Counted from the first letter of the stretch, positions 1-64,000 are shown. The stretch is DNA of 64,000 bases from Dehalococcoidia bacterium (GCA_965208625.1 OZ242348.1:465948-529947), one strand, 5' to 3'. Numbers and translations are program-made. Notes: a model not told the origin generated them from the letters alone.

Positions 1-2
1 CC

Positions 3-518
3 GTCACCTGACCGCCATGCGTGGCGGAGTCTCCGTCAATGGAAGACCTTGCGAGCAGGTATGCGGACGACGCGCACTTCCTGTTCGTCTACACCCGAGA
101 GGCGCACCCCGGCGAGCACTACCCACCGATCCACTACTACGAGCAGAAGGTGTTGCACGCGCGCTCCTTCAGGGAGCGGCTGGGGATAGGGCGCACGATC
201 CTCGTGGACTCGGTGCAGGGGAAGGTGCACCGGGTGTTCGGGGGCGTGTCGAATATGTCGTGGATCGTCGACCACACGGGGCGCGTCGCCTATCGCGCGG
301 CGTGGACGGTGGCGGACGATATCGAGAGCGCGCTCCAGGAGGTGCTGCGAGCCCGGATGCTGAAGCGTGAGGGACAGCCTGCGGCGGTGTTCTACCGGGA
401 GATCGTCGGACTGCGAACGATGCGCGAAGGTCCGCCGGACGGGCTGCCGCGATACATGGGCGGCGAGGTCGCCGCGCGGCAGTTCGAGGCTGCCCGCCGC
501 AAGACGGAACGAGCGTAG
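3..518 (+). CDS. Thioredoxin-fold, iodothyronine-deiodinase-like protein. It is 5' partial (runs off the window). The in-frame TGA at 9..11 is a candidate selenocysteine codon.
   Basis: ORF track 21..518. The same frame read upstream gives V-T-TGA-P-P-C, then 22 residues to FLFVYTREAHP. This matches the deiodinase T-U-P-P-F ... FLxVYIxEAHP layout and spacing (recalled from memory). Hairpin TGGCGGA-GTC-TCCGTCA at 22..38. Confidence 0.6.
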
Positions 519-532
519 GGACTGGAGGTAGC

Positions 533-919
533 GTGCCCATCTACGAGTTCAGGTGCAACGCGTGCGGCGCGAAGTCGTCGGCGTTCTTCAGGATGATGCG
601 TTCGGACGCCGCGGCGGCCTGCGGCCGCTGCGGGAGCGCCGACACCCGGCGGCTGTTCTCCACGTTCAAGGTCCGGATGCCGCGTCCCGGTCCGGAGCAG
701 CTCAACAAGGCGGAGCTGCTTGACGGCGTCGACTACACGAATCCCGCCTCGATGGCGAACTTCTTCCGCAAGATGGGGAGCGCCTTCGACGACGAGCCGA
801 ACGAGCACATGGACGAGATCATGGGCAGGCTCGACCACGGTGAGCCGGTGTACAAGGCGCTGGACCTGGACATGGGCGGGCACGCGGGGCATTCGCACGG
901 GCCTGCTCCGCAAGAGTAG
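533..919 (+). CDS. FmdB-family zinc-ribbon protein (CxxC ... CxxC)
   Basis: N-terminus MPIYEFRCNACG ... CGRCGS. GTG start preceded by GGAGG at 524..528. Confidence 0.75.
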   Translation: MPIYEFRCNACGAKSSAFFRMMRSDAAAACGRCGSADTRRLFSTFKVRMPRPGPEQLNKAELLDGVDYTNPASMANFFRKMGSAFDDEPNEHMDEIMGRLDHGEPVYKALDLDMGGHAGHSHGPAPQE

Positions 920-949
920 GGGAGCTTAGCCGAGTCACCCCCGTCCTGG

Positions 950-1023
950 CCTTCCCCCATCAAGGGGGAAGGGACCCTGAGTGCAGAGAAAGAAGAGAGG
1001 GGCAGGATTTCCTGCCCCTCTCT
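950..1023. repeat. Two GC-rich hairpins between convergent genes (REP-like, possible bidirectional terminator)
   Basis: CCTTCCCCC-atcaa-GGGGGAAGG at 950..972. GAGAGGGGCAGG-attt-CCTGCCCCTCTC at 995..1022. The GGGGCAGG/CCTGCCCC core recurs at 47070..47099. Confidence 0.6.
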
Positions 1024-1049
1024 CTCGTTCCGGTATGTCCGGCTTTGCC

Positions 1050-2084
1050 TTAGACGTTGGCGAAAGCAGGGAAGACCTTCAACGGGTTCTTGTTGACGAT
1101 GGTCAGCTTGTCCTCTTCCGACAGCCCAGGCAGGTAGTCGATGACCGGGAGGAGGTTGTCCGAGGTGAGGCCGACGGCCGTGTGGGACGGGTGGTCGCTC
1201 TCCTGGCGGACGTTGCGGCCGGAGCCGGGGGCCTCGGTGCCCAACGCCATGTTGGCGACGCCCCATTGCTTGATGGCAAGCTCCAGGTAGTCGATGTCGT
1301 AGGTGCAGGTGTCGAAGAAGAGGTTGTCGCCTTCCCAGTTGCCGCGGTGGCGGGAGGAGGCGATGAACCGGTCCAGCGCTCCGCCCGCGTGGGCGATGCA
1401 GATGCGGAGGCCGGGGAACTTCGTGAAGATGTCGCTGTAGGCAAGGATGCGGGTCGCGAGGAAGGTCTCAACGACGAACCCGACTTGGTAGTTGCCGGGG
1501 ATATGGCCGATGCGCGGGTCCAGGCAGTTCGTGCCGTGGATGAACACGGGGACGTTCCACTCCTGGCACTTCTCGTAGACGGGGTACCAGTAAGGCTCGT
1601 GCATGCCGGGGGAGTTGTGGCGGCCGTCGGGGTCGGGGCTGAGGTACGTGCCGACGAAGCCGTACTCCTTGACGTTCTTCTCGAACTCCGGGATGCAGTT
1701 GCTGAGGTCGTCAGCTTCGGCCAACTGGGGCAGCATGGACGCGCCGAGGTAGCGCGTGGGGAAGTTGTCGACCTGCTTCTTGATGGTGTCGTTGGTGAAC
1801 TCGCACCACGGGCCGTAGAGGTTGCGGGGCATCCAGCCCATCATCGTAAAGGGGCGGGGGCCGATAACCTGGACGTCGATGTTGCGCTCGTCCATGTACT
1901 CGGTGTGCATGGTGTTGGTGCGCAAGAACGCTTCGTCGCTGAGGTCACCGGACGCGGAGCCTGTCGCGCGCAGCGGGCTTGCACCGACGTGGCCGGAGGA
2001 GAACCCCCCGACAATCCAGGTGCGCACCGAGTTGGGCGCTGATACATGGCCATGGACATCGAAGACCTTTGTGCCTTTGAACAT
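1050..2084 (-). CDS. Amidohydrolase_2 family metal-dependent hydrolase/decarboxylase (ACMSD-like)
   Basis: 344-aa ORF with N-terminal VFDVHGHV HxH metal motif. AGGAGGAGG Shine-Dalgarno directly upstream of the ATG. Confidence 0.8.
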   Translation of the reverse strand: MFKGTKVFDVHGHVSAPNSVRTWIVGGFSSGHVGASPLRATGSASGDLSDEAFLRTNTMHTEYMDERNIDVQVIGPRPFTMMGWMPRNLYGPWCEFTNDTIKKQVDNFPTRYLGASMLPQLAEADDLSNCIPEFEKNVKEYGFVGTYLSPDPDGRHNSPGMHEPYWYPVYEKCQEWNVPVFIHGTNCLDPRIGHIPGNYQVGFVVETFLATRILAYSDIFTKFPGLRICIAHAGGALDRFIASSRHRGNWEGDNLFFDTCTYDIDYLELAIKQWGVANMALGTEAPGSGRNVRQESDHPSHTAVGLTSDNLLPVIDYLPGLSEEDKLTIVNKNPLKVFPAFANV

Positions 2085-2270
2085 GGGTCCTCCTCCTGTG
2101 CTCGCTTCTAAAGCGGCTGTGTTATCAAACGCTCGCGGCTGGAATCCCCCCTCAGCACGCGACGCGCCAGTAGGTCGCGCGGAGGGTAGTCCTTCCAGCC
2201 GCCGGTTGCAACTTTGCCGGTTACGCGACCAGGACGCCTGCCTCTGAGGGATCCGCCCAGCATGTGTGAA

Positions 2271-3266
2271 TCAGAAGGGCGGGGCGAAGCCATCCTTTCC
2301 TACGCCCAGCGTTGCGCCTCCTTGGGTGAGCGTGGTTTTCAGTACCGCATACGCTTCCGCGTAGTGTGCATCGTAGCGCTCGCGGACGGATGCGCGGTCA
2401 CAGTTGAGTTTCTGGGCCATCAACTCAACCGCCTTCTCGCGCGTCGACGCAACGAACTTGCCCCGCTGGTGGTGGAAGGGCTGGACGATGAAGCTCTTGA
2501 CGCCCGTCGCCAGCAGGCTCTCAGCGAAAGCGTATGGGTTGCTCACCCATAGCAATGGGGTCATCGTGATACAGGTCTGCACACCCGCGGCCTGAACCTC
2601 GGCGATGGCGCGGAGCCGCACAGTGTTCGACGGGCAAGATGGCTCAAAGGTCCGCCGCACCTCCTCATCGTCGGTCGTTACTGTCATGTTGACCTGCACT
2701 CTCCCGCCGTTCTCGTCGATGCGGCGGAACAGGTCGCAGTCCCGCACCACGTCCGGGCTGCGGGTTTGCACGACAAGTTTCGGACGGGGCCTGCTGGCGG
2801 AAGGTGGCTGGTGTACGTCGGTCAGCATCGGCATCTGCCCTTCCTGGGGTACACCATCCGCCATGGCTTCCAGCAGGGAGCGGGTAAGGCCGATTTGCCG
2901 CTCGACCGGCTGGTAGGGGTCGGTGACGCTGCTCATGTAGATGAGCTTGTCGTCCAGTGCGCCGGGTCTGCGCTCTAGCTTCTTCCTCAGGAGGGACTCT
3001 GCGTTCTCCTTCACCTTGACCCAGTATCCCCACTCGTCACGGGCCTCTGCCGTATGACTGAAGAAGGCGGCGTAGCAGTAGGTGCACCCGAACGAGCAGC
3101 CGCTGTAGGGGTTCAGTGTAAAGTCGTACTCGCCCATGAACCCCGTGGCCTTGGTCAGCACCTCACTGGCAGGAGTGTAGGAGATGTCCGTACCGCCTAG
3201 GCGTGCTGAACCAGCGACCGGTTTGGCAACGAGGAATTCAGGGTGTTGCTTAGTCCTGAGACTCAT
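2271..3266 (-). CDS. Radical SAM enzyme, SPL / COG1533 (spore-photoproduct-lyase-like, PA0069/Rv2578c-type) family
   Basis: LNPYSGCSFGCTYCYA is a CxxxCxxC cluster in the NPY-x-GC context typical of COG1533. Start is 3 nt after the stop of the upstream gene. G+C is intermediate. Confidence 0.75.
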   Translation of the reverse strand: MSLRTKQHPEFLVAKPVAGSARLGGTDISYTPASEVLTKATGFMGEYDFTLNPYSGCSFGCTYCYAAFFSHTAEARDEWGYWVKVKENAESLLRKKLERRPGALDDKLIYMSSVTDPYQPVERQIGLTRSLLEAMADGVPQEGQMPMLTDVHQPPSASRPRPKLVVQTRSPDVVRDCDLFRRIDENGGRVQVNMTVTTDDEEVRRTFEPSCPSNTVRLRAIAEVQAAGVQTCITMTPLLWVSNPYAFAESLLATGVKSFIVQPFHHQRGKFVASTREKAVELMAQKLNCDRASVRERYDAHYAEAYAVLKTTLTQGGATLGVGKDGFAPPF

Positions 3267-3269
3267 GAA

Positions 3270-4193
3270 CTACTTGAGTCCATTATAGATCAACCATGCT
3301 TCCGACGGCCACTGCCACGCTACATTCCTATCTAAGTATTGGTGCTGGAGGCCAGTCTTGGAATTAAGCGACCTCCTCCAATGAGAGACTTGGACTGCAT
3401 TCCCTGGTATAGGAGCTTCAATAGAATCAGTCCCACTCATGCAATTCCTGAATTTGGCAGGTCTCACTTGCTGAAGCATATAGTGTTTTGATTGGTGAGT
3501 AGAAATCAACATGGCAATAGGGCTTAAAGTTTGAGTAGCACCCAACACTCGTTTGATAGCAGCCGCATTGTCGTCATAGAGTGCATGAATCGCACTTACC
3601 CAGTATTCGTATCCAGCGGCTTCTTCGCGAAAGAGGTCAGGCGGTGACGTGCTGCATTGCACTTCGACTAGGGAAAGTGCTTTATTGAGAGGAGGTATTG
3701 CACTGGATTCAACTACAAATTGTTCCCATAGTCTCACTCCTAAGTCTATCATTGGGCGGCTGGTATCGGAAGAGTGAATGTTGATTGAATCAATAGCTTG
3801 ACCGTCAATAATGGCATCGGTAACAGCCAGTGCTACCGCAAACTGCATCGCTAGAGCTCCACATCCGAAATCAATAACCCGAAGCCGCCCACTCGGCCCT
3901 AGAATCAATGAGCGATTGCCTCTAACGCTTAGTAATCTCTTTATCATGCCGTAGGCTAGATTGATTTGTTTCGGTTGATACCAAAGCACGTAGAACAACG
4001 CGACCCAGTCATTCTGGTAGTCGGGTTGCTCCCCTGATTGCAGAAGGTCCAAGGATCTGAGCGCGAGCCGAATCTTGGTCTTGCGCTCAGATAGAGTTAG
4101 ATCCTTTGATAGGCGCTGATACTCAGTTTCGCCCACCTTCTGAATTGTTCGGTCAATAGCACTGGCTATCGACCGTGTGGTTCGCGCGTCCAC
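3270..4193 (-). CDS. Class I SAM-methyltransferase-like protein of unknown specificity, in an AT-rich insert
   Basis: LRVIDFGCGALAM matches Rossmann motif I, with an acidic residue about 20 aa later (IHSSDTS). GTG start with AAGGA 6 nt upstream. Sampled lines are 37-57% G+C against about 68% in flanks. Confidence 0.55.
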   Translation of the reverse strand: MDARTTRSIASAIDRTIQKVGETEYQRLSKDLTLSERKTKIRLALRSLDLLQSGEQPDYQNDWVALFYVLWYQPKQINLAYGMIKRLLSVRGNRSLILGPSGRLRVIDFGCGALAMQFAVALAVTDAIIDGQAIDSINIHSSDTSRPMIDLGVRLWEQFVVESSAIPPLNKALSLVEVQCSTSPPDLFREEAAGYEYWVSAIHALYDDNAAAIKRVLGATQTLSPIAMLISTHQSKHYMLQQVRPAKFRNCMSGTDSIEAPIPGNAVQVSHWRRSLNSKTGLQHQYLDRNVAWQWPSEAWLIYNGLK

Positions 4194-4213
4194 GGATCGT
4201 CCTTGCTCTGAAC

Positions 4214-5494
4214 CTACCCCACGAGCACGCCGGCCTCGGAGGGGAGCTGGTCGAAGATCTTGGCGTTGGCGTACTGCGGGTGGACGGGCACCTGGTGCTG
4301 CAGCTCGATCATGTTGCCGGTCTTCCCGGACTCGATGACGGCGAGCGTCGCCTCAAGCGTCGCCATGCCCCACTCGGGCGTGTGGTAGACGGGCGCGCCG
4401 TTGACGACGGCGTCGTACAGCTCCTTGAGCTCGGCGCGGCGGTTCATCGCCCACCCTGAGGGCGGCTTCAGGTCGATGGTGTGGTGGCCGTCGTTGTCGT
4501 AGATGGTGACGCCGTAGGCGGAGCGGGTGATGTCGCCGCGCTCACAAGAGACGACGACGAAGCCGGGCTCGGCGGGCACCCACGGCTCGCCACCGGGGTC
4601 GCGGTTCTGCCCCTCGCGCTTGAAGATCTCGACCTCGCGCTCACCCCCGATGCGGATCGCCTGCTTGTCGGACTCCTCGTCGCGGGTGCCGGTGATCATG
4701 CCGTTGCGCACCTTCATGCGCTCGGTCTCGTCGTACCGCTGGCGGTCGTGTCCCCAGGGGACGAGCTGCGCGCCCATGAAGTAGCCGTGTGCGTTGTGGA
4801 TGATGGTGGAAACGGCGCCGTTCTCGAACTCGAAGAGGGCTGAGTAGTAGCCGGGGATGGGGCGCTCGGGCATCCACTGGCCGACGACGCCTCGCACGTT
4901 CTTGACCATGCCTCCGCCGAGCAGGCGCACGGTGTCGATCTGGTGCGGGCCCTGCCGGTAGACGAGGCCGCCGCCCTGCGCGAGGTCGAGTTCCTCCGCG
5001 ACGCGGGGGCGCAGCAGCCAGTCCGTGTAGGCCATGAAGTTGATGGCCTTCACCGCGCCGAGCTGGCCGGACTCGATGATGCTGTACATCTTGCGGAACG
5101 GGGGGATGAACGAGCGCGTGTGGCCGGCGATGAGCACGTTGCCCGTGCGCTTCGCGGCGTCGCACATCGCCTGCGCCTCTTCGAGGTTGAGCGCCATCGG
5201 CTTCTCGACAACGACGTGCTTGCCGTGCTCGAGCGCGTAGATGGTCATGGGGGCGTGGAACCGGTTGGGCGTCGAGATCCAGACGGCCTCGACGTCGTCG
5301 TCCTCGCAGAGTGCTTCGATGCTCTCGTAGGCCTTCGCCTCGTAGCGGGCCTGGAAGCGCTCTCTCGTGAGCGGGTTGATGTCCGCTCCGGCGATAAGGT
5401 CGATCTCCTCCATCTGCTCGAAGGCGGGAAGCATCTCCGTGCCGCCCACGCCGATGCCTGCCATCGCCACGCCAAGTGTTCGTTTGGTTGTCAT
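4214..5494 (-). CDS. Gfo/Idh/MocA family NAD(P)-dependent oxidoreductase
   Basis: N-terminal GVAMAGIGVGG Rossmann motif and EKPMA motif. Start trimmed to ATG 5494 because of AAGGAGAG 5 nt upstream. Confidence 0.8.
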   Translation of the reverse strand: MTTKRTLGVAMAGIGVGGTEMLPAFEQMEEIDLIAGADINPLTRERFQARYEAKAYESIEALCEDDDVEAVWISTPNRFHAPMTIYALEHGKHVVVEKPMALNLEEAQAMCDAAKRTGNVLIAGHTRSFIPPFRKMYSIIESGQLGAVKAINFMAYTDWLLRPRVAEELDLAQGGGLVYRQGPHQIDTVRLLGGGMVKNVRGVVGQWMPERPIPGYYSALFEFENGAVSTIIHNAHGYFMGAQLVPWGHDRQRYDETERMKVRNGMITGTRDEESDKQAIRIGGEREVEIFKREGQNRDPGGEPWVPAEPGFVVVSCERGDITRSAYGVTIYDNDGHHTIDLKPPSGWAMNRRAELKELYDAVVNGAPVYHTPEWGMATLEATLAVIESGKTGNMIELQHQVPVHPQYANAKIFDQLPSEAGVLVG

Positions 5495-5654
5495 GTTGCT
5501 CTCCTTTGCGCCATCGTAGTTCTTCCCACCCACCCGCCCGGAGCGCTTGTGGGGGACACCCCCACGTCCCCGGCACAGGGGCTTCGCCCCTCTGCACTCC
5601 CCCAGGCAGGCTATCCGGCAGTGTTATACACCTGCACGCGCAAGCGCGCCACGC

Positions 5655-6962
5655 TTACCCCTCCTGCTCTGCCAACTCCTCCTGCAGCAGGTCCTCCGCG
5701 TACCGGAGCAGCGTCTGTTCGCGGTCATCGGGCGTGGCTTTCGACTGGAAGTAGCGCCGCAGGGCGTCGAGGGGCTCAATGCGCTCGGCGTCCTCCCACG
5801 GGAGGCGCGTCCGGCGCTCGCGCTCGACACGGCGTTCGATGCCGGCGACGTAGAACGCGGAGGCGAGCGCCGCGCGCACGTCTGCCTCGCGGAACGCGGG
5901 CTCCTGCTCGGCGCGCATGTCGATGCGCAGACGGACGATGGAGCGCGCAAGTTCCTCCTCCGCGTGCGCGGCGATGGCCTGGACCGCGGCCTCGGTGGGA
6001 TTGTCCATCGGACCTGTGGCCACGCGTATCGTGAGCATGGGGCGGGCAGGGGTCGGTACGAACTCGTAGCCGATGAGGCGCTCACCCTGCGGACGGGCGG
6101 GGTCTATCTCGGCGACGACGAAGCCCTTGTCCTCGCGCTCCTCGCTGAAGTCGACGCGTTCGATGCTGCCCGCGTAGACGACCGGCGGATGCTCCGTGAG
6201 CACCTGGTGCTTGTGGATGTTGCCGAGCGCGACGTAGTCGAACTGCGGGATGGCCACGGTGCCAAGGCTGAGGACGTGGTCGTTCCCCAGCATCATCGAC
6301 TGCTCGGAGGCGGTCTTCGCTCCGGCGATGTTGACGTGCGCGCAGAGCACGGCGGGGACGGCGGGGTCGAGCTTGTCGACCTCTTCCTGGAGGTACGTGA
6401 CGAGGCCTGTTTCGACCTCCTGCTTGATCTGCTCCAGCGTCTTGCCGCGCGTCTCCTCGCGGTTCATGAACTGGCCGATGCGTATCCACGGCAGCGCGAC
6501 GACCTGCACGTCCCCAGCCTTCGTGGGGATGCGGTGCGTGCCGAGCGTCTGTCCGACGGTGACGTTGGCGACGCTGAGCGTGGGGAAGATCTCGAGCGCG
6601 GTGGCGCGGTTGGCGACGTGCGGCAGGTCGTGGTTGCCGATGGTGAGGAACGTGGGGATGCCCGCCGCGGAGAGGCGCGCGATGCGGCGCGCGAACTCGC
6701 GCTGGTGCGTCTGCGTGGGGTTGCGCGCCTTGTAGGCGTCGCCCGCGAAGAGGACGAGGTCGCAGCCGCCGTCGATGGCGTAGTCGACGGCGTAGTCCAT
6801 CGCGGCGAGGAAGTCGAGGAGGCGCGTGTTGACGCCGAGGTACTCCGTGCGGTCGACGTTCGGCGCGAACCAGTCCGGCAGCGCGTCCAGGTCGGCCTGC
6901 GAGGCAGGGCGTCCGTACGTCTCGACGCCGACGTGGATGTCGGAGATGTGGAGGAGGCGCAT
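5655..6962 (-). CDS. SbcD/Mre11-type metallophosphoesterase (DNA repair exonuclease subunit) with a C-terminal helical extension
   Basis: MRLLHISDIHVG, GDAYK, GNHD and GNIH phosphoesterase motifs in order. Start trimmed to ATG 6962. No SbcC/Rad50 partner in the window. Confidence 0.75.
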   Translation of the reverse strand: MRLLHISDIHVGVETYGRPASQADLDALPDWFAPNVDRTEYLGVNTRLLDFLAAMDYAVDYAIDGGCDLVLFAGDAYKARNPTQTHQREFARRIARLSAAGIPTFLTIGNHDLPHVANRATALEIFPTLSVANVTVGQTLGTHRIPTKAGDVQVVALPWIRIGQFMNREETRGKTLEQIKQEVETGLVTYLQEEVDKLDPAVPAVLCAHVNIAGAKTASEQSMMLGNDHVLSLGTVAIPQFDYVALGNIHKHQVLTEHPPVVYAGSIERVDFSEEREDKGFVVAEIDPARPQGERLIGYEFVPTPARPMLTIRVATGPMDNPTEAAVQAIAAHAEEELARSIVRLRIDMRAEQEPAFREADVRAALASAFYVAGIERRVERERRTRLPWEDAERIEPLDALRRYFQSKATPDDREQTLLRYAEDLLQEELAEQEG

Positions 6963-7017
6963 GGGGGTCAGGCCCTCACACTCGGCGTGTTCCGGATGCC
7001 GCACCATTCAAGAAAGT

Positions 7018-7044
7018 GGGCCATTTTGAGCCATTCTGAGCCAT
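7018..7044. promoter_or_regulatory. Three 10-bp-phased direct repeats G(G/A)GCCAT, 56-82 bp upstream of the sbcD-like start
   Basis: GGGCCAT at 7018, GAGCCAT at 7028 and GAGCCAT at 7038, read directly from the sequence. Confidence 0.3.
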
Positions 7045-7238
7045 CCACTCGGGGATATGGCGTGGGGACCCAAGGGCTCCGCCTGCCGCCTCGCTGCCAT
7101 GGTAGGTGGCCCGGCGCGGACGGCACAAGGGGCGGGTGGCACTCCCCAAACGCGCGTGTTGTCCGTAGTCGCGTGGGGTGGGTAGTGGGCGGTAGGTTGC
7201 CGTCGAGCGGACCGAACATCGCCCTGGATGCCCCAGCG

Positions 7239-7244
7239 TATAAT
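7239..7244 (+). promoter_or_regulatory. Perfect TATAAT -10 hexamer upstream of the DUF433/DUF5615 pair. The -35 is not convincing.
   Basis: gcgTATAATgaatgggagtGAGGAGtcttggttATG. Confidence 0.3.
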
Positions 7245-7256
7245 GAATGGGAGTGA

Positions 7257-7496
<240 letters not shown>

Positions 7497-7505
7497 GGTC
7501 GCTCC

Positions 7506-7859
7506 ATGCGGGTGAAGATCGACGAGAACCTCCCGGTTGAGTTCAAGCGCCTATTCGCTGAATCCGGCCACGATGCGGAAACGGTTTTCGATGAGAGCAT
7601 GGGTGGCGCAATCGATGCGGAGGTTGCGTCGGCCTGCATCTCCGAAGACCGTGTGCTGGTGACACAGGACCTTGATTTCGCCGACATCAGGGCATATCCA
7701 CCCTCGGAGTATTCCGGCATCGTCGTCTTCCGGCTGGCAAATCAGGGGCGAGACCAACTCCTCCAGGTCGGCGCCGCCCTTATCGAGACGTTGACCAGGT
7801 CATCGCCTGCGGGACAGCTCTGGATCGTGGAGGAAGCGCGGGTGCGCATCAGAGAGTAA
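7506..7859 (+). CDS. DUF5615-family PIN-like (Mut7-C-like) putative toxin
   Basis: MRVKIDENLP ... GHDAETV ... LVTQDLDF pattern. Lies 9 nt downstream of the DUF433 gene. Confidence 0.65.
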   Translation: MRVKIDENLPVEFKRLFAESGHDAETVFDESMGGAIDAEVASACISEDRVLVTQDLDFADIRAYPPSEYSGIVVFRLANQGRDQLLQVGAALIETLTRSSPAGQLWIVEEARVRIRE

Positions 7860-7903
7860 CCAAGACCACCCTCAGGAGAGTATTGGGCACCCATGCCCAC
7901 TCT

Positions 7904-9244
<1,341 letters not shown>

Positions 9245-9380
9245 CGGTTCAACTCCTGGGGTACGCGGAGGGTGCAGGGCGCGCCCGTCAAGTATAGCGG
9301 ACGCCTGTGCATGGGCGGGGCAGGGTGAGCGTGCGCGGGGTGTATAGTGGCGACATCCCCGTGCTCCGAGCGGAGAAGCG

Positions 9381-10772
9381 ATGAGCCCCATAGTGCGTGG
9401 GCTGACGATGCTTTACCTGACGACGATCCTGCTCGGGTTCGCGCACGGGATGCTGCCCCCTATCATCCCGGTCCTTGCGAACGAGTTCCACATCTCAGGA
9501 GGGTTCGCGGCGCAGGTGGTCACCGCCTTCACCGCGGGGCGGCTGATCGGCCAGCCGGTCGGCGGAACGCTGATCGACAAGTTCGGCACGAAGCCGGCGG
9601 TCATCGGTGGGCCGATCATCATCGGAATCTCGGTATCGATCGGTATCGTGACGCCGTGGTTCTGGCCGTTGCTCTTGGGGCTGTTCGTTGCGGGCGCCGC
9701 GGACAGCGTCTGGATGCTGGGACGTGAGGTTGCAGGCGTGGACCTGGTGAAGGCGAACCAGCGCGGACGGCTCATGAGCGGGTTCATGGGTTTCCACGGC
9801 GTGGGGATGGGACTTGGGGCGTGGCTGGGCGGGACCGTGGGCGAGGAGATGGGCGCAACGGTCGTGTTCGGCATCTACACCGCTATCGCGGCGTTCGTCT
9901 TCTTCATCAGCGTGCTCATCCCCAGCGCCGACCGGCCGAAGACCGCTCCTGCCGCAAGGCTCCCGGTCGAGGACGTCAGGGAAGGGAGCCAGCTGGACCG
10001 CGTGCGCAACCTCTATCTGCAGATCGACCCGCGCCTCAGGGCGACGTACATCGTGCTGGTGTTCGCGACGGCGAGCATGATGCTCTACCGCATGGCGTAC
10101 CAGGCCATCCTGCCCCTGCACATGGACGAGATCGGGCTGGACCCCAGCCAGATCGGCGAACTCTTCGCCGTCGTTGCCATCGGCTCGCTGGTGATGATCG
10201 TGCCAGCGGGGTTCGTTGTGGACAAGATCGGGCGGAAGTGGGCGACCGTGCCGAGCACGGCGATACCCGGCATCGCCTTCCTGTTCATCCCGTTCACGGG
10301 CGACATGGGGCCGCTCATCGCGATAGCCGTGCTCATGGGCTTCTCGAACGGACTGTCACTGGGGTCGGTCGCCACGTCCACGTACGACGTCGCGCCGGAT
10401 GCGATACGCGCGCGGCTGCAGGCGGCGCGGCGGACGGTCGCGGAGGTGGGCGCCATCACGGGCCCGCTGCTCGGCGGGTTCATCGCGGTGCAGTTCGGAG
10501 CGGGCACTGCATTCTTCGTGTACGCGCCGGTGTTGCTCCTGGCTGCGATACTGTTGCTGTTCGTCGCCCGCGAGACGCTCGTGAAGGTCTCGGCCGCCGC
10601 AGCGTCCCTCGGGAACGGAGAACCCGTCTCCGGCCTCGCGCTCCTGAAGTCGATTCCGGTGCTGCTCATCGGCGCTGCGCTGCTGGTGTTCGTCGCGCGG
10701 AGCAGGCGGACGAAGCGTCTGACGGATGAGGGTTCCCGCGACCGCAGCGCCGCAGGTGCGGACCGCTCGTGA
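9381..10772 (+). CDS. MFS transporter
   Basis: 463 aa with about 12 hydrophobic segments and a G-rich loop motif ([16 protein letters not shown]). Confidence 0.75.
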
Positions 10773-12019
10773 TACGGGGCCTCGCGCAGCGCACGCCGTT
10801 CTACTACGGATGGGTCGTTGCCGGCGCGGTGCTGATGACGATGACGATCAGCGGGGCGGTCGCTGCCCCGATGTTCAGCGTCTTCATCCCCCGGTGGTCG
10901 GACGAGTTCGGCTGGTCGCGCACGGCCATCTCCGGCGCGTTCAGCTTCGGGACTGTCGCTGCCGCGCTGGCCGGTCCGCTGGTCGGCAGGGCGCTCGACA
11001 AGTACGGCGGGCGGTGGGTGATGGGTGGCGGTGGGCTGCTCATGGCGGCCTCGGTTGCGGGACTGGGGTTCGTGGGGAGCCTCGTCGGTCTTTACGCCGC
11101 GCTCGTGGTCGCGCGCACTGCGTTGATGAGCATCCAGAACTTGGGCGGGCACACGGTGATCGCCAACTGGTTCGTGCAACAGAGGGCGTTCGCGACGGCG
11201 ATCGCGGTGAATGGGAGCCGCCTGGGGCTGGGGCTGTGGCCGCTGCTTGGAGCGGCGCTCATCGCCGTGATGGGCTGGCGGGAGGCGCTGTGGATGGTCG
11301 GCGCGCTCATGGCGTTGCTGTCGTTCTTCCCGCTCATTGCCATCGTCTCGCGGCAGCCGGAGGACGTGGGGCTGTACCCGGACGGGCGTCCGCCGCTGTC
11401 CATCCAGGAGGCCCAGTCGCGACAGGTGCGTGCGGAGCACCAGTGGCGTCCGCGGGAAGCACTGCGCACGCATGCGTTCTGGCTGCTGCTGTTCGCGCAC
11501 ATGGGCGCGATGGTGGCGGGCGGCGGCTACGGCCTGCATCGCATCCCGCTATTCCTCGACCGCGGCCTGGCGGACGATTGGGTGGGCCCGGTGCTGATGT
11601 TCCACGCGGTGGGCATGCTCGTGGGCGGGTTCGTTGCCGCATGGTTCATGGGGCGCACGTCGTACCGCATCGTCATCGCGGGATCGATGGCGGGGGCGTC
11701 GGCGGCGATGGCGGCTGCGGGGTTCATCCCGCCGGGCGTGCCGATGGCTGTGTTTACGTTCGCGGAATCGATGGTTTTCGGCGGCGTTTTCGCGATGTTG
11801 CCCGTCGTTTACGCCGAATATTTCGGGCGCGACTCGCTTGGAACGATACGAGGTATCGCGCATCCGGCGGTGGTGGCGTCGAACGCGGTCGGGCCGGTCT
11901 TCGCGGGATACGTGTTCGAATCGTCGGGGGCGTACACGATGGCGCTCGTTACCTTCAGCGTCGTGTTGGGCGTGGGGGCGGTCAGCGCGCTGCTGGCGCG
12001 CCGCCCGGTCCTGCGCTGA
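10769..12019 (+). CDS. MFS transporter (second, 4-nt overlap with the first)
   Basis: 416 aa, polytopic, with a GPLVGRALDKYGGR MFS loop motif. Confidence 0.75.
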   Translation: MIRGLAQRTPFYYGWVVAGAVLMTMTISGAVAAPMFSVFIPRWSDEFGWSRTAISGAFSFGTVAAALAGPLVGRALDKYGGRWVMGGGGLLMAASVAGLGFVGSLVGLYAALVVARTALMSIQNLGGHTVIANWFVQQRAFATAIAVNGSRLGLGLWPLLGAALIAVMGWREALWMVGALMALLSFFPLIAIVSRQPEDVGLYPDGRPPLSIQEAQSRQVRAEHQWRPREALRTHAFWLLLFAHMGAMVAGGGYGLHRIPLFLDRGLADDWVGPVLMFHAVGMLVGGFVAAWFMGRTSYRIVIAGSMAGASAAMAAAGFIPPGVPMAVFTFAESMVFGGVFAMLPVVYAEYFGRDSLGTIRGIAHPAVVASNAVGPVFAGYVFESSGAYTMALVTFSVVLGVGAVSALLARRPVLR

Positions 12020-12081
12020 GGAAGCAGAGCCTGGAAATCGGCGATGTTCGCCATGGGGTAATCGCAACCAAGTATCAGTTT

Positions 12082-12127
12082 CCGGCACCTTGTTGACATT
12101 CGTGCCGGAGAGGTAAACAATCTCTCC
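12082..12127 (+). promoter_or_regulatory. Candidate promoter with two inverted repeats (operator-like) upstream of the His/Cys-rich gene
   Basis: TTGACA at 12093..12098, a 17-nt spacer, then AACAAT at 12116..12121. IR1 is CCGGCAC (12082..88) / GTGCCGG (12102..08) around the -35. IR2 is GGAGAG (12107..12) / CTCTCC (12122..27) around the -10. Confidence 0.45.
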
Positions 12128-12171
12128 TGAATCCACGGCTGATTCTGGGAACGAGCACTCAAGGAGGAAAG

Positions 12172-12435
12172 ATGACCACTCACGTTCGCGAGCATGACCA
12201 CAGCGAAGCGGGTGACCACTGCCACGAGCACGAGGGCGAGCATTGCCATAGCCATGGCGATGTGCACTGCCACGAGCACGGCGCGGGCCACTGCCACGTC
12301 CACGGCGACGAGGCATGCGCGTCCCTCGGCGGGGGCGAGCAGTTCGACGAGCACGGCGCCGAGCACTGCCACCAGCACGGCGAGGAGCACTGCGCGGACG
12401 CGGACGACCCGCACCACGCACCCCACGCAGCGTAA
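12172..12435 (+). CDS. Small His/Cys-rich protein with reiterated H-C-H motifs (putative metal-binding/metallochaperone)
   Basis: 87 aa: DHCHEHEGEHCHSHGDVHCHEHGAGHCHVHGDE ... EHCHQHGEEHC. Strong AAGGAGGAAAG Shine-Dalgarno. Confidence 0.65.
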   Translation: MTTHVREHDHSEAGDHCHEHEGEHCHSHGDVHCHEHGAGHCHVHGDEACASLGGGEQFDEHGAEHCHQHGEEHCADADDPHHAPHAA

Positions 12436-12488
12436 GGTCTCAAGAAGAGTGCTATAGTGCCGGTTGATAGCCGGTAAGGCAGCTTGGG

Positions 12489-12520
12489 CGGCGGCCTGGG
12501 ATACCGGGCCGCCGTCTTTG
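12489..12520 (+). terminator. Strong hairpin plus a short T-rich tail between the His/Cys-rich gene and the CDF gene (terminator or attenuator)
   Basis: 11-bp stem CGGCGGCCTGG (12489..99) / CCGGGCCGCCG (12504..14) with loop GATA, followed by TCTTTGTGT. Confidence 0.45.
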
Positions 12521-12540
12521 TGTAAAGGAGCCGTGTCGTT

Positions 12541-13935
12541 GTGACAACTGAACACCGCCACGAGGATGAGGGCGACGATCACGACGAGCATGAGCATGGC
12601 CACGAGGGCCATGACCATGATGCGCAGGCCGAGCACGACCATGGCCACGACCACGATGCGCACGCCGAGCACGACCATGGCCACGAGGGCCATGACCATG
12701 ATGCGCACGCGGAGCACGACCATGGCCACGAAGGCCACGACCACGACGCGCATGCCGAGCACGACCATGGCCACGAGGGCCACGACCACGACGCGCACGC
12801 CGAGCACGACCATGGCCACGAAGACCACGACCACGACGCGCACGCCAGGCATGACCATGGCCACGAGGGCCACGACCATGATGCGCACGCCGAGCATGAT
12901 CACGGCCACGAAGACCACGACGCGCACGCCGGGCATGACCATGATGATCACGGGCACGGCGGGCACGACCACCACGGACATGGCCACGAGGGCCACGACC
13001 ATGACCACGCCCACGACCTGCGCGGAGCAAGCAAGAAAAGCCTTGTCATCGCCCTGGCGCTAATCTCCAGTTTCATGTTCGTAGAGGTGGTGGGCGGCGT
13101 ACTGTCGGGGAGCCTTGCGCTGCTCGCGGATGCGGGCCACATGCTCACGGACGCCGCGGCGATCCTGCTCGCGCTCTTCGCCATGTGGATAGCGGAGCGC
13201 CCCGCGTCGGTCGAGAGCACGTTCGGCTACTACAGAACCGAAGTGCTTGCCGCGCTGGCCAATACGCTCAGCCTGTGGCTCATAGCGGGCTGGATATTCT
13301 TCGAGGCATACCACCGCATCAGGGATACGCCCGAGGTCGAGGGGCCGCTGCTCCTCGGAGTCGGCGCGGCGGGTCTGGTCGTCAACATCCTGGCGGCCTA
13401 CGTCCTCCACCGCGCGGCGGGCGAGAGCCTGAACGCCGAGGGCGCGTTCCAGCACGTCATGGCGGACCTGTTCGGCTCCATCGGCGTCGTGGTATCGGGC
13501 GTGCTGATTCTCGCGTTCGCGACGAGCCCGGACTCCCCCTGGTTCATCGTCGACCCTATCCTGAGCATCGGCATCGGCCTGCTCATCCTGCGGAGCTCCT
13601 GGGGCCTGTTCATGCGGGTGTTCAACGTGCTCATCGAAGGCACGCCCAAGCACCTGGACATGTACCGCATCTGCAGCGACATGGAAGACGTCCCCGGCGT
13701 GACCATCATCCACGACGTACACGCCTGGACGATCACTTCCGGGTACGACGCTATGACCGCGCACGTGCTGGTGGACTCCGCCCAACGCGGCAAGGAGGAC
13801 GACATGCTCGCCCGGCTGCGTGAGATCGCCTACGGCTACGGCCTCGGCCACGTGACCTTGCAGTTGGAGTACTCCGCCACGGATTGCGAGGAGAACCACC
13901 ACGTCGAGCACCTGGTAGCGCGTTCGCGGGCATAA
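12541..13935 (+). CDS. Cation diffusion facilitator (CzcD/ZitB-type) divalent-metal efflux transporter with a ~155-aa His-rich N-terminal extension
   Basis: C-terminal ~300 aa has CDF hallmarks (LLADAGHMLTD, HVMADLFGS, 6 TM, cytoplasmic domain). The N-terminus is H/D/E/G/A only. Confidence 0.85.
   Translation: MTTEHRHEDEGDDHDEHEHGHEGHDHDAQAEHDHGHDHDAHAEHDHGHEGHDHDAHAEHDHGHEGHDHDAHAEHDHGHEGHDHDAHAEHDHGHEDHDHDAHARHDHGHEGHDHDAHAEHDHGHEDHDAHAGHDHDDHGHGGHDHHGHGHEGHDHDHAHDLRGASKKSLVIALALISSFMFVEVVGGVLSGSLALLADAGHMLTDAAAILLALFAMWIAERPASVESTFGYYRTEVLAALANTLSLWLIAGWIFFEAYHRIRDTPEVEGPLLLGVGAAGLVVNILAAYVLHRAAGESLNAEGAFQHVMADLFGSIGVVVSGVLILAFATSPDSPWFIVDPILSIGIGLLILRSSWGLFMRVFNVLIEGTPKHLDMYRICSDMEDVPGVTIIHDVHAWTITSGYDAMTAHVLVDSAQRGKEDDMLARLREIAYGYGLGHVTLQLEYSATDCEENHHVEHLVARSRA
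12601..12924 (+). repeat. About 7 tandem 45-bp coding repeats (unit HEGHDHDAHAEHDHG) inside the CDF gene
   Basis: The 15-aa unit repeats with point variants (HEG/HED, AQA/AHA/AHAR). Confidence 0.85.
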
Positions 13936-14063
13936 CGGCTTGGGGCAGATACACACGGGAGAGGGGGCGCAACAGCGCTCCCTCTTCATGTCCGGCGCCG
14001 ACAACGCGATGCTCGCTTGCCGTTGCGTTCCCCGCCTCGTAACCTTCCGCTCGGAGGTGGGTT

Positions 14064-14888
14064 ATGGCTGACTATCCCCGGAACGACCTGCTCGTCGAGA
14101 CCGGCTGGCTCGCGGAGCATCTGACGGACCCGAACGTACGCGTCATCGAGATGGCGCAGGACGGCAGCGACTTCGAGGCCGGGCATATCCCCGGCGCGGC
14201 GCTCTCGCCGACCTGGCAGGTCAAGGGCTCGGAGCAGAAAAGGCTTGTCGCGCCGCCGGACGAGGCGAAGGCGTGGTTCGAGTCCGTGGGCGTCGGCGAC
14301 GATACGCTCGTCGTGGGGTACGACCGCTTCCACAGCCGGGATGCGTCGCGCCTCTGGTGGGTGCTGAACTACTACGGCCACACCAACGTTCGTGTGCTGA
14401 ACGGCGGCTGGACGAAGTGGACGGCGGAAGGCCGCGACGTCGAGTCCGGCCCGTCGCAGGTTGCGAGCGGCGGCGTGACGTTCACCCCGCAGCCTCCGAA
14501 CCATGATATCGAATCGGACATCGACAAGCTGAAGGCCGCTATTGGCGCGGACGACACCGTCATCTGGGACGTGCGGACGGAAGCCGAGTACACGGGAGCG
14601 AACCCGCGCGGCAACGCGCGGGTAGGGCATGTGCCCGGCGCGGCGTTCCTGGAGTGGGTGCATCTCGTGGCGGACGACGACACCTTCAAGTCCGCAGAGG
14701 AGATCGAGCAGATAGCGCGCGGGCTCGGCATCACGCGGGAGAAGACGGTCCACGTCTACTGACAGGGCGGGGTGCGTGCGTCGCACGCCATGCTCGCCCT
14801 CAAGCTCATCGGCCACGAGTCCGTGTGCATGTACGACGGCTCGATGGGCGAGTGGGCCAATCGGGACGACACCCCGCTGGAGGTGTAG
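14064..14888 (+). CDS. Two-domain rhodanese (thiosulfate/3-mercaptopyruvate sulfurtransferase-like) with in-frame TGA at 14760..14762 in the catalytic Cys position. It is either a candidate selenoprotein or a pseudogene.
   Basis: ORF track stops at 14762 (..KTVHVY*). The same frame continues QGGVRASHAMLALKLIGHESVCMYDGSMGEWANRDDTPLEV to TAG 14886..88. Y-[TGA]-QGGVRAS equals the rhodanese active-site loop C-x-G-G-x-R-(A/S). Total 274 codons, which is the normal length. Hairpin at 14770..14789. Confidence 0.65.
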
Positions 14889-14910
14889 GCGCGCGCTCCC
14901 GGTGCGGTCG

Positions 14911-15723
14911 CTACTCGATGGCGAACACCGCCTGCACGCGCACGCTCACCTCGAGTTCGCCGCCGAAGAACTGCGTCGGTGGGCCAGCGGAGTCCATCGC
15001 CGCGACCGCGAACCGTGCTTCGGCCACCGGGAACTCATTGAAGCTGCCCTCCGATATGGAGACGAGCGGGCCGCGAACGACCGAGAGTTGCTCGGCGTAG
15101 AGGTCTGCCTTCGCGAGAGCGTCCTCGATGGCGAGTATGCGCGCCTCTTCCTCGAGCGCGCTCGTGTCCTCTATCTGGAATGAGACGCTCTGAACGCGGG
15201 TGAGGTCGCCGCCCGCGGTCACCGCGCGGTCCACGACGTCGCCGGTGGCGTTCAGGTCGCGCAGCGTGACGCTGAGCGTGTTCGTCACCTGGAAGCCGAG
15301 CAGTTGCTGCTGGCCGTCGCGCACGTACTCGTAGCGGGGGTTGATGGAGAAGCGCGCCGTCCGGATGTCGTCCTCGGCGACCCCTGCGGCGCGCAACTCC
15401 TCGACGATGGCCGCGAGCGACCGCGCGGCGTCGTCCCGCGCCTCGCTCACGCTGTCGCGCAGCGCCTCGACGCCCAGCGAGATGACCGCGATATCCGGCT
15501 CGCCGGAGACGGTGCCGACTCCCGCGGCGTGGATGCCGCTGTTCGTGTCGTAAACGATCGTGCTGTTGCCAGTGCGCAGGTCGGTTGCCGCGGAGCCGTC
15601 GGCGTCCCCATTGCCGTCGCCGTTGCCGTTGCCGGAGCAGGCGGCCAACACGGCCACCATCACCAGCGCTGCGCTCAGCAGCAGGACAGTCTTCCTGGCT
15701 CCGGATGTCTTGAGGGTGGTCAT
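14911..15723 (-). CDS. SIMPL/DUF541 (BP26-like) secreted lipoprotein
   Basis: Signal peptide plus lipobox LAAC. C-terminal SIMPL-like pattern (VTLRDL ... AIEDALAKADLYAEQL). Start trimmed to ATG 15723 (AGGAGA upstream). Confidence 0.7.
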   Translation of the reverse strand: MTTLKTSGARKTVLLLSAALVMVAVLAACSGNGNGDGNGDADGSAATDLRTGNSTIVYDTNSGIHAAGVGTVSGEPDIAVISLGVEALRDSVSEARDDAARSLAAIVEELRAAGVAEDDIRTARFSINPRYEYVRDGQQQLLGFQVTNTLSVTLRDLNATGDVVDRAVTAGGDLTRVQSVSFQIEDTSALEEEARILAIEDALAKADLYAEQLSVVRGPLVSISEGSFNEFPVAEARFAVAAMDSAGPPTQFFGGELEVSVRVQAVFAIE

Positions 15724-15869
15724 GCGTTCTCCTGTTCTGCCGGTTGGTCGCACGGTGTTCTCGTTAAGGATAACGTCCCGAACCGTAGCGCGGTTCCGGT
15801 GGCGATGCTCCCGCGCGGCGTTCCCGTATACTGAAGAGTACGCGCCGAGCCGCGCGTTCGTTCCCTGTC

Positions 15870-16442
15870 ATGCGCTCTATCCTCCGCGAAACCATCCAGA
15901 CCATCGCGCTTGCGACCTTCTTCATCCTGCTGCTGCAGGGCGGTGTGCAGAACTACCGGGTGGAAGGCCCCAGCATGCTTCCCCTCCTGGAGAACCAGGA
16001 TGGCGTGTTCGTCAACAAGCTGGCGTACGAGACGGTCGACGCGGAGCACGTGGCCCGCTGGGTCCCCGGGCTGGGGGCGGCGCCGGGCGAGGTGTGGTAC
16101 CCGTTCGGCGAGCCGGGCTACGGCGACGTGGTCGTCTTCCGCTGGCCGAGGGACGAGCGGCAGTTCTTCGTGAAGCGCGTCATCGGCCTGCCCGGCGACG
16201 CCATCGAGATCGAGCGGGGCGAGATATACCGCAACGGCGAACCGCTCGCCGAGCCGTACGTGGAGCACGCGTCCGGCGAGACGATCATCGAGCGCGTCGT
16301 GCCGGAAGGCCACTACTATGTGCTGGGCGACAATCGCGCACAGAGCGACGACTCCCGCCGGTGGGGGTTCGTGCCCGCGGAGAACATCGTGGGCGAGCTG
16401 TGGTTCGGCTACTGGCCGCTGGAGCGTTTCGGCTTCTTCTAG
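15870..16442 (+). CDS. lepB: Signal peptidase I
   Basis: GPSMLPLL (catalytic Ser box), VKRVIGLPGD (Lys box) and GDNRAQSDDSRRWGFVP. Confidence 0.9.
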   Translation: MRSILRETIQTIALATFFILLLQGGVQNYRVEGPSMLPLLENQDGVFVNKLAYETVDAEHVARWVPGLGAAPGEVWYPFGEPGYGDVVVFRWPRDERQFFVKRVIGLPGDAIEIERGEIYRNGEPLAEPYVEHASGETIIERVVPEGHYYVLGDNRAQSDDSRRWGFVPAENIVGELWFGYWPLERFGFF

Positions 16443-16530
16443 GGCAGGGCGTGGTTCGACAGGCTCACCACGAGCGAACGAGGCTCACCATGAGCGGACG
16501 AGCAGTGGTTTACGGTAGCCTTTAGGGGAT

Positions 16531-16605
16531 GCCCCCGTAGCTCAATGGCAGAGCGCCGGGCTTTTAACCCGGGCGTTGCAGGTTCGAGTCCTGTCGGGGG
16601 TACCA
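16531..16605 (+). tRNA. tRNA-Lys (anticodon TTT), CCA encoded
   Basis: Hand-folded cloverleaf: acceptor GCCCCCG/CGGGGGT, D arm GCTC-AATGGCA-GAGC, anticodon arm CCGGG-CTTTTAA-CCCGG, T arm GCAGG-TTCGAGT-CCTGT, discriminator A, then CCA. Confidence 0.85.
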
Positions 16606-16854
16606 TGGTGTACCGATCTCATAACCTCCCAGTTGAAGGCGACCTACGCGGTCCCAACTGAGACGGAGCGCGCCACGTGATTCGAGCTTGCCCGCCTATC
16701 AACGCCAGGGCGAGGATATGATCCGCCTGGGAGCAGGGGTCCGGCTCCATGTGCCCCGGGCGGTGCGTTCGAGCGCTTCCGCAGGATCGAAGCGGATCGC
16801 GTCGTCCGCGTGAACCACTGGGAAGCAGGCACCGAAATGTGAGGAGGATGCCCG

Positions 16855-17979
16855 ATGGCCGCCGCGACAACCCTGACCACGATAGACGCCGATACGCACA
16901 TCGACGAGACCGAGGACACCTGGGAGTACATGGCCTCCAGCGAGGCACAGTTCAAGCCCGTGGTTGGCTACCCAAGCAACCCCAGCCCCGGCAGGGCGAC
17001 ACAGCGATTCTGGGTCATCGACGGCGACCGCCAGCCACGGCTGCACAGAGAAGACTCCAAAACGATGACCACAGTCGAAACGCGTGAACTGCTGGACGTC
17101 GGGGCGCGGTTGCGGGACATGGACGGGCTCAACGTCCGAACCCAGATCATCTATCCCACGCTATTCCTCGTCCAACCCACTACCAAGCCTGAGGGAGACG
17201 TGGCCCTCAAGCGTGCGTACAACCGGTGGTTGGGGGACCGGTGTGCCGAGTCCGACGGTCGGCTGGGGTGGCTGTGCCTCCCTCCACTGATGGACATGGA
17301 CGAGGCGGTCAAGGAAGTACGATGGGCCAGGGACCACGGGGCGGTCGGCATCTTCAAGAAGGGCAATCGGGAAGCCGACCACAACTTCACGGACGAGTAT
17401 TTTGACCCGTTGTGGGAGGTCGCCAACGAACTGGAGGTGGCGGTGTGCATGCACATCGGCAGCGGCATCCCCAACACCCGTGAGAACCGGACGGACGGCG
17501 ATTTCCGGGGCCCGCGCGTGCCCTTCGCCTACCTGCCCGAGACGTTCTCGTCACTGGTACTGAGCAAGCTGCCCCACCGGTACCCGAGAATCCGCTGGGG
17601 GTTCATCGAAGCCGCGTCAGGCTGGATACCGCACGAGCTCTACCAGATAAGGCGCCGTCTCGATCACCCTGGCTCTCTGGGACCGTCCTCAAAGACGCTC
17701 ACGTATGCTGACCTGCCGGACGGGTTTGATACCCTGCACGACACGCTGCGGGAGTTGAACATCTTCGTCACCTGCCTCGTGGATGAAGACCTGCCCTACA
17801 TCCTCAATTTCGCAGGCGAGGACAATATCCTGGTGGGCTCCGACTACACACATGCCGACCAGTCCCAGGAGCGCCATTTCCAGGAAGCGCTCCAGACGCG
17901 TGTAGACGCAGGCGAGATCTCGCGGCAGGCTGTCGACAAGATCCTCTGTGATAATCCGAAGCGACTGTACGGCTTGTAA
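16855..17979 (+). CDS. Amidohydrolase_2 family metal-dependent hydrolase
   Basis: IDADTHIDE N-terminal motif, 374 aa, GAGGAGG Shine-Dalgarno. Confidence 0.75.
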   Translation: MAAATTLTTIDADTHIDETEDTWEYMASSEAQFKPVVGYPSNPSPGRATQRFWVIDGDRQPRLHREDSKTMTTVETRELLDVGARLRDMDGLNVRTQIIYPTLFLVQPTTKPEGDVALKRAYNRWLGDRCAESDGRLGWLCLPPLMDMDEAVKEVRWARDHGAVGIFKKGNREADHNFTDEYFDPLWEVANELEVAVCMHIGSGIPNTRENRTDGDFRGPRVPFAYLPETFSSLVLSKLPHRYPRIRWGFIEAASGWIPHELYQIRRRLDHPGSLGPSSKTLTYADLPDGFDTLHDTLRELNIFVTCLVDEDLPYILNFAGEDNILVGSDYTHADQSQERHFQEALQTRVDAGEISRQAVDKILCDNPKRLYGL

Positions 17980-18018
17980 GGATTCCGCTGCCGAGCGCTG
18001 TGCGCCGAGGAGGGGACC

Positions 18019-19179
18019 ATGCCTCACGCACTCGATGGAATAAGGGTGATCGACCTCACGACGGGCATCGCCGGTCCCGGCACCGCTGTGTACCTTGCCG
18101 ATCAGGGCGCCGAGGTCATAAGGGTCGAACCGCCGCCTCAGGCCGCCTCCGCCGACCCGGCTGCCGACGCCGGCACGGGTTACGTCGTGCAGAACCGGAA
18201 CAAGCAGAGCATGACACTGAACCTCGCCACCCCGGAGGGGAGGGAGGTCTTCAGGAGGCTCGCCGAGTCCTCCGACATCCTGATCGGGAACATGCGTCTC
18301 GCTGCGGCGCAGAAGCTTGGCGTCGACTACGAATCGGTCCAGGCGATCAATCCCCGGCTCATCTACGCATCCATCAGTGCGTACGGCAGCAGGGGCCCGT
18401 ATGCGGGCAAGCCGGGCTATGACCGCCTCACCCAGGGATTCTCAGGCGCGCAGTACCGGCGTTGGGAGAATGGCGTGCCGGTGAGTACGGGCATCTTCCT
18501 CTCAGACCCGTGCATACCGATGCTGCTGGGCTACGCCATCACGCTGGCTCTCCTCCAGCGGGAGAGGACCGGCCGCGGGCAGCTGATCGAGACCTCGCTC
18601 CTGCACGCCGCGATAGCCATGCAGATGACCAGCCTGGTCAAATTCGAGAACGAGGAGGAGCCCCATCACGAACTCGAGATGCCTGCCTACGGCATCTACC
18701 GTTGCGCCGACGATGTCTTCGTCAACGTGACCGCGCTTCGCCCGGCGCAGTTCCACCGCTTATGCATGGTTCTCGAGCTGCCGCACATCGCCGAGGACCC
18801 TCGGGCGAAGATACCCGACAACAGCACCAGGGACTTCCGCGAGGAGATCTACCCGGTGTTCGAAGCGATCTTCGAGACCAAACCCTCGAAGGAATGGCTG
18901 AGATTGCTCGACGAGGCAGATGTCCCGGTGGCCCCCGTGCTGGAGCGTGACCAGGTCTTCTACGAACCCCAGATGGTTGAGAATGACATGTTCGTAAGGG
19001 TGAACCATCCTGAGAAAGGGCCGGTGCTTTCCTTTGCTCCTCCCTTCACCATGTCGGGGGTTGACCCGGTGGACCACCGGGCGCCTCCTCTGTTGGGTGA
19101 GCACACCGGCCAGGTGTTGAGTGGTCTGGGGTACTCGTCCGAAGAGATAGAGGGACTGCGCGCGACGGGCGTGGTCTAG
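18019..19179 (+). CDS. Family III (CaiB/BaiF) CoA-transferase
   Basis: LDGIRVIDLTTGIAGPGTAVYLADQGAEVIRVEPP N-terminus, 386 aa. Confidence 0.85.
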   Translation: MPHALDGIRVIDLTTGIAGPGTAVYLADQGAEVIRVEPPPQAASADPAADAGTGYVVQNRNKQSMTLNLATPEGREVFRRLAESSDILIGNMRLAAAQKLGVDYESVQAINPRLIYASISAYGSRGPYAGKPGYDRLTQGFSGAQYRRWENGVPVSTGIFLSDPCIPMLLGYAITLALLQRERTGRGQLIETSLLHAAIAMQMTSLVKFENEEEPHHELEMPAYGIYRCADDVFVNVTALRPAQFHRLCMVLELPHIAEDPRAKIPDNSTRDFREEIYPVFEAIFETKPSKEWLRLLDEADVPVAPVLERDQVFYEPQMVENDMFVRVNHPEKGPVLSFAPPFTMSGVDPVDHRAPPLLGEHTGQVLSGLGYSSEEIEGLRATGVV

Positions 19180-19223
19180 TTCCCGACGGGGTGTACTTAC
19201 CGCCAGAGAAAGCAGGTGCCTGA

Positions 19224-19997
19224 ATGGCAGAAGTCCACTACGAGAAGCACGGGTACGTCGTGCTCATCACGATGGAAGGGGACAACGACCTCAACCTGGG
19301 GATGACGACGGACCTGCTCTACGATCGCCTCGCTGCGTACGCGGCCGACGACGAGCTCCGTTGCGCCATCATCACGGGCGCCGGGCAGCGGGCCTTCTCT
19401 GCCGGTGGCAACCTCAAAAGCGCCGCTCAATCAGGGCGTATCGGCGGACCGAGCTCCATCTGGGACCCAAGCCCCCTGACCATCATCAACGGCCTCGAAC
19501 TGCGCAAACCCATCATCGCCGCGGTCAACGGCTATGCCATCGGGGGCGGATGTATGCTGGCGCTCGCCTGCGATATACGCATCGCCTCCGAGAATGCGGA
19601 GTTCGGCATCCCGGAGATTAAGTACGGCATTCCTCCCGGAATGGGCGCTCCTCAACGCCTTCCCAACCTCATCCCACTGGGCGCCGCGTTGGAGATGCTG
19701 CTCACCGGCGACCGGGTCAAGGCTGACCAGGCGCTGCAGTGGGGCCTGGTGAACCGGGTCGTGCCGCAGGACGAGTTGCTGGACGCGGCGTTCGACCTCG
19801 CCAATCGTATCGCTGCCAGCCCTCCACTCGCCGTGAAGGCGGTCAAGGAGATCGTGTACAGGTCTCGCGAGATGGCGTTCCGGGACGCCGTCCGCATGTC
19901 CGAACTGCTCGGACACATCGGACGCGAAACCGAAGATGCCCAGGAGGGCCTTCGCGCGTTCGCCGAGAAGCGGAAGCCGGACTTCCAGGGACGCTGA
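19224..19997 (+). CDS. Enoyl-CoA hydratase/isomerase (crotonase) family
   Basis: ITGAGQRAFSAGGNL ... AAVNGYAIGGGCMLALACDIRIA oxyanion-hole motifs. Confidence 0.85.
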   Translation: MAEVHYEKHGYVVLITMEGDNDLNLGMTTDLLYDRLAAYAADDELRCAIITGAGQRAFSAGGNLKSAAQSGRIGGPSSIWDPSPLTIINGLELRKPIIAAVNGYAIGGGCMLALACDIRIASENAEFGIPEIKYGIPPGMGAPQRLPNLIPLGAALEMLLTGDRVKADQALQWGLVNRVVPQDELLDAAFDLANRIAASPPLAVKAVKEIVYRSREMAFRDAVRMSELLGHIGRETEDAQEGLRAFAEKRKPDFQGR

Positions 19998-20034
19998 GGA
20001 CGCATATGAGGACAGGATCGGCTGGAGGTGCGAT

Positions 20035-20952
20035 TTGACGACGCACAACGAACTGTCGCTGCATGAAGCAGCAGCCGTTACGGGAGTCACTATCGCGGAC
20101 AACAGGCTGCCCGCCAGCCGCTACGCGGACGTCGGCATCCGCCTCCACTACCTGGACTGGGGGAGCGAAGACAAGCCCTGGCTCCTCTGCCTGCACGGCG
20201 CTGCACAGAACGCTCACATGTGGGACTTCACCGCACTGGCGCTGTGCACCCGCTATCGCGTCATCGCAGTCGATCAACGAGGCCACGGTGACAGTGCATG
20301 GGCATCGAACGGGGAGTACGACCGGGCGTCCTACGTCGAAGACGTGGGGAACTTCGTAGACCACCTTGGCATGGAGAGTCTCGTCCTCGTGGGCCTGTCC
20401 ATGGGAGGGAGCAACTCGGTGGCCTACGCGGCCGCACACCCGGACAGGGTCAAGGCGCTGGTCGTCGTTGACGTCGGGCCGGAGCCAGCCCGCAGTGGTG
20501 GGCGAGCGGTGAATAACTTCGTTACCCAGAAGGACGTCCTCGACACCTACGAGGAATTCGTCCAGCGCGTCATCGAGTACAGCCCTTTCCGTCCGGAGTG
20601 GCAGATCAGGGGTTCCCTGCGGCACAGCCTCATGCAGCGACCGGACGGCAAATGGACGTGGAAGTACGACCCTGTCCTCAGAGACCCGGCCCGTCGCGCT
20701 CAACAACAAAGCGTGAGAGAAGACCCTGCGTCCCGCTGGGAACTCTGGGAACGCGTCGCGTGCCCCACGCTCGTCATCCGCGGCGAACAGAGCGACGTAC
20801 TGAGTAGCGAGGTCGCTCAGCGGATGCTGGAACGCAACGGCAACAGCCGCCTGGTCGAGGTCCCAAACGCGGGGCATCGCGTTCCCGGCGACAACCCGGT
20901 GGCGTTCGAGGAGGCCGTTCGCGCGTTCCTGGATGACGTCGACGCCCCGTAA
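20035..20952 (+). CDS. Alpha/beta hydrolase
   Basis: LHGAAQNAHMW ... VLVGLSMGG nucleophile elbow ... AGHRV. Start set at in-frame TTG 20035 because of GGAGG 6 nt upstream and no internal ATG; the start is uncertain. Confidence 0.7.
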   Translation: MTTHNELSLHEAAAVTGVTIADNRLPASRYADVGIRLHYLDWGSEDKPWLLCLHGAAQNAHMWDFTALALCTRYRVIAVDQRGHGDSAWASNGEYDRASYVEDVGNFVDHLGMESLVLVGLSMGGSNSVAYAAAHPDRVKALVVVDVGPEPARSGGRAVNNFVTQKDVLDTYEEFVQRVIEYSPFRPEWQIRGSLRHSLMQRPDGKWTWKYDPVLRDPARRAQQQSVREDPASRWELWERVACPTLVIRGEQSDVLSSEVAQRMLERNGNSRLVEVPNAGHRVPGDNPVAFEEAVRAFLDDVDAP

Positions 20953-20956
20953 CCCA

Positions 20957-23329
20957 TCAGGCTATGGCCTCGGCCTCTTCGAGCCGTCGCCGCTCCTCCG
21001 GAGACAGCTTGAGGAGCGCGTCGAACACGTAATCGTTCCCTCCCCCGAAGACTGGGCGGCCGTCCATCTGTTGCTGCCCCGGAGTCTCCGGCAGGTGGAT
21101 CGAGAGGCCGGTGACGTCCATGGGGCCTGATTCGGGATCGTCAACCGGCACGACGAAGCCCCGTTCACGGAGATGAACGTCGTAGTACACGTCCTCGCCG
21201 GTCTGCACCACGGCGGCGGGCACGCCTGCTTTCTGAAGCATGTGCATGACCTGCCTTGGTGTGAGGTCGCCGGTCCACGCTGTGATGACTTCGTCCAGCG
21301 CGTCGGCGTTCTCGATCCGTCCGGCCAGGGTTGCGAAGCGCGCGTCGTTGGCAAGGTGGGCGCGGCCCATCGTGCGGCACAGAGCTTCCCATTGCTCATC
21401 GGTCACGCACGTGATGGCGCAGTAGGAGTCGCGTCCCCGGCAGAAGTAGACGTCATAGGGCGCGGCGTCGAGCTTCCGGTTGCCGGAGGGCTGCCAGTCG
21501 CGGCTGTTGACCGAGGAGTCGAGCAGCCCCACGCCCAGCGCGGCGACGAGTGCCTCCAGCTGGGCGATCTCGATCTCCTGCCCCGCTCCGATGGCATCCC
21601 GGGCGTGGAGCGCGGCTGTCACCGCCAGGGCGCCCTGCGCGCCTCCGAGGAAATCGGGGATGGCTGCCCGCCCGCGTCGTTCCACTGGCGTGTCGGGCTG
21701 ACCCCAGATGTAGAACAGGCCCGAATCGGCCATGAGCTGCGCTCCGTGGGAAGCATTCAGCCGTCCCGGCCCGGTGCTGCCGTAGCCCGGCATGCTGAGG
21801 ACGATGATGCCCGGGTTGACCTTGCGGAGCTCCTCGTAGCCGAGGTTGAAACGCTCCAGCGTCCCCGGGCGGTAGTTGTTCACCAGGACGTCGCTCTGCT
21901 CAGCCAGACGCCTGACGAGTCCTTGCCCCTCCGGATGGTGAAGGTCGATCGTGATACTCATCTTGTTGCGGTTGAGTTCCGTGTAGATCCCGGCGCGTCC
22001 CTCCCGCTGAGTGTCGAACTTGCCGGACTCGATCTTGATGACCTCGGCGCCGTAGTCAGCGAGCAATCGCGTGCAGAAGGGGCCTGCCCATGCACGGGTC
22101 AGGTCGATGACCCGGATGCCCTTCAGTGGAGGGCCTTCGTGGCGCTCGCCTCCTGAGGCAGGTCCGCGAGAGCCGGCTCCAGCCGCCTGCAACACGTCCT
22201 CCGTGTGCTCTCCGAGGAGCGGCGCGGTACGGGAGTATCGCGGAGGCGTGGCACTCATCGTCCATGGGAAGCCGGGCATGCTGACGTCGCCCAGTTCCGG
22301 GTGCCTGACATCCTTGAACCAATTCCGCCCCAGGAGGACCGGACTGCGGCGCACGTCCGAGAACGTATTCACCGGAGCGACGGGCAATCCTCGCTTCCTT
22401 CCTCCGCTCACGAACTCCTCGGTGGTCATCGAGGCGGTGAACTCCTTGATGATCTCTTCGGCTACCTCGGCGCTCTCGCTGCGGGCCTCTGTGCTGAGCC
22501 AGTAGGGGTCCTTCAGCACGGGATGGTCTATCCATTCGACGAGTTTCTGCCACAGTTGCGCGAAGTGGATGTTCATCTGGGCGTACCCGTCCGAGCATGG
22601 GTAGCAGTTGACGCCAGCGGCATTGGTGTGGGACCCCATCCGGCGCATGATCTGCGCCGCGGCCGAGAAGCGTCCGATGGGGAAGGAGGATGCGGATGCG
22701 GTCATCGCCTCGTGTACCGACACGTCCACGTGCTGACCCCGTCCCGACTTCCGCCGGGTGTAGAGGGCCAGGAGCGTGCCCAGGGCTGCGTGGGTGCCGC
22801 CGATGTGCGTGCTGGGGTCGCCCGGTGCGGCGCAGGGATGGTCCCCTTCCTCGCCGACGTTCCACAGCCAGTCGGCCATCGCTTGTGCGATGAGGTCGCT
22901 TCCCTTCATCCCGGCATACGGCCCCACCTGGCCGAAGGGCGTAACCGAAGTAACGACGATGCCCGGGTTCGCCTGTTGCAGCATCGCATAGCCAAGGCCC
23001 CGACCTTCCAGATACCCAGGAGGGAAGTCTTCTACCAGCGCGTCCGCGCCGGACGCCAGTTGAAGCAGCCTGGTGCGGTCGTCCTGATCTTCGATGTCGA
23101 GGACAACGCTCCTCTTGTTGGAGTTGAGGTGGAGGAAGGCGAGACTTCGGTCCGGCCCGGGCAGATCCTGTGCGAAGGGCGGCGTTCTTCGCGCCGCTCC
23201 ACCATCGGGTGGCTCGATGCGAAGCACATCGGCGCCAAGATCTGCGAGGAGCCTGGTCGTGTACTGGCCCAGACCTTGAGTGAGGTCGAGGATCCGGAAG
23301 GTTCCCAGAGCGGTCTGGTCGAGTGCCAT
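20957..23329 (-). CDS. Tandem fusion of two family III CoA-transferase domains (790 aa)
   Basis: Two full CaiB-like units: FRILDLTQGLGQYTTRLLADLGADVLRIEPP and LKGIRVIDLTRAWAGPFCTRLLADYGAEVIKIES. Confidence 0.8.
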   Translation of the reverse strand: MALDQTALGTFRILDLTQGLGQYTTRLLADLGADVLRIEPPDGGAARRTPPFAQDLPGPDRSLAFLHLNSNKRSVVLDIEDQDDRTRLLQLASGADALVEDFPPGYLEGRGLGYAMLQQANPGIVVTSVTPFGQVGPYAGMKGSDLIAQAMADWLWNVGEEGDHPCAAPGDPSTHIGGTHAALGTLLALYTRRKSGRGQHVDVSVHEAMTASASSFPIGRFSAAAQIMRRMGSHTNAAGVNCYPCSDGYAQMNIHFAQLWQKLVEWIDHPVLKDPYWLSTEARSESAEVAEEIIKEFTASMTTEEFVSGGRKRGLPVAPVNTFSDVRRSPVLLGRNWFKDVRHPELGDVSMPGFPWTMSATPPRYSRTAPLLGEHTEDVLQAAGAGSRGPASGGERHEGPPLKGIRVIDLTRAWAGPFCTRLLADYGAEVIKIESGKFDTQREGRAGIYTELNRNKMSITIDLHHPEGQGLVRRLAEQSDVLVNNYRPGTLERFNLGYEELRKVNPGIIVLSMPGYGSTGPGRLNASHGAQLMADSGLFYIWGQPDTPVERRGRAAIPDFLGGAQGALAVTAALHARDAIGAGQEIEIAQLEALVAALGVGLLDSSVNSRDWQPSGNRKLDAAPYDVYFCRGRDSYCAITCVTDEQWEALCRTMGRAHLANDARFATLAGRIENADALDEVITAWTGDLTPRQVMHMLQKAGVPAAVVQTGEDVYYDVHLRERGFVVPVDDPESGPMDVTGLSIHLPETPGQQQMDGRPVFGGGNDYVFDALLKLSPEERRRLEEAEAIA

Positions 23330-23399
23330 TCGCCAACTCCTATCCGTGATCCTGGTCGACGAGGAACGCTGCGTTCCTCGCTCGCCTGCCTGGCCGGGG

Positions 23400-23828
23400 T
23401 CAGCCCGAAAGTTGGAATTTAGGCAGGGTAAACTCCGGCGTGACGTCGTCCCAGACCACCTCGACGCGCGCTCCGATCTCGATGCTGTCGTGGTCGCAGT
23501 TGACGATGTTCGTGTTCATCCGCCATCCCTCTTCCAGTTCCACGATGGCCAGCACGTAGGGGACTTCGTCGGCGAACCCTGGGTGCGCCGGTTGGTAGGA
23601 GATGGTGTAGGAGTAGACCCATCCCCTGCCGGTTGATTCCACCCATTCCAGGGTTCCGACGCCGAAGCACTCCGGGCCCGGACAGACGTCGCGAGGGTAG
23701 AACACCCGTGTGCCGCATGACCGGCAGCGTTGGTATACCAACCGGTGCTCCTTTGTGGCATCCCAGAAGGGCTGGCTCACGGCGCTGGGGGTGGGCAAGG
23801 GCTTGTTGTATGCGGGTTCACTCGTCAT
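23400..23828 (-). CDS. DUF35 OB-fold/zinc-ribbon protein (thiolase partner)
   Basis: CRSCGTRVFYPRDVCPGPEC rubredoxin-like ribbon followed by an OB-fold region. Confidence 0.8.
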   Translation of the reverse strand: MTSEPAYNKPLPTPSAVSQPFWDATKEHRLVYQRCRSCGTRVFYPRDVCPGPECFGVGTLEWVESTGRGWVYSYTISYQPAHPGFADEVPYVLAIVELEEGWRMNTNIVNCDHDSIEIGARVEVVWDDVTPEFTLPKFQLSG

Positions 23829-23851
23829 CGCGCGTTCCTGGCTCGGCTCGC

Positions 23852-25045
23852 CTACAGCGTTGCTTCGCCGCCGAGCAGCATCGCTGACTGCTGTGAGAAT
23901 GCGCCTCCGGAACCGGTGACGTAGACCAAGTCGGTCGGCCCCGGCACCTGGTGCTCGCCGCCGTCCCGCCGGATCTGCCTGACAGACTCGGTGACCTGGG
24001 CGCAGCCTCCTGCGGTCGAAGCCTGACCGTAGGACAGCTGGCCTCCGTGCGTGTTCATGGGCTTGTCCCCCTTGAACGTCAGGTCGTGCGCCGCTATCCA
24101 GTCCGCGGCCTCACCCTTTTTGCAGAAGCCGGACTCTTCCAACTCGCACATCACGGTGATGGTGAACGAGTCGTATATCTCCATCACCTGAACGTCGGAC
24201 GGCCCGTAGCCTGCCATGGAGAACGCCTTCTCCGCTCCGCGCCCCACGGGGCTGACCGTAATCTCTCCGACGTGCGTCAGGTTGCCCCGCAGTATCCCGA
24301 GGCCGCCGCCGAGGATGTAGGCCGGTTTATGCGGCATGCTCTGCGCGATATCCGCACTGGTGACGACGAAAGCGCACCCCCCGGCGCACGGCATGACGCA
24401 CTCCAGCAGGTGCAGCGGGTCCGCCACGATGCGGGAGTTCACCACGTCGTCCACCGTGATGGGAGTGTCGTGGAATATCGCCATCGGATTGTGGTTGGCG
24501 TTGTAGCGGAAGTCGACGGACACCTTTGCGCGCTTCTCCACGGTGGCCCCGTACAGCGCCTCGTACCGCTTGGCGATCATTGCGTACCAGCCGTTCGCCG
24601 CGACTGTTGGGCCGAACGGCGCCTGGAACTCCGTGGTGGCGGTCTCGGTCCGCCCACCGGCTGGGGGCCTGCGGCGCATCGCCGGGTCTATGGCCGCGCC
24701 CATGCCGCACAGAACGTACCTCGCCAGTCCGGCCTTGATGTAGGCGGCAGCCTGCAGCGCCATCGCAACCCCTGCCGCGCCCTGCGCGTCGCAGCCCGTC
24801 GCCCAGGTGGGATAGATGCCCATGTACTCGGCCATCCGGGCCGCGTAGCCCCCGCCGCTCCCCACGGCCAACTCCGGGTCGACGATCATTCCGTCGATGT
24901 CAGCCTTCGTAAGCCCGGCATCCTGAATCGCCAGGTACGCGGCCTCAGCCAGCAGGCTCATCGCGTCTCTGCCGGGGCGGGTGCGCTCCGGCTTCAACTC
25001 CCCTATACCCACTATCGCGGCTGCGCCGCGGAGGCTGTCATCCAT
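23852..25045 (-). CDS. Thiolase-like (SCP-x/Ltp-type) protein
   Basis: 397 aa, thiolase fold with a C-terminal GGxxSxGxxxGxxG-like region. Directly upstream of the DUF35 gene, which is the usual pairing. Confidence 0.8.
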   Translation of the reverse strand: MDDSLRGAAAIVGIGELKPERTRPGRDAMSLLAEAAYLAIQDAGLTKADIDGMIVDPELAVGSGGGYAARMAEYMGIYPTWATGCDAQGAAGVAMALQAAAYIKAGLARYVLCGMGAAIDPAMRRRPPAGGRTETATTEFQAPFGPTVAANGWYAMIAKRYEALYGATVEKRAKVSVDFRYNANHNPMAIFHDTPITVDDVVNSRIVADPLHLLECVMPCAGGCAFVVTSADIAQSMPHKPAYILGGGLGILRGNLTHVGEITVSPVGRGAEKAFSMAGYGPSDVQVMEIYDSFTITVMCELEESGFCKKGEAADWIAAHDLTFKGDKPMNTHGGQLSYGQASTAGGCAQVTESVRQIRRDGGEHQVPGPTDLVYVTGSGGAFSQQSAMLLGGEATL

Positions 25046-25338
25046 CGGAGTGACCTTCGCTTACCCCACTCTCAACAAACGGGCGCCGTACCTGTGTGGA
25101 ACTCCCAACTCCGTGTGCGGGGCTGTCCGCACCGTCAGAGGTGGGACGACGGTGGCAATCTATATTTCGGGTACAGGAGAGTCAAACCGCCCATCACTCG
25201 GAATTCATTCGCGGGTAACTTGCTGTGTGCTGCAAAGCCCTGGCCGACAACCGACCTGGCTCGTAGCCTTCGCCGGGTTGAGACTCCGGGCAATGCAGGG
25301 GAGGGTGGTTCCCAGCGCTATGGTCTCCCGGCAAGCCG

Positions 25339-25842
25339 TCACTCCGCCGGGATCGACAACCCCTCGATGAACTCCAGACCCGGCAGCTTCTCCAGCTCCC
25401 GGGGCGCCATCATCAGCTTGCCGGACCTGCTGCCTGCTCCGAGGATGATGTAGTCCATCTCGAGGAGGCGCACGTCAGCGTAGATCGGTAACCCCTCCGG
25501 AAGCGCCAGTGCCGTAACCCCGCCGATCATCATCCCCGTCACTTCACGGGTCTCCTCTGCCGATGCGAACGACGCCCGCGACACCCCCATCAGGCCGCGC
25601 ACTCGCTTGTTCACGTCCAGCCGGTCGCACGCCCGCACGATCCCCGCACAATACGCCGCCGGTCCCCGCTTGCTGGCCACGATGATCGTGTTGGCGGAAT
25701 GGGGTAGGTCATACCCGTACCGTTCGCAGAAGTCCGCAGTGTCGGCGTACTGCGGATCGATCGTGATCCACTCCCAGCTTGCGATGCCCAATCCGTCCAG
25801 CGCTACGCGAACTCGCCCTTCGATGTCTTCAGGTGTACTCAT
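25339..25842 (-). CDS. YbaK/ProX-type aminoacyl-tRNA editing (deacylase) domain protein
   Basis: 167 aa with TIIVASK ... VTGMMIGGVTALAL pattern. Confidence 0.65.
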   Translation of the reverse strand: MSTPEDIEGRVRVALDGLGIASWEWITIDPQYADTADFCERYGYDLPHSANTIIVASKRGPAAYCAGIVRACDRLDVNKRVRGLMGVSRASFASAEETREVTGMMIGGVTALALPEGLPIYADVRLLEMDYIILGAGSRSGKLMMAPRELEKLPGLEFIEGLSIPAE

Positions 25843-26005
25843 GGTGCCGTCCCGTGTAGTGGTACAGGGCCTTCCCGGAACTTCCGGTTGCGCTGCTCTT
25901 GCTCAACCGAACCCGATTGCCGATTCTACAATCGTTCCGATTGCGTACCCCGCAGAGCCCGCATCGAACTCGACTGTCAAGGAGCACCGCAACGTTTGGG
26001 TGTTG

Positions 26006-26365
26006 TCTCGCGGGCAGGGCGAGAGTACGTCCTCGCAGACATCGTGGGCGCTCATCGCGGCGGGTGAAGCGCTCAGCTAGTCCGTCGAGCGGGGCGTCGA
26101 GTTCCTCCTCCAGCGTCAGCAGGACGACGGAACGTGGGACGAGCCGCAGTTCACGGGGTGCGGCTTTCCCGGCTACGGCCCCGGCAACCAGCCCGAGAGG
26201 TACGAGCCGCTCGACGACCCGAACTCGCAGGGGCTGGAACTGAGTGCTGAGTTCATGATCAACTGCCGCCTCTATCGCAACTACTTACCGCTCTGGGCGC
26301 TGGGGCGTCTAGCCGACCCGCCCCGGCCTGCGCGCGTGGCCTGCGCGTTTGCGGCCTGTCCGTGA
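26006..26365 (+). pseudogene. shc: 3' remnant of a squalene-hopene cyclase gene (last ~110 codons) with an in-frame TAG at 26078..26080
   Basis: GQGESTSSQTSWALIAAGEALS*SVERGVEFLLQRQQDDGTWDEPQFTGCGFPG ... FMINCRLYRNYLPLWALGRL parallels the SHC C-terminus STPSQTAWAL ... QxxDGGWDEPYYTGTGFPGDFYLxYxxYRxxFPxxALGRY (QW motif). No upstream body of the gene is present. Confidence 0.7.
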
Positions 26366-27395
26366 GTGAATCGTTGCCGTGCAACCCCCCGAATGTGAGG
26401 CGGCGGAGCCTGCTCACAGAGAACGCACCCTACGGCCACCAGAAAGTCATTGCAACGTAATAGTTTTTCCTTTTAAAGTCACCCTATTTTCATCTCAAAG
26501 GGCGTATATTGGAGTGTGTCGGCCGCACACAGGCAGCTCTGCATGGGCGGCCGTGGCGAGAAGATGAATGAGCGTTACTTGTACGCCCCGCTGGCCGGCG
26601 GAGTACCTGCCGCGGGGAATCGAGGCTTCGTGGGGGGAGTGCAGGGACTGGGCTCTCCCCACGGGGGACCTCCTGGGCATGAGGTGAAACTGCCCACCTG
26701 GTGAACTGTCCCGTTCGGCCACACGGGTGCTCACGCAGTGGCCGCGCGGTGGCTTCGTTTGGGACCGATCAGGGGGTTGCATTGCTCGACGTGTTGCTCA
26801 CAGCGATGGCGGGCATCGTGATAGGGGCTGTGCTGCTTATCGGCGGCCTCGTTATACATGCACGGCGTCAACGGCATTGAAGCCGTTGCTCGGAGCAGCC
26901 GGCGCTCGCCCGATCCTCAGTCCCGGGTGGATGGGGGAACCGTTAGACCGCCCAAGCGGCCGCTGCCCCGTCGCTCATCGGTCCTGAACCTCCTTACACA
27001 TCGTTCGCTCTGCGACCGGAGCGCAGCCCCGGCTCAAACCCTTCGCATTCGACGCACTACAAGCACGTAGTCCCCGGGACCGGAAACCACGGCCCGCCGC
27101 GCCGGTGAGTGTTGCCAATGCCAGTGTCTCCACGTGGTTCACTGGTCCTCTTCGGACGCATCCCTGGCCAGGGCCTGCCCGTTGCAATCCGGCGCCGTTC
27201 ACGCGTACAGGGAGGTTGCGTCACTGCGGCAAGCGTATCGATCTGTGCTGGACGAACGATGGCCATGGCGGTGACATAGGGGTGACTTCACGAGCGTGAT
27301 TAGATTACAGTATGGTGACACTACGGAATGAGGCGGTCACACCCGCTGTGCTAACCAGCACCTAACGCGGAGTGCAACGTCAGGGAGGCGAGCGA

Positions 27396-29768
27396 GTGAC
27401 ACAACAGGACGAACAAGCCCGGGAGATAGAAGCGCTGCGGGACCGCCTCTCGAAACTGAGCGAGGCGAGCCTCCGCATAAACGAGAACCTGGACCTCGAC
27501 GCGGTGTTGGGGGGAGTCCTGGACAGCGCCCGGTCACTGACGGGGGCCCACTATGCGGTCATCACTACCTTTGACGATTCCGGGAGGCTGGAGGATCACG
27601 TAGCGGCAGGAATGACTGCTGAAGAGGCTGCGCAGCTGTGGGAGATGCCCTACGGCGAGAGGTTCCACGATTACCTCAATGCCATGGCAACGCCTCTGCG
27701 TGTCGCAGACCTCACAAGTTTCCTCGAAGCGATGGGATTGCCGGAGTTCCACCCGCCCGTAACGATCAGCGCCTGCATGGCCGCTCCCCTCCTCCACCGG
27801 GGCGTCGCTGTGGGCCATGTCTACGTGGGGAAGCGAGACCCCGGCGATGAATTCAGTCGCCAGGATGAAGAAACCCTGGTCTTGTTCGCTTTGCTGGTGG
27901 CGCTGGTGATCGCCAACGCCCGCAGGCACCGGGAAGAGCAGCGGGCCAGGACCAACGTGGAGACGTTGATAGACACCTCTCCGGTCGCCGTAGTGGTCTT
28001 TGACGTGGCAGCGGGAGCCCTGAAGTCGTTCAACCAGGAAGCCCGCAGGATGTTCAACTATCTTCGGAACACTGAACAGACGCCGGAGCAACTGCTGGAG
28101 TCGCTTCTGTTCAAGCGTGCGGACGGGCGCGAGATCTTCCTGCGCGATTTCTCGATGGGCGAGCTCCTGAGCATCGGAGAGACGGTGCGCGCAGAGGAGA
28201 TCGTCCTGGAGGTCCCTGACGGAAGGCACATTACGGGCCTGCTCAACGCAACACCCATCCACGCCGACGATGGTACGATCGAGTCGATGGTCGTCACCGT
28301 TCAGGACATGGCTGAAGTCGAGGAGATGGAACGGCTGCGCGCGGAGTTCCTGGGCATGGTCAGCCACGAACTACGGACACCGCTGACCTCTATCAGGGGA
28401 GCGGCGACGACCATGCTGGACACTTCATCGGAATTCGATCCCACTGAGGTGCGCCAGCTCATGCGGATCATCGTCGATCAAGCCGACAGCATGCGCGAGC
28501 TTATCGGTGGTCTGCTCGACGTAGCGCGCATCGAGACAGGCTCCCTGTCGGTCAGCCCCGAACCGGTTGACGTGGCCGGGCTGGTGGACCGGGCCAGGAC
28601 CACCTTCCTGAGCGGGGGCGGCAGGAATCTCCTCGAGATCGACCTCGGAGCGGACCTGCCCATCGTCATGGCGGACAGACGCCGCATCGTCCAGGTCATC
28701 GGCAACCTGCTTTCCAACGCCTCGAGGCGTTCCCCGGAATCGTCGGTGATCAGGTTGAATGCCGCCAGGGAGGGGGTATACGTAGCGGTATCCGTGGTGG
28801 ACGAAGGGAGCGGCATCACGGCTGAGCGGCTGCCTTACCTGTTCCGCAAGTTCTCAAGGAACGAGGCCGAGGAGCAGGGAGGAGACACCGGCCTTGGTCT
28901 CGCCATATGCAAGGGGATAGTTGAAGCCCACGGCGGGCGCATATGGGCGGAGAGCGACGGACCGGGACTCGGCGCTCGATTCACCTTCACCCTCCCAGTG
29001 GTCGAAGAGACTGCGAACCAGCTCCACCGGTTCCCCGTATCCTCACGGTCGAGGAGGGGTGTAAATGAGCCCATCCTCGTCGTGGACGACGACCCGCAGG
29101 CGTTGACGTATGTTCGGAACGCGCTCACGGATGCCGGCTACAGCGCGATAGTGTCCTCCGATCCCGAGGAGACTCTGAGCCTCGTGAAGGAGAGTGGGGC
29201 CCGCCTCGTCCTTCTTGACCTCATGCTGCCGGGCTACGATGGGATCGAGCTGATGAAGGACATCCTCAGTACGGCCAACATCCCCGTCATCTTCCTATCC
29301 GCCTACGGCAAGGACCACGTTATCGCTCAGGCTTTCGAGGCCGGAGCGACCGACTACATCGTCAAACCCTTCTCCCCGACCGAGCTCGCCGCGAGGGTCA
29401 GGGCGGCCCTTCGAAGGCAGAGTGGACGCTACCTGGACGAACCGTCGGAACCCTACGTGGCGGGCGATCTGACCATCGACTACTCCGAGCGCCTCGTGAC
29501 CCTGGCAGGCCGTCCTGTACGACTGACCGCCACGGAGTACAGCCTGCTCTTCCAGCTCTCAGTCAACGCAGGGCGGGTGCTAACGCACGACCAGTTGCTG
29601 CGAAGGGCCTGGCGTTCCGAAAAGCCCGGCGACATGCAAGCCCTCCGCGCTCACGTGAGGAGGCTCCGCCAGAAACTGGGAGAGGACGGAAGCTCCCCCA
29701 CCTACATCTTCGCGGAGCCTCGGGTCGGCTATCGTATGCCCAAGGCGGAGAACCAGGGCCGGGAGTAG
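27396..29768 (+). CDS. Cytoplasmic hybrid sensor with GAF, PAS, HisKA, HATPase, REC and OmpR-type winged-helix DNA-binding domains in one polypeptide
   Basis: SHELRTPLTSI H-box, N/G1/G2 boxes (NLLSNASR, DEGSGI, GLGLAICK), REC (VVDDD ... LLDLMLPGYDG ... KPF), then Trans_reg_C (LTATEYSLLFQL ... VGYRM). GTG 27396 preferred because AGGGAGG lies 7 nt upstream. Confidence 0.85.
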   Translation: MTQQDEQAREIEALRDRLSKLSEASLRINENLDLDAVLGGVLDSARSLTGAHYAVITTFDDSGRLEDHVAAGMTAEEAAQLWEMPYGERFHDYLNAMATPLRVADLTSFLEAMGLPEFHPPVTISACMAAPLLHRGVAVGHVYVGKRDPGDEFSRQDEETLVLFALLVALVIANARRHREEQRARTNVETLIDTSPVAVVVFDVAAGALKSFNQEARRMFNYLRNTEQTPEQLLESLLFKRADGREIFLRDFSMGELLSIGETVRAEEIVLEVPDGRHITGLLNATPIHADDGTIESMVVTVQDMAEVEEMERLRAEFLGMVSHELRTPLTSIRGAATTMLDTSSEFDPTEVRQLMRIIVDQADSMRELIGGLLDVARIETGSLSVSPEPVDVAGLVDRARTTFLSGGGRNLLEIDLGADLPIVMADRRRIVQVIGNLLSNASRRSPESSVIRLNAAREGVYVAVSVVDEGSGITAERLPYLFRKFSRNEAEEQGGDTGLGLAICKGIVEAHGGRIWAESDGPGLGARFTFTLPVVEETANQLHRFPVSSRSRRGVNEPILVVDDDPQALTYVRNALTDAGYSAIVSSDPEETLSLVKESGARLVLLDLMLPGYDGIELMKDILSTANIPVIFLSAYGKDHVIAQAFEAGATDYIVKPFSPTELAARVRAALRRQSGRYLDEPSEPYVAGDLTIDYSERLVTLAGRPVRLTATEYSLLFQLSVNAGRVLTHDQLLRRAWRSEKPGDMQALRAHVRRLRQKLGEDGSSPTYIFAEPRVGYRMPKAENQGRE

Positions 29769-29825
29769 GGGCGAGCAGGCCTCGCCCGGAGCACACCGAC
29801 TCGTCGTGAGGCAGGACGATGCCTG

Positions 29826-31232
29826 CTAGTTCGACGGGAGGCGGATAGTCACCGTTGCGCCCCGACCGGGTCCGTCGCTCGCCACGGCGACAGTGCCTCC
29901 ATGCGCTTCGACTATAGTCCGGGTGATGGCTAACCCGAGGCCGGTGCCGCCTATCCCGTGGCTGCGCGACTGGTCGGTACGGTAGAAGCGTTCGAACACG
30001 TTTGGAAGGCCCGCGGCATCGATGCCGATTCCGTCGTCAGCGATCGAGACGGCCAGTGCGTCGCCGCTTTCCAACCACGTCCTGATCACGATGCGCCCTC
30101 CGGCGTTGGTGCAACGGATGGCGTTGCTCAGCACGTTCCCCAGTGCTTGGCTCATCCGCATCCGGTCGAAGCGCGTCTCCGGCAGGTCGCCGGACACTTC
30201 CAGCGAGAGCGAGACCTGTCGGGCCTCGGCCTGCGGCTGCCAGCGCTCCGCCTCCGCGGCGAGCAGTTCGCGGACCGAACCTGCCTCCAGCGTGAGCCGC
30301 AACTCCCCGTGGTCCGTCTCCGCCAGCCAGTTCAGGTCCGTTACCAGCCCGCGCAGCCGCTCCACTTCCTGGATGATGTGGCCGGAGGCGCTCTCGGCGG
30401 TCTGGAGTCCGTCGCGCAACCCCGCCGCCTCCAGTTGGATCACGCTCAGCGGCGTATTCAGCTCATGGGAGACGTCGTTTATCAGCCGCCTGCGGAGCTC
30501 GCGCTGGGTCTCCAGGGATGAGGTCATCCGGTTGAAGGCCACGCTCATCTTTCCCAACTCGTCCGAGGATGTGACCGGCAGCCGGGCCGTATCCCCCTGG
30601 GCTATCGCCTCGGTCGCCTCAGTCAAAGCCGCCACGGGAGCCGTGACCCGCTTCGACAACCAGGCGGCCAGCAGTATGGCGACGCCCACCGTCACCGCCC
30701 CGCCGGCCAGGACGATGTACAGGAGCGTGCTGAGGAACCCGTGCGACTCGGTCGACAGGAACGCTCGATTGACGTCCACGTAGACGTGCCCCACGGGCCG
30801 GTTCGCCGCGAGATCGAACACCGTCTCACGGCGACCCGCCAGGTCGGACGCGGCGGCGCCGCGCGCCAGGACGGACAAGTTGTCTCGCACCACGCGTCCG
30901 TTTACGTCGGCTACGACGATTCGCACCTGGTCATTGTGGAAGAGTTCCGACGATTCGCCCTCGCTTCCTTCATGCTCCCCGCTCTCCCGGACTCCCTCAT
31001 AGGCGTATCCGGCCTCGGACAGTGCGGTGTCTACGGTTCCCCAGCCGGCGGCGGCGGTGTACTCCCGGCTCAGGTCACGCGCCAGTTGGACCGCCTCGTC
31101 GTTGCCTATCCGGTCCACGAACACGTCCAGCCGGGACTGCGTCGCGTAGTAACCCACGCCGACGCTGATCAACACAGTGAGGACGACGATAAAGATGGTC
31201 GCGCCCATGATGCGCCAGCGCAGCGACATCAC
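29826..31232 (-). CDS. Membrane sensor histidine kinase (2 TM, HAMP, HisKA, HATPase)
   Basis: SHELNTPLSVI H-box, NVLSNAIR, DDGIGI and GLGLAITR. ATGA overlap with the upstream response regulator gene. Confidence 0.9.
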   Translation of the reverse strand: MMSLRWRIMGATIFIVVLTVLISVGVGYYATQSRLDVFVDRIGNDEAVQLARDLSREYTAAAGWGTVDTALSEAGYAYEGVRESGEHEGSEGESSELFHNDQVRIVVADVNGRVVRDNLSVLARGAAASDLAGRRETVFDLAANRPVGHVYVDVNRAFLSTESHGFLSTLLYIVLAGGAVTVGVAILLAAWLSKRVTAPVAALTEATEAIAQGDTARLPVTSSDELGKMSVAFNRMTSSLETQRELRRRLINDVSHELNTPLSVIQLEAAGLRDGLQTAESASGHIIQEVERLRGLVTDLNWLAETDHGELRLTLEAGSVRELLAAEAERWQPQAEARQVSLSLEVSGDLPETRFDRMRMSQALGNVLSNAIRCTNAGGRIVIRTWLESGDALAVSIADDGIGIDAAGLPNVFERFYRTDQSRSHGIGGTGLGLAITRTIVEAHGGTVAVASDGPGRGATVTIRLPSN

Positions 31233-31906
31233 ACGTCCTCCGTCACGAACCTGTAACCCCCGCCGTAGACGGTCTGGATCGGCTGTCTGCCGTCGCGGTT
31301 GATCTGTTTTCGGAGGCGGGCCACCTGGCTGTCGATGGCGCGGTCGAACCCTTCGAACTCTTCGTTGAAGGCCAACGAGATCAGCTGATCGCGCGTGAGC
31401 AGTTGGTTGGGGTGGCGCATGAACGTCGACAGCAGGGCGGTCTGCCCCTGGCTCAGCGTCACGGGCTCTTCATCGACGGTCACAACTCCGGTGGTCTCGT
31501 TCAGGGTGATGTTGCCGCGCGTCAGCACCTGCTGGACCTTGCCCTTGACACGGCGGAGCACCGCCTCGGCGCGTGCGATGACCTCATCCGGGTCGAAGGG
31601 CTTGACGATGTAATCGTCGGCGCCGCTGTCCAGTCCGTTGATGCGTTCGACGGGGGCCTCCCTGGCCGTCAGCATGATGATCGGAACGTCCGACTCCCGG
31701 CGCAGTATCCTGCACAGTTCCACCCCGTCGAGACGGGGAAGCATGAGGTCGAGGATGATCAGGTCCGGGGCGAGGTCGCGGGCCAGGGCAAGGCCGGATT
31801 CACCGTCGTGAGTAACCTCGGCGGAGAACCCGGCTCGCTCGAAGTACACCCTGACCCAGTTTGCGATCCTTGTATCGTCTTCGACGATCAGTACGGTGCC
31901 GCTCAT
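31229..31906 (-). CDS. OmpR-family response regulator
   Basis: VLIVEDD ... IILDLMLPRLDG ... KPF plus a winged helix (YGGGYRF). Start trimmed to ATG 31906. Confidence 0.9.
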   Translation of the reverse strand: MSGTVLIVEDDTRIANWVRVYFERAGFSAEVTHDGESGLALARDLAPDLIILDLMLPRLDGVELCRILRRESDVPIIMLTAREAPVERINGLDSGADDYIVKPFDPDEVIARAEAVLRRVKGKVQQVLTRGNITLNETTGVVTVDEEPVTLSQGQTALLSTFMRHPNQLLTRDQLISLAFNEEFEGFDRAIDSQVARLRKQINRDGRQPIQTVYGGGYRFVTEDV

Positions 31907-32195
31907 CGCTGGTCCTTTCGGAGTCACGTTGGACGCGGCGCCTGAAGAGGCGCCGCGTCCGTCTGCGGGTGCCTCCGTGGCCGGATTATATCCGGCCACG
32001 GACCGGCTCTAGCCGCTGCCCCGCTCACCGCCGGAGCCGTGCTCGCCACCGCTGCCTTCACTACTGCCGCCGCCGGAGCCGTGCTCGCCGCCGGAACCTT
32101 CGCCGCCGGATTCACTGCCTTCACCGCCGCCACCGGAACCGTGCTCGCCACCGGCCTCGCCGCCACCAGCCTCGCCGCCACCAGCCTCGCCGCCG

Positions 32196-32500
32196 CCGAC
32201 CTCGGCATGCGCCACCCATCCGGTGAACGAAGCCTGCGTCGAGGGCAGGAGGACCATCGCTGTCTGGCCTGGGGCCAGGTCTGCGGGCGTTGTCGGCCCG
32301 AGCTCGGTGCCGTTGGAGAGGTGCACCTCGATCCTGACCCTGGTGAGGGTGCTGTTGGTCGTGTTCTCGACCGTGCCGATGAAGGCGTTGCTTGCGGCGT
32401 CGTAGTTCAGGATCAGCCGCGCGCCGCTGCGGACCATGTCGAAGGTCTGGTCGGGCGCCAGCATGGCCGCGCTGCCTTCCTCGCTGCCGGATGCGCCGGA
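32196..32500. repeat. Intragenic ~305-bp repeat, copy 2 (domain LAPDQTFD ... ENTTNSTLTRVRIEVHLSNGTELGPTTP ... FTGWVAHAE)
   Basis: Aligns by eye with 33063..33370 at roughly 80-85% identity. Confidence 0.8.
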
Positions 32501-33062
32501 CTCGCCGCTGCCTTCGCTGCCGGAGCCTTCGCTCCCGCCTTCGCCGCCGGGACCGTGCCCTTCGCCTCCGGCTCCTTCGCCGCCGCTGCCCTCAGCGCCT
32601 TCTCCGCCGGTGTGCGGCAGGGGGCCGGGGCCGGCGCAGTCGAACACTTCCATATGGACGACGTACCCGTCGAAGGAGACTCCCGCGAGGCCCGGTTCGC
32701 TGGCAACTGACACGCTGGACACTGCCTGCTGCCCCGGAGCCAGATCCCCCAGCACGTCGGGGCCGAGCTCGCCCACCGTCTGCGTCCCCGACTTCAGGTG
32801 CGGTTCCGCCTGCACGTAGCAGAGCGTCTGCGACAACGTGTTCCGCACCGTCGCCTGGACGGACTGCGTTGCCGCGTCGTACCGCGCGGAGATCGCGAGC
32901 CCGCCGAGAACGCCGCTCCAGGTCTGGTCGAGGGGCGTGATGGGGCTGGACATGAGGGCTTCCATCGCGGCCTCATTGCCGCTCTCGGGGCCTTCGGGAC
33001 CGTCGGGGCCGCTTTCGCCACCCTCACCTCCGGCCTCGCCGGACTGGCCTCCCTCGCCGCCG

Positions 33063-33370
33063 CCGACTCTGCGTGCGCTATCCACCCGGTGAACGACGCC
33101 TGAGTCGAGGGCAGAGCGACCGCCATGACCTCGCCGGGAGCCAGGTCTATCGGCGTAGTCGGCCCGAGTTCGGTGCCGTTCGAGAGGTGGACCTCGATCC
33201 TGACCCTCGTCAGGGTGCTGTTGGTCGTGTTCTCGACGGTGCCGACGAAGGCGTTGCTCGCGGAGTCGAAATTCATGACCAGCCGCGCGCCGCCGCGGAC
33301 CGCGTCGAAGGTCTGGTCGGGCGCGAGGGTGGCCGCGCTGGCCTCTTCGCCGCCGGATGCACCGGACTCG
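33063..33370. repeat. Intragenic ~305-bp repeat, copy 1
   Basis: See copy 2. The two copies encode near-identical 75-aa cores. Confidence 0.8.
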
Positions 33371-33754
33371 CTGCCTTCACTGCCTTCACTGCCTTCACCG
33401 CCGGAGCCTTCGCCACCGGAGCCGTGCTCGCCGCCGGAGCCCTCGCTCGCCTGGGCGCGTTCGCCGTTCTCGGGGCCTTCCGACCCCCGCTCGCCCGTGC
33501 AACCGGTGAGCATCAAAGCCAGGAGCATGACCCCCAGCGCCATCCAGGACAGGAACCTCTTCGTCACTGACTTCATGCGGATCATCGCTTCACCTCCTAT
33601 GTGAGAGATCCGTGACAACCCTCACGATAGGAGTGAAATGTGGCAGGAATATGTCGCCGGGCAGCAGTTTTTCCGCCCTCAGCCCCACCTGGACCAGGGG
33701 CTTGCGGTGCCATGAATAGAAACTGGACCGGGGCGCCTCCGCCGTCACTCAGGA

Positions 33755-33786
33755 GGCGGGATTCCTGCCTACGCAGGAACGACGAA
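33755..33786. repeat. REP-like hairpin, family TTCCTGC-N4-GCAGGAA
   Basis: ggcgggaTTCCTGCctacGCAGGAAcgacgaa. The same element in reverse orientation occurs at 46556..46575 and 46942..46961. Confidence 0.6.
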
Positions 33787-33898
33787 ACCGGCTGCCGCCC
33801 TCGTATTCACCCGCATGGGCCGCACCTGGCGCGGGCATGGTCGGATAGCTCCGCCGTGCCGAAGCACTCCCGGATGCTCTTCCGGGCTTCGGCCCTGC

Positions 33899-34876
33899 CT
33901 AGCTGTCCAGCGCCCCAGCGGCGATGAACCCTGCGAGCGGCTGCTTCTGCGGAGTCATGCCGTGCTCGACGGCGAAGGTCTGCACCAGGTCGATGGCCGC
34001 CGCGTTGGCGGCGAGGCCGTAGGCGTAGGGGTTGTCGCCGAACGTCTCGCGCTGGCGCTCCATCATCTCCCGCGCGAAGACGAGTGCTGACGGCGGCTCT
34101 TTCATCGCGCGCTCCATCGTCAGCCGTTGCGCCTCGATGAATGCGTCGAGGAGGCTCTTCGCCGCCCACGGATGCGCGTCGAGCATGCTCTTGCGGACGA
34201 TGGTCGCGTGATGAGCGGGAAAGATGCCCGTCCCGGCGTAGTAACGCTCCGACTCCGCGACGCCGTCCGCGAACAGCGGAACGAAGCGTGAGCGGTCGGC
34301 CAGCGGGCCGCTCGCAGGCGGATGGACCGAATACATCGCATCGAGCGCGCCGTCGGCCATCATCTGTTCGAGGTCGTTGGGCGGCGGGTTGATCACGACC
34401 CCCTCCGGCGGACGGAAGGGCTGTGTCTGGCCCGGGATGGTGGGGTCGGGCCTGCCCTGGAACCACTCGACTGCGCTCGGGGCGACGCCGAACTCGTGCT
34501 CCAGGATGCCCCGCGTCCAGAGCGCTGCCGTCATCTGGTAATCGACGACGCCAACGCGCTTGCCGATCATGTCCTCGGGGTGGTCCTGTCGGATGCCTGA
34601 GCCGAGGCGGATCATCGTGTTCACGTAGGAGAAGGTGCGGTTGTGGAAGACGGGCAGGACGCGGTAGTCCCAGCCCAGTGGGATGGCCTGCAGCGTGAAG
34701 GACATCGACATCTCCGAGATGTCGAACTCGTTGCCCTGGAGCTGGCGGCGCCAGATGTCCTGGAGCGGTATGTCATGGTGCTCCAGCGTTATGCCCTCAG
34801 GCCTCACCTCGCCGGTCAGCAGGGGACCGATGCGGTCCCAGGGGGTCATCGCCATCGTCAGTTTCAGGTCGGGCAT
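33899..34876 (-). CDS. PhtD-like protein (4,5-dihydroxyphthalate decarboxylase / NMT1-type periplasmic-binding fold, no signal peptide)
   Basis: MPDLKLTMAMTPWDRIGPLLTGEVRPEGI ... FDISEMSMS ... VLPVFHNRTF. Paralogue at 55900..56952. Start trimmed to ATG 34876 (GAGG upstream). Confidence 0.6.
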   Translation of the reverse strand: MPDLKLTMAMTPWDRIGPLLTGEVRPEGITLEHHDIPLQDIWRRQLQGNEFDISEMSMSFTLQAIPLGWDYRVLPVFHNRTFSYVNTMIRLGSGIRQDHPEDMIGKRVGVVDYQMTAALWTRGILEHEFGVAPSAVEWFQGRPDPTIPGQTQPFRPPEGVVINPPPNDLEQMMADGALDAMYSVHPPASGPLADRSRFVPLFADGVAESERYYAGTGIFPAHHATIVRKSMLDAHPWAAKSLLDAFIEAQRLTMERAMKEPPSALVFAREMMERQRETFGDNPYAYGLAANAAAIDLVQTFAVEHGMTPQKQPLAGFIAAGALDS

Positions 34877-34881
34877 GGTTG

Positions 34882-35459
34882 CTACCTCGTGGGCCACGGT
34901 TTCCAGTTCAGGTCCAATCGCCGCCGCCCGCCGGACATCTCAAGAGCGCGGTCGTCTTCGAGGTGCTCACCGGACGAGCTGTACCCGCCGCCAGGCCTTT
35001 CGAACACTGTCTCCAACCGGTTGCGTCCCCACCATCCCCAAGGGCGGACAACTGCCTCCCGGAACCCGCCCGCCGTCAGGATGTCGACCCGCTCCGTCAG
35101 CCGCTCGATCTCCCTCTCAGCATCCTCGGCGCAGGCGTCACAGCCGCAGATGGGGAACAGCTCGGCGGACCATCGTCCGAATCTGACGCTCAGCCCGGGG
35201 AAGTCCGTGAAAGCCCCGTCAGGGGAGCAGCTTCCGGGTCGGTGGGCCTGAGCGCGATGGTGGGCCGCAGCAGCCCGCGGATCTTCAACTCCTCGTCCAG
35301 GTCGTAGCCTTCGATGCGTTCGACGTCGAACCGCTGCTCCAGTGCCGTGAGCATCTCCAGGGCGGCGTTATGCAACGGCAGGAAGCGCTCCGGGTTGGTT
35401 AACCGGCTGTAGGCTTCCTCGGGCGGCCCCTCGGGTCCCCACCTATCCTGCCTGGACAT
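34882..35459 (-). pseudogene. Conserved hypothetical with a CGCDAC motif (resembles actinobacterial DUF6226, from memory). 1-nt frameshift in a G4 run at 35214..35217.
   Basis: N-terminal part MSRQDRWGPEGPPEEAYSRLTNPERF ... RPTDPEAAPLT ends at TGA 35190. The next frame continues GAFTDFPGLSVRFGRWSAELFPICGCDACAEDAEREIERL ... to TAG 34882. Length is 578 nt, i.e. 3n-1. Confidence 0.55.
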
Positions 35460-35666
35460 GCTGCCATCAACCCCCATCCGCTTTGGGAGATTCCAGCCTA
35501 GCACATGGCTGCGTCCGGTCAGCCTGTCCTTTCGCCGCGCGCTCCAGCCGCCTGGTGCCTGAGCGAGCCGCACGTCCTCCGGCCTGCTATACTCCCCTGC
35601 GGTGCGCGGCAGGCGCTGCCGCCCCATCGAAATGCAACGCGATTCCATGCGGAATAGAGGTGAAAC

Positions 35667-36056
35667 ATGGCGAGGAAGGTGATCCACATCCCCGGCAACT
35701 GGCACGCCGGCCAGCCCATCCCCCCGGCCACCAAAACGGGGCCCATCGTCACGTCCGGCGGCGTCAGCGGACTCAACCCTGACACCAACGAGATGCCGAC
35801 CGACCTGGCGGAGCAGGCCCAGTGGGCGTTCGAGCACGTGCGCCGCATCGTGACCGAGGCCGGCGGCACCACGGACGACATCGCTCACATGAACGTCTAC
35901 GTGAAGAGCCGTGACATCCGGCCGCTCGTGAACGAGCAGTGGGTCGCCATGTTCCCGGACGAGGAGAACCGCCCGACGCGTCACACCATCCAGTACGACG
36001 CGCTCGCTGGCGGCATGGAGATGCAGATCCAGTTCATCGCCTACGTCGGCGGATAG
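35667..36056 (+). CDS. RidA/YjgF/L-PSP family protein
   Basis: 129 aa with the typical C-terminal ... IQFIAYVG. GAGGTGA Shine-Dalgarno. Confidence 0.7.
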   Translation: MARKVIHIPGNWHAGQPIPPATKTGPIVTSGGVSGLNPDTNEMPTDLAEQAQWAFEHVRRIVTEAGGTTDDIAHMNVYVKSRDIRPLVNEQWVAMFPDEENRPTRHTIQYDALAGGMEMQIQFIAYVGG

Positions 36057-36082
36057 TTCCCGTCGACAGGGGAGAGGAAGCG

Positions 36083-36739
36083 ATGGCGGTTGACACGTGG
36101 GTTGAACGGTTGCGCGAGTTGGACACCTGCGCCGTCTCGGACGCGCAGGACAAGCTCGGCATCAAGGGCACCGTCCTCGGCATCCTTCCGTTGTACGAGA
36201 CGGGACGGATCGCCGGACGCGCGGTAACGTTCAAGCTGAAGACGAAGGGCAACGAGACAACGACGCGCCACCTCGGCACAGCCGCCGTTGAAGCCTCGGA
36301 CCCGGGCGACATCATCGTCTGCGACCACCGGGGCAGGACGGACGTGGCGGGCTGGGGCGGCATCCTCTCGACCGCAGCCAAGACGCGCGGCGTCGCGGGC
36401 GTCATCATCGACGGCGCATCACGCGACGTCGACGAGGCGAAGGGTCTCGGTCTGCCGCTCTTCGCGAAGGCGGCGGTGCCGCTCACGGCGCGGAACCGCG
36501 TCGTCGAGGAGTCCACGAACGAGCCCATCGAGATAGGCGGCGTAAGCCTCGCGCCCGGCGACTACGTCATCGCCGACAACAGCGGCATCGTCGTTGTGCC
36601 GCAGGACCGGGTTGCCGAGGTCGTGCCGGAGGCGGAGAGCATCGTCGCTCGTGAGCAGGCGATGGCGCGCGACGTGATGGACGGCAAGTCGGTCGTGGAA
36701 GTGATGGGGATCAACTACGAGCAGATGCTCGCACGCTAG
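36083..36739 (+). CDS. RraA-family protein (HMG/CHA aldolase-like)
   Basis: CAVSDAQDKLG ... GWGGILSTAAKTRGVAGVIIDGASRD. Start trimmed to ATG 36083 (GGAGAGGAAG upstream). Confidence 0.8.
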   Translation: MAVDTWVERLRELDTCAVSDAQDKLGIKGTVLGILPLYETGRIAGRAVTFKLKTKGNETTTRHLGTAAVEASDPGDIIVCDHRGRTDVAGWGGILSTAAKTRGVAGVIIDGASRDVDEAKGLGLPLFAKAAVPLTARNRVVEESTNEPIEIGGVSLAPGDYVIADNSGIVVVPQDRVAEVVPEAESIVAREQAMARDVMDGKSVVEVMGINYEQMLAR

Positions 36740-36751
36740 CATATCTTCCGG

Positions 36752-36774
36752 TCATTCCCGCGAAAGCGGGATCC
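36752..36774. repeat. REP-like hairpin, family CATTCCCGC-N4-GCGGGAATC
   Basis: tcattCCCGCgaaaGCGGGatcc. Related copies at 46659..46682 and 47041..47064. Confidence 0.55.
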
Positions 36775-36798
36775 AGAACGATCGTCAGGAGGAGAACA

Positions 36799-37446
36799 AT
36801 GACGCAGACACTCACTCGCCCGGATGCCGCACTGATCGAGGCGGTACGAGGCATCGGGACCGCGACGTTGCACGAGGCCGGAGGCCAGATCGGCGCGCTG
36901 CCGTCCTACATCAAACCGGTCGTGGCGAACTGGTACATATGCGGCCCGGCGATGACCGTGCTTTCGCCGCCGAAGGACAACCTGTGGCTGCACCGCGGCA
37001 TCTACCACGCGCAGCCCGGTGACGTGATGGTGGTGGACACCGGACACTTCCACGAGGCCGGGTACTGGGGCGAGATCATGACGCACGCCGCGAAGCAGGT
37101 CGGCATGGCCGGTCTCGTGATAGACGGCTGCGTGCGCGACGGCTCCCTCCTGGACGAGTTGTACGAGAGCGGGGAGGGCATACCCGTCTTCTCCGCCGGG
37201 CTCTGCATCAGGGGCACGGGCAAGGACAAGGAAGCCTACGGCGCCATCAACATCCCCGTCCGCATCGGCGAGATATGGGTTTTCCCCGGCGACCTCGTTG
37301 TTGGCGACCGGGACGGCGTCGTTGTCGTGCCGCAGGCGCGCATAGCTGAGGTAACGGAAAAGGCCAAGGCTCGCGAAGAGAAGGAAGCGAACACCATCTC
37401 CCGCCTCAAGCAGGGCGAGCGCACGGTGGACATGTACGGCTTCTAG
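36799..37446 (+). CDS. RraA-family protein (second paralogue)
   Basis: TATLHEAGG ... YWGEIMTHAAKQVGMAGLVIDGCVRD. Confidence 0.8.
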   Translation: MTQTLTRPDAALIEAVRGIGTATLHEAGGQIGALPSYIKPVVANWYICGPAMTVLSPPKDNLWLHRGIYHAQPGDVMVVDTGHFHEAGYWGEIMTHAAKQVGMAGLVIDGCVRDGSLLDELYESGEGIPVFSAGLCIRGTGKDKEAYGAINIPVRIGEIWVFPGDLVVGDRDGVVVVPQARIAEVTEKAKAREEKEANTISRLKQGERTVDMYGF

Positions 37447-37478
37447 GCCCGGTTACGCTGAGGGATATCGAAGGGAAA

Positions 37479-37510
37479 GGCGGCGCGCATGTGCCGCCTC
37501 TCTTTTTTTC
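37479..37510 (+). terminator. Rho-independent terminator after the RraA-like gene
   Basis: GGCGGC-gcgcatgt-GCCGCC followed by TCTCTTTTTTTCC. Confidence 0.75.
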
Positions 37511-37592
37511 CTGCCGCCCGTAGCAGAAACACGTTTCAAAAGGGCAGCGCCAGATGATACAACGTGGTGACTCTTGGGGAGGGGAGGTACGC

Positions 37593-37670
37593 ATGGACAA
37601 GAAGAAGATCATCATCGGGATCATCGCGATAGCGATCGTCCTGACCATCATCATCAACGTAGCGGGATAG
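37593..37670 (+). CDS. Candidate 25-aa single-TM micro-protein (MDKKKIIIGIIAIAIVLTIIINVAG)
   Basis: ATG preceded by GGGGAGGGGAGG 5 nt upstream. Lys-rich N-terminus plus a 20-residue hydrophobic helix. Below the ORF-track cutoff. Confidence 0.4.
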   Translation: MDKKKIIIGIIAIAIVLTIIINVAG

Positions 37671-37673
37671 TGC

Positions 37674-38210
37674 TCAGCCCGGCGGCGGCAGCGTCACCGT
37701 CGCGTCGCCGAGGAAGAGCGGTTCGCCGCGCAGAACGCGCATGAACAGTTCGTGCGTGAGATCGAGGTCGACGCGGTTGTAGTCGACGAGGCGCTGAGGG
37801 TATTCGGCCCATGCGCGCGCGTTCTGCCGGTGGTCCCACGTCACCTTCTCCTCTCCGAACGTGTAGGCGCAGAGCCGGTCCAGGCTGATGCGCCGCCCCG
37901 CCGCCTGCACGATTGCGATCATCAGGTCGTAGTGCTGTTGCACGGCGAGGCCGAGCCCCAACGCGTCACGCATCCAGCGGTCGAGGATCGGGATGTCGAA
38001 GCGTGCGCCGTTGAACGTGACGACGGGGCCGTCGAAGTTGACCACGAGGCTGTGCAGTTGGGCGAGGCTCGCGGGCTCAGCGGTGTACATCCCGTAGAGC
38101 GTGCCCTGCCGCGTGCCGGTCAGGAGCAGCCGGAACCCCTCCGGGAAGTTCTGCATCGACCCGCCCGACGTTTCGACATCCAGTACGAGGAACTCTCCGG
38201 CATCCATCAC
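37674..38210 (-). CDS. DEDDy-type 3'-5' exonuclease / RNase H-like domain protein
   Basis: LVLDVETSG (Exo I), TFNGARFDIPIL (Exo II) and YNRVDLDLT (Exo III with Tyr). Confidence 0.7.
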   Translation of the reverse strand: MMDAGEFLVLDVETSGGSMQNFPEGFRLLLTGTRQGTLYGMYTAEPASLAQLHSLVVNFDGPVVTFNGARFDIPILDRWMRDALGLGLAVQQHYDLMIAIVQAAGRRISLDRLCAYTFGEEKVTWDHRQNARAWAEYPQRLVDYNRVDLDLTHELFMRVLRGEPLFLGDATVTLPPPG

Positions 38211-38283
38211 GACTCGTCAGGATAGCGCAGCGGGAGGGTGCATTGTTCTCTCTCCCTCAGGGAGAGTTCAGGCTGAGGGTGGG

Positions 38284-39699
38284 CTACCGGGGCCTGCTCT
38301 GCTGCAGGGGGTCGTCTTCAGGACGAGTCACATCCTCGGCTGGCCTGTCCTGAACCTCGGGCGCAGGTTCTTCGGCCTCGGCTGCGGGGACATGGTCAGG
38401 AGCAGGCGCTTGCTCTGGCTCCTCTTCCTGCTCGGGAGGAAGGTACGGCTCCAGGGGTTCCTCGGGAGCGAACTCCTCGGTTGCGGCCTGGGTGGCCTCC
38501 AGCTCGGCGAGCGCTTCCGCCGCCGCCATCGCTTCCAGTGCAGCCAGCGCCTCTTCTTCCGCTATTGCCCTCGATTCGGCTTCCCTCGTGGACGCTTCCC
38601 TGTTCTCCAGGATGCGGCGTTGCTCCTCCGTCTCCCGCCGTGTCCGGATGACCATTCCGTAGTGCACGGCCAGCGTGTAGACGACGCCCATGGTCGGCAC
38701 GCCGAGGAGCGCTCCCGTAATCCCGGCGAGCCGCGCGCCGAGCACCACCGCGACGACGACGAGCATGGCGGGCATCCGCACAGCGCTCCCCAGGATGCGG
38801 GGGCTGAGGATGTTGAGCATGACCTGCTGGATGAACAGCAACACCAGTAGCACCGTAATCAGGTCCGTGAAGTCTCCCCAGACGGCGGCGATGATGAGCG
38901 GCAGCGCGAGCGCGAGCCAGTCCCCGATGAACGGGACCGCGAGGAGCAGGCTGGAGACGAGTGCCGTGGGAAGCGCGGCGGGCAGGCCGGTATACAGCAT
39001 GACCGAGGCCGTGCCGACACCGTAGATGAGGGAGATGAGCATCATGCCGCGAAGGTAGCTGCGGAACGTCTCGTCGATGACTCCCAGTACGTACCGGGTC
39101 TCGCGCTCGGCGTTACGGGGCAGGACCTTGAGCGCCTCGTTGAGGCGGCGTCCGCCATCCAGCACGACGTAGAAGGAGATGACGATGATCAGCGAGATGG
39201 CGAAGACAACGGCGACGACGTTCCCCAGGAGCCCGATGGCGTTGCTCGTGATGCTCTCCTGGACGTTTGCGGCGATGCTGTCCAACTGATCGACCTGGAG
39301 CAGTGTCGTGAGGTCAATCTGTATCTGGAACCTCGCGAGATAATTCTCGGCAGCCGTGATGAACTCGGGGATGCGGTCTACCAGGTCCGGTATTTCCTCT
39401 GCCAGGGTGATGGTCTGCGTGATGGTGGCAGGAATCACCAGCGCGCCGAGGACCGCCACGATGGAGATGAGGAAGAGATAGACGATAAGGATGGCCAGGG
39501 GCCACTTCATGCCCGGTACGCGCATGAGTGGCTTGACGGTGTGGATGATGAGCGACCCGACGAGGTAGGCCAGGAAGAGGACGAGGATCAGGTCGCCGAG
39601 GAAGTCCCAGACCCGCCGCATGGTGTCGACGACGAAGATGATCGCGCTGAACGCGATGACGACGATAGCGGTCCTGAACCAGAAGTTGCGCTCTAGCAT
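38284..39699 (-). CDS. AI-2E (PerM/UPF0118) family transporter with a ~110-aa acidic C-terminal tail
   Basis: Eight hydrophobic segments, conserved ... PFIGDWLA ... region, E/A/P-rich tail. Confidence 0.7.
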   Translation of the reverse strand: MLERNFWFRTAIVVIAFSAIIFVVDTMRRVWDFLGDLILVLFLAYLVGSLIIHTVKPLMRVPGMKWPLAILIVYLFLISIVAVLGALVIPATITQTITLAEEIPDLVDRIPEFITAAENYLARFQIQIDLTTLLQVDQLDSIAANVQESITSNAIGLLGNVVAVVFAISLIIVISFYVVLDGGRRLNEALKVLPRNAERETRYVLGVIDETFRSYLRGMMLISLIYGVGTASVMLYTGLPAALPTALVSSLLLAVPFIGDWLALALPLIIAAVWGDFTDLITVLLVLLFIQQVMLNILSPRILGSAVRMPAMLVVVAVVLGARLAGITGALLGVPTMGVVYTLAVHYGMVIRTRRETEEQRRILENREASTREAESRAIAEEEALAALEAMAAAEALAELEATQAATEEFAPEEPLEPYLPPEQEEEPEQAPAPDHVPAAEAEEPAPEVQDRPAEDVTRPEDDPLQQSRPR

Positions 39700-39778
39700 C
39701 TCAGCCCGGCGGCATTCTAACTGTTCCGGGGCGTTGGTGAAACGCGGGACCCTTAATGCGGATCAAGCCGAGGGCCTG

Positions 39779-41824
39779 TCAGGGAGTGCCGGCGAGTTGC
39801 AGTGCGAGTGTTGCCGGGTCGTGGGCGGGCAGATCGCAGACGTAGCCGTGGCAGACGTAAGCGGTGGGCGCAGCCGCGCCCGCGCGTCCCTCAAGCAGCG
39901 GCGTGAGGAACGGCGACACCTCGTTGGGGGCCAGCCCCACGAATGCGAATGATGGCAGCCGCTCCCGCAGCGGCGCCAGCAGCGAGCGAGCGCCCTCGCC
40001 GGACGGGTCTCCGGTGACGACGACCTCCGTAGGCGGCGCGAGGTAACGGTCGATGATCCGCAGCCAGTTCCCGAACCCCAGTGGATAGCGCGCCGCGAGC
40101 GGTGCAATGCCCCGTATGAGGCGCTCCGCCTTCTGTGTGAGCGACTCGTCACCCGCAAGTACGGCCATGCGCAGCAGCGCCTCGGCGGCTGCCGAACTGC
40201 CGCACGGCGTAGCGTTGTCCGTGATGTCGCGCGGGCGCACGATCAGCTCCTCGTGGTCGGAGCCCACGTCGTAGAACACGCCTTCGTTGTCGTCCCAGAA
40301 GAGTGCCAGCATCTCGCCCGTCAGCGCCTCCGCCTCGTGGAGCCAGCGGTGCGAGAACGTCGCGGTGTGCAGCGACAGCAGCCCGTTGATGAGCAGCGCG
40401 TAGTCTTCCAGGTAGGCGAGCAGGTGCGCCTTGCCGTCCTTCCACGTGCGGAGCAGCCGTCCGTCACGGCGCATCTCGCGCAGCAGGAAATCGGCGTTGC
40501 GTTCCGCGGCCTCGCGAAGGTCCACCCGGTCGAGCGCGAATGCCGCCTCAGCGAACGCGCGCAGCGCGAGGCCGTTCCACGCGGTCAGCACCTTGTCGTC
40601 GGTCGCCGGCGGTATGCGCTCCGCCCGCCGTTCCAGGAGCGCGCGGCGCATCGGCCGCAGATGTTCGAGCAGCTCAGCCGCGTCGACACCCAACTCGCGT
40701 CCGGCTGCTGCCGCGCTGTCGCGCACGTGCAGGATGTGGCGACCCTCGAAGTTCGGGTGCACGCCTACGCCGTAGTAACGGCGGAACAGATGAGCGTCCT
40801 CCGCGCCGAGCACCGCCTCGAGCTCCTGCGGCGTCCAGACGTAGAACTTGCCCTCGACTCCCTCGCTGTCAGCGTCCTGCGACGAGAAGAAGCCGCCGTC
40901 CGGGTGGCACAGGTCGCGCAGCAGGTACGCGACCGTCTCCTCGACGACCTCCCGGTAGCGCGGGTTCCCCGTCGCCTGGAACGCCTGCGTGTACAACGAG
41001 ACGAGGAGCGCGTTGTCGTACAGCATCTTCTCGAAGTGCGGCACCAGCCAGAAGCGGTCCGTAGAATAGCGCGCGAAGCCGCCGCCGAGGTGATCGTAGA
41101 TGCCGCCGTTGTGCATCGCCGCGAGCGACGCCTCGACCGTTTCGAGGGCGTCCGCGTCCTGTGCCCGCGCGTTGCGGGCGAGCAGGAACTCCATCGGCAT
41201 CGACTGCGGGAACTTGGGCGCTCCGCCGAAGCCGCCGTGCTCCGCGTCGTGCAGCGCGACGACTCCCGCGCTCGCCTCCGCAAGCAGCGCGTCGCTCACG
41301 TCCTCGTCAGCCATCGCGATGCCGGACGCGTTCCGCAATGCGTCGGTGAGAACGCGCGCGTTCTCCAGCACGGCGTCGCGGTTGTTGCGGTAGGCGTCGT
41401 TGACCGCCGCGACAACCCGCGTCCAGGACGGCATGTTGCTGCGGTCCAGGGGAGGGAAGTACGTGCCGCCGTAGAAGGGACGCCCGTTCGGCAGGAGGAA
41501 GACGTTGAGCGGCCAGCCGCCGTGCCCGTGCAACTGCTGCACGGCGCTCATGTAGATGCCGTCCACGTCCGGCCGTTCCTCACGGTCGACCTTGATGGCG
41601 ACGAGGAGGTCGTTCATCACCTGCGCGGTCGCCTCGTTCTCGAACGACTCGCGCTCCATGACGTGGCACCAGTGGCACGCCGCGTAGCCGATGGAGACCA
41701 GCACCACCTTGTCCTCGACCTTCGCCCGCTCGAACGCCTCCTCGCCCCACGGGTACCAGTCGACGGGGTTGTGCGCGTGCTGCAGCAGGTAAGGGGAGGT
41801 CTCGTTGATGAGCCGGTTAGGCAT
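39779..41824 (-). CDS. YyaL/DUF255 thioredoxin-domain protein fused to an (alpha/alpha)6 N-acylglucosamine-epimerase-like domain
   Basis: [29 protein letters not shown] ... [16 protein letters not shown]. Start trimmed to ATG 41824, which overlaps the stop of the upstream gene by 8 nt. Confidence 0.85.
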
Positions 41825-42155
41825 GGCGCATGGCCGGGGCCTTGAGCACCCAGGATTCGGGCCCGTTCTCAACCAGCGTCCGCCCATGCGCGCGGGCGAT
41901 GGCCTCGTGAACGCGAGAGGCGGGGCAGGGCATGTTTGAGAACCTGATCTCCCTGTCACCAGCCTTGTCCTCGGTGCACACGAGGATCTGGTCGATAGCG
42001 GATGGGGAGACTGCCCCTATCCGGGCGAAATCGAATTCAATGGGGGTGCCGTCTTCCGCGATCTGATCGAGGACCACTGGAATCACGGCTTCGACAGAGG
42101 CTCGCGCGGTGAGCACCCGCTTGTCGATATGTTCCGCCATTACCACGTGCGTCAT
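41817..42155 (-). CDS. Small STAS-like protein (DUF4325-like)
   Basis: 112 aa from ATG 42155 (GAGG 6 nt upstream): ... [24 protein letters not shown] ... Lies 7 nt downstream of the GHKL gene. Confidence 0.55.
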
Positions 42156-42162
42156 GGGAGCC

Positions 42163-43038
42163 TCACAGGGATATTCTTGCACCGGCCAGCGTACCGGGAA
42201 ACAGGACGGGGCATTGTCGTGCAACTGGATCGCTATCTTCTTTCTCAAGATGCATTATGCCTGTTCCTGAGTGGATTATGAATGCGTTACCCGGGGGACG
42301 CATGTCCTCTGCGATGCCAAAGAGGCCCAACCCCCTGTGAGACGATCCTGTGCCTGTCACCAGCTCCTTCAGAGCTTCTTCGATTGCCGTCCAGTCATAT
42401 CTCGGTTTGAGGGCGGGATTGCGAGCGAGGGATGCTCGGATGCCCATTCCTGCGTCTGCAACAACACACCAGAACTGCGTTCCTCCCCCAGCGGGGGCAT
42501 AGCGTTGCACCATGCCGAACGCCCCCACTGGCGAAGCGGCATGCTCGGCGGCATTGTTCCCAAGCTCGGCGAATGTGTTGGCTATCAGGGCGCTCAGATT
42601 CCCTGCTACCGGCTTGTCTGCACTGAGACGGTCGAGCGCCTCGTCTGCCAGTTGTTCAACCCCGGATACGTCACTGAACCTCTGCAAGGGGACTAGAGTC
42701 TGTGAATCCTTGCCGGTCCCCAAACCTCTTGTATCGATCGTTACCTGAACCTCCTCGAGCATGGAGAAAAGCCCCAACGTCATGAGATAGGCAGCAACGC
42801 CAGAGTGCTCGGGCACCAGCAGTTCACAGTCGATCCCCTTCCACCGCACGAGCGACGCATACACTACGCACCACAGCGCCGCGGGAGGGTCGATGACCGC
42901 ACAACCGCGCAGGTCGATGACTACGCCATCCGGCGCGAAGTCATCCCGCCTCGGGTCCTGGTAGCGCCTGGCGAACCGTGAGGCTAGACGGGCGGGGGCA
43001 TCGAAGTCTCGCGGCGCTCGTATCTCCAGCATCGCCAC
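42163..43038 (-). CDS. STAS-like N-terminal domain fused to a GHKL (SpoIIAB/RsbW-like) ATPase/kinase domain
   Basis: VIDLRGCAVIDPPAALWCVVYASL (STAS-like). FAELGNNAAEHA (N box), VADAGMGI (G1) and HRGLGLFG (G2). Confidence 0.6.
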   Translation of the reverse strand: MAMLEIRAPRDFDAPARLASRFARRYQDPRRDDFAPDGVVIDLRGCAVIDPPAALWCVVYASLVRWKGIDCELLVPEHSGVAAYLMTLGLFSMLEEVQVTIDTRGLGTGKDSQTLVPLQRFSDVSGVEQLADEALDRLSADKPVAGNLSALIANTFAELGNNAAEHAASPVGAFGMVQRYAPAGGGTQFWCVVADAGMGIRASLARNPALKPRYDWTAIEEALKELVTGTGSSHRGLGLFGIAEDMRPPGNAFIIHSGTGIMHLEKEDSDPVARQCPVLFPGTLAGARISL

Positions 43039-43042
43039 GTCC

Positions 43043-43669
43043 CTACACCATCGCCAGCAGCGCCATGACCGCCGCCGAGGCGAGCGGGACCGTCAGGTTG
43101 TCGTCGACCGGGACCGGCGCAAACTCCGTGAGCGCAGCCGCGACCGCGCCTGGCACGACCCACCAGGCGAGCGGAACGTCCGGGTGGAGCGTTGCGAGCA
43201 GCCCCGCGCCCAGCGCCACGACTGCGAAAGCAATGGTCCCCGCGAGCGACTTCCCGAATCGCCGCGTGCGGTGGTCGCGAACGCCGATGAGCGCCGCGAA
43301 CGGGTCGCCCACCGACAGGAAGAGGAGCGCCAGCACCGCGATCTCCTTGTCGAACACGAAGACGAGGAACGTGGCCGCGAGCCACATGTACGTCGCGCCC
43401 GTCACCTGGCGGTCCTCGGCTGCCTTGAAGAACGGCAGCGTACGCACCATCCAGTCGTTGACCCCGCCCACGAGCCCGCGCAGCACCTCCAGCGCCACTG
43501 CGCCGAGACTCCCCGCGATGAGCAGCCACTCCGCCAGGTCGAGGGGAAGGAAGAGGATAGCGAGGGGAAGGCATGACCCCGCCACGAGGTGGAAGACGCG
43601 GCGCGGCCAGAGCGTGGGCGCGACCGGCGGCTCGTACAGGAACTCTGCAACCGGCTCGGGGAGCTTCAT
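43043..43669 (-). CDS. CTP-dependent polyprenol/phytol/dolichol kinase family membrane protein (CdsA superfamily)
   Basis: 6 TM, with SVGDPFAALIG ... FGKSLAGTIAF motif. Confidence 0.6.
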   Translation of the reverse strand: MKLPEPVAEFLYEPPVAPTLWPRRVFHLVAGSCLPLAILFLPLDLAEWLLIAGSLGAVALEVLRGLVGGVNDWMVRTLPFFKAAEDRQVTGATYMWLAATFLVFVFDKEIAVLALLFLSVGDPFAALIGVRDHRTRRFGKSLAGTIAFAVVALGAGLLATLHPDVPLAWWVVPGAVAAALTEFAPVPVDDNLTVPLASAAVMALLAMV

Positions 43670-43675
43670 GGCCTC

Positions 43676-44863
43676 CTACCGGGACGCCGCCTTCGACAGC
43701 GCGCGCAGCTTCGGCACGAGGTGCGCCATCGTCTCGACAACGTAGTCGACTTCCTCCGCCGTATTCTCCGGCCCGAGTGTGAACCGCACGCAACTCCGCG
43801 CCAGTTCGTTCGAGTGCCCGAGCGCCAGCAGGACGTGCGACGGCTCCAGCGACCCCGCCGTGCACGCGCTGCCGCTCGATGCCGCGACGCCCGCGAGGTC
43901 GAGCCCCATCAGCAGCGGCTCCGCCTCGACGCCGTGGAACGAGACGTTCACGTTGCCCGGCAGCCGTACGTCCGTGTCGCCGTTCACCTCGACGCGGTCC
44001 ACGCGCTCGAGGATGCCGCTCAGCAGGCGGTCGCGCAGCGCGGCGCACGCTGCGGCGTTCTGCTCGCGCTCGCGTTCCGCGCGCTCCAGCGCGACGCTCA
44101 TCCCGACGATGCCCGCCGTGTTCTCGGTGCCCGCGCGGCGTTCGCGCTCCTGCGCGCCGCCCACCTGCGTCGGCGCGAACGGCGTGCCGCGACGGACGTA
44201 CAGCAGCCCGACGCCCTTCGGCCCCCCGAACTTGTGCGCCGAGAGCGACAGTAGATCGACGCCGAGGTCGTCGACCCTGACCGGCGCGGCGCCCGCCGCC
44301 TGCACCGCGTCCGTGTGCACGGCGATGGCCCGCCGCTCCGACGCCGCGCGCTCCTTGACGAGCCGCGCTATCTCCGCGACGGGCTGCAGCGTGCCGATCT
44401 CGTTGTTCGCCAGCATAACGCTCACGACAGCCGTATCCGGCCTGACGGCGGCCGCGACGTCCTCCGGACGCACGATGCCGTCGCGGCCCGGTGAGACGTA
44501 CGTCGCCTCCCAGCCGAGGCTCTCGACCAGCTCGACGGCGTGCAGCACCGCGTGGTGCTCGATGGACGTGGTCACGACGTGCCGCCCACGCTCCTTGAGC
44601 GCGAGGGCAGGGCCCATGATGCCCGCGTTGTCGGACTCCGTGCCGCCGCTCGTGAAGACGATCTCCCCCGCCCGTGTCCCCAGCACCCGCGCGCACCGCT
44701 CCCGCGCCTCATCGAGCGCCTGCCGCGCCTCCTGTGCGAGCGCGTAGATGCTGGACGGATTGCCGTACCGCTCCGTGAAGAACGGACGCATCGCCTCCGC
44801 CACCTCCGGCAGCACCGGAGTGGTGGCCGCGTGGTCCATGTAGACCGTCTGCTCAGGCGTCAT
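43676..44863 (-). CDS. Cysteine desulfurase (NifS/IscS class V aminotransferase)
   Basis: SLSAHKFGGPKGVG (PLP lysine) and SSGSACTAGSLEPSHV (catalytic Cys loop). Confidence 0.9.
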   Translation of the reverse strand: MTPEQTVYMDHAATTPVLPEVAEAMRPFFTERYGNPSSIYALAQEARQALDEARERCARVLGTRAGEIVFTSGGTESDNAGIMGPALALKERGRHVVTTSIEHHAVLHAVELVESLGWEATYVSPGRDGIVRPEDVAAAVRPDTAVVSVMLANNEIGTLQPVAEIARLVKERAASERRAIAVHTDAVQAAGAAPVRVDDLGVDLLSLSAHKFGGPKGVGLLYVRRGTPFAPTQVGGAQERERRAGTENTAGIVGMSVALERAEREREQNAAACAALRDRLLSGILERVDRVEVNGDTDVRLPGNVNVSFHGVEAEPLLMGLDLAGVAASSGSACTAGSLEPSHVLLALGHSNELARSCVRFTLGPENTAEEVDYVVETMAHLVPKLRALSKAASR

Positions 44864-44930
44864 CGCGTTATGCTCCGCTCATCCCGTCGCCGTCCAGCAT
44901 ACCCCTTTCCCTGTCATCCTCGCCCTCGGG

Positions 44931-45028
44931 TGTAGGGGCTCCCCTTGTGGGTGCCCTGTTCGGTCCCCTCTCCCTCGAGGGGTGAGGGTTAGTGCGTGGT
45001 GTAGGGGTGGTTCGCGAACCGCCCCTAC
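44931..45028. repeat. Cluster of three REP-like hairpins (families A, D, E)
   Basis: A: TGTAGGGGCTCCCCTTGTGGGTGCCCTG (44931..58). D: CCCCTCTCCCTCGAGGGGTGAGGGTTAG (44965..92). E: GTAGGGGTGGTTCGCGAACCGCCCCTAC (45001..28). Confidence 0.7.
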
Positions 45029-45051
45029 GTTTGCCGACCCTTGCGTTGGTC

Positions 45052-45945
45052 CTACCCCGCCGACGCGTACCCGAACAGCTTGTAAACCAGCTTCGCCGCC
45101 GTGTACGCGCACGCCTCAGGCCCCTCGTCCGGCGCGAGCTCGACCACGTCGAAGCCCACGATGCGCCGACGCTCACCGACGGCGCGCAGGATGCGCAGCG
45201 CCTCCCACCACCCCATGCCCCCCGGCTCCGGCGTCCCAACCGCCGCCATGAACGACGGATCGAACGCGTCGAGATCGAACGAGACGTAGACGTCCTCGCC
45301 GAGCGTGTCGACGATGCCGTCGACGTCCGTTATTGCCTCCGCGCCGCGCGGAAAGACCGGGACGCCGCACTCCTGCGCGAACGCGGCTTCCTCGCCGGTC
45401 ATGCTGCGCACGCCGACGAGCGTGAGGCTCGACGCGTGGTCGAGCACGCGCCGAGCCGCGCAGGCGTGGCTGTGCGACCAGCCCTGGTAGTCGTCCCGAA
45501 GGTCGGCCTGCGCGTCGAAGATGAGCACGCTCAGGCCGGGGTGCCGCTCCGCGTGCGCGGCGACTGCCCCCGACGTGACCGAGTGCTCGCCCCCGAGCAT
45601 CCCCACGAGCTTGCCCTGGCCTGCGTAGTAGGACACCGCCTCCCGCACGCGCCCCGCCATCGCCTCCGGCCCCCCGTTGGATTCGAGAGCGGGCGGGGCT
45701 TCGAGCACCGGCGCCGTGTGGATGCCGACTGCGCACGGCTCGCAGCCGAGCTCGACGTCGTAGTCCTCCATCTCGGCGGACGCACGGATGATGGCCTCCG
45801 GCCCGCCCCGCGTCCCCTTGCGGTAGCTCGTCGTCTCCTCGTACGGAACGGGCAGCACGACGCACCGCGAGCGCTCGAGCGAGTGCTCGTCCGGGTCGAG
45901 TATCAGGAACGTGTCGGGGAGGGTGGGCTGCTCGGCATTACTCAT
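45052..45945 (-). CDS. speB: Agmatinase / ureohydrolase family protein (with DAQAD in place of the canonical DAHxD)
   Basis: GGEHSVT, FDAQADL, SFDLDAFDPSFMAAVGTPEPGG and DVVEL. Start trimmed to ATG 45945. Confidence 0.75.
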   Translation of the reverse strand: MSNAEQPTLPDTFLILDPDEHSLERSRCVVLPVPYEETTSYRKGTRGGPEAIIRASAEMEDYDVELGCEPCAVGIHTAPVLEAPPALESNGGPEAMAGRVREAVSYYAGQGKLVGMLGGEHSVTSGAVAAHAERHPGLSVLIFDAQADLRDDYQGWSHSHACAARRVLDHASSLTLVGVRSMTGEEAAFAQECGVPVFPRGAEAITDVDGIVDTLGEDVYVSFDLDAFDPSFMAAVGTPEPGGMGWWEALRILRAVGERRRIVGFDVVELAPDEGPEACAYTAAKLVYKLFGYASAG

Positions 45946-45983
45946 TCCGCTCACCCTGAGCCTGTCGAAGGGTCGAAGGGCTC

Positions 45984-46397
45984 TTAAACGCGCTGGCGGA
46001 CGGTCTCCCGCTCTTCTTCGACCACCGTCTTGGCCGTCGCGGGGTCGAGGTGCTCCAGCCCCCGGTCCAGCACCCAGTGCCGGATGTCGTCCATGGAGAA
46101 GAAGCCGCACACCTCGGCCATCGCCTCGTCGGCGTCGAACTCTTTGCACGAGAAGACGTCGATGTTGACGTAGCCCCGGTCCGGGAACGTGTGCACGCTG
46201 ATGTGGCTCTCCGCGATGATGACGAACCCGGAGACGCCCCAGTCCTCCTCCGTCGGCCCGTGGTAGGTGTAGACGGCGGGCGGCGTGATCTTGGTCATGC
46301 TGATGCGGTCCGGGAACTCGTCCAGGAACCGCCGCACGCGCTCTGCGTCCGAGATCTCCGCGGCGTCGCAGCCGTGTCCATCGATCACGAGGTGCAT
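45984..46397 (-). CDS. speH: S-adenosylmethionine decarboxylase proenzyme (small, SpeH type)
   Basis: FVIIAESHISVHTFPD self-processing site. 137 aa from ATG 46397 (AGGAGAG upstream). The long N-terminal extension in the ORF track runs through repeats. Confidence 0.85.
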   Translation of the reverse strand: MHLVIDGHGCDAAEISDAERVRRFLDEFPDRISMTKITPPAVYTYHGPTEEDWGVSGFVIIAESHISVHTFPDRGYVNIDVFSCKEFDADEAMAEVCGFFSMDDIRHWVLDRGLEHLDPATAKTVVEEERETVRQRV

Positions 46398-46491
46398 GGG
46401 GGATTCTCTCCTGGCACAATAACAGCGCCCCGCTCTCGGGACGCCGCGCCTCAGCATAGCACGACGCCTGCGCCCCTCACAACCGCGCCCC

Positions 46492-47262
46492 GCCTGGTGT
46501 AGGGGCGTCCCTTGTGGGCGCCCACGCGTCGTTCCTGTGAAAATAGGCGTTCGTCGTTCCTGCGGAGGCAGGAACCCCGCCTGGTGTAGGGGCATCCCTT
46601 GTGGGTGCCCTGCGCCCCGCCAATGCCGCGCCCGCCGAACCACGCCCCCTCCCTCCGTCATTCCCGCACAGGCGGGAATCCAGCGTGCGCGGGCAGCGCA
46701 CACGGGGCGGAGGTGGAAGGGTGGGGCGCATCTGCCGTCTACTGTGTTACTCGGTTGGCAAGAAAGGGTGAGCGTGACCTGTCGCCTCCTCATTTTCATT
46801 TCTTTACACGGCCTGACAAAGCCCCGAGGCATTCCTGCGGAGGCTCGCGCTTTAGCGCGCAACCTCGCAGCCCTTGCCTGGTGTAGGGGCGCCCCTTGTG
46901 GGCGTCCACCGTCGTTCCTGTGAAAATAGGCGTTCGTCGTTCCTGCGGAGGCAGGAACCCCGCCTGGTGTAGGGGCATCCCTTGTGGGTGCCCTGCGCCC
47001 CGCCAATGCCGCGCCCGCCGAACCACGCCCCTTCCCTCCTTCATTCCCGCACAGGCGGGAATCCACGGTGGTGTAGGGGCAGGTTTCAAACCTGCCCCTA
47101 CCGGGGGCGGGGACGGGGGTGCGCCGCAAGCACTGGCGGGGCGCGTCCTGCCGTCTACTGCGTTACTCGGCTGGCAGGCACTGGCGAGCGTGGCCTGCCG
47201 CCTCCCCCCCTTTTCATCTCCTTACACGGCCTGACAAGGCCCCGAGGCATTCCTGCGGAGGC
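46492..47262. repeat. Two-copy tandem duplication (~384 bp and ~387 bp) built from concatenated REP-like hairpins
   Basis: Copy 1 starts GCCTGGTGTAGGGGCGTCCCTTGTGGGCGCCCA at 46492 and copy 2 starts at 46876. Both contain TTCCTGTGAAAATAGGCGTTCGTCGTTCCTGCGGAGGCAGGAACCCCGCCTGGTGTAGGGGCATCCCTTGTGGGTGCCCTGCGCCCCGCCAATGCCGCGCCCGCCGAACCACGCCCC ... TCATTCCCGCACAGGCGGGAATCCA ... CTGCCGTCTACTG ... CATTCCTGCGGAGGC. Copy 2 carries an extra palindrome, GTAGGGGCAGGTTTCAAACCTGCCCCTAC (47071..47099). Confidence 0.85.
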
Positions 47263-47275
47263 CCGCCACGCCCCC

Positions 47276-49255
47276 CTACCGCACCCCCAGCCCCTCCAAC
47301 CTCCCCTCGACCTCCTCCGCCTCCAGCGACAGCCGCTCCCACTCCTCCCAGAGCGTCCCCGCCTCCTCCTTGAGCGTGCCGTACTCCTCTCCCGCCGACG
47401 CCATGTGCGCTGGACCTTCGAACCGGTCGGGCTGCGAGAACATCGCCTCCAGTTCCGTGATGCGCGACTCTCGCTCGGACAGCGAAGCGCCGAGCTCCTC
47501 GATGCGCATCGACAGCCTGCGAGCCTCGCTCCGCAGCGACCGACGCTCGACCTCCGCGTCGTCGAGCGGCCGCCCGCGCCTCCGGCCGTAGCCCCGCCCC
47601 GGCGCTGCGCCGACCGCCCCGTTGACCGCGGGCGCGGCGACCCCGTTGCCGGCCTCGGTCTGCTTCCGGTACAGGTAGTCGTCGTAGCTGCCGAGGAACA
47701 CCGTGGGCTCGCGACCGTCGATCTCGACGATCTTGTTGGCCGTCTGCCGGATGAGCGTCCGGTCATGCGTGATGAGGCAGATCGTGCCCTTGTAGTCCTC
47801 GAGCGCGTCCGCGAGTATCTCCCGCGACGCGATGTCGAGGTGGTTCGTCGGCTCGTCCATGAGGAGCAGGTTGCTCGGCTGCAGGAGCAGCTTGGCCAGC
47901 GCCACCCGCGCCTTCTCGCCACCCGACAGCACGGATATCGGCTTGCGCACGTCGTCGCCGCTGAACAGGAAGCCGCCCAGCGTCGTCCGAAGGCGCTGCT
48001 CCGGTATGTCCGGCGCCGCGTGCCGAAGCTCGTCGAGTATCGAGTTCGCCGGGTCGAGCAGTTCGAGCACGTGCTGCGCGTAGTACGACGTCACGACGTT
48101 GTGCCCCGTCCTCCGCTCCCCGCCGTCGATCGGCAGGACGCCTGCGAGAATCTTCAGCATCGTCGTCTTCCCCGCGCCGTTCGGCCCGACCAGCGCGACG
48201 CGGTCCCCGCGCGACAGCGACAGGTTGACGCCCCGGTACACCGTTGTCTCCCCGTACGACTTGCTGACGCCGTTCAGCGATATGACGTCCGTGCCGCTGC
48301 GGGGCGGCTCCGGGAACGAGTACCGCACCTTCTTCGTCGTCCGCGGCAACTCGATGGTCTGCACCTTCTCCAGTTGCTTCAGGCGGCTCTGCACCTGGGT
48401 GGCCTTCGTCGCCTTGGACCGGAAACGCTCCACGAAGCGCATCTGCTTCTGCATCCGGCGCTCCTGCCGGGCCGCGGCCGCACGCTTGATCTCCAGCGAC
48501 TGCTCGCGCGCCACGACGTACTCGTCGTAGCTGCCCCGCATGAGGACGACCTCCTCCTCCTCGATGGCGAGCACCTTCGTCGCCACCTGGTTCAGGAAGG
48601 CTCGGTCGTGCGACGTGATGAGCACCCCGCCCGGGAACCCGGCCAGGTACTTCTCGAACCACAGGTTCGCTTCGAGGTCGAGGTGGTTGGTCGGCTCGTC
48701 CAGGAACAGCAGGGCAGGGTTCTGGAACAGCAGCCGCGCGAGGCCTGCCCGCATCACCCAGCCGCCGCTGAACTCGCTCATCGGCCGCGCGAAGTCGGTC
48801 TGCTTGAACCCGAGGCCCGACAGGATGGTCTTCGCCTCGTGCTCCCGGTCGTCCCCGCCCGCGGCGTCCAGCGCCATGTCGAGCTCGCTCAGGCGCTCCA
48901 GCAGCCCGGCCTGCCGCGCCGGGTCCGCCTCCGACGCCAGCGCCTCCCGCGTCGCCGCGATGTCGGCCACGAGCGCGATCACGTCCTCGCTGGCGTCCAG
49001 CACCTCCTGGAGGAGCGGCTTGCCGTCGAACGACGCCGGCTCCTGCCGGAGGTAGCCGACAGACACCCCACGCCGCATGGACACGTTCCCCGAGTCAGTC
49101 GGCGTATCGCCCGCCAGGATGTCCATGAGCGTCGACTTCCCGGACCCGTTCGCGCCTATCAGCGCGATGCGGTCTCCGGCGTCCACGTTGAGGGTGAGCC
49201 CACTGAACAGCGTCCTGGTCGAGTAGGCCTTACTGATGTTGAAGGCAGATAGCAT
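47276..49255 (-). CDS. ABC-F family ATPase (two ABC cassettes, no TM domain) with a C-terminal coiled-coil
   Basis: Two Walker A motifs ([18 protein letters not shown]) and two LSGG signatures. 659 aa. Confidence 0.9.
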
Positions 49256-49349
49256 GTAATTCTGGGTGGGGAGGGTATTGTAGCAGTGGGGGCGTGGGGA
49301 GCTAGAGACAAGGGCAGATGTAAGTGGATGGGGTCAATGGGCGTGTAGG

Positions 49350-52300
49350 CTAGGAGTGATCCAGCCAGTTCGCTTCGCGGTCGTGTATCTTGCCTTCAAC
49401 TTGATAGTTGTCAGTAATCTCTCGGAGCAGTTTGGCCGTGAAGGGCCATTGCGCTCTGATTCTTGCCGAGTCAGCTCGGTATCCATCGGCAAGCGTACGT
49501 TCCTGCTTGCCGCCATCGAATAAACTCCGAGAGGTCACGCCACGTTGGTTTCGTTTTCCAACGACGAAGCCAACACCTACGTGATGAGAACCAATCTCTT
49601 CAAGCAGGTCCCTCATAGGCTCGCAAGGCCAAATCCCATCCGAACCTACTGGTGCATTGGATAGGACTTGACCTATCTGCTGATCCCCAATGACTTCTCT
49701 ATCTCTGTCTTTGCAGAGACGGCGTGCTTCTCTGACCCAGGATTCTAGGGTCTCATAGTGAACGGCATTATCTTCCAATAGGCCAGGAACCTCACGTAGG
49801 TTCCGTAGGATTGCATAGGCACGGTCCCCACGAACCTGACGGGTCTGATCGTCAACAACTTCCTCGTCCTGTCCGTCGAATCGTTTGAAAACCCAAGCAA
49901 TTAGGTCGGCAAAGAGAGCGGGAGATTTCATTACTTGACGGCTGAGTGCTAATTGGGGGCGATAGTCTTCCAGAATGTCCATGTACGGAATCTCTAGTCT
50001 GGCGATAGTCTCTTCAGAAACCTCAGGCTCGTTGTCAAGGCTTTCTAAGAGATGACCAATCCAAAAGCCATCGGACAGGAGTTCAGGGAATTCTGGAGTA
50101 TCGATATCGAAAGGTATCTGTTCAAGTGTTCGTATTATGACACTTGATGGAACCGATGCATAGGAAATTAAGTGGAGCGCAGCCCTTGAACGTCGCACAT
50201 CAAGGAATTGCTGAACTGCGATGCAGATGCTCTCGGTGTCCAGATTTGCCACACGGAATGGATTCACCTGTTTCCAATAAGCTTCAACCACGTCGGGTTC
50301 TTCATTCTGGATCCGTTGCCAAGTGTCGAGGGTTACTGGTGCTGCCAGATAAACATCCGATATAGCCTCGATGCTGGGCGTACTATTCTTGAAGGTTACG
50401 AGTGCTCTGTCCAGAGCGACCCAGCCGGTTTTATCGAAGAGGCCTTGAAGCATTCCGTGTGCAAAAGACCTCAACAGTGGGTCGTTAGACACCAGTATCT
50501 CCGTGGCTGAAGCAAGGGCTGCCTCACTATCGATAACCTGAGATGCTATTCTGCCTACTAGATATGGGTTGGGAGCGGCTACTGCGAGACGAAGAACCTC
50601 AGGGATGCCTCCCTGTGCATATATTGCTGCGAAGGTCAATTGTTGCTGTTTCGCGAGGTGCTCACGGTCGGCATCGAAATCTACGGGTTCATTCTGGGGG
50701 TCTATCGGCAATGGGTCTGGTACCGCAGCCAATCCGCTGGAAAACCAGTCAACGAAAAGCCATGCGTGAGCGACACCGAGGTCCGATGGCATTAGCGCTT
50801 CGTATATGGTTTCGATTGCTTTGAGATCCTCCTGCCTCATTGCCCATGATGCTTTCGGGTACCTGCGGTGATGGTGCAGCACTGCTCGTGCTTTTGCCCA
50901 TAAGGCATCTCGGTTAGGGCTTTGTTTCAGAGTATCAACCTGCTCTTGAAGTAGCATCAGTGCTTCCAACCTGAAATCAGGTGCCAACCGAGAGAGGATG
51001 CCCAAAACATCGCTCCACCTATTGGCGTCGGCTCGAACGTTCTCTAGCAGTAGGCGATTCATCTCTCCGATGTAGGCGGCACACTCTCGGTGAGTGACTC
51101 CGGCAACACCGTCCTGGGCCCAAGGCTGCCACGAAGGAGGCGTGCGCTGCAATATGAAATATGTTTCACGGTATAGCATGACTAACAGCTGCCATCCAGT
51201 GTTCGGAAATGTTCTCAATAGCATGGCAAGTGTCAGCAACCGTTCGTTATCCGGTGCTTCTGACATTCTGATTGACGGTATGAATAGTTCACACAAACTG
51301 TTGATAGGCCGATTGGATACCCTGCCACCGGGGTCAAGTTCGGCAAGGTGGGCCAGTATCTTGACGACTCTTCCGAAATAGTCCTCTGACCACGCTAAAC
51401 ACTCCAATGCCCATAGAATCCCCGTGTGAGGGATAGAGCTGAAAACTCCTTCTCCTTCTTGTTCAAAGAGCACTTTGAACGAACTGTCGGATGAGTTGAC
51501 GTTCGTTTCAATGACGTCCAAGAAAACCTCAGGAGCTGCCTCGGCAAGCACAGCCAGGTTCTTCCCAAGCGTCGCCCATTTGTGCCATTCGCTGTCTGAT
51601 CCCAATACACGCCTTATGACATGGGCAGGTAGATTGCCAGCTTCTTCAGCATGTATCGCACGTTCCGGCTGTGTTCCCATTATCGCTAGGCCTCTCGTGA
51701 TACCTTCGCGCAGCGTGTTGCTATGTGGAAGCACTTTGCCAAGAATACTTGCCAAGTAGCGTTCACCGATAGGCATGTCAAATTCAGGTGATAATTCTCC
51801 CAGTACTTTCAGAGCAGCTCGCTCAAACCTCTGCAGGATAGTAGGGGTCAGTCTTGATGCAAGGAGATGCCAGGCCTCTTCTTGAGAGATGAATCGCCAT
51901 CGGCTGCCAATCTTCTGCAGAGGGGAATCCGGAACCAATGCCAAGGCTGTTATTGTAGACTCAATCTCTGCAAATGTTCTTCCTGCGACTTCTACAACAA
52001 TCTCTCTATCACCCTCGTTATTCGTGTCCCATTGCCCTACCAGCATTAAGGCAACTAGGGCCTCATCAGCATTGGATACCCATTCCGGCTGCGGTCCACC
52101 GGCCTCGTCGATGAGAAACCGGCGCATGATGGATAGCCGCCTTGCGCTTTTCCTGACGAGCGAACGAGCACGGGTTTCAGAGAGGCCCATAGCGATCAGT
52201 GCATTGGGAGCCTCATCGCGTCCCAACGTGTCGAGCATGCTACCGTTGCCGTGCGGTTCTTCATGTTCGCCCAATGGTATGAGAACGTGGTGGCCGTTCT

Positions 52301-53141
52301 GGACTGTGGCCTGAGAAGCCACATCCTCCTTAAAGTGGCGAATCAGCACCAAGGGCATATGGTGGTGTTCGAGGCGTTGCCAAGCATCAACGGTCCGAAC
52401 GACGATAGCCTTTGAGAGTAACGAGGCTCCCCATGGAGCATCAGCGCTTAGCGCACACGAGGCAACAAACGCAATCGCTTCCTCTCTGGTATTCGCCAGT
52501 ACATAATGGCGACCCGGTATTCCCTGAGCCCATGCACATATTCCTTCAGCTTGGCTATGGCGGCCTGCAAGCACCAATCCAGTGGAGATGGGCGGATTTG
52601 TCATGCGTGACCAGTGTTCCCACCACTCATCAAGTGCTGTCCAACCCTCATCGGGCAGCTTACCTATGAGTCGAGCGAACCAGTGTGCAACCCCTGGAGC
52701 CTCGCCGATCCAAGCGACTAGGTCATCAGCGTCCCAAGCCCTTACTTCAGCCCATTCTCCTAGCGCTCTATGCCTGCTAACCCAAGCATCCTTTTGCTTC
52801 CACCTGCGTGGCGTTACGAATATGAATGTAGTTTGTGCGGGGTCCTGACCCATTGGGGATGTCGTTCGCTTTCGATAATCAGAGTTTGCTTTTCGAGGGA
52901 TATCTTTCTGACGGCTCATCTCCCAGGCCGAAGCCCCATCAGGAACCCATGAGTTCCCTAGGCTAACGTCCAGCACCCCATCCCAGTCTCCTAGATGTAC
53001 TGAACTGCCGCTGGGCATGTCTATGATTGACGGCGAAGGACAGGTAGCCAAAATCAACCGTCGCACAAGCTCAGGCAGTTGATCCGCAGCGTTAGGCAGT
53101 TCGGCCCAGGCCACGAAGTCGGAGGGGTCAAAAGTAATCAT
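49350..53141 (-). CDS. Orphan giant protein (~1,263 aa) of unknown function in an AT-rich island. It has a ~170-aa N-terminal globular domain plus a ~1,100-aa helical-repeat-like region.
   Basis: Uninterrupted ORF. G+C of sampled lines is 40-55% versus ~68% in flanks. Start placed at ATG 53141 (MITFDPSDF), with an alternative at ATG 53189 (AAGGGG upstream). The upstream 240-256 codons of the track ORF are low-complexity, cross the intergenic repeats and run antisense into cinA. Confidence 0.7.
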   Translation of the reverse strand: MITFDPSDFVAWAELPNAADQLPELVRRLILATCPSPSIIDMPSGSSVHLGDWDGVLDVSLGNSWVPDGASAWEMSRQKDIPRKANSDYRKRTTSPMGQDPAQTTFIFVTPRRWKQKDAWVSRHRALGEWAEVRAWDADDLVAWIGEAPGVAHWFARLIGKLPDEGWTALDEWWEHWSRMTNPPISTGLVLAGRHSQAEGICAWAQGIPGRHYVLANTREEAIAFVASCALSADAPWGASLLSKAIVVRTVDAWQRLEHHHMPLVLIRHFKEDVASQATVQNGHHVLIPLGEHEEPHGNGSMLDTLGRDEAPNALIAMGLSETRARSLVRKSARRLSIMRRFLIDEAGGPQPEWVSNADEALVALMLVGQWDTNNEGDREIVVEVAGRTFAEIESTITALALVPDSPLQKIGSRWRFISQEEAWHLLASRLTPTILQRFERAALKVLGELSPEFDMPIGERYLASILGKVLPHSNTLREGITRGLAIMGTQPERAIHAEEAGNLPAHVIRRVLGSDSEWHKWATLGKNLAVLAEAAPEVFLDVIETNVNSSDSSFKVLFEQEGEGVFSSIPHTGILWALECLAWSEDYFGRVVKILAHLAELDPGGRVSNRPINSLCELFIPSIRMSEAPDNERLLTLAMLLRTFPNTGWQLLVMLYRETYFILQRTPPSWQPWAQDGVAGVTHRECAAYIGEMNRLLLENVRADANRWSDVLGILSRLAPDFRLEALMLLQEQVDTLKQSPNRDALWAKARAVLHHHRRYPKASWAMRQEDLKAIETIYEALMPSDLGVAHAWLFVDWFSSGLAAVPDPLPIDPQNEPVDFDADREHLAKQQQLTFAAIYAQGGIPEVLRLAVAAPNPYLVGRIASQVIDSEAALASATEILVSNDPLLRSFAHGMLQGLFDKTGWVALDRALVTFKNSTPSIEAISDVYLAAPVTLDTWQRIQNEEPDVVEAYWKQVNPFRVANLDTESICIAVQQFLDVRRSRAALHLISYASVPSSVIIRTLEQIPFDIDTPEFPELLSDGFWIGHLLESLDNEPEVSEETIARLEIPYMDILEDYRPQLALSRQVMKSPALFADLIAWVFKRFDGQDEEVVDDQTRQVRGDRAYAILRNLREVPGLLEDNAVHYETLESWVREARRLCKDRDREVIGDQQIGQVLSNAPVGSDGIWPCEPMRDLLEEIGSHHVGVGFVVGKRNQRGVTSRSLFDGGKQERTLADGYRADSARIRAQWPFTAKLLREITDNYQVEGKIHDREANWLDHS

Positions 53142-53280
53142 CTCCACATATTGTACCGCAGCAGGCCCACGCTCCTCCCCTTGTGACATCCGCCCCTTAC
53201 GCCCACACCCCCCGACCGCGTACGCTGGTTGCCTGACCGCCGTACCGGGCATCCCGGGGGCGCGAGGACCAGGAGGCGGG

Positions 53281-53415
53281 TGAGCAGAAATGAGCAGGAA
53301 TGAGCAGGAAAAGACTGGAAATGAGCAGCGAATGAGCAGTAATGGGCAGTTGGACTGCTCACGCGGAAGACCGGATTCAGAGGTGGATCGAGGCCCGGTG
53401 AGCAGAAATGAGCAG
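53281..53415. promoter_or_regulatory. Array of helically phased TGAGCAG heptamers (7 exact direct, 1 variant, 1 inverted) in the divergent region between the giant ORF and cinA
   Basis: TGAGCAG at 53281, 53291, 53301, 53322, 53333, 53399 and 53409. TGGGCAG at 53343. Inverted CTGCTCA at 53355. Spacings are 10, 10, 21, 11, 10 and 10 bp. Confidence 0.5.
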
Positions 53416-53577
53416 AATTTCCCTGTGAACCCTTCCCTCCGGCGTAGCGCGGCAGCCTCCACCCGCCGTGGCTGGACAGGCTCACCGCGTACAACGGCCC
53501 CCGTCCTGCCCATCCTGTCCATCGATGTCGATTCCCCGCTATACTCGCGCGTGCCGTGATTCCGGGGTAGGGAAGAC

Positions 53578-54810
53578 ATGAACACTGAGATCATCGCCGT
53601 CGGCACCGAGCTCCTCATGGGCGAGACCCAGGACACCAACTCGTCCTGGCTCGGCCAGCGCCTGCCGGAGTTCGGGCTCGAACTCAAGTTCGTCACCATC
53701 GTCGGCGACGACCTCACGCGCCTCACCGAAACGCTCGACCGCGCGTGGCGCAGGTCGGACGTCGTCATCGCCATGGGCGGCCTCGGCCCCACGCTCGACG
53801 ACATGACGCGCGACGGCATCGCCAACATGCTCGGCGAGCAGATCACCACGGACCCGGAGCTCAAGGTGTGGCTGGAGGAGAACTTCTCCCGCCGCAACAT
53901 CAACCCCATGCCCCAGCAGAACTACCGCCAGGCCGGCATCATCCCGTCCGCCGCCGCCATCCGCAACGCCATGGGCACCGCGCCCAGCTGGTGGATAGAC
54001 AAGGGCGGCAAGCTCCTCATCACGCTCCCCGGCCCCCCGCGCGAACTCACCAACATGTGGACCACCGAGATCGCCCCGCGCCTCAAGGAACGCCTCCCCG
54101 GCCAGAAGATCATGGCCCGCACCTTCAAGACCATCGGACTCAGCGAGGCCGCCGTCGACGAGATGGTGCGCGACGTCTACGACGTCCCCGGCATGGACTT
54201 CGGCGTCTACGCGAAGCAGGACGGCATCTACCTCCGCGGCATCGCGAAAGCCGACACCGAGGCCGAAGCCCTCACGACCCTCCTCCGCGCCGAGACGATG
54301 GTGCGCGACGCCCTGGGCGACTACATCTGGGGCACCGACGAGGAGTACCCACCGGAGCGCGTCGGCGACCTGCTGCGCGAGAAGGGCTACACGCTCGCGG
54401 TGCTGGAGTCCTGCACCGGCGGCATGATCGGCGCCGCGCTCACGGAGATCCCCGGCTCGTCCGAGTACTTCGTCGGCGGCGCCATCACCTACTCGGACGA
54501 CATGAAAGCGCAGGCCGGCGTCCCCCGCGAGACGCTCGACGCCCACGGCGCGGTCAGCGAGGAGACCGCCCGCGCCATGGCCGACGCCGCCCGCGCCACC
54601 TACGCCGCCGACTGCGGCGTCAGCGTCACCGGCGTCGCCGGCCCCGGCGACCAGGGCGGCGTCAAGGCTGGCACCGTCTACATCGGCGTCTCCACCCCGT
54701 CCACCTCGACCGTCACCCGCCACGAGTTCCCCTCCCGCCGCCCCCTCGTCCGCAACCGCGCCGTCACCGCCGCCCTCCTCCAACTAATCCGCGCCTTGCA
54801 GTCGGAATAG
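53578..54810 (+). CDS. cinA: CinA: MoCF-binding domain fused to a nicotinamide-nucleotide amidohydrolase (PncC) domain
   Basis: MNTEIIAVGTELLMGETQDTNS ... GGLGPTLDDMTR, plus ESCTGGMIGAALTEIPGSSEYF in the C-terminal domain. Confidence 0.9.
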   Translation: MNTEIIAVGTELLMGETQDTNSSWLGQRLPEFGLELKFVTIVGDDLTRLTETLDRAWRRSDVVIAMGGLGPTLDDMTRDGIANMLGEQITTDPELKVWLEENFSRRNINPMPQQNYRQAGIIPSAAAIRNAMGTAPSWWIDKGGKLLITLPGPPRELTNMWTTEIAPRLKERLPGQKIMARTFKTIGLSEAAVDEMVRDVYDVPGMDFGVYAKQDGIYLRGIAKADTEAEALTTLLRAETMVRDALGDYIWGTDEEYPPERVGDLLREKGYTLAVLESCTGGMIGAALTEIPGSSEYFVGGAITYSDDMKAQAGVPRETLDAHGAVSEETARAMADAARATYAADCGVSVTGVAGPGDQGGVKAGTVYIGVSTPSTSTVTRHEFPSRRPLVRNRAVTAALLQLIRALQSE

Positions 54811-54820
54811 GAAAACGATT

Positions 54821-55065
54821 GTCATTCCGAACGCAGTGAGGAATCTCGCGGGGAACGTCCGTCGCCCGTGCCGGTTCCCGCGCGGGCGCGCGTACCCATG
54901 TAGGGGCATCCCTCGTGGGTGCCCTGTCTGGTCCCCTCTCCCTCGATGGGAGAGGGCTAGGGTGAGGGTGAAGGCTGGGGTGAGCGTTCTGGTGTAGGGG
55001 CATCCCTCGTGGGTGCCCTGCCTGTTCCCCTCTCCCTACAAGGGGAGAGGGTTAGGGTGAGGGTA
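54821..55065. repeat. Cluster of REP-like hairpins: one family F, then two copies of a composite A+D unit (~93-bp period)
   Basis: GTCATTCCGAACGCAGTGAGGAATC (54821..45). TGTAGGGGCATCCCTCGTGGGTGCCCTG plus CCCCTCTCCCT-N5-GGGAGAGGG-(C/T)TAGGGTGAGGGT occurs at 54899..54969 and again at 54992..55065. Confidence 0.8.
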
Positions 55066-55166
55066 CCGGAGCGTACCAGTGACACCGGCGCATTGCCGAA
55101 GTGCCACCCCCGCGCTAACCTCTGAACCAGAGGTGAAGAACGCTGCAGCGCAGCGGAGGTAACAGA

Positions 55167-55472
55167 ATGGCCAGCGCAGCGAAGAAGACTGCAAGACCCA
55201 GGAAACCCCTGCCCCGCACGCCTGTGCGCCCGAAGGTCGCAACGAAACACGTTACGCCGAGTGAGGCTGCAAGGTGGCTGGCAGACGAATTCAGGAAGCA
55301 GCGGAATGGCGAGGGAGAACAGGTGGCAAACGAGGAGAAGAAGAGCCGCAGGCTGAAGAAACCTCTGCCCCGCACGCCTGTGCGTCCGAAGGTGATAACA
55401 AAGTACATGACTCCAGACGAGGCTGCTCAGTGGCTGTTAGACGACTTCAGGAAGCAGCGGAATGGCGGCTGA
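55167..55472 (+). CDS. Putative VapB-like antitoxin made of two tandem copies of a ~36-aa basic unit
   Basis: KPLPRTPVRPKV(A/I)TK(H/Y)(V/M)TP(S/D)EAA(R/Q)WL(A/L)D(E/D)FRKQRNG occurs twice (DNA 55203..55311 and 55359..55467, 156-bp period). GGAGG Shine-Dalgarno. Stop overlaps or abuts the PIN gene. Confidence 0.55.
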   Translation: MASAAKKTARPRKPLPRTPVRPKVATKHVTPSEAARWLADEFRKQRNGEGEQVANEEKKSRRLKKPLPRTPVRPKVITKYMTPDEAAQWLLDDFRKQRNGG

Positions 55473-55485
55473 TGGAGGCCCCGTG

Positions 55486-55887
55486 ATGGCGGACTCCAAT
55501 GTGTGGTTCGACTGGTACAACGGAAAAACTACGCAGGGGACTTTGCTCTTGGAGCAATTGCTCGCCGCACGGAGGATATGGGTACATTCCGACGTCATCA
55601 GGGAGTTCGCGCTGGGCAGGAAGACGACGCGGCTGACGGACTACATCGTGGCCATGCGGCAACTGCCCCGCGTTGACGACCTTTCCATCAACGAGTTCCT
55701 TGCCGTCGTGGACGAGTTCAACCTGCGCGGAAGCGGCAAGTCCCGCGACACGTTCCTGTTCGCCGCCGCTATCCAGCATGACGTGCTGATTCTCACGTCC
55801 GACCGGGCATTCCAACGGAAGTGTGAACGCGTAAGCCTCTGCTATTTCTGCCAGGAGGGCATCCCGCACGAAGCAGCGCTTCAGTAG
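55486..55887 (+). CDS. PIN-domain (VapC-like) ribonuclease toxin
   Basis: MADSNVWFDW (first Asp), ... EFALG ..., DTFLFAAAIQHDVLILTSDRAF. ATG 55486 has GGAGG 7 nt upstream; the alternative ATG 55462 overlaps the antitoxin stop. Confidence 0.7.
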   Translation: MADSNVWFDWYNGKTTQGTLLLEQLLAARRIWVHSDVIREFALGRKTTRLTDYIVAMRQLPRVDDLSINEFLAVVDEFNLRGSGKSRDTFLFAAAIQHDVLILTSDRAFQRKCERVSLCYFCQEGIPHEAALQ

Positions 55888-55899
55888 GCCGCAGACCCC

Positions 55900-56952
55900 C
55901 TAATGCCCGCCCCCGGACGATGACGCGGCGCGCTCCTCCCGGTAGAACACCTCCTCCGGGAAGATCTCGTCCCAAGGCTGCTTGGCGGCGCTGAGCCCCT
56001 GCTCCATGGAGAACGTCTGCGCCATGTCGAACGCCTTGGCGTTCGCCGTGATGCCGTAGGCGAACGGGTCCGGCCCGAACACCCCGTCGATCTCCTGCTG
56101 GAATTGCCTCCCGAACACGTAGAGCGTCGGCGGCATGGCCCGCAACCGCTGGATGGCGAGCCGCTTGGACGACTCGAACGCCTCCATGAGGCTCACCGCC
56201 ACCCACGGGTGCTCCTCCACGATGCTCTCCCGCACGACCGTCACGTGGTGCGGCGGGAAGACCCCGTGCTTCTGAAAGAAACGGACGGACTCCGCCTTCG
56301 GGTCGGAGAACAGCGTTGGGAAGTCCGGGTTGTCGATCAGGTTGACGCTCTGCATCCGGTCGATGCCCGACCCCTGCGCGGAACCGATGCCGATGGAAGC
56401 GTCGAGCTCGCCGTCGAGGTACATCGAGCTGAAGTCGGTGGTTGCGTGCCGCAGATCGAGGTCCTCCGGCAGACCCAGCCCCGCGTCCTTCGATGCCCCG
56501 GTATGGCTGAAGTGCTCGCTGCGCTCCATGAACCACGTCATGTCCTGCGGCTCGATGCCCCACTCCAGCTTCAGGATGCCCCGAGTCCACAGCCCCACGG
56601 ACTGCTGGTAGTCGCCGATGCCGAACCGCTTGCCCTTCAGGTCCTCCGGGTGGTCCTGCCGGATACCGGCCGCCTTCCGGATGAAGACGTTGGTGTACGA
56701 GAACGTGCGGTTGTGGAACACCGGCAGCATCCGGTACGGGAACCCCAGCGGCCGCATCCGCAGGTACGAGGACATCGACATCTCGGAGACGTCGAAGCGG
56801 TGGTACTTGATCTGCTCATAGAAGACGCGCGGCACCGCGCCGGGCATCCCCTGGTAGTCGAGCGTGATGCCGTCCGGTTTCACCTCGCCGTTGATCATGG
56901 GCATGACGCGGTCGTAGGCGGTGATGGCGAACGAGAGTTCGATGTCGGGCAT
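55900..56952 (-). CDS. PhtD-like protein (paralogue of 33899..34876)
   Basis: MPDIELSFAITAYDRVMPMINGEVKPDGI ... FDVSEMSMS ... MLPVFHNRTFSY. Start trimmed to ATG 56952 (GGAGG 6 nt upstream). Confidence 0.6.
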   Translation of the reverse strand: MPDIELSFAITAYDRVMPMINGEVKPDGITLDYQGMPGAVPRVFYEQIKYHRFDVSEMSMSSYLRMRPLGFPYRMLPVFHNRTFSYTNVFIRKAAGIRQDHPEDLKGKRFGIGDYQQSVGLWTRGILKLEWGIEPQDMTWFMERSEHFSHTGASKDAGLGLPEDLDLRHATTDFSSMYLDGELDASIGIGSAQGSGIDRMQSVNLIDNPDFPTLFSDPKAESVRFFQKHGVFPPHHVTVVRESIVEEHPWVAVSLMEAFESSKRLAIQRLRAMPPTLYVFGRQFQQEIDGVFGPDPFAYGITANAKAFDMAQTFSMEQGLSAAKQPWDEIFPEEVFYREERAASSSGGGH

Positions 56953-57026
56953 GACGTGCCTCCGCACGGGCAGGGTGCGGCGATGATACCCCAGACGGGG
57001 CTACGCGGCGCGCCGGTCAGCTATCG

Positions 57027-57401
57027 CTAGCCAATCTCCAGCGTACGGAACGCGCCGCGCTGCAGGGCCGCAGTCGCGAGCAGTTGCTCCAGGACGACCT
57101 GCGCCTCGGGCCGGCGCAGGTCCAGCGAAGACGCGCCGATAGCCCGGTACAGCACACCCGATCCCACCTTGGTGCTCACCTCGCCACCAACCTCCTCCGG
57201 CAGCTCCACTCCAAGCGCGAACGCCATCGCCTGCGCCTGCAGCGCGCCGACCCCAGAGGCGTGCGTCTTGGTGAGCGCGCGCCTGTTGTAGAGCAGCGTG
57301 TACCCGTTCTTGTTGCGCCGGAGCGTCACCGGCGTCTCCCCGCGCGGCCGGTTGATGAGGCGCTCCGCGTAGTCGAGCGCTTTCGTGCGTGAGAGAGCCA
57401 T
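57027..57401 (-). CDS. Hypothetical protein (124 aa), last but one gene of the ABC operon
   Basis: ORF starts 3 nt after the permease stop and has normal composition. No motif recognised. Confidence 0.45.
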   Translation of the reverse strand: MALSRTKALDYAERLINRPRGETPVTLRRNKNGYTLLYNRRALTKTHASGVGALQAQAMAFALGVELPEEVGGEVSTKVGSGVLYRAIGASSLDLRRPEAQVVLEQLLATAALQRGAFRTLEIG

Positions 57402-57404
57402 GGG

Positions 57405-59132
57405 CTATCGCCGCTGTACGCCCATGTTAAGGCCAAAGTAGCGTGCAACGACCGCTATGCCGAGCGTCATGAAGACGATGAGCGCCCCGACGACGGATGC
57501 CTCCTCGAATCGCCCGTCGACGATGTGGTCAAGTTGGAGTATGGCCAGCGGCCGGGTTGACGACGTTGTGAGGATGGCGATGTGGCTCACCGCGCGCGTC
57601 GCGCCGACGAATGCAAGCGTCCCCACCGCGATGAGCGTCGGCGCCATGAGCGGCAGGACGATGCGTCTGAACGTGTAGAGCCAGCCCGCGCCCGCCAGCC
57701 ACGAGGCCTCTTCCAGCTCGGCGCTGATCTGCAGGAGGTTGCTCTTGAGCAACTGCACGCCGATGGTCATGGAGGTCACCGAGACAGCGGCGATGAGCGC
57801 CCAGTGCGTGCCGAAGAGCGGTCGGAGCAGCGGGATGTTCAGGAGCACGAGCATGAGGCCCAGCCCCAGAACGATGCCGGGGATGGTGATCGGCATCCAG
57901 GAGACGAAGTCCAGGGCGTGCCGTCCGATGAAGCGGGTCCTGACCACGATGTAGGCGACCGTGGAGTAGACGGTCATGGCGATGCCCGCGGCGCCGAAGG
58001 CGATGATGAGCGTGTTCTTCACCGAACTGAGGAAGATGGGGTCGGCGAGGACGTCCGCCCAGTTCTCCATGGTGAACGGAGAGCCGGTCACGTCGAAGAA
58101 GCCGAAGAGCTTCATGAAAGTGCCGAGCATCATCATGCTCAGCGGCACGACGGTGATGAGGCTGATGAAGAACATCGCTCCGGCGAAGGCGGGCCAGCGG
58201 AACCTGCCGAGGGGGAAGAGCTGGGGCTTGAACTGGCCGGTGATGGTGGTGTAGCGCCTGCGGCGGGCGTTCCACTGCTGCACGAGGATGAGCGGCGTCA
58301 TCAGCACCAGGACGGAGACGCCCAGCGCCGTGGCGTTGGCGAACGAGGGCGGCTGCTTGGCGACCTCGCGGAAGATGAACGTTCCGTAGTTGAAGAACTG
58401 GATAGGGGGGCCGACGACACGCTCGATCTCGAAGCTCTCAAGTCCGAACAGGATGCCGAGCAGGACGACCGTCATGATGGCGGGAGCCATGATGGGCATG
58501 ACGATCCGCATGAGTGTGAACGGACCACTGGTGCCGCACACCCTCGCAGCCTCCTCCAGCGAGGCGTCCATGTTCTGGAACACGGGGCGGAGGAGGATGG
58601 CCTTGACCGCTATGGTCTTGGTCACGAGGTGTAGCCAGACGATGCCGGCCATCGAGTAGATGTTGAAGGGGCCGCTGCCGCCGAACAGCGCCGCCCACGC
58701 CTGGTTGAGCAGCCCGAACTCGGGCGCGAGGAGCAGGATGTAGCCGAGCACAACGGGCAGCGTGGGGAGGAAGAAGGCGACCCAGAAGGCGAGGTCTATC
58801 CACTCCTTGCCGGGAAGATCGGTGCGGGCCGTGAGCCACGCGAGCGTGATGCCGACAGGGGTCGCTACCGTCTGGACGATGGCGACGATGAGGATGGTAT
58901 TCCACAGGGCCTGGATAAGGCCGGGGTTCTGGTAGGCGGACACCCAGTTCGAGATGCCCCATCCGGCGCGCGGGGTGAAGACGCCGTCGCCGATCTTGAA
59001 GCTGTCCACGAAGAGCAGGAGGATGGGGTAGAGGACGATGACCCCCACCCACATGATGACGATCATGAAGAGGATCGTCTTAACCTCTACCCTGAGCAGT
59101 GCCGGGCGTAGCTGGCCTATTCGGGTTGCCAT
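57405..59132 (-). CDS. ABC transporter permease, fused double (12-TM) iron(III)/polyamine-type
   Basis: Two BPD-transport (EAA-loop) halves. Start trimmed to ATG 59132, a 16-nt overlap with the ATPase gene. Confidence 0.8.
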   Translation of the reverse strand: MATRIGQLRPALLRVEVKTILFMIVIMWVGVIVLYPILLLFVDSFKIGDGVFTPRAGWGISNWVSAYQNPGLIQALWNTILIVAIVQTVATPVGITLAWLTARTDLPGKEWIDLAFWVAFFLPTLPVVLGYILLLAPEFGLLNQAWAALFGGSGPFNIYSMAGIVWLHLVTKTIAVKAILLRPVFQNMDASLEEAARVCGTSGPFTLMRIVMPIMAPAIMTVVLLGILFGLESFEIERVVGPPIQFFNYGTFIFREVAKQPPSFANATALGVSVLVLMTPLILVQQWNARRRRYTTITGQFKPQLFPLGRFRWPAFAGAMFFISLITVVPLSMMMLGTFMKLFGFFDVTGSPFTMENWADVLADPIFLSSVKNTLIIAFGAAGIAMTVYSTVAYIVVRTRFIGRHALDFVSWMPITIPGIVLGLGLMLVLLNIPLLRPLFGTHWALIAAVSVTSMTIGVQLLKSNLLQISAELEEASWLAGAGWLYTFRRIVLPLMAPTLIAVGTLAFVGATRAVSHIAILTTSSTRPLAILQLDHIVDGRFEEASVVGALIVFMTLGIAVVARYFGLNMGVQRR

Positions 59133-60217
59133 GCGCTGACCGCTCCTTCGGGCAGGTAGACGGTGAGGGTGTCTCCCTCTTTCTTCCGGGTGTCCCGCGG
59201 GAGCGAGATCATGACCGAGTCCCCCGCGAGTCGCAGGTAGCACTCGTACCGGTCGCCGACGAACAGCAGGTTCTCAATCGTGCCTTCCAGCAGGTTGGAC
59301 TCGGCCCCGGGCTCTCCGCCGACCACCACGTCCTCCGGCCGCACCGATATGGTCGCGGCGTTCCCTATGACCAGGTCCCTCGACACATGCGCTCCCGCCA
59401 CCACGCTCTGCGAGCCGCCGTCGATGCTCACTTCGAGCTTGCCGGAGCCGTCCACGGAGATGACCGTGCCGGAGAGTTTCAGCATCTTGCCCAGGAAGTC
59501 GCGCACGAATGAGTCCTCGGGTTGTTCGTAGAGCACCTTGGGCTCCGCGACCTGGATGGCGTGCCCATTGCTCATCACCGCTATGCGGTCTGAGAGGCTG
59601 AGCGCTTCCGTCTGGTCGTGCGTCACGAAGAGGACGGTGATCCCGAGCGTCTTCTGCAGCTGCTTCACCTCCACGCGCATCTGCTCGCGCAGCTTTGAGT
59701 CGAGGTTGCTGAAGGGCTCGTCGAGCAGGAGCACGGCGGGCTCGTAGATGAGGGCGCGGGCGAGGGCGACGCGCTGCTGCTGGCCGCCGCTGAGCATCGG
59801 GGCGGGACGGCTTCCCAGGCCGTCCAGGCCAACGAGGTTCAGCACACGCTCCACCCTGTCCCGGATCTCTGCGCGCTTCATCCGCCGGATGCGGAGCGGG
59901 TAGCTTACGTTGTCGAACACGTTCATGTGCGGCCAGATGGCGTAGGACTGGAACACCATCCCCATCATGCGCTGGTGGGGCGGCACGAACGTGTTGCGGG
60001 GGACGGAAGCGACCAGCCGGTCACGCACCCATATCTCGCCGTTGTCCGGCTGTTCGAGGCCGGCAACGAGGCGGAGGGTCGTCGTCTTCCCGCATCCGCT
60101 CGGTCCGAGCAGCGTGAATATCTCGCCCGCCTGCACGTCGAGCGAGACCTGGTCGACAGCCTTGGTTGTGCCGAAGGTCCTGCTCACACGGTCCAATTGG
60201 AGGATGCTGTCCGACAT
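59117..60217 (-). CDS. ABC transporter ATP-binding protein (PotA/FbpC/MalK-like with a C-terminal TOBE-like domain)
   Basis: GPSGCGKTT, LSGGQQQRVALARAL and LLLDEP. Start trimmed to ATG 60217. Confidence 0.9.
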   Translation of the reverse strand: MSDSILQLDRVSRTFGTTKAVDQVSLDVQAGEIFTLLGPSGCGKTTTLRLVAGLEQPDNGEIWVRDRLVASVPRNTFVPPHQRMMGMVFQSYAIWPHMNVFDNVSYPLRIRRMKRAEIRDRVERVLNLVGLDGLGSRPAPMLSGGQQQRVALARALIYEPAVLLLDEPFSNLDSKLREQMRVEVKQLQKTLGITVLFVTHDQTEALSLSDRIAVMSNGHAIQVAEPKVLYEQPEDSFVRDFLGKMLKLSGTVISVDGSGKLEVSIDGGSQSVVAGAHVSRDLVIGNAATISVRPEDVVVGGEPGAESNLLEGTIENLLFVGDRYECYLRLAGDSVMISLPRDTRKKEGDTLTVYLPEGAVSAWQPE

Positions 60218-60328
60218 CGAAACCCCGGCGTAGTACTCAGCGAGCCACAGGCTCAGCCTGTGGCTCGCCCGATTGGGGAAAGCCGTCTGCTGGTGAGGCG
60301 CATCACGCCTCACCAGCAGTGGTGAGTC

Positions 60329-61558
60329 TTACTGTATCAGGACGCCCTGCACCAGTTCCGTGAACCGGGCGCGGTCTTCCGAGAGCCCCTCGTCCTGGCT
60401 GAGCCGGAATGTTGTGAGGTCTTCTTCCGTCACGGTCAGGTTGCAGCGGCCGCAATCGACGTCCTTGCGGCGGCTGTTCGTGGGCACCACTTCGTTCCAC
60501 AACTGCTGATGCTCCCTGGTGAGCAGCCAGTTCACGTAGACCTTGGCGGCGTTGGGGTGGGGCATGTTGTTGTGCAACTGGAGCGATTCGCAGGCGTTGC
60601 TGAGGCTCGGGGCCTCCTCGGAGAGCGACTCGATGTGGCTGAGGTCGACGCCCTCCGCGATGAAGTCCCTCAGCGCGTTGGTGTCGACGGTCGTCGCTAT
60701 CCCGTATTGCCCGCGGAGCAGGAACTCGATCTGCTGGCGGTGGTCGCGTATCACGACGGGCTCGTTCGCGAGGAGGTCGTTGAGCCAGTCCTCTCCGTAC
60801 TGGAGCATCTGCATCATCATCGTGTTCTGGGCCGCTCCACCCTCCGAGCTGAGGGAGATGATCTGGCCCTTCCACTTCGGGTCTGTGATCTGCTCGACGG
60901 AGCTGAGTTCCGACTCGGGGATGATGTTCCGGTTGACCCAGAAGCTGTCTCCGGCCGAGGAAGTGAGCACGATAGGCCAGGCGAACTGCTTCGTCGTGTC
61001 CAGCCAGACGCCGTCTATGCCGCCGAGCCAGACGTCCGGGTCGCGGACCTCCGGCAGGATGAACCACTCGTCGAAGTCCAGCGGTGCGTGAGTGCTGTTG
61101 GTGTGCATCGCGCTGAACGTCGTGGTGTCGGCGCCGCCGATACGGATGTCGAAGTTGTGCTGGCCGAAGCCGGCCTCACGGACGACGAGCGGCCAGAGGT
61201 CCCGGCTGTTGAACGGCTGGTGTTCCAGGGTGATGTTCGGGAACTCCTCAGCCCAGCCCTCGTTCATGGCGCGGCGCCGGCCCTCGCCTCCGCAGGAGGT
61301 CACCACCACTTTGCCTTCCTCCTCCGCCGCGGCGATGGTCTCTTCCCACCGGATCTCCCACTCGGGACGCGACGGCGTCGGAGTTGCCGTTGCCACCTGG
61401 ACCGGCATCGGCGTTGGCGTTGCCTCAGGCGGTGGGGTGGGCGTGGGGGCGGGAGTCGGCGTTGCGGTGGGGTCCGCCCCGCAAGCAACCAGCAGCGCAC
61501 CTGTGGTGACTGCCATCAGTATCGTCAACAAGATGTGTCGCATATCGAACCGCAGCAT
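60329..61558 (-). CDS. ABC transporter substrate-binding lipoprotein (Fe3+/polyamine-type family 1 SBP) with a Pro/Thr-rich tether
   Basis: Signal peptide plus lipobox LVACG, then PTATPTPAPTPTPPPEATPTP. GGAGG 5 nt upstream of ATG 61558. Confidence 0.75.
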   Translation of the reverse strand: MLRFDMRHILLTILMAVTTGALLVACGADPTATPTPAPTPTPPPEATPTPMPVQVATATPTPSRPEWEIRWEETIAAAEEEGKVVVTSCGGEGRRRAMNEGWAEEFPNITLEHQPFNSRDLWPLVVREAGFGQHNFDIRIGGADTTTFSAMHTNSTHAPLDFDEWFILPEVRDPDVWLGGIDGVWLDTTKQFAWPIVLTSSAGDSFWVNRNIIPESELSSVEQITDPKWKGQIISLSSEGGAAQNTMMMQMLQYGEDWLNDLLANEPVVIRDHRQQIEFLLRGQYGIATTVDTNALRDFIAEGVDLSHIESLSEEAPSLSNACESLQLHNNMPHPNAAKVYVNWLLTREHQQLWNEVVPTNSRRKDVDCGRCNLTVTEEDLTTFRLSQDEGLSEDRARFTELVQGVLIQ

Positions 61559-61613
61559 GGCTTCCTCCCTGTGCACGTAGGCGCGGTGTGATGATCAAGG
61601 GCAGGGGTGCCCG

Positions 61614-62885
61614 TCAGTGTGCGGCGGCCCCCACTTTCAAGTATTGCCTCCATGAGGTACGCCAGTCCTCGCCTGCGGGCACGATGGCGTCTGCGCAGAT
61701 GAGGTCCTCGTAGTTGTTGCGGGCAGGGTCGTGCGTCACGTTGGGCGGTTCTGCGCCGTCCTGGACAGCGCGGACAGCCTGCAGCAGCAGGCGACGGTGC
61801 GCGGCGATGGCCTTGTCCGTCGTGCCGAGATGCTCGGCTGAGCGGTCCTGTATGGCTCCCTGCGTCTCGGTCGCGTAGAGGTCGTGCGCGGCGAAGAACC
61901 GGCCCATGCCGATGAAGCTTGTGGCGACCATCTCCTCACGGTCCTGCATGAACCGGTTGCCGAGGTTCCGGTGGGGCACCCAGTCGTCGCCCATCTCGGA
62001 GTAGAAATCGTTGCGGAGCTGCTCCTTGTCCAGCGGGCCGCCCCGCCTGAAGTTGACGCGGAACTTCCAGTGGTGGGTGTCGTCGATGGGGACGTGCCAG
62101 TTGATGTTGAAGCCGTCCACGCCCTGCGGGTTCGGGGCCATGTTGGGGTAGACGAAGTTGGTTATACGCACGTAACTCGCGCCGTCGCCGCCGTCGCGCA
62201 CGGAGAATATGCGCAGCCCGAAGAAGGTCTCCTCCACCTCGATCGTCGGGCTCACGTCGTGGGTGAAGTAGGAATTGGAAGAACCGGTGCCGCCGACGAC
62301 CGCGCGCGCCCGCTCGTCCTCCCGCAGGAAGCGGTGGAGGTACGAGAGGTGCACGGGGTCGATGTTGCCCTCGTTTCCCTGCAGGTAGTTGCAGGCGGAG
62401 AGCAGCTTCGACGCGAAGACGGACTCCTCCGGAGCCGTGAGGAACTCATAGGCAGGGAGCAGCGGCGGTTCGCCCGGGCCCATGTAGGCCAGGATGAACC
62501 CGCCGGCCTCGACGCACGGGTAAGCGAGGTGCTTGACCTTGTCCTTGAAGGTGCTGCCTTCCGGCTCGCCGGGCTGCTCCAGGCAGTTGCCGTGGACGTC
62601 GTACAGCCAGCCGTGGTAGAGGCAGCGCAGACCGCCGTCCTCGATGCGTGCATAACTGAGGTCAGCTGCGCGGTGCGAGCAGTGGATTCCCAGCAGGCCG
62701 AGTTCACCGTACTGGTTGCGGAAGAGTGCGAGGTCTTCGCCGAGGATACGTACATGCAGGGGGGCGCCACCGAGCGGCAACTCTTCTGCAAGGGCGACAG
62801 GGTGCCAGTAGCGGCGGAGCATCTCGCCTCCCGGCGTGCCCGGCCCTGTCTGGGTGAGTAGCGCATTGTCTTCCGCGCTGAGCAT
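61614..62885 (-). CDS. Rieske [2Fe-2S] non-heme-iron oxygenase, alpha subunit (KshA/phthalate-family type)
   Basis: CSHRAADLSYARIEDGGLRCLYHGW Rieske motif, plus NEGNIDPVHLSYLH iron-site region. Confidence 0.85.
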   Translation of the reverse strand: MLSAEDNALLTQTGPGTPGGEMLRRYWHPVALAEELPLGGAPLHVRILGEDLALFRNQYGELGLLGIHCSHRAADLSYARIEDGGLRCLYHGWLYDVHGNCLEQPGEPEGSTFKDKVKHLAYPCVEAGGFILAYMGPGEPPLLPAYEFLTAPEESVFASKLLSACNYLQGNEGNIDPVHLSYLHRFLREDERARAVVGGTGSSNSYFTHDVSPTIEVEETFFGLRIFSVRDGGDGASYVRITNFVYPNMAPNPQGVDGFNINWHVPIDDTHHWKFRVNFRRGGPLDKEQLRNDFYSEMGDDWVPHRNLGNRFMQDREEMVATSFIGMGRFFAAHDLYATETQGAIQDRSAEHLGTTDKAIAAHRRLLLQAVRAVQDGAEPPNVTHDPARNNYEDLICADAIVPAGEDWRTSWRQYLKVGAAAH

Positions 62886-63019
62886 CGCTGTTTCTCCTCC
62901 CAGCGTCGTTACTCCGCCGACCGTACCCTCAGGGCAAACTAGCCCAGCACATGGGCAAAGTCAAGGCGAGATTGGAGGTTAACTGCATCGTACAGGCGTA
63001 GCGGTACGATTCACGCGCA

Positions 63020-63048
63020 TTGACAGGGGAAATGGCAATCCATACATT
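63020..63048 (+). promoter_or_regulatory. Sigma70-like promoter for the second Rieske oxygenase gene
   Basis: TTGACA (63020..25), a 17-nt spacer, then TACATT (63043..48), 54 nt upstream of ATG 63102. Confidence 0.45.
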
Positions 63049-63101
63049 CATGGAAGACGCATGGATGGACGAGCATAGAAGCTGCTGGGCAGGAGGAGCC
63101 G

Positions 63102-64000
63102 ATGCTGACTCGCGAAGACAATGAGTTGATGACCCGTGTCGGCCCCGGCACGCCGATGGGCGAGATGATCCGGCAGTACTGGACGCCGGTCATGCGCTCA
63201 TCCGACCTTCCCGAACGCGACAGCAGCCCGGAGCGCATCCGCCTGCTGGGCGAGGACCTCGTGATACTGCGGGACACGAGCGGACGGGTTGGCCTGATGG
63301 CAGAGAACTGCTCGCACCGCGGGTGCTCGCTCTTCTACGGCCGCAACGAGGATGACGGCATCCGCTGCATCTACCACGGCTGGAAGTACGACATGACCGG
63401 CCAGTGCGTGGACATGCCAAATGAGCCCGCGGCGAGCAACTTCAAGACCAAGGTGCGGCAGCGGGCGTACCCGTGTATCGAGGCGGGCGGCATGGTGTGG
63501 ACGTACATGGGCCCTCGCGAGACGCCGCCCCCGCTGCCCGACCTGGAGTGGATGTCGGTGCCCGCGTCGCACCGGCGGCTCACCCCGTTCCAGCGGGAGT
63601 GCAACTGGGTGCAGGCCTTGGAGGGGGACATCGACACCAGTCACCTCTACTTCCTTCACGGCAGGCTGAACCCGGACGACCCTCCGTACATGGGCGTCTG
63701 GCACACGGACAAGCACCCGAAGCTGGAAGTGGTGCCGACGAACTACGGCGTCGTCTACGCGGCGAACCGCGAGGAGGACCCGGAGACGACGTACTGGCGC
63801 GTGACGCAGTTCATGTTTCCCATCCACACGCTCTTCCCGGGCTATCCGGATGGGACGGTACCAGGGCACATCTGGGTGCCGATGGACGACTACCACACCA
63901 TCGTGTGGACGGTGCTGTGGAACCCGGTGACGTCGCTTGAGGAACTGATGGGGCCGACCGGAGCGATGGCCCGAGGCGGCAGCGGCGTGGGCGAGTTCCG
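63102..64000 (+). CDS. Rieske [2Fe-2S] non-heme-iron oxygenase alpha subunit, 3' partial (runs off the window)
   Basis: Not in the ORF track because it is open-ended. ATG 63102 after AGGAGG. MLTREDNELMTRVGPGTPMGE ... CSHRGCSLFYGRNEDDGIRCIYHGW ... LEGDIDTSHLYFLH. Paralogous to 61614..62885. Confidence 0.85.
   Translation, partial: MLTREDNELMTRVGPGTPMGEMIRQYWTPVMRSSDLPERDSSPERIRLLGEDLVILRDTSGRVGLMAENCSHRGCSLFYGRNEDDGIRCIYHGWKYDMTGQCVDMPNEPAASNFKTKVRQRAYPCIEAGGMVWTYMGPRETPPPLPDLEWMSVPASHRRLTPFQRECNWVQALEGDIDTSHLYFLHGRLNPDDPPYMGVWHTDKHPKLEVVPTNYGVVYAANREEDPETTYWRVTQFMFPIHTLFPGYPDGTVPGHIWVPMDDYHTIVWTVLWNPVTSLEELMGPTGAMARGGSGVGEF

Follow-up and report, generated by a model that had tools for sequence, protein, structure and literature searches.

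The locus and its cargo segment

Between an ABC-F ATPase gene and cinA, both identified by Pfam, the window (the whole 64,000-nucleotide stretch of Dehalococcoidia DNA that was analysed) carries an AT-rich island with one large gene (Table 1). G+C in the island, at 49.2–53.2 kb, is 0.48–0.57, compared with 0.67–0.75 in the flanks. The cargo gene as a whole has 52.4% G+C and the flanks 67.6%, and GC3 is 0.507 for the cargo gene, 0.938 for ABC-F and 0.964 for cinA. An earlier reading of the sequence alone had described an AT-rich island between these two genes; the low G+C stands, but the limits, then given as 49256–53200, are moved to 49300–53181 by comparison with sister strains.

In blastn comparisons with the sister contigs L090, L091 and L121, identity of 93–97% ends at window position 49292 or 49299 and restarts at 53179 or 53182; the exact junctions common to the sister strains are 49299 and 53182. 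The ABC-F gene is 98% and cinA 97% identical in L090 and L091. The cargo itself differs from strain to strain. L121 carries HEC-01A/B at the same junctions (PADLOC E-values of 1e-164 and 1e-62), L110 carries HEC-01A and a VapC-like gene, and the cargo of L090 and L091 is an unrelated TPR protein of 1,260–1,295 amino acids. The ABC-F/cinA interval is a defence hotspot with exchangeable cargo; in the window it holds the AT-rich gene, which was acquired by horizontal transfer. Recombination within the conserved flanks is its probable route of entry. No direct or inverted repeats flanking the cargo segment score above chance, and no tRNA or integrase is found near it in the window. The host flank before cinA displays 7–10 (A)ATGAGCAG repeats at 53277–53425, with a spacing of 10–11 bp.

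Table 1. Features of the ABC-F/cinA locus and of the cargo protein, in window coordinates
Feature	Position	Strand	Basis
ABC-F ATPase, left-flank host gene	47276..49255	-	Pfam ABC_tran (two domains) and ABC_tran_Xtn
Variable cargo segment, 3,882 bp, ABC-F/cinA hotspot	49300..53181		blastn breakpoints against sister contigs, G+C
CDS, 1263 aa, Avs-like protein without P-loop	49350..53141	-	Intact ORF; stop codon 49350-49352
HEAT/ARM-like alpha-solenoid, aa ~421-1263, presumed ligand sensor	49353..51881	-	AF2 and Foldseek
Highly conserved C-terminal block, aa 1119-1263	49353..49787	-	Invariant residues across clades
Avs8-like conserved segment, aa ~515-645	51207..51599	-	PADLOC PD-Lambda-4_A match
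Helical domain and winged-helix domain, aa ~306-420	51882..52226	-	AF2 secondary structure
Inactive STAND-type nucleotide-binding-domain relic, aa ~176-305	52227..52616	-	Foldseek PDB matches, strand order
Lost Walker A position, aa 211-232, HYVLA-NTR-EEAIAFVASCALSA	52446..52511	-	Alignment of 71 homologues
N-terminal alpha/beta domain, aa 1-165, putative PD-(D/E)xK-like nuclease effector	52647..53141	-	AF2 secondary structure, invariant residues
Host-side flank up to cinA	53182..53577		Kept in L090, L091 and L121 despite different cargo
cinA, right-flank host gene	53578..54810	+	Pfam MoCF_biosynth, CinA_KH, CinA

The gene and its protein family

The island had been read as a single uninterrupted minus-strand frame ending at 49350, and this is borne out. 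The mechanical open reading frame extends to 53909, its upstream part overlapping cinA and the host flank. The sequence-only reading had left the start between two ATG codons. The one at 53141 is supported because all homologues begin M-I-x-F-D, so that M1 is kept, and because the alternative at 53189 falls in the host flank common to strains with other cargo. The upstream ATG, outside the cargo, is a spurious start.

The protein had been taken for an orphan that fits no family, a view that did not survive database comparison. Homologues form at least 374 clusters at 90% identity, and those at 45–59% identity align along 100% of the length. A query with residues 1–350 retrieved 3,307 representatives of 50%-identity clusters, almost all of ∼1,260 amino acids and from many phyla. 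PHROG 18693 (phrog_18693), whose function is unassigned there, matches over the full length (E 4.4e-148, residues 9–1258 against profile positions 9–1250 of 1258). No Pfam or NCBIfam name was found for the 1263-residue protein. As first stated, the Walker A motif GxxxxGK[ST] is absent, as is even GK[ST], and no transmembrane-like stretch is present by Kyte-Doolittle analysis (maximum 19-residue mean, 1.24).

The N-terminal domain

An AlphaFold2 (AF2) model of residues 1–700 (pLDDT 90, pTM 0.87) displays an N-terminal domain with the alpha-beta-beta-beta-alpha-beta order of a PD-(D/E)xK core (H18–33, E37–41, E55–59, E69–75, H81–94 and E105–109). Residues D54, G55, W73, E74, K84, D88 and T110 are invariant in both clades of the family. 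D54 precedes strand 55–59, E74 lies in strand 69–75, position 76 is Ser or Gly, and the invariant Lys, K84, lies on the following helix. The motif is non-canonical, with E74-x-S/G in place of ExK and the conserved Lys 10 residues further on.

Domain-sized fold matches in BFVD include a 'Restriction endonuclease' (probability 1.0, E 0.023) and endodeoxyribonuclease I; the restriction-enzyme matches are weak, with E-values of 0.02–0.5. The domain sequence matches no nuclease family in Pfam or the PDB, and neither Mrr_cat nor another nuclease Pfam model was matched in 48 members at E≤10. The domain is probably a divergent PD-(D/E)xK nuclease, with D54, E74 and K84 as its putative motif residues.

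A STAND-type relic module

A Foldseek search of the PDB with residues 1–700 places Avs4 (8dgf) first (E 3e-5, probability 1.0), followed by NLRC4, Apaf-1, CED-4 and RFC. TM-scores of these STAND matches are low, 0.14–0.22, over multi-domain alignments. The fold matches Avs4 and NLR/Apaf-1-type receptors and not a housekeeping scaffold. In the AF2 model the strands of the nucleotide-binding-domain (NBD) relic follow the order E211–215, E245–248, E265–268, E285–290 and E300–302. The helical and winged-helix domains (HD and WHD) comprise helices at 310–346, then H360–368, E370–372, H376–386, H390–401, E408–411 and E414–417. As modelled, the protein contains an NBD-HD-WHD core together with a putative N-terminal effector and a repeat sensor. 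The likeness to STAND proteins is structural only; hhalign against a NACHT protein gave no match.

The fold is STAND-like with eroded Walker motifs. At the P-loop position each of the 71 aligned homologues, which come from both clades, displays a strand followed by (A/G)D(S/T)xxEAxAF, with neither a Gly-rich loop nor a Lys. The Walker B strand, 265–268, reads LVLIRHF and has no acidic residue; R268 is invariant within the clade of 45–59% identity. Walker A and B are absent in 71/71 aligned homologues, and since both are lost the relic module cannot act as a nucleotide switch. The description of the protein as one without an NTPase holds in that the nucleotide motifs are gone, but not entirely, as residues ∼176–420 form a STAND-type, NTPase-derived module. 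Nor is the architecture an unrecognisable one, as had been thought: it is the tripartite Avs layout with a dead NTPase module.

The solenoid and its relation to Avs8

The remainder of the protein had been likened to HEAT/ARM-type helical repeats, and structure prediction agrees, giving an all-helical solenoid of ∼840 residues with a karyopherin/SF3B1-like fold. The AF2 model of residues 561–1263 is all-helical (pLDDT 89). Foldseek matches of the C-terminal half are to karyopherins (Kap121p, transportin-3 and importin-beta) and SF3B1, with E-values of ∼1e-3 and probability ∼1.0. No Pfam repeat model matches in the solenoid.

The PADLOC model PD-Lambda-4_A (Avs8) matches residues 529–638 (profile positions 558–659 of 1283; E 3.6e-4, 16 bits). 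Of 37 diverse members, 26 matched at the same colinear segment, with E-values down to 1.8e-7, and six matched a second model (best E 3.8e-8); no other PADLOC family matched more than one of the 37. Nowhere else is the family as strongly conserved as in this segment. These matches point weakly but consistently to a distant relationship between the solenoid and the Avs8 (PD-lambda-4A) sensor. Conservation is also high in the C-terminal block, with the loops GxDGxWPCEPVR and NxRGVTxRG...GGxQER; P1119, W1135, D1168, G1169, W1171, P1172, C1173, R1177 and G1201 do not vary even between clades of only 25–31% identity.

Avs8 (E. coli ECOR07 WP_000963924.1) resembles the window protein in several respects. 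Each is one large protein (1283 and 1263 residues), with an N-terminal PD-(D/E)xK-type domain (here putative), a STAND module and a C-terminal repeat sensor in that order, a similar and colinear sensor segment of ∼110 residues is detectable, and both reside in defence islands. On the other hand, sequence similarity extends over only ∼9% of the length, at E-values of 1e-4 to 1e-8, and PADLOC would therefore not call the protein Avs8. The family N-domain is not recognisable as Mrr, and there is no Avs8B-like partner gene. Avs8 is activated by the HK97-fold major capsid protein. The EcAvs8A DNase needs ATP and Mg2+, whereas the present family is wholly without Walker A and B. There is a precedent in KpAvs8, a tested homologue of Avs8, which a preprint describes as sensing the major capsid protein despite degenerate Walker motifs (bioRxiv 10.64898/2026.01.04.697583, Extended Data Fig. 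10 legend).

Avs4 (SeAvs4, PDB 8dgf), NLRC4, Apaf-1 and CED-4 are the best fold matches and share the layout of effector, NBD-HD-WHD and repeat sensor, but sequence similarity is absent and the family lacks the nucleotide-binding motifs. In DSR2 a SIR2 NADase effector is combined with a HEAT-like sensor, the ligand of which is a structural protein of the phage, and there is no nucleotide switch. As a working analogy, it would share with the present protein an enzymatic domain at the N terminus, a long sensor of helical repeats and the lack of an NTPase. DSR2 differs in its SIR2 NADase effector fold and has no sequence relation; its structures are not among the best 50 Foldseek matches of the C-terminal half. 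A STAND/ORC-Cdc6-like fold with eroded Walker A/B is also found in iSTAND/iSTAND2 of MoxR-vWA, in BrxB/BrxF and at the PglW C-terminus (BREX), modules used in conflict systems for presumed sensing or assembly (PMC8195603, PMC7159879, PMC12839542). These modules are parts of multi-gene systems, unlike the stand-alone gene described here with its putative effector and huge solenoid.

Distribution and gene neighbourhoods

The homologues do not form a syntenic core: their phyletic spread is patchy and without synteny, and neighbourhoods differ in every locus examined. Of 83 loci, 45 have a gene whose G+C is more than 3 points below that of its flanks, and only two show the reverse. The copy at locus L017 is pseudogenised. 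Some contexts, those of locus L005 and the window copy, consist of housekeeping genes only, which speaks against a defence role. The position of the latter might suggest a housekeeping helical scaffold or a MalT-like STAND transcription regulator with an odd composition, as STAND proteins include transcription regulators and 'helix-turn-helix transcriptional regulator' is the annotation of some relatives. This reading is largely excluded, and we consider it highly improbable: sister strains whose flanks are 93–97% identical lack the gene and have other cargo there, its GC3 is 51% against 94–96%, its distribution is patchy across phyla with no synteny, and a copy has decayed.

Elsewhere, homologues lie in mobile and defence contexts. 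Neighbours of homologues include HsdR and N6_Mtase (type I-like RM) within an integrative element, KilA-N/BstA, Gabija, CBASS with Mrr/ResIII and HNH, an AAA_15/21 ATPase, and Abi with SieB. Genes for ArdA, transposase, relaxase and serine recombinase are near some homologues. Plasmid records with the family number 24, including 11 conjugative ones; viral contigs seldom carry it (one phage record and two IMG/VR loci). No MoxR, vWA or BREX genes were found in six Pfam-annotated contexts. In the proteobacterial clade an XRE/C-protein-like HTH is present at the N terminus and matches PADLOC Control_protein (E 5.8e-13); a regulatory or DNA-anchored role is thus possible.

The plasmid records, the mobile-element genes nearby, the rarity in phage genomes, the HTH and the RefSeq name 'HigA family addiction module antitoxin' given to some relatives are consistent with a module for competition between mobile elements or for addiction. 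Such a module would sense an incoming plasmid or ICE protein, or the loss of its own element, and kill or arrest the cell, and the XRE/HigA-like HTH of the proteobacterial clade would autoregulate as in toxin-antitoxin or C-protein-controlled systems. Against this, the window copy and the whole Chloroflexota-dominated clade of 45–59% identity are chromosomal and without the HTH, the neighbours (Gabija, CBASS, BstA and RM) are classic anti-phage systems, and Avs8, the sole detectable sequence relative, senses a phage capsid protein. We regard an addiction module as unlikely.

Proposed function

Members of this very large, unnamed family look like candidate anti-phage receptors of the bacterial NLR/Avs-like kind that have lost the ATP-binding switch. 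For the window copy, the reading we favour, and think rather probable, is an Avs-like sensor encoded by one horizontally acquired gene, whose effector is probably a nuclease and whose activation would need no nucleotide. We infer the defence function, the nuclease chemistry, the nucleotide independence of activation and the identity of the ligand. The first suggestion, that a large helical sensor with an effector head had been gained horizontally as a conflict or defence gene, is supported in this form, with defence as the presumed activity; none of the refuting outcomes named with it (syntenic core homologues of host-like composition, a housekeeping scaffold fold, or a lack of mobile or defence association) was observed. 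The solenoid would wrap a conserved phage or mobile-element protein. A conformational change, or oligomerisation via the relic STAND/WHD module, would then gather the N-terminal domains, which would cut DNA so that infection stops. Activation would need no ATP, unlike that of EcAvs8 and Avs4.

The protein might instead be non-enzymatic, a sensor or adaptor whose N-domain binds DNA or protein. It would then act as a receptor for nucleic acids or as a scaffold, passing signals to other factors; we give this only a small chance. The non-canonical ExK and the lack of a nuclease family assignment by sequence are compatible with it, as are the strongly conserved, unexplained C-terminal loops, and inactive STAND domains have been predicted to be nucleic-acid receptors (Kaur et al., 2021, PMC8195603). 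However, no conserved partner or neighbour gene was found in 78 loci, so that any effector downstream would need to be a universal host protein, and the N-domain has invariant acidic and basic residues on a restriction-enzyme-like scaffold.

Variants of the family also speak against a pure adaptor and for a sensor with its own effector, as their N-terminal position holds death-effector-type modules, HetE-N and a NACHT-heading domain. Where the N-terminal effector is a different one, family sequence starts at residue ∼353, and residues ∼353–1263 are kept. The Shewanella OS117 variant is without the NBD relic altogether, and the relic may therefore not be an oligomerisation device; its replacement N-domain is also found in Polaromonas, at the head of a NACHT protein. 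In Buttiauxella, a gene encoding a Het-E N-terminal (death-effector) domain precedes the family gene (Pfam E 1.5e-40).

Predicted receptor architecture without a nucleotide site

STAND and NLR receptors are thought to depend on an NTP-driven switch for controlled oligomerisation. The 1263-amino-acid protein encoded between the ABC-F and cinA genes belongs to an Avs-like receptor family without this switch. AlphaFold2 models were built for two overlapping halves, amino acids 1-700 (pLDDT 90, pTM 0.87) and 561-1263 (pLDDT 89), from a 114-sequence alignment. Among PDB structures, the N-terminal half most closely resembles Avs4 in complex with phage portal (8dgf; E 3e-5, probability 1.0), and after it NLRC4, Apaf-1, CED-4 and RFC clamp-loader subunits. 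The three central domains in the predicted structure (Table) correspond to the NBD-HD-WHD core of STAND proteins (amino acids ~176-420). When the family profile was compared with a NACHT protein by hhalign, no signal appeared.

At the Walker A position, the strand at 211-215 runs directly into the helix at 219-232 via 'NTR'. Across both clades, each of the 71 aligned homologues reads (A/G)D(S/T)xxEAxAF here, and the glycine-rich loop and lysine are missing in every one. The Walker B strand has the form LVL(I/V)RxF; it has no acidic residue, and its arginine is invariant within the clade of 45-59% identity. As the sequence-only reading had stated, GxxxxGK[ST] is absent and there is no hydrophobic stretch of transmembrane strength; a motif scan also finds no GK[ST] anywhere in the 1263 residues. 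Because the nucleotide motifs are gone in 71 of 71 homologues, the STAND module is taken to be ancient and uniformly inactive. The C-terminal half is all-helical in the model and matches karyopherins, transportins and SF3B1, in agreement with the HEAT/ARM-type helical repeats proposed earlier.

Table. Features of the window, of related loci and of the protein. Bare coordinates are window positions; L090, L091, L110 and L121 are contigs with relatives of the host locus, and L086 carries a homologue of the 1263-amino-acid protein.
Feature	Position	Strand	Description or evidence
ABC-F gene	47276-49255	minus	Pfam
Gene for the 1263-aa protein	49350..53141	minus
Repeat array	53277-53425		7-10 copies of (A)ATGAGCAG, 10-11 bp spacing (one per helical turn)
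CinA gene	53578-54810	plus	Pfam
Second variable islet	55121-55897		G+C 0.585-0.62
Islet ORF	55167-55472		101 aa
Islet PIN-domain ORF	55462-55887		Pfam PIN E 5.7e-5
Alternative cargo	L090 2116-6003, L091 ~3726-7602	opposite	3,878-bp insert; unrelated 1,260-1,295-aa TPR protein
Alternative cargo	L121 350-2151		1,924-bp insert; PADLOC HEC-01A E 1e-164, HEC-01B E 1e-62
Alternative cargo	L110 504-2757		HEC-01A, VapC-like PIN gene, ribbon-helix-helix-like ORF; by eye
Buttiauxella plasmid pBTX_57 gene pair	L086 4588-7682		106-aa Het-E N-terminal-domain gene (Pfam E 1.5e-40) directly before 922-aa version
Nucleotide-binding-type domain	aa ~176-305		Five-stranded; AlphaFold2 secondary structure
Helical domain	aa ~306-350		AlphaFold2 secondary structure
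Winged helix (WHD)	aa ~351-420		AlphaFold2 secondary structure

The N-terminal domain and its replacements

Amino acids 1-165 fold as alpha-beta-beta-beta-alpha-beta in the AlphaFold2 model, with D54 at the beginning of strand 2, E74 within strand 3 and K84 on the next helix. Together with G55, W73, D88 and T110, these three residues do not vary between clades of only ~25-30% overall identity. The predicted layout is that of a PD-(D/E)xK nuclease with a displaced lysine. No sequence method (Pfam and PDB) detected a nuclease family for the domain. The only structural support for a nuclease comes from weak, domain-sized matches in a viral structure library, to a 'Restriction endonuclease' (probability 1.0, E 0.023, 170 columns) and to an endodeoxyribonuclease I. 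A putative nuclease is the most likely assignment.

Swappable N-terminal modules of the death-effector type on a constant sensor chassis are recurrent in NLR-like immune proteins. In the present family, the proteobacterial clade carries an extra ~95-amino-acid N-terminal helix-turn-helix (HTH) domain, XRE/C-protein-like (Pfam HTH_3 E 7.6e-9; PADLOC Control_protein E 5.8e-13), which explains why RefSeq uses names such as 'helix-turn-helix transcriptional regulator' or 'HigA family addiction module antitoxin'. Two plasmid variants retain only amino acids ~353-1263, that is, the winged helix and the C-terminal solenoid. The Shewanella baltica OS117 variant has a ~260-amino-acid domain in place of the N-terminus; this domain also heads a 1,809-amino-acid NACHT protein in Polaromonas and TPR proteins in Burkholderia. 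The 922-amino-acid Buttiauxella relative is truncated and begins at the winged helix, and with the Het-E gene before it could represent a HetE-N fusion that was split or frameshifted. Just upstream of this gene pair there is a group II intron reverse transcriptase.

Family size and distribution

A word-indexed search (E<=1e-3) gave at least 374 related clusters, of which the best 120 are almost all 1,249-1,266 amino acids long and 44-59% identical over the full length. A phmmer search of 1.84 billion 50%-identity representatives with amino acids 1-350 gave 3,307 relatives at E<=1e-3, of which 1,405 reach E<=1e-30; those of full length almost all have ~1,250-1,270 amino acids, or that length plus an N-terminal extension of 95-210. 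PHROG 18693 ('unknown function') is matched end to end (E 4e-148). The protein was initially described as an orphan, a description that these relatives contradict.

This large family lacks annotation at present. The whole protein matches no model in Pfam or NCBIfam, and searches of Pfam, NCBIfam and PDB sequences with the whole protein, with profiles A1 and A5 and with the N-domain profile A4 returned nothing usable. The family is thus missed by these databases, by PADLOC 2.0, which makes no call, and by RefSeq, which misnames members as HTH regulator or HigA antitoxin.

With each GTDB species represented by a single genome, relatives are encoded in 181 stretches. The clade of 45-52% identity is found mostly in Dehalococcoidia/Chloroflexota, with single Acidimicrobiales and Caldilineaceae genomes; the clade of 25-31% identity comprises Alpha-, Beta- and Gammaproteobacteria, Acidobacteriota, Planctomycetota, Bacteroidota and Bacillota. 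Members are present on 24 plasmid records, 11 of them conjugative, and viral occurrence is limited to one phage record and two IMG/VR contigs.

Comparison with Avs8, inactive STAND modules and DSR2

The sole PADLOC model matched by the protein is PD-Lambda-4_A (amino acids 529-638 against profile positions 558-659 of 1283, E 3.6e-4). This single match is weak; among 37 diverse members, however, the same colinear segment matches in 26 (best E 1.8e-7) and a second PD-Lambda-4_A model in six (best E 3.8e-8), and no other PADLOC family matches more than one. In PD-lambda-4A, now named Avs8A, an Mrr nuclease is combined with a P-loop STAND NTPase and a repeat sensor. Its binding of HK97-fold major capsid proteins is followed by DNA degradation, and ATP and Mg2+ are required (bioRxiv 10.1101/2025.07.02.662641). 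The present family is a distant relative of Avs8 with the same predicted architecture, but it is placed outside Avs8 because the profile match is only partial and there is no P-loop. A 2026 preprint notes that the Walker motifs of KpAvs8, a homologue from Klebsiella, are degenerate, 'suggesting a lack of ATPase activity' (10.64898/2026.01.04.697583).

Inactive STAND (iSTAND) modules have been described computationally in MoxR-vWA ternary systems and BREX (PMC7159879, PMC8195603, PMC12839542). Those modules are parts of multi-gene systems, whereas no conserved partner gene was found for the present family in 78 loci. The only recurrent 'neighbour', an apparently conserved antisense ORF upstream in the proteobacterial clade, was rejected as an artefact of the fused N-terminal HTH. 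DSR2, an effector joined to a HEAT-like sensor without an NTPase, offers an alternative working analogy, which would fit in that the Shewanella variant entirely lacks the relic of the nucleotide-binding domain.

Proposed mode of action

The proposed action of the protein in defence is as follows. The solenoid would bind a conserved invader protein, the signal would pass through the winged helix and the relic STAND module by conformational change or oligomerisation, and the N-terminal domains would turn into an active nuclease, with nucleotide not involved. The Avs8 link suggests, as speculation, that the ligand could be capsid-like. Within this scheme, the architecture, the missing motifs, the conservation, the modularity and the genomic context are observed, and the defence role, the chemistry of the nuclease, the identity of the ligand and the mode of activation are inferred. 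A wider proposal is offered tentatively and with somewhat less than even confidence: the family (at least 3,300 clusters at 50% identity) would constitute widespread unnamed NLR/Avs-like receptors without a nucleotide switch, in which the solenoid, on capturing its ligand, would directly license the N-terminal domain as a nuclease of a new PD-(D/E)xK variant, and the chassis of amino acids ~353-1263 would be a portable sensor also paired with HetE-N-type and bNACHT-type death effectors.

The receptor layout is kept and the P-loop is gone in thousands of family members. The family would allow a test of whether pattern recognition and effector licensing can proceed without nucleotide; the only hints to date come from a single Avs8 homologue and from iSTAND modules predicted by computation. 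The family is useful as a concept and tractable in experiments, and is anticipated by the KpAvs8 and iSTAND literature.

The island and its gene

An ORF scan shows a minus-strand reading frame without interruption to its end at 49350; the mechanical ORF extends to 53909, and the part above 53141 overlaps cinA or host intergenic DNA. Sliding-window G+C is 0.48-0.57 over 49.2-53.2 kb versus 0.67-0.75 on both sides, and the gene has 52.4% G+C versus 67.6% in 12 kb of flanks. Third-position G+C is 0.507, compared with 0.938 in the ABC-F gene and 0.964 in cinA. Beyond these two neighbours lie an arginase-family gene and an AdoMet decarboxylase (Pfam). As frame, composition, neighbour and motif checks agree, the AT-rich island with a single large ORF that was first noticed from the sequence is real.

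Sister strains were recovered from metagenome contigs by search with the window CinA, and their flanks are 93-97% identical to the window in DNA. In all of them, similarity ends at 49292/49299 and restarts at 53179/53182. The island is therefore placed at 49300-53181; the limits of 49256-53200 proposed in the sequence-only reading are revised at both ends. That reading had also left a choice between two start codons. ATG 53189 lies inside flank DNA common to strains with other cargo and all homologues start M-I-x-F-D, so that ATG 53141 is the true start. In the public annotation record P0001 the product has 1,390 amino acids, with a start 127 codons before the conserved M1; the added stretch covers host intergenic DNA and the repeat array and is thus an annotation artefact. 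A 118-amino-acid ORF upstream (53138-53494) is no HTH gene; it also runs through the array.

A hotspot between ABC-F and cinA

With junctions conserved at the base-pair level and at least three alternative cargos, the ABC-F/cinA site is a clean natural case of a defence hotspot. The TPR protein of the closely related contigs L090 and L091 has no similarity to the 1263-amino-acid protein by tblastn and no PADLOC match. Its TPR repeats span amino acids ~220-620 (PDB sequence matches), and distant 'hypothetical protein' relatives are found on conjugative plasmids; it may be a further uncharacterised defence candidate. By eye, its C-terminal region is PIN-like. The HEC-01 cargo of contig L121 is a candidate defence system by its profile matches.

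No tRNA, integrase or direct or inverted terminal repeats above chance were found at the island ends. An integrase-mediated island was rejected on these grounds, and cargo exchange via recombination in the conserved flanks would be the simplest route. Only alternative cargos, and no empty site, were recovered among relatives, because those with CinA identity <=74% have lost ABC-F/cinA synteny.

The repeat array is located in the host-side intergenic flank, between the hotspot junction and cinA. The closely related contigs L090, L091 and L121 have five copies; no array is found in contig L110 or in any relative with CinA identity <=74%, nor is it upstream of any homologue of the large gene. It could be a regulator-binding site or be linked to hotspot recombination.

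The ORF pair of the second variable islet looks like a VapBC-type toxin-antitoxin pair. The islet is precisely missing in the sister contig L090 and is swapped for ~1.06 kb of other DNA in contigs L094 and L118.

Genomic company of the homologues

Six independent neighbourhoods of homologues were annotated with Pfam. The first has HsdR-like and N6_Mtase/specificity genes in an element with a serine recombinase, a relaxase and HigBA; the second, KilA-N/BstA_C and a DDE transposase; the third, GajA/GajB-like genes and SNF2/NOV_C. The fourth is a solo insertion adjoining a methylase fragment, the fifth displays Mrr_cat_2-ResIII, HNH and a CBASS operon, and the sixth an AAA_15/21 ATPase and DUF222. 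The Shewanella variant adjoins Abi and SieB genes. Family genes are more than 3 points below their flanks in G+C in 45 of 83 loci, and above them in two. The early suggestion of a horizontally acquired conflict gene is supported by the contrast in G+C and third-position G+C, by the swapped hotspot cargo and by these defence-gene neighbours.

In one Dehalococcoidia genome (L017 10001-10525), the first 175 codons of the homologue contain five stop codons, and this gene is a pseudogene, a decaying copy. At three proteobacterial loci (L053, L055 and L060), ArdA-like anti-restriction ORFs (motif KIYVACLAAYNNG..., by eye) are found a few kb from the family gene, which suggests carriage on ICEs or conjugative elements.
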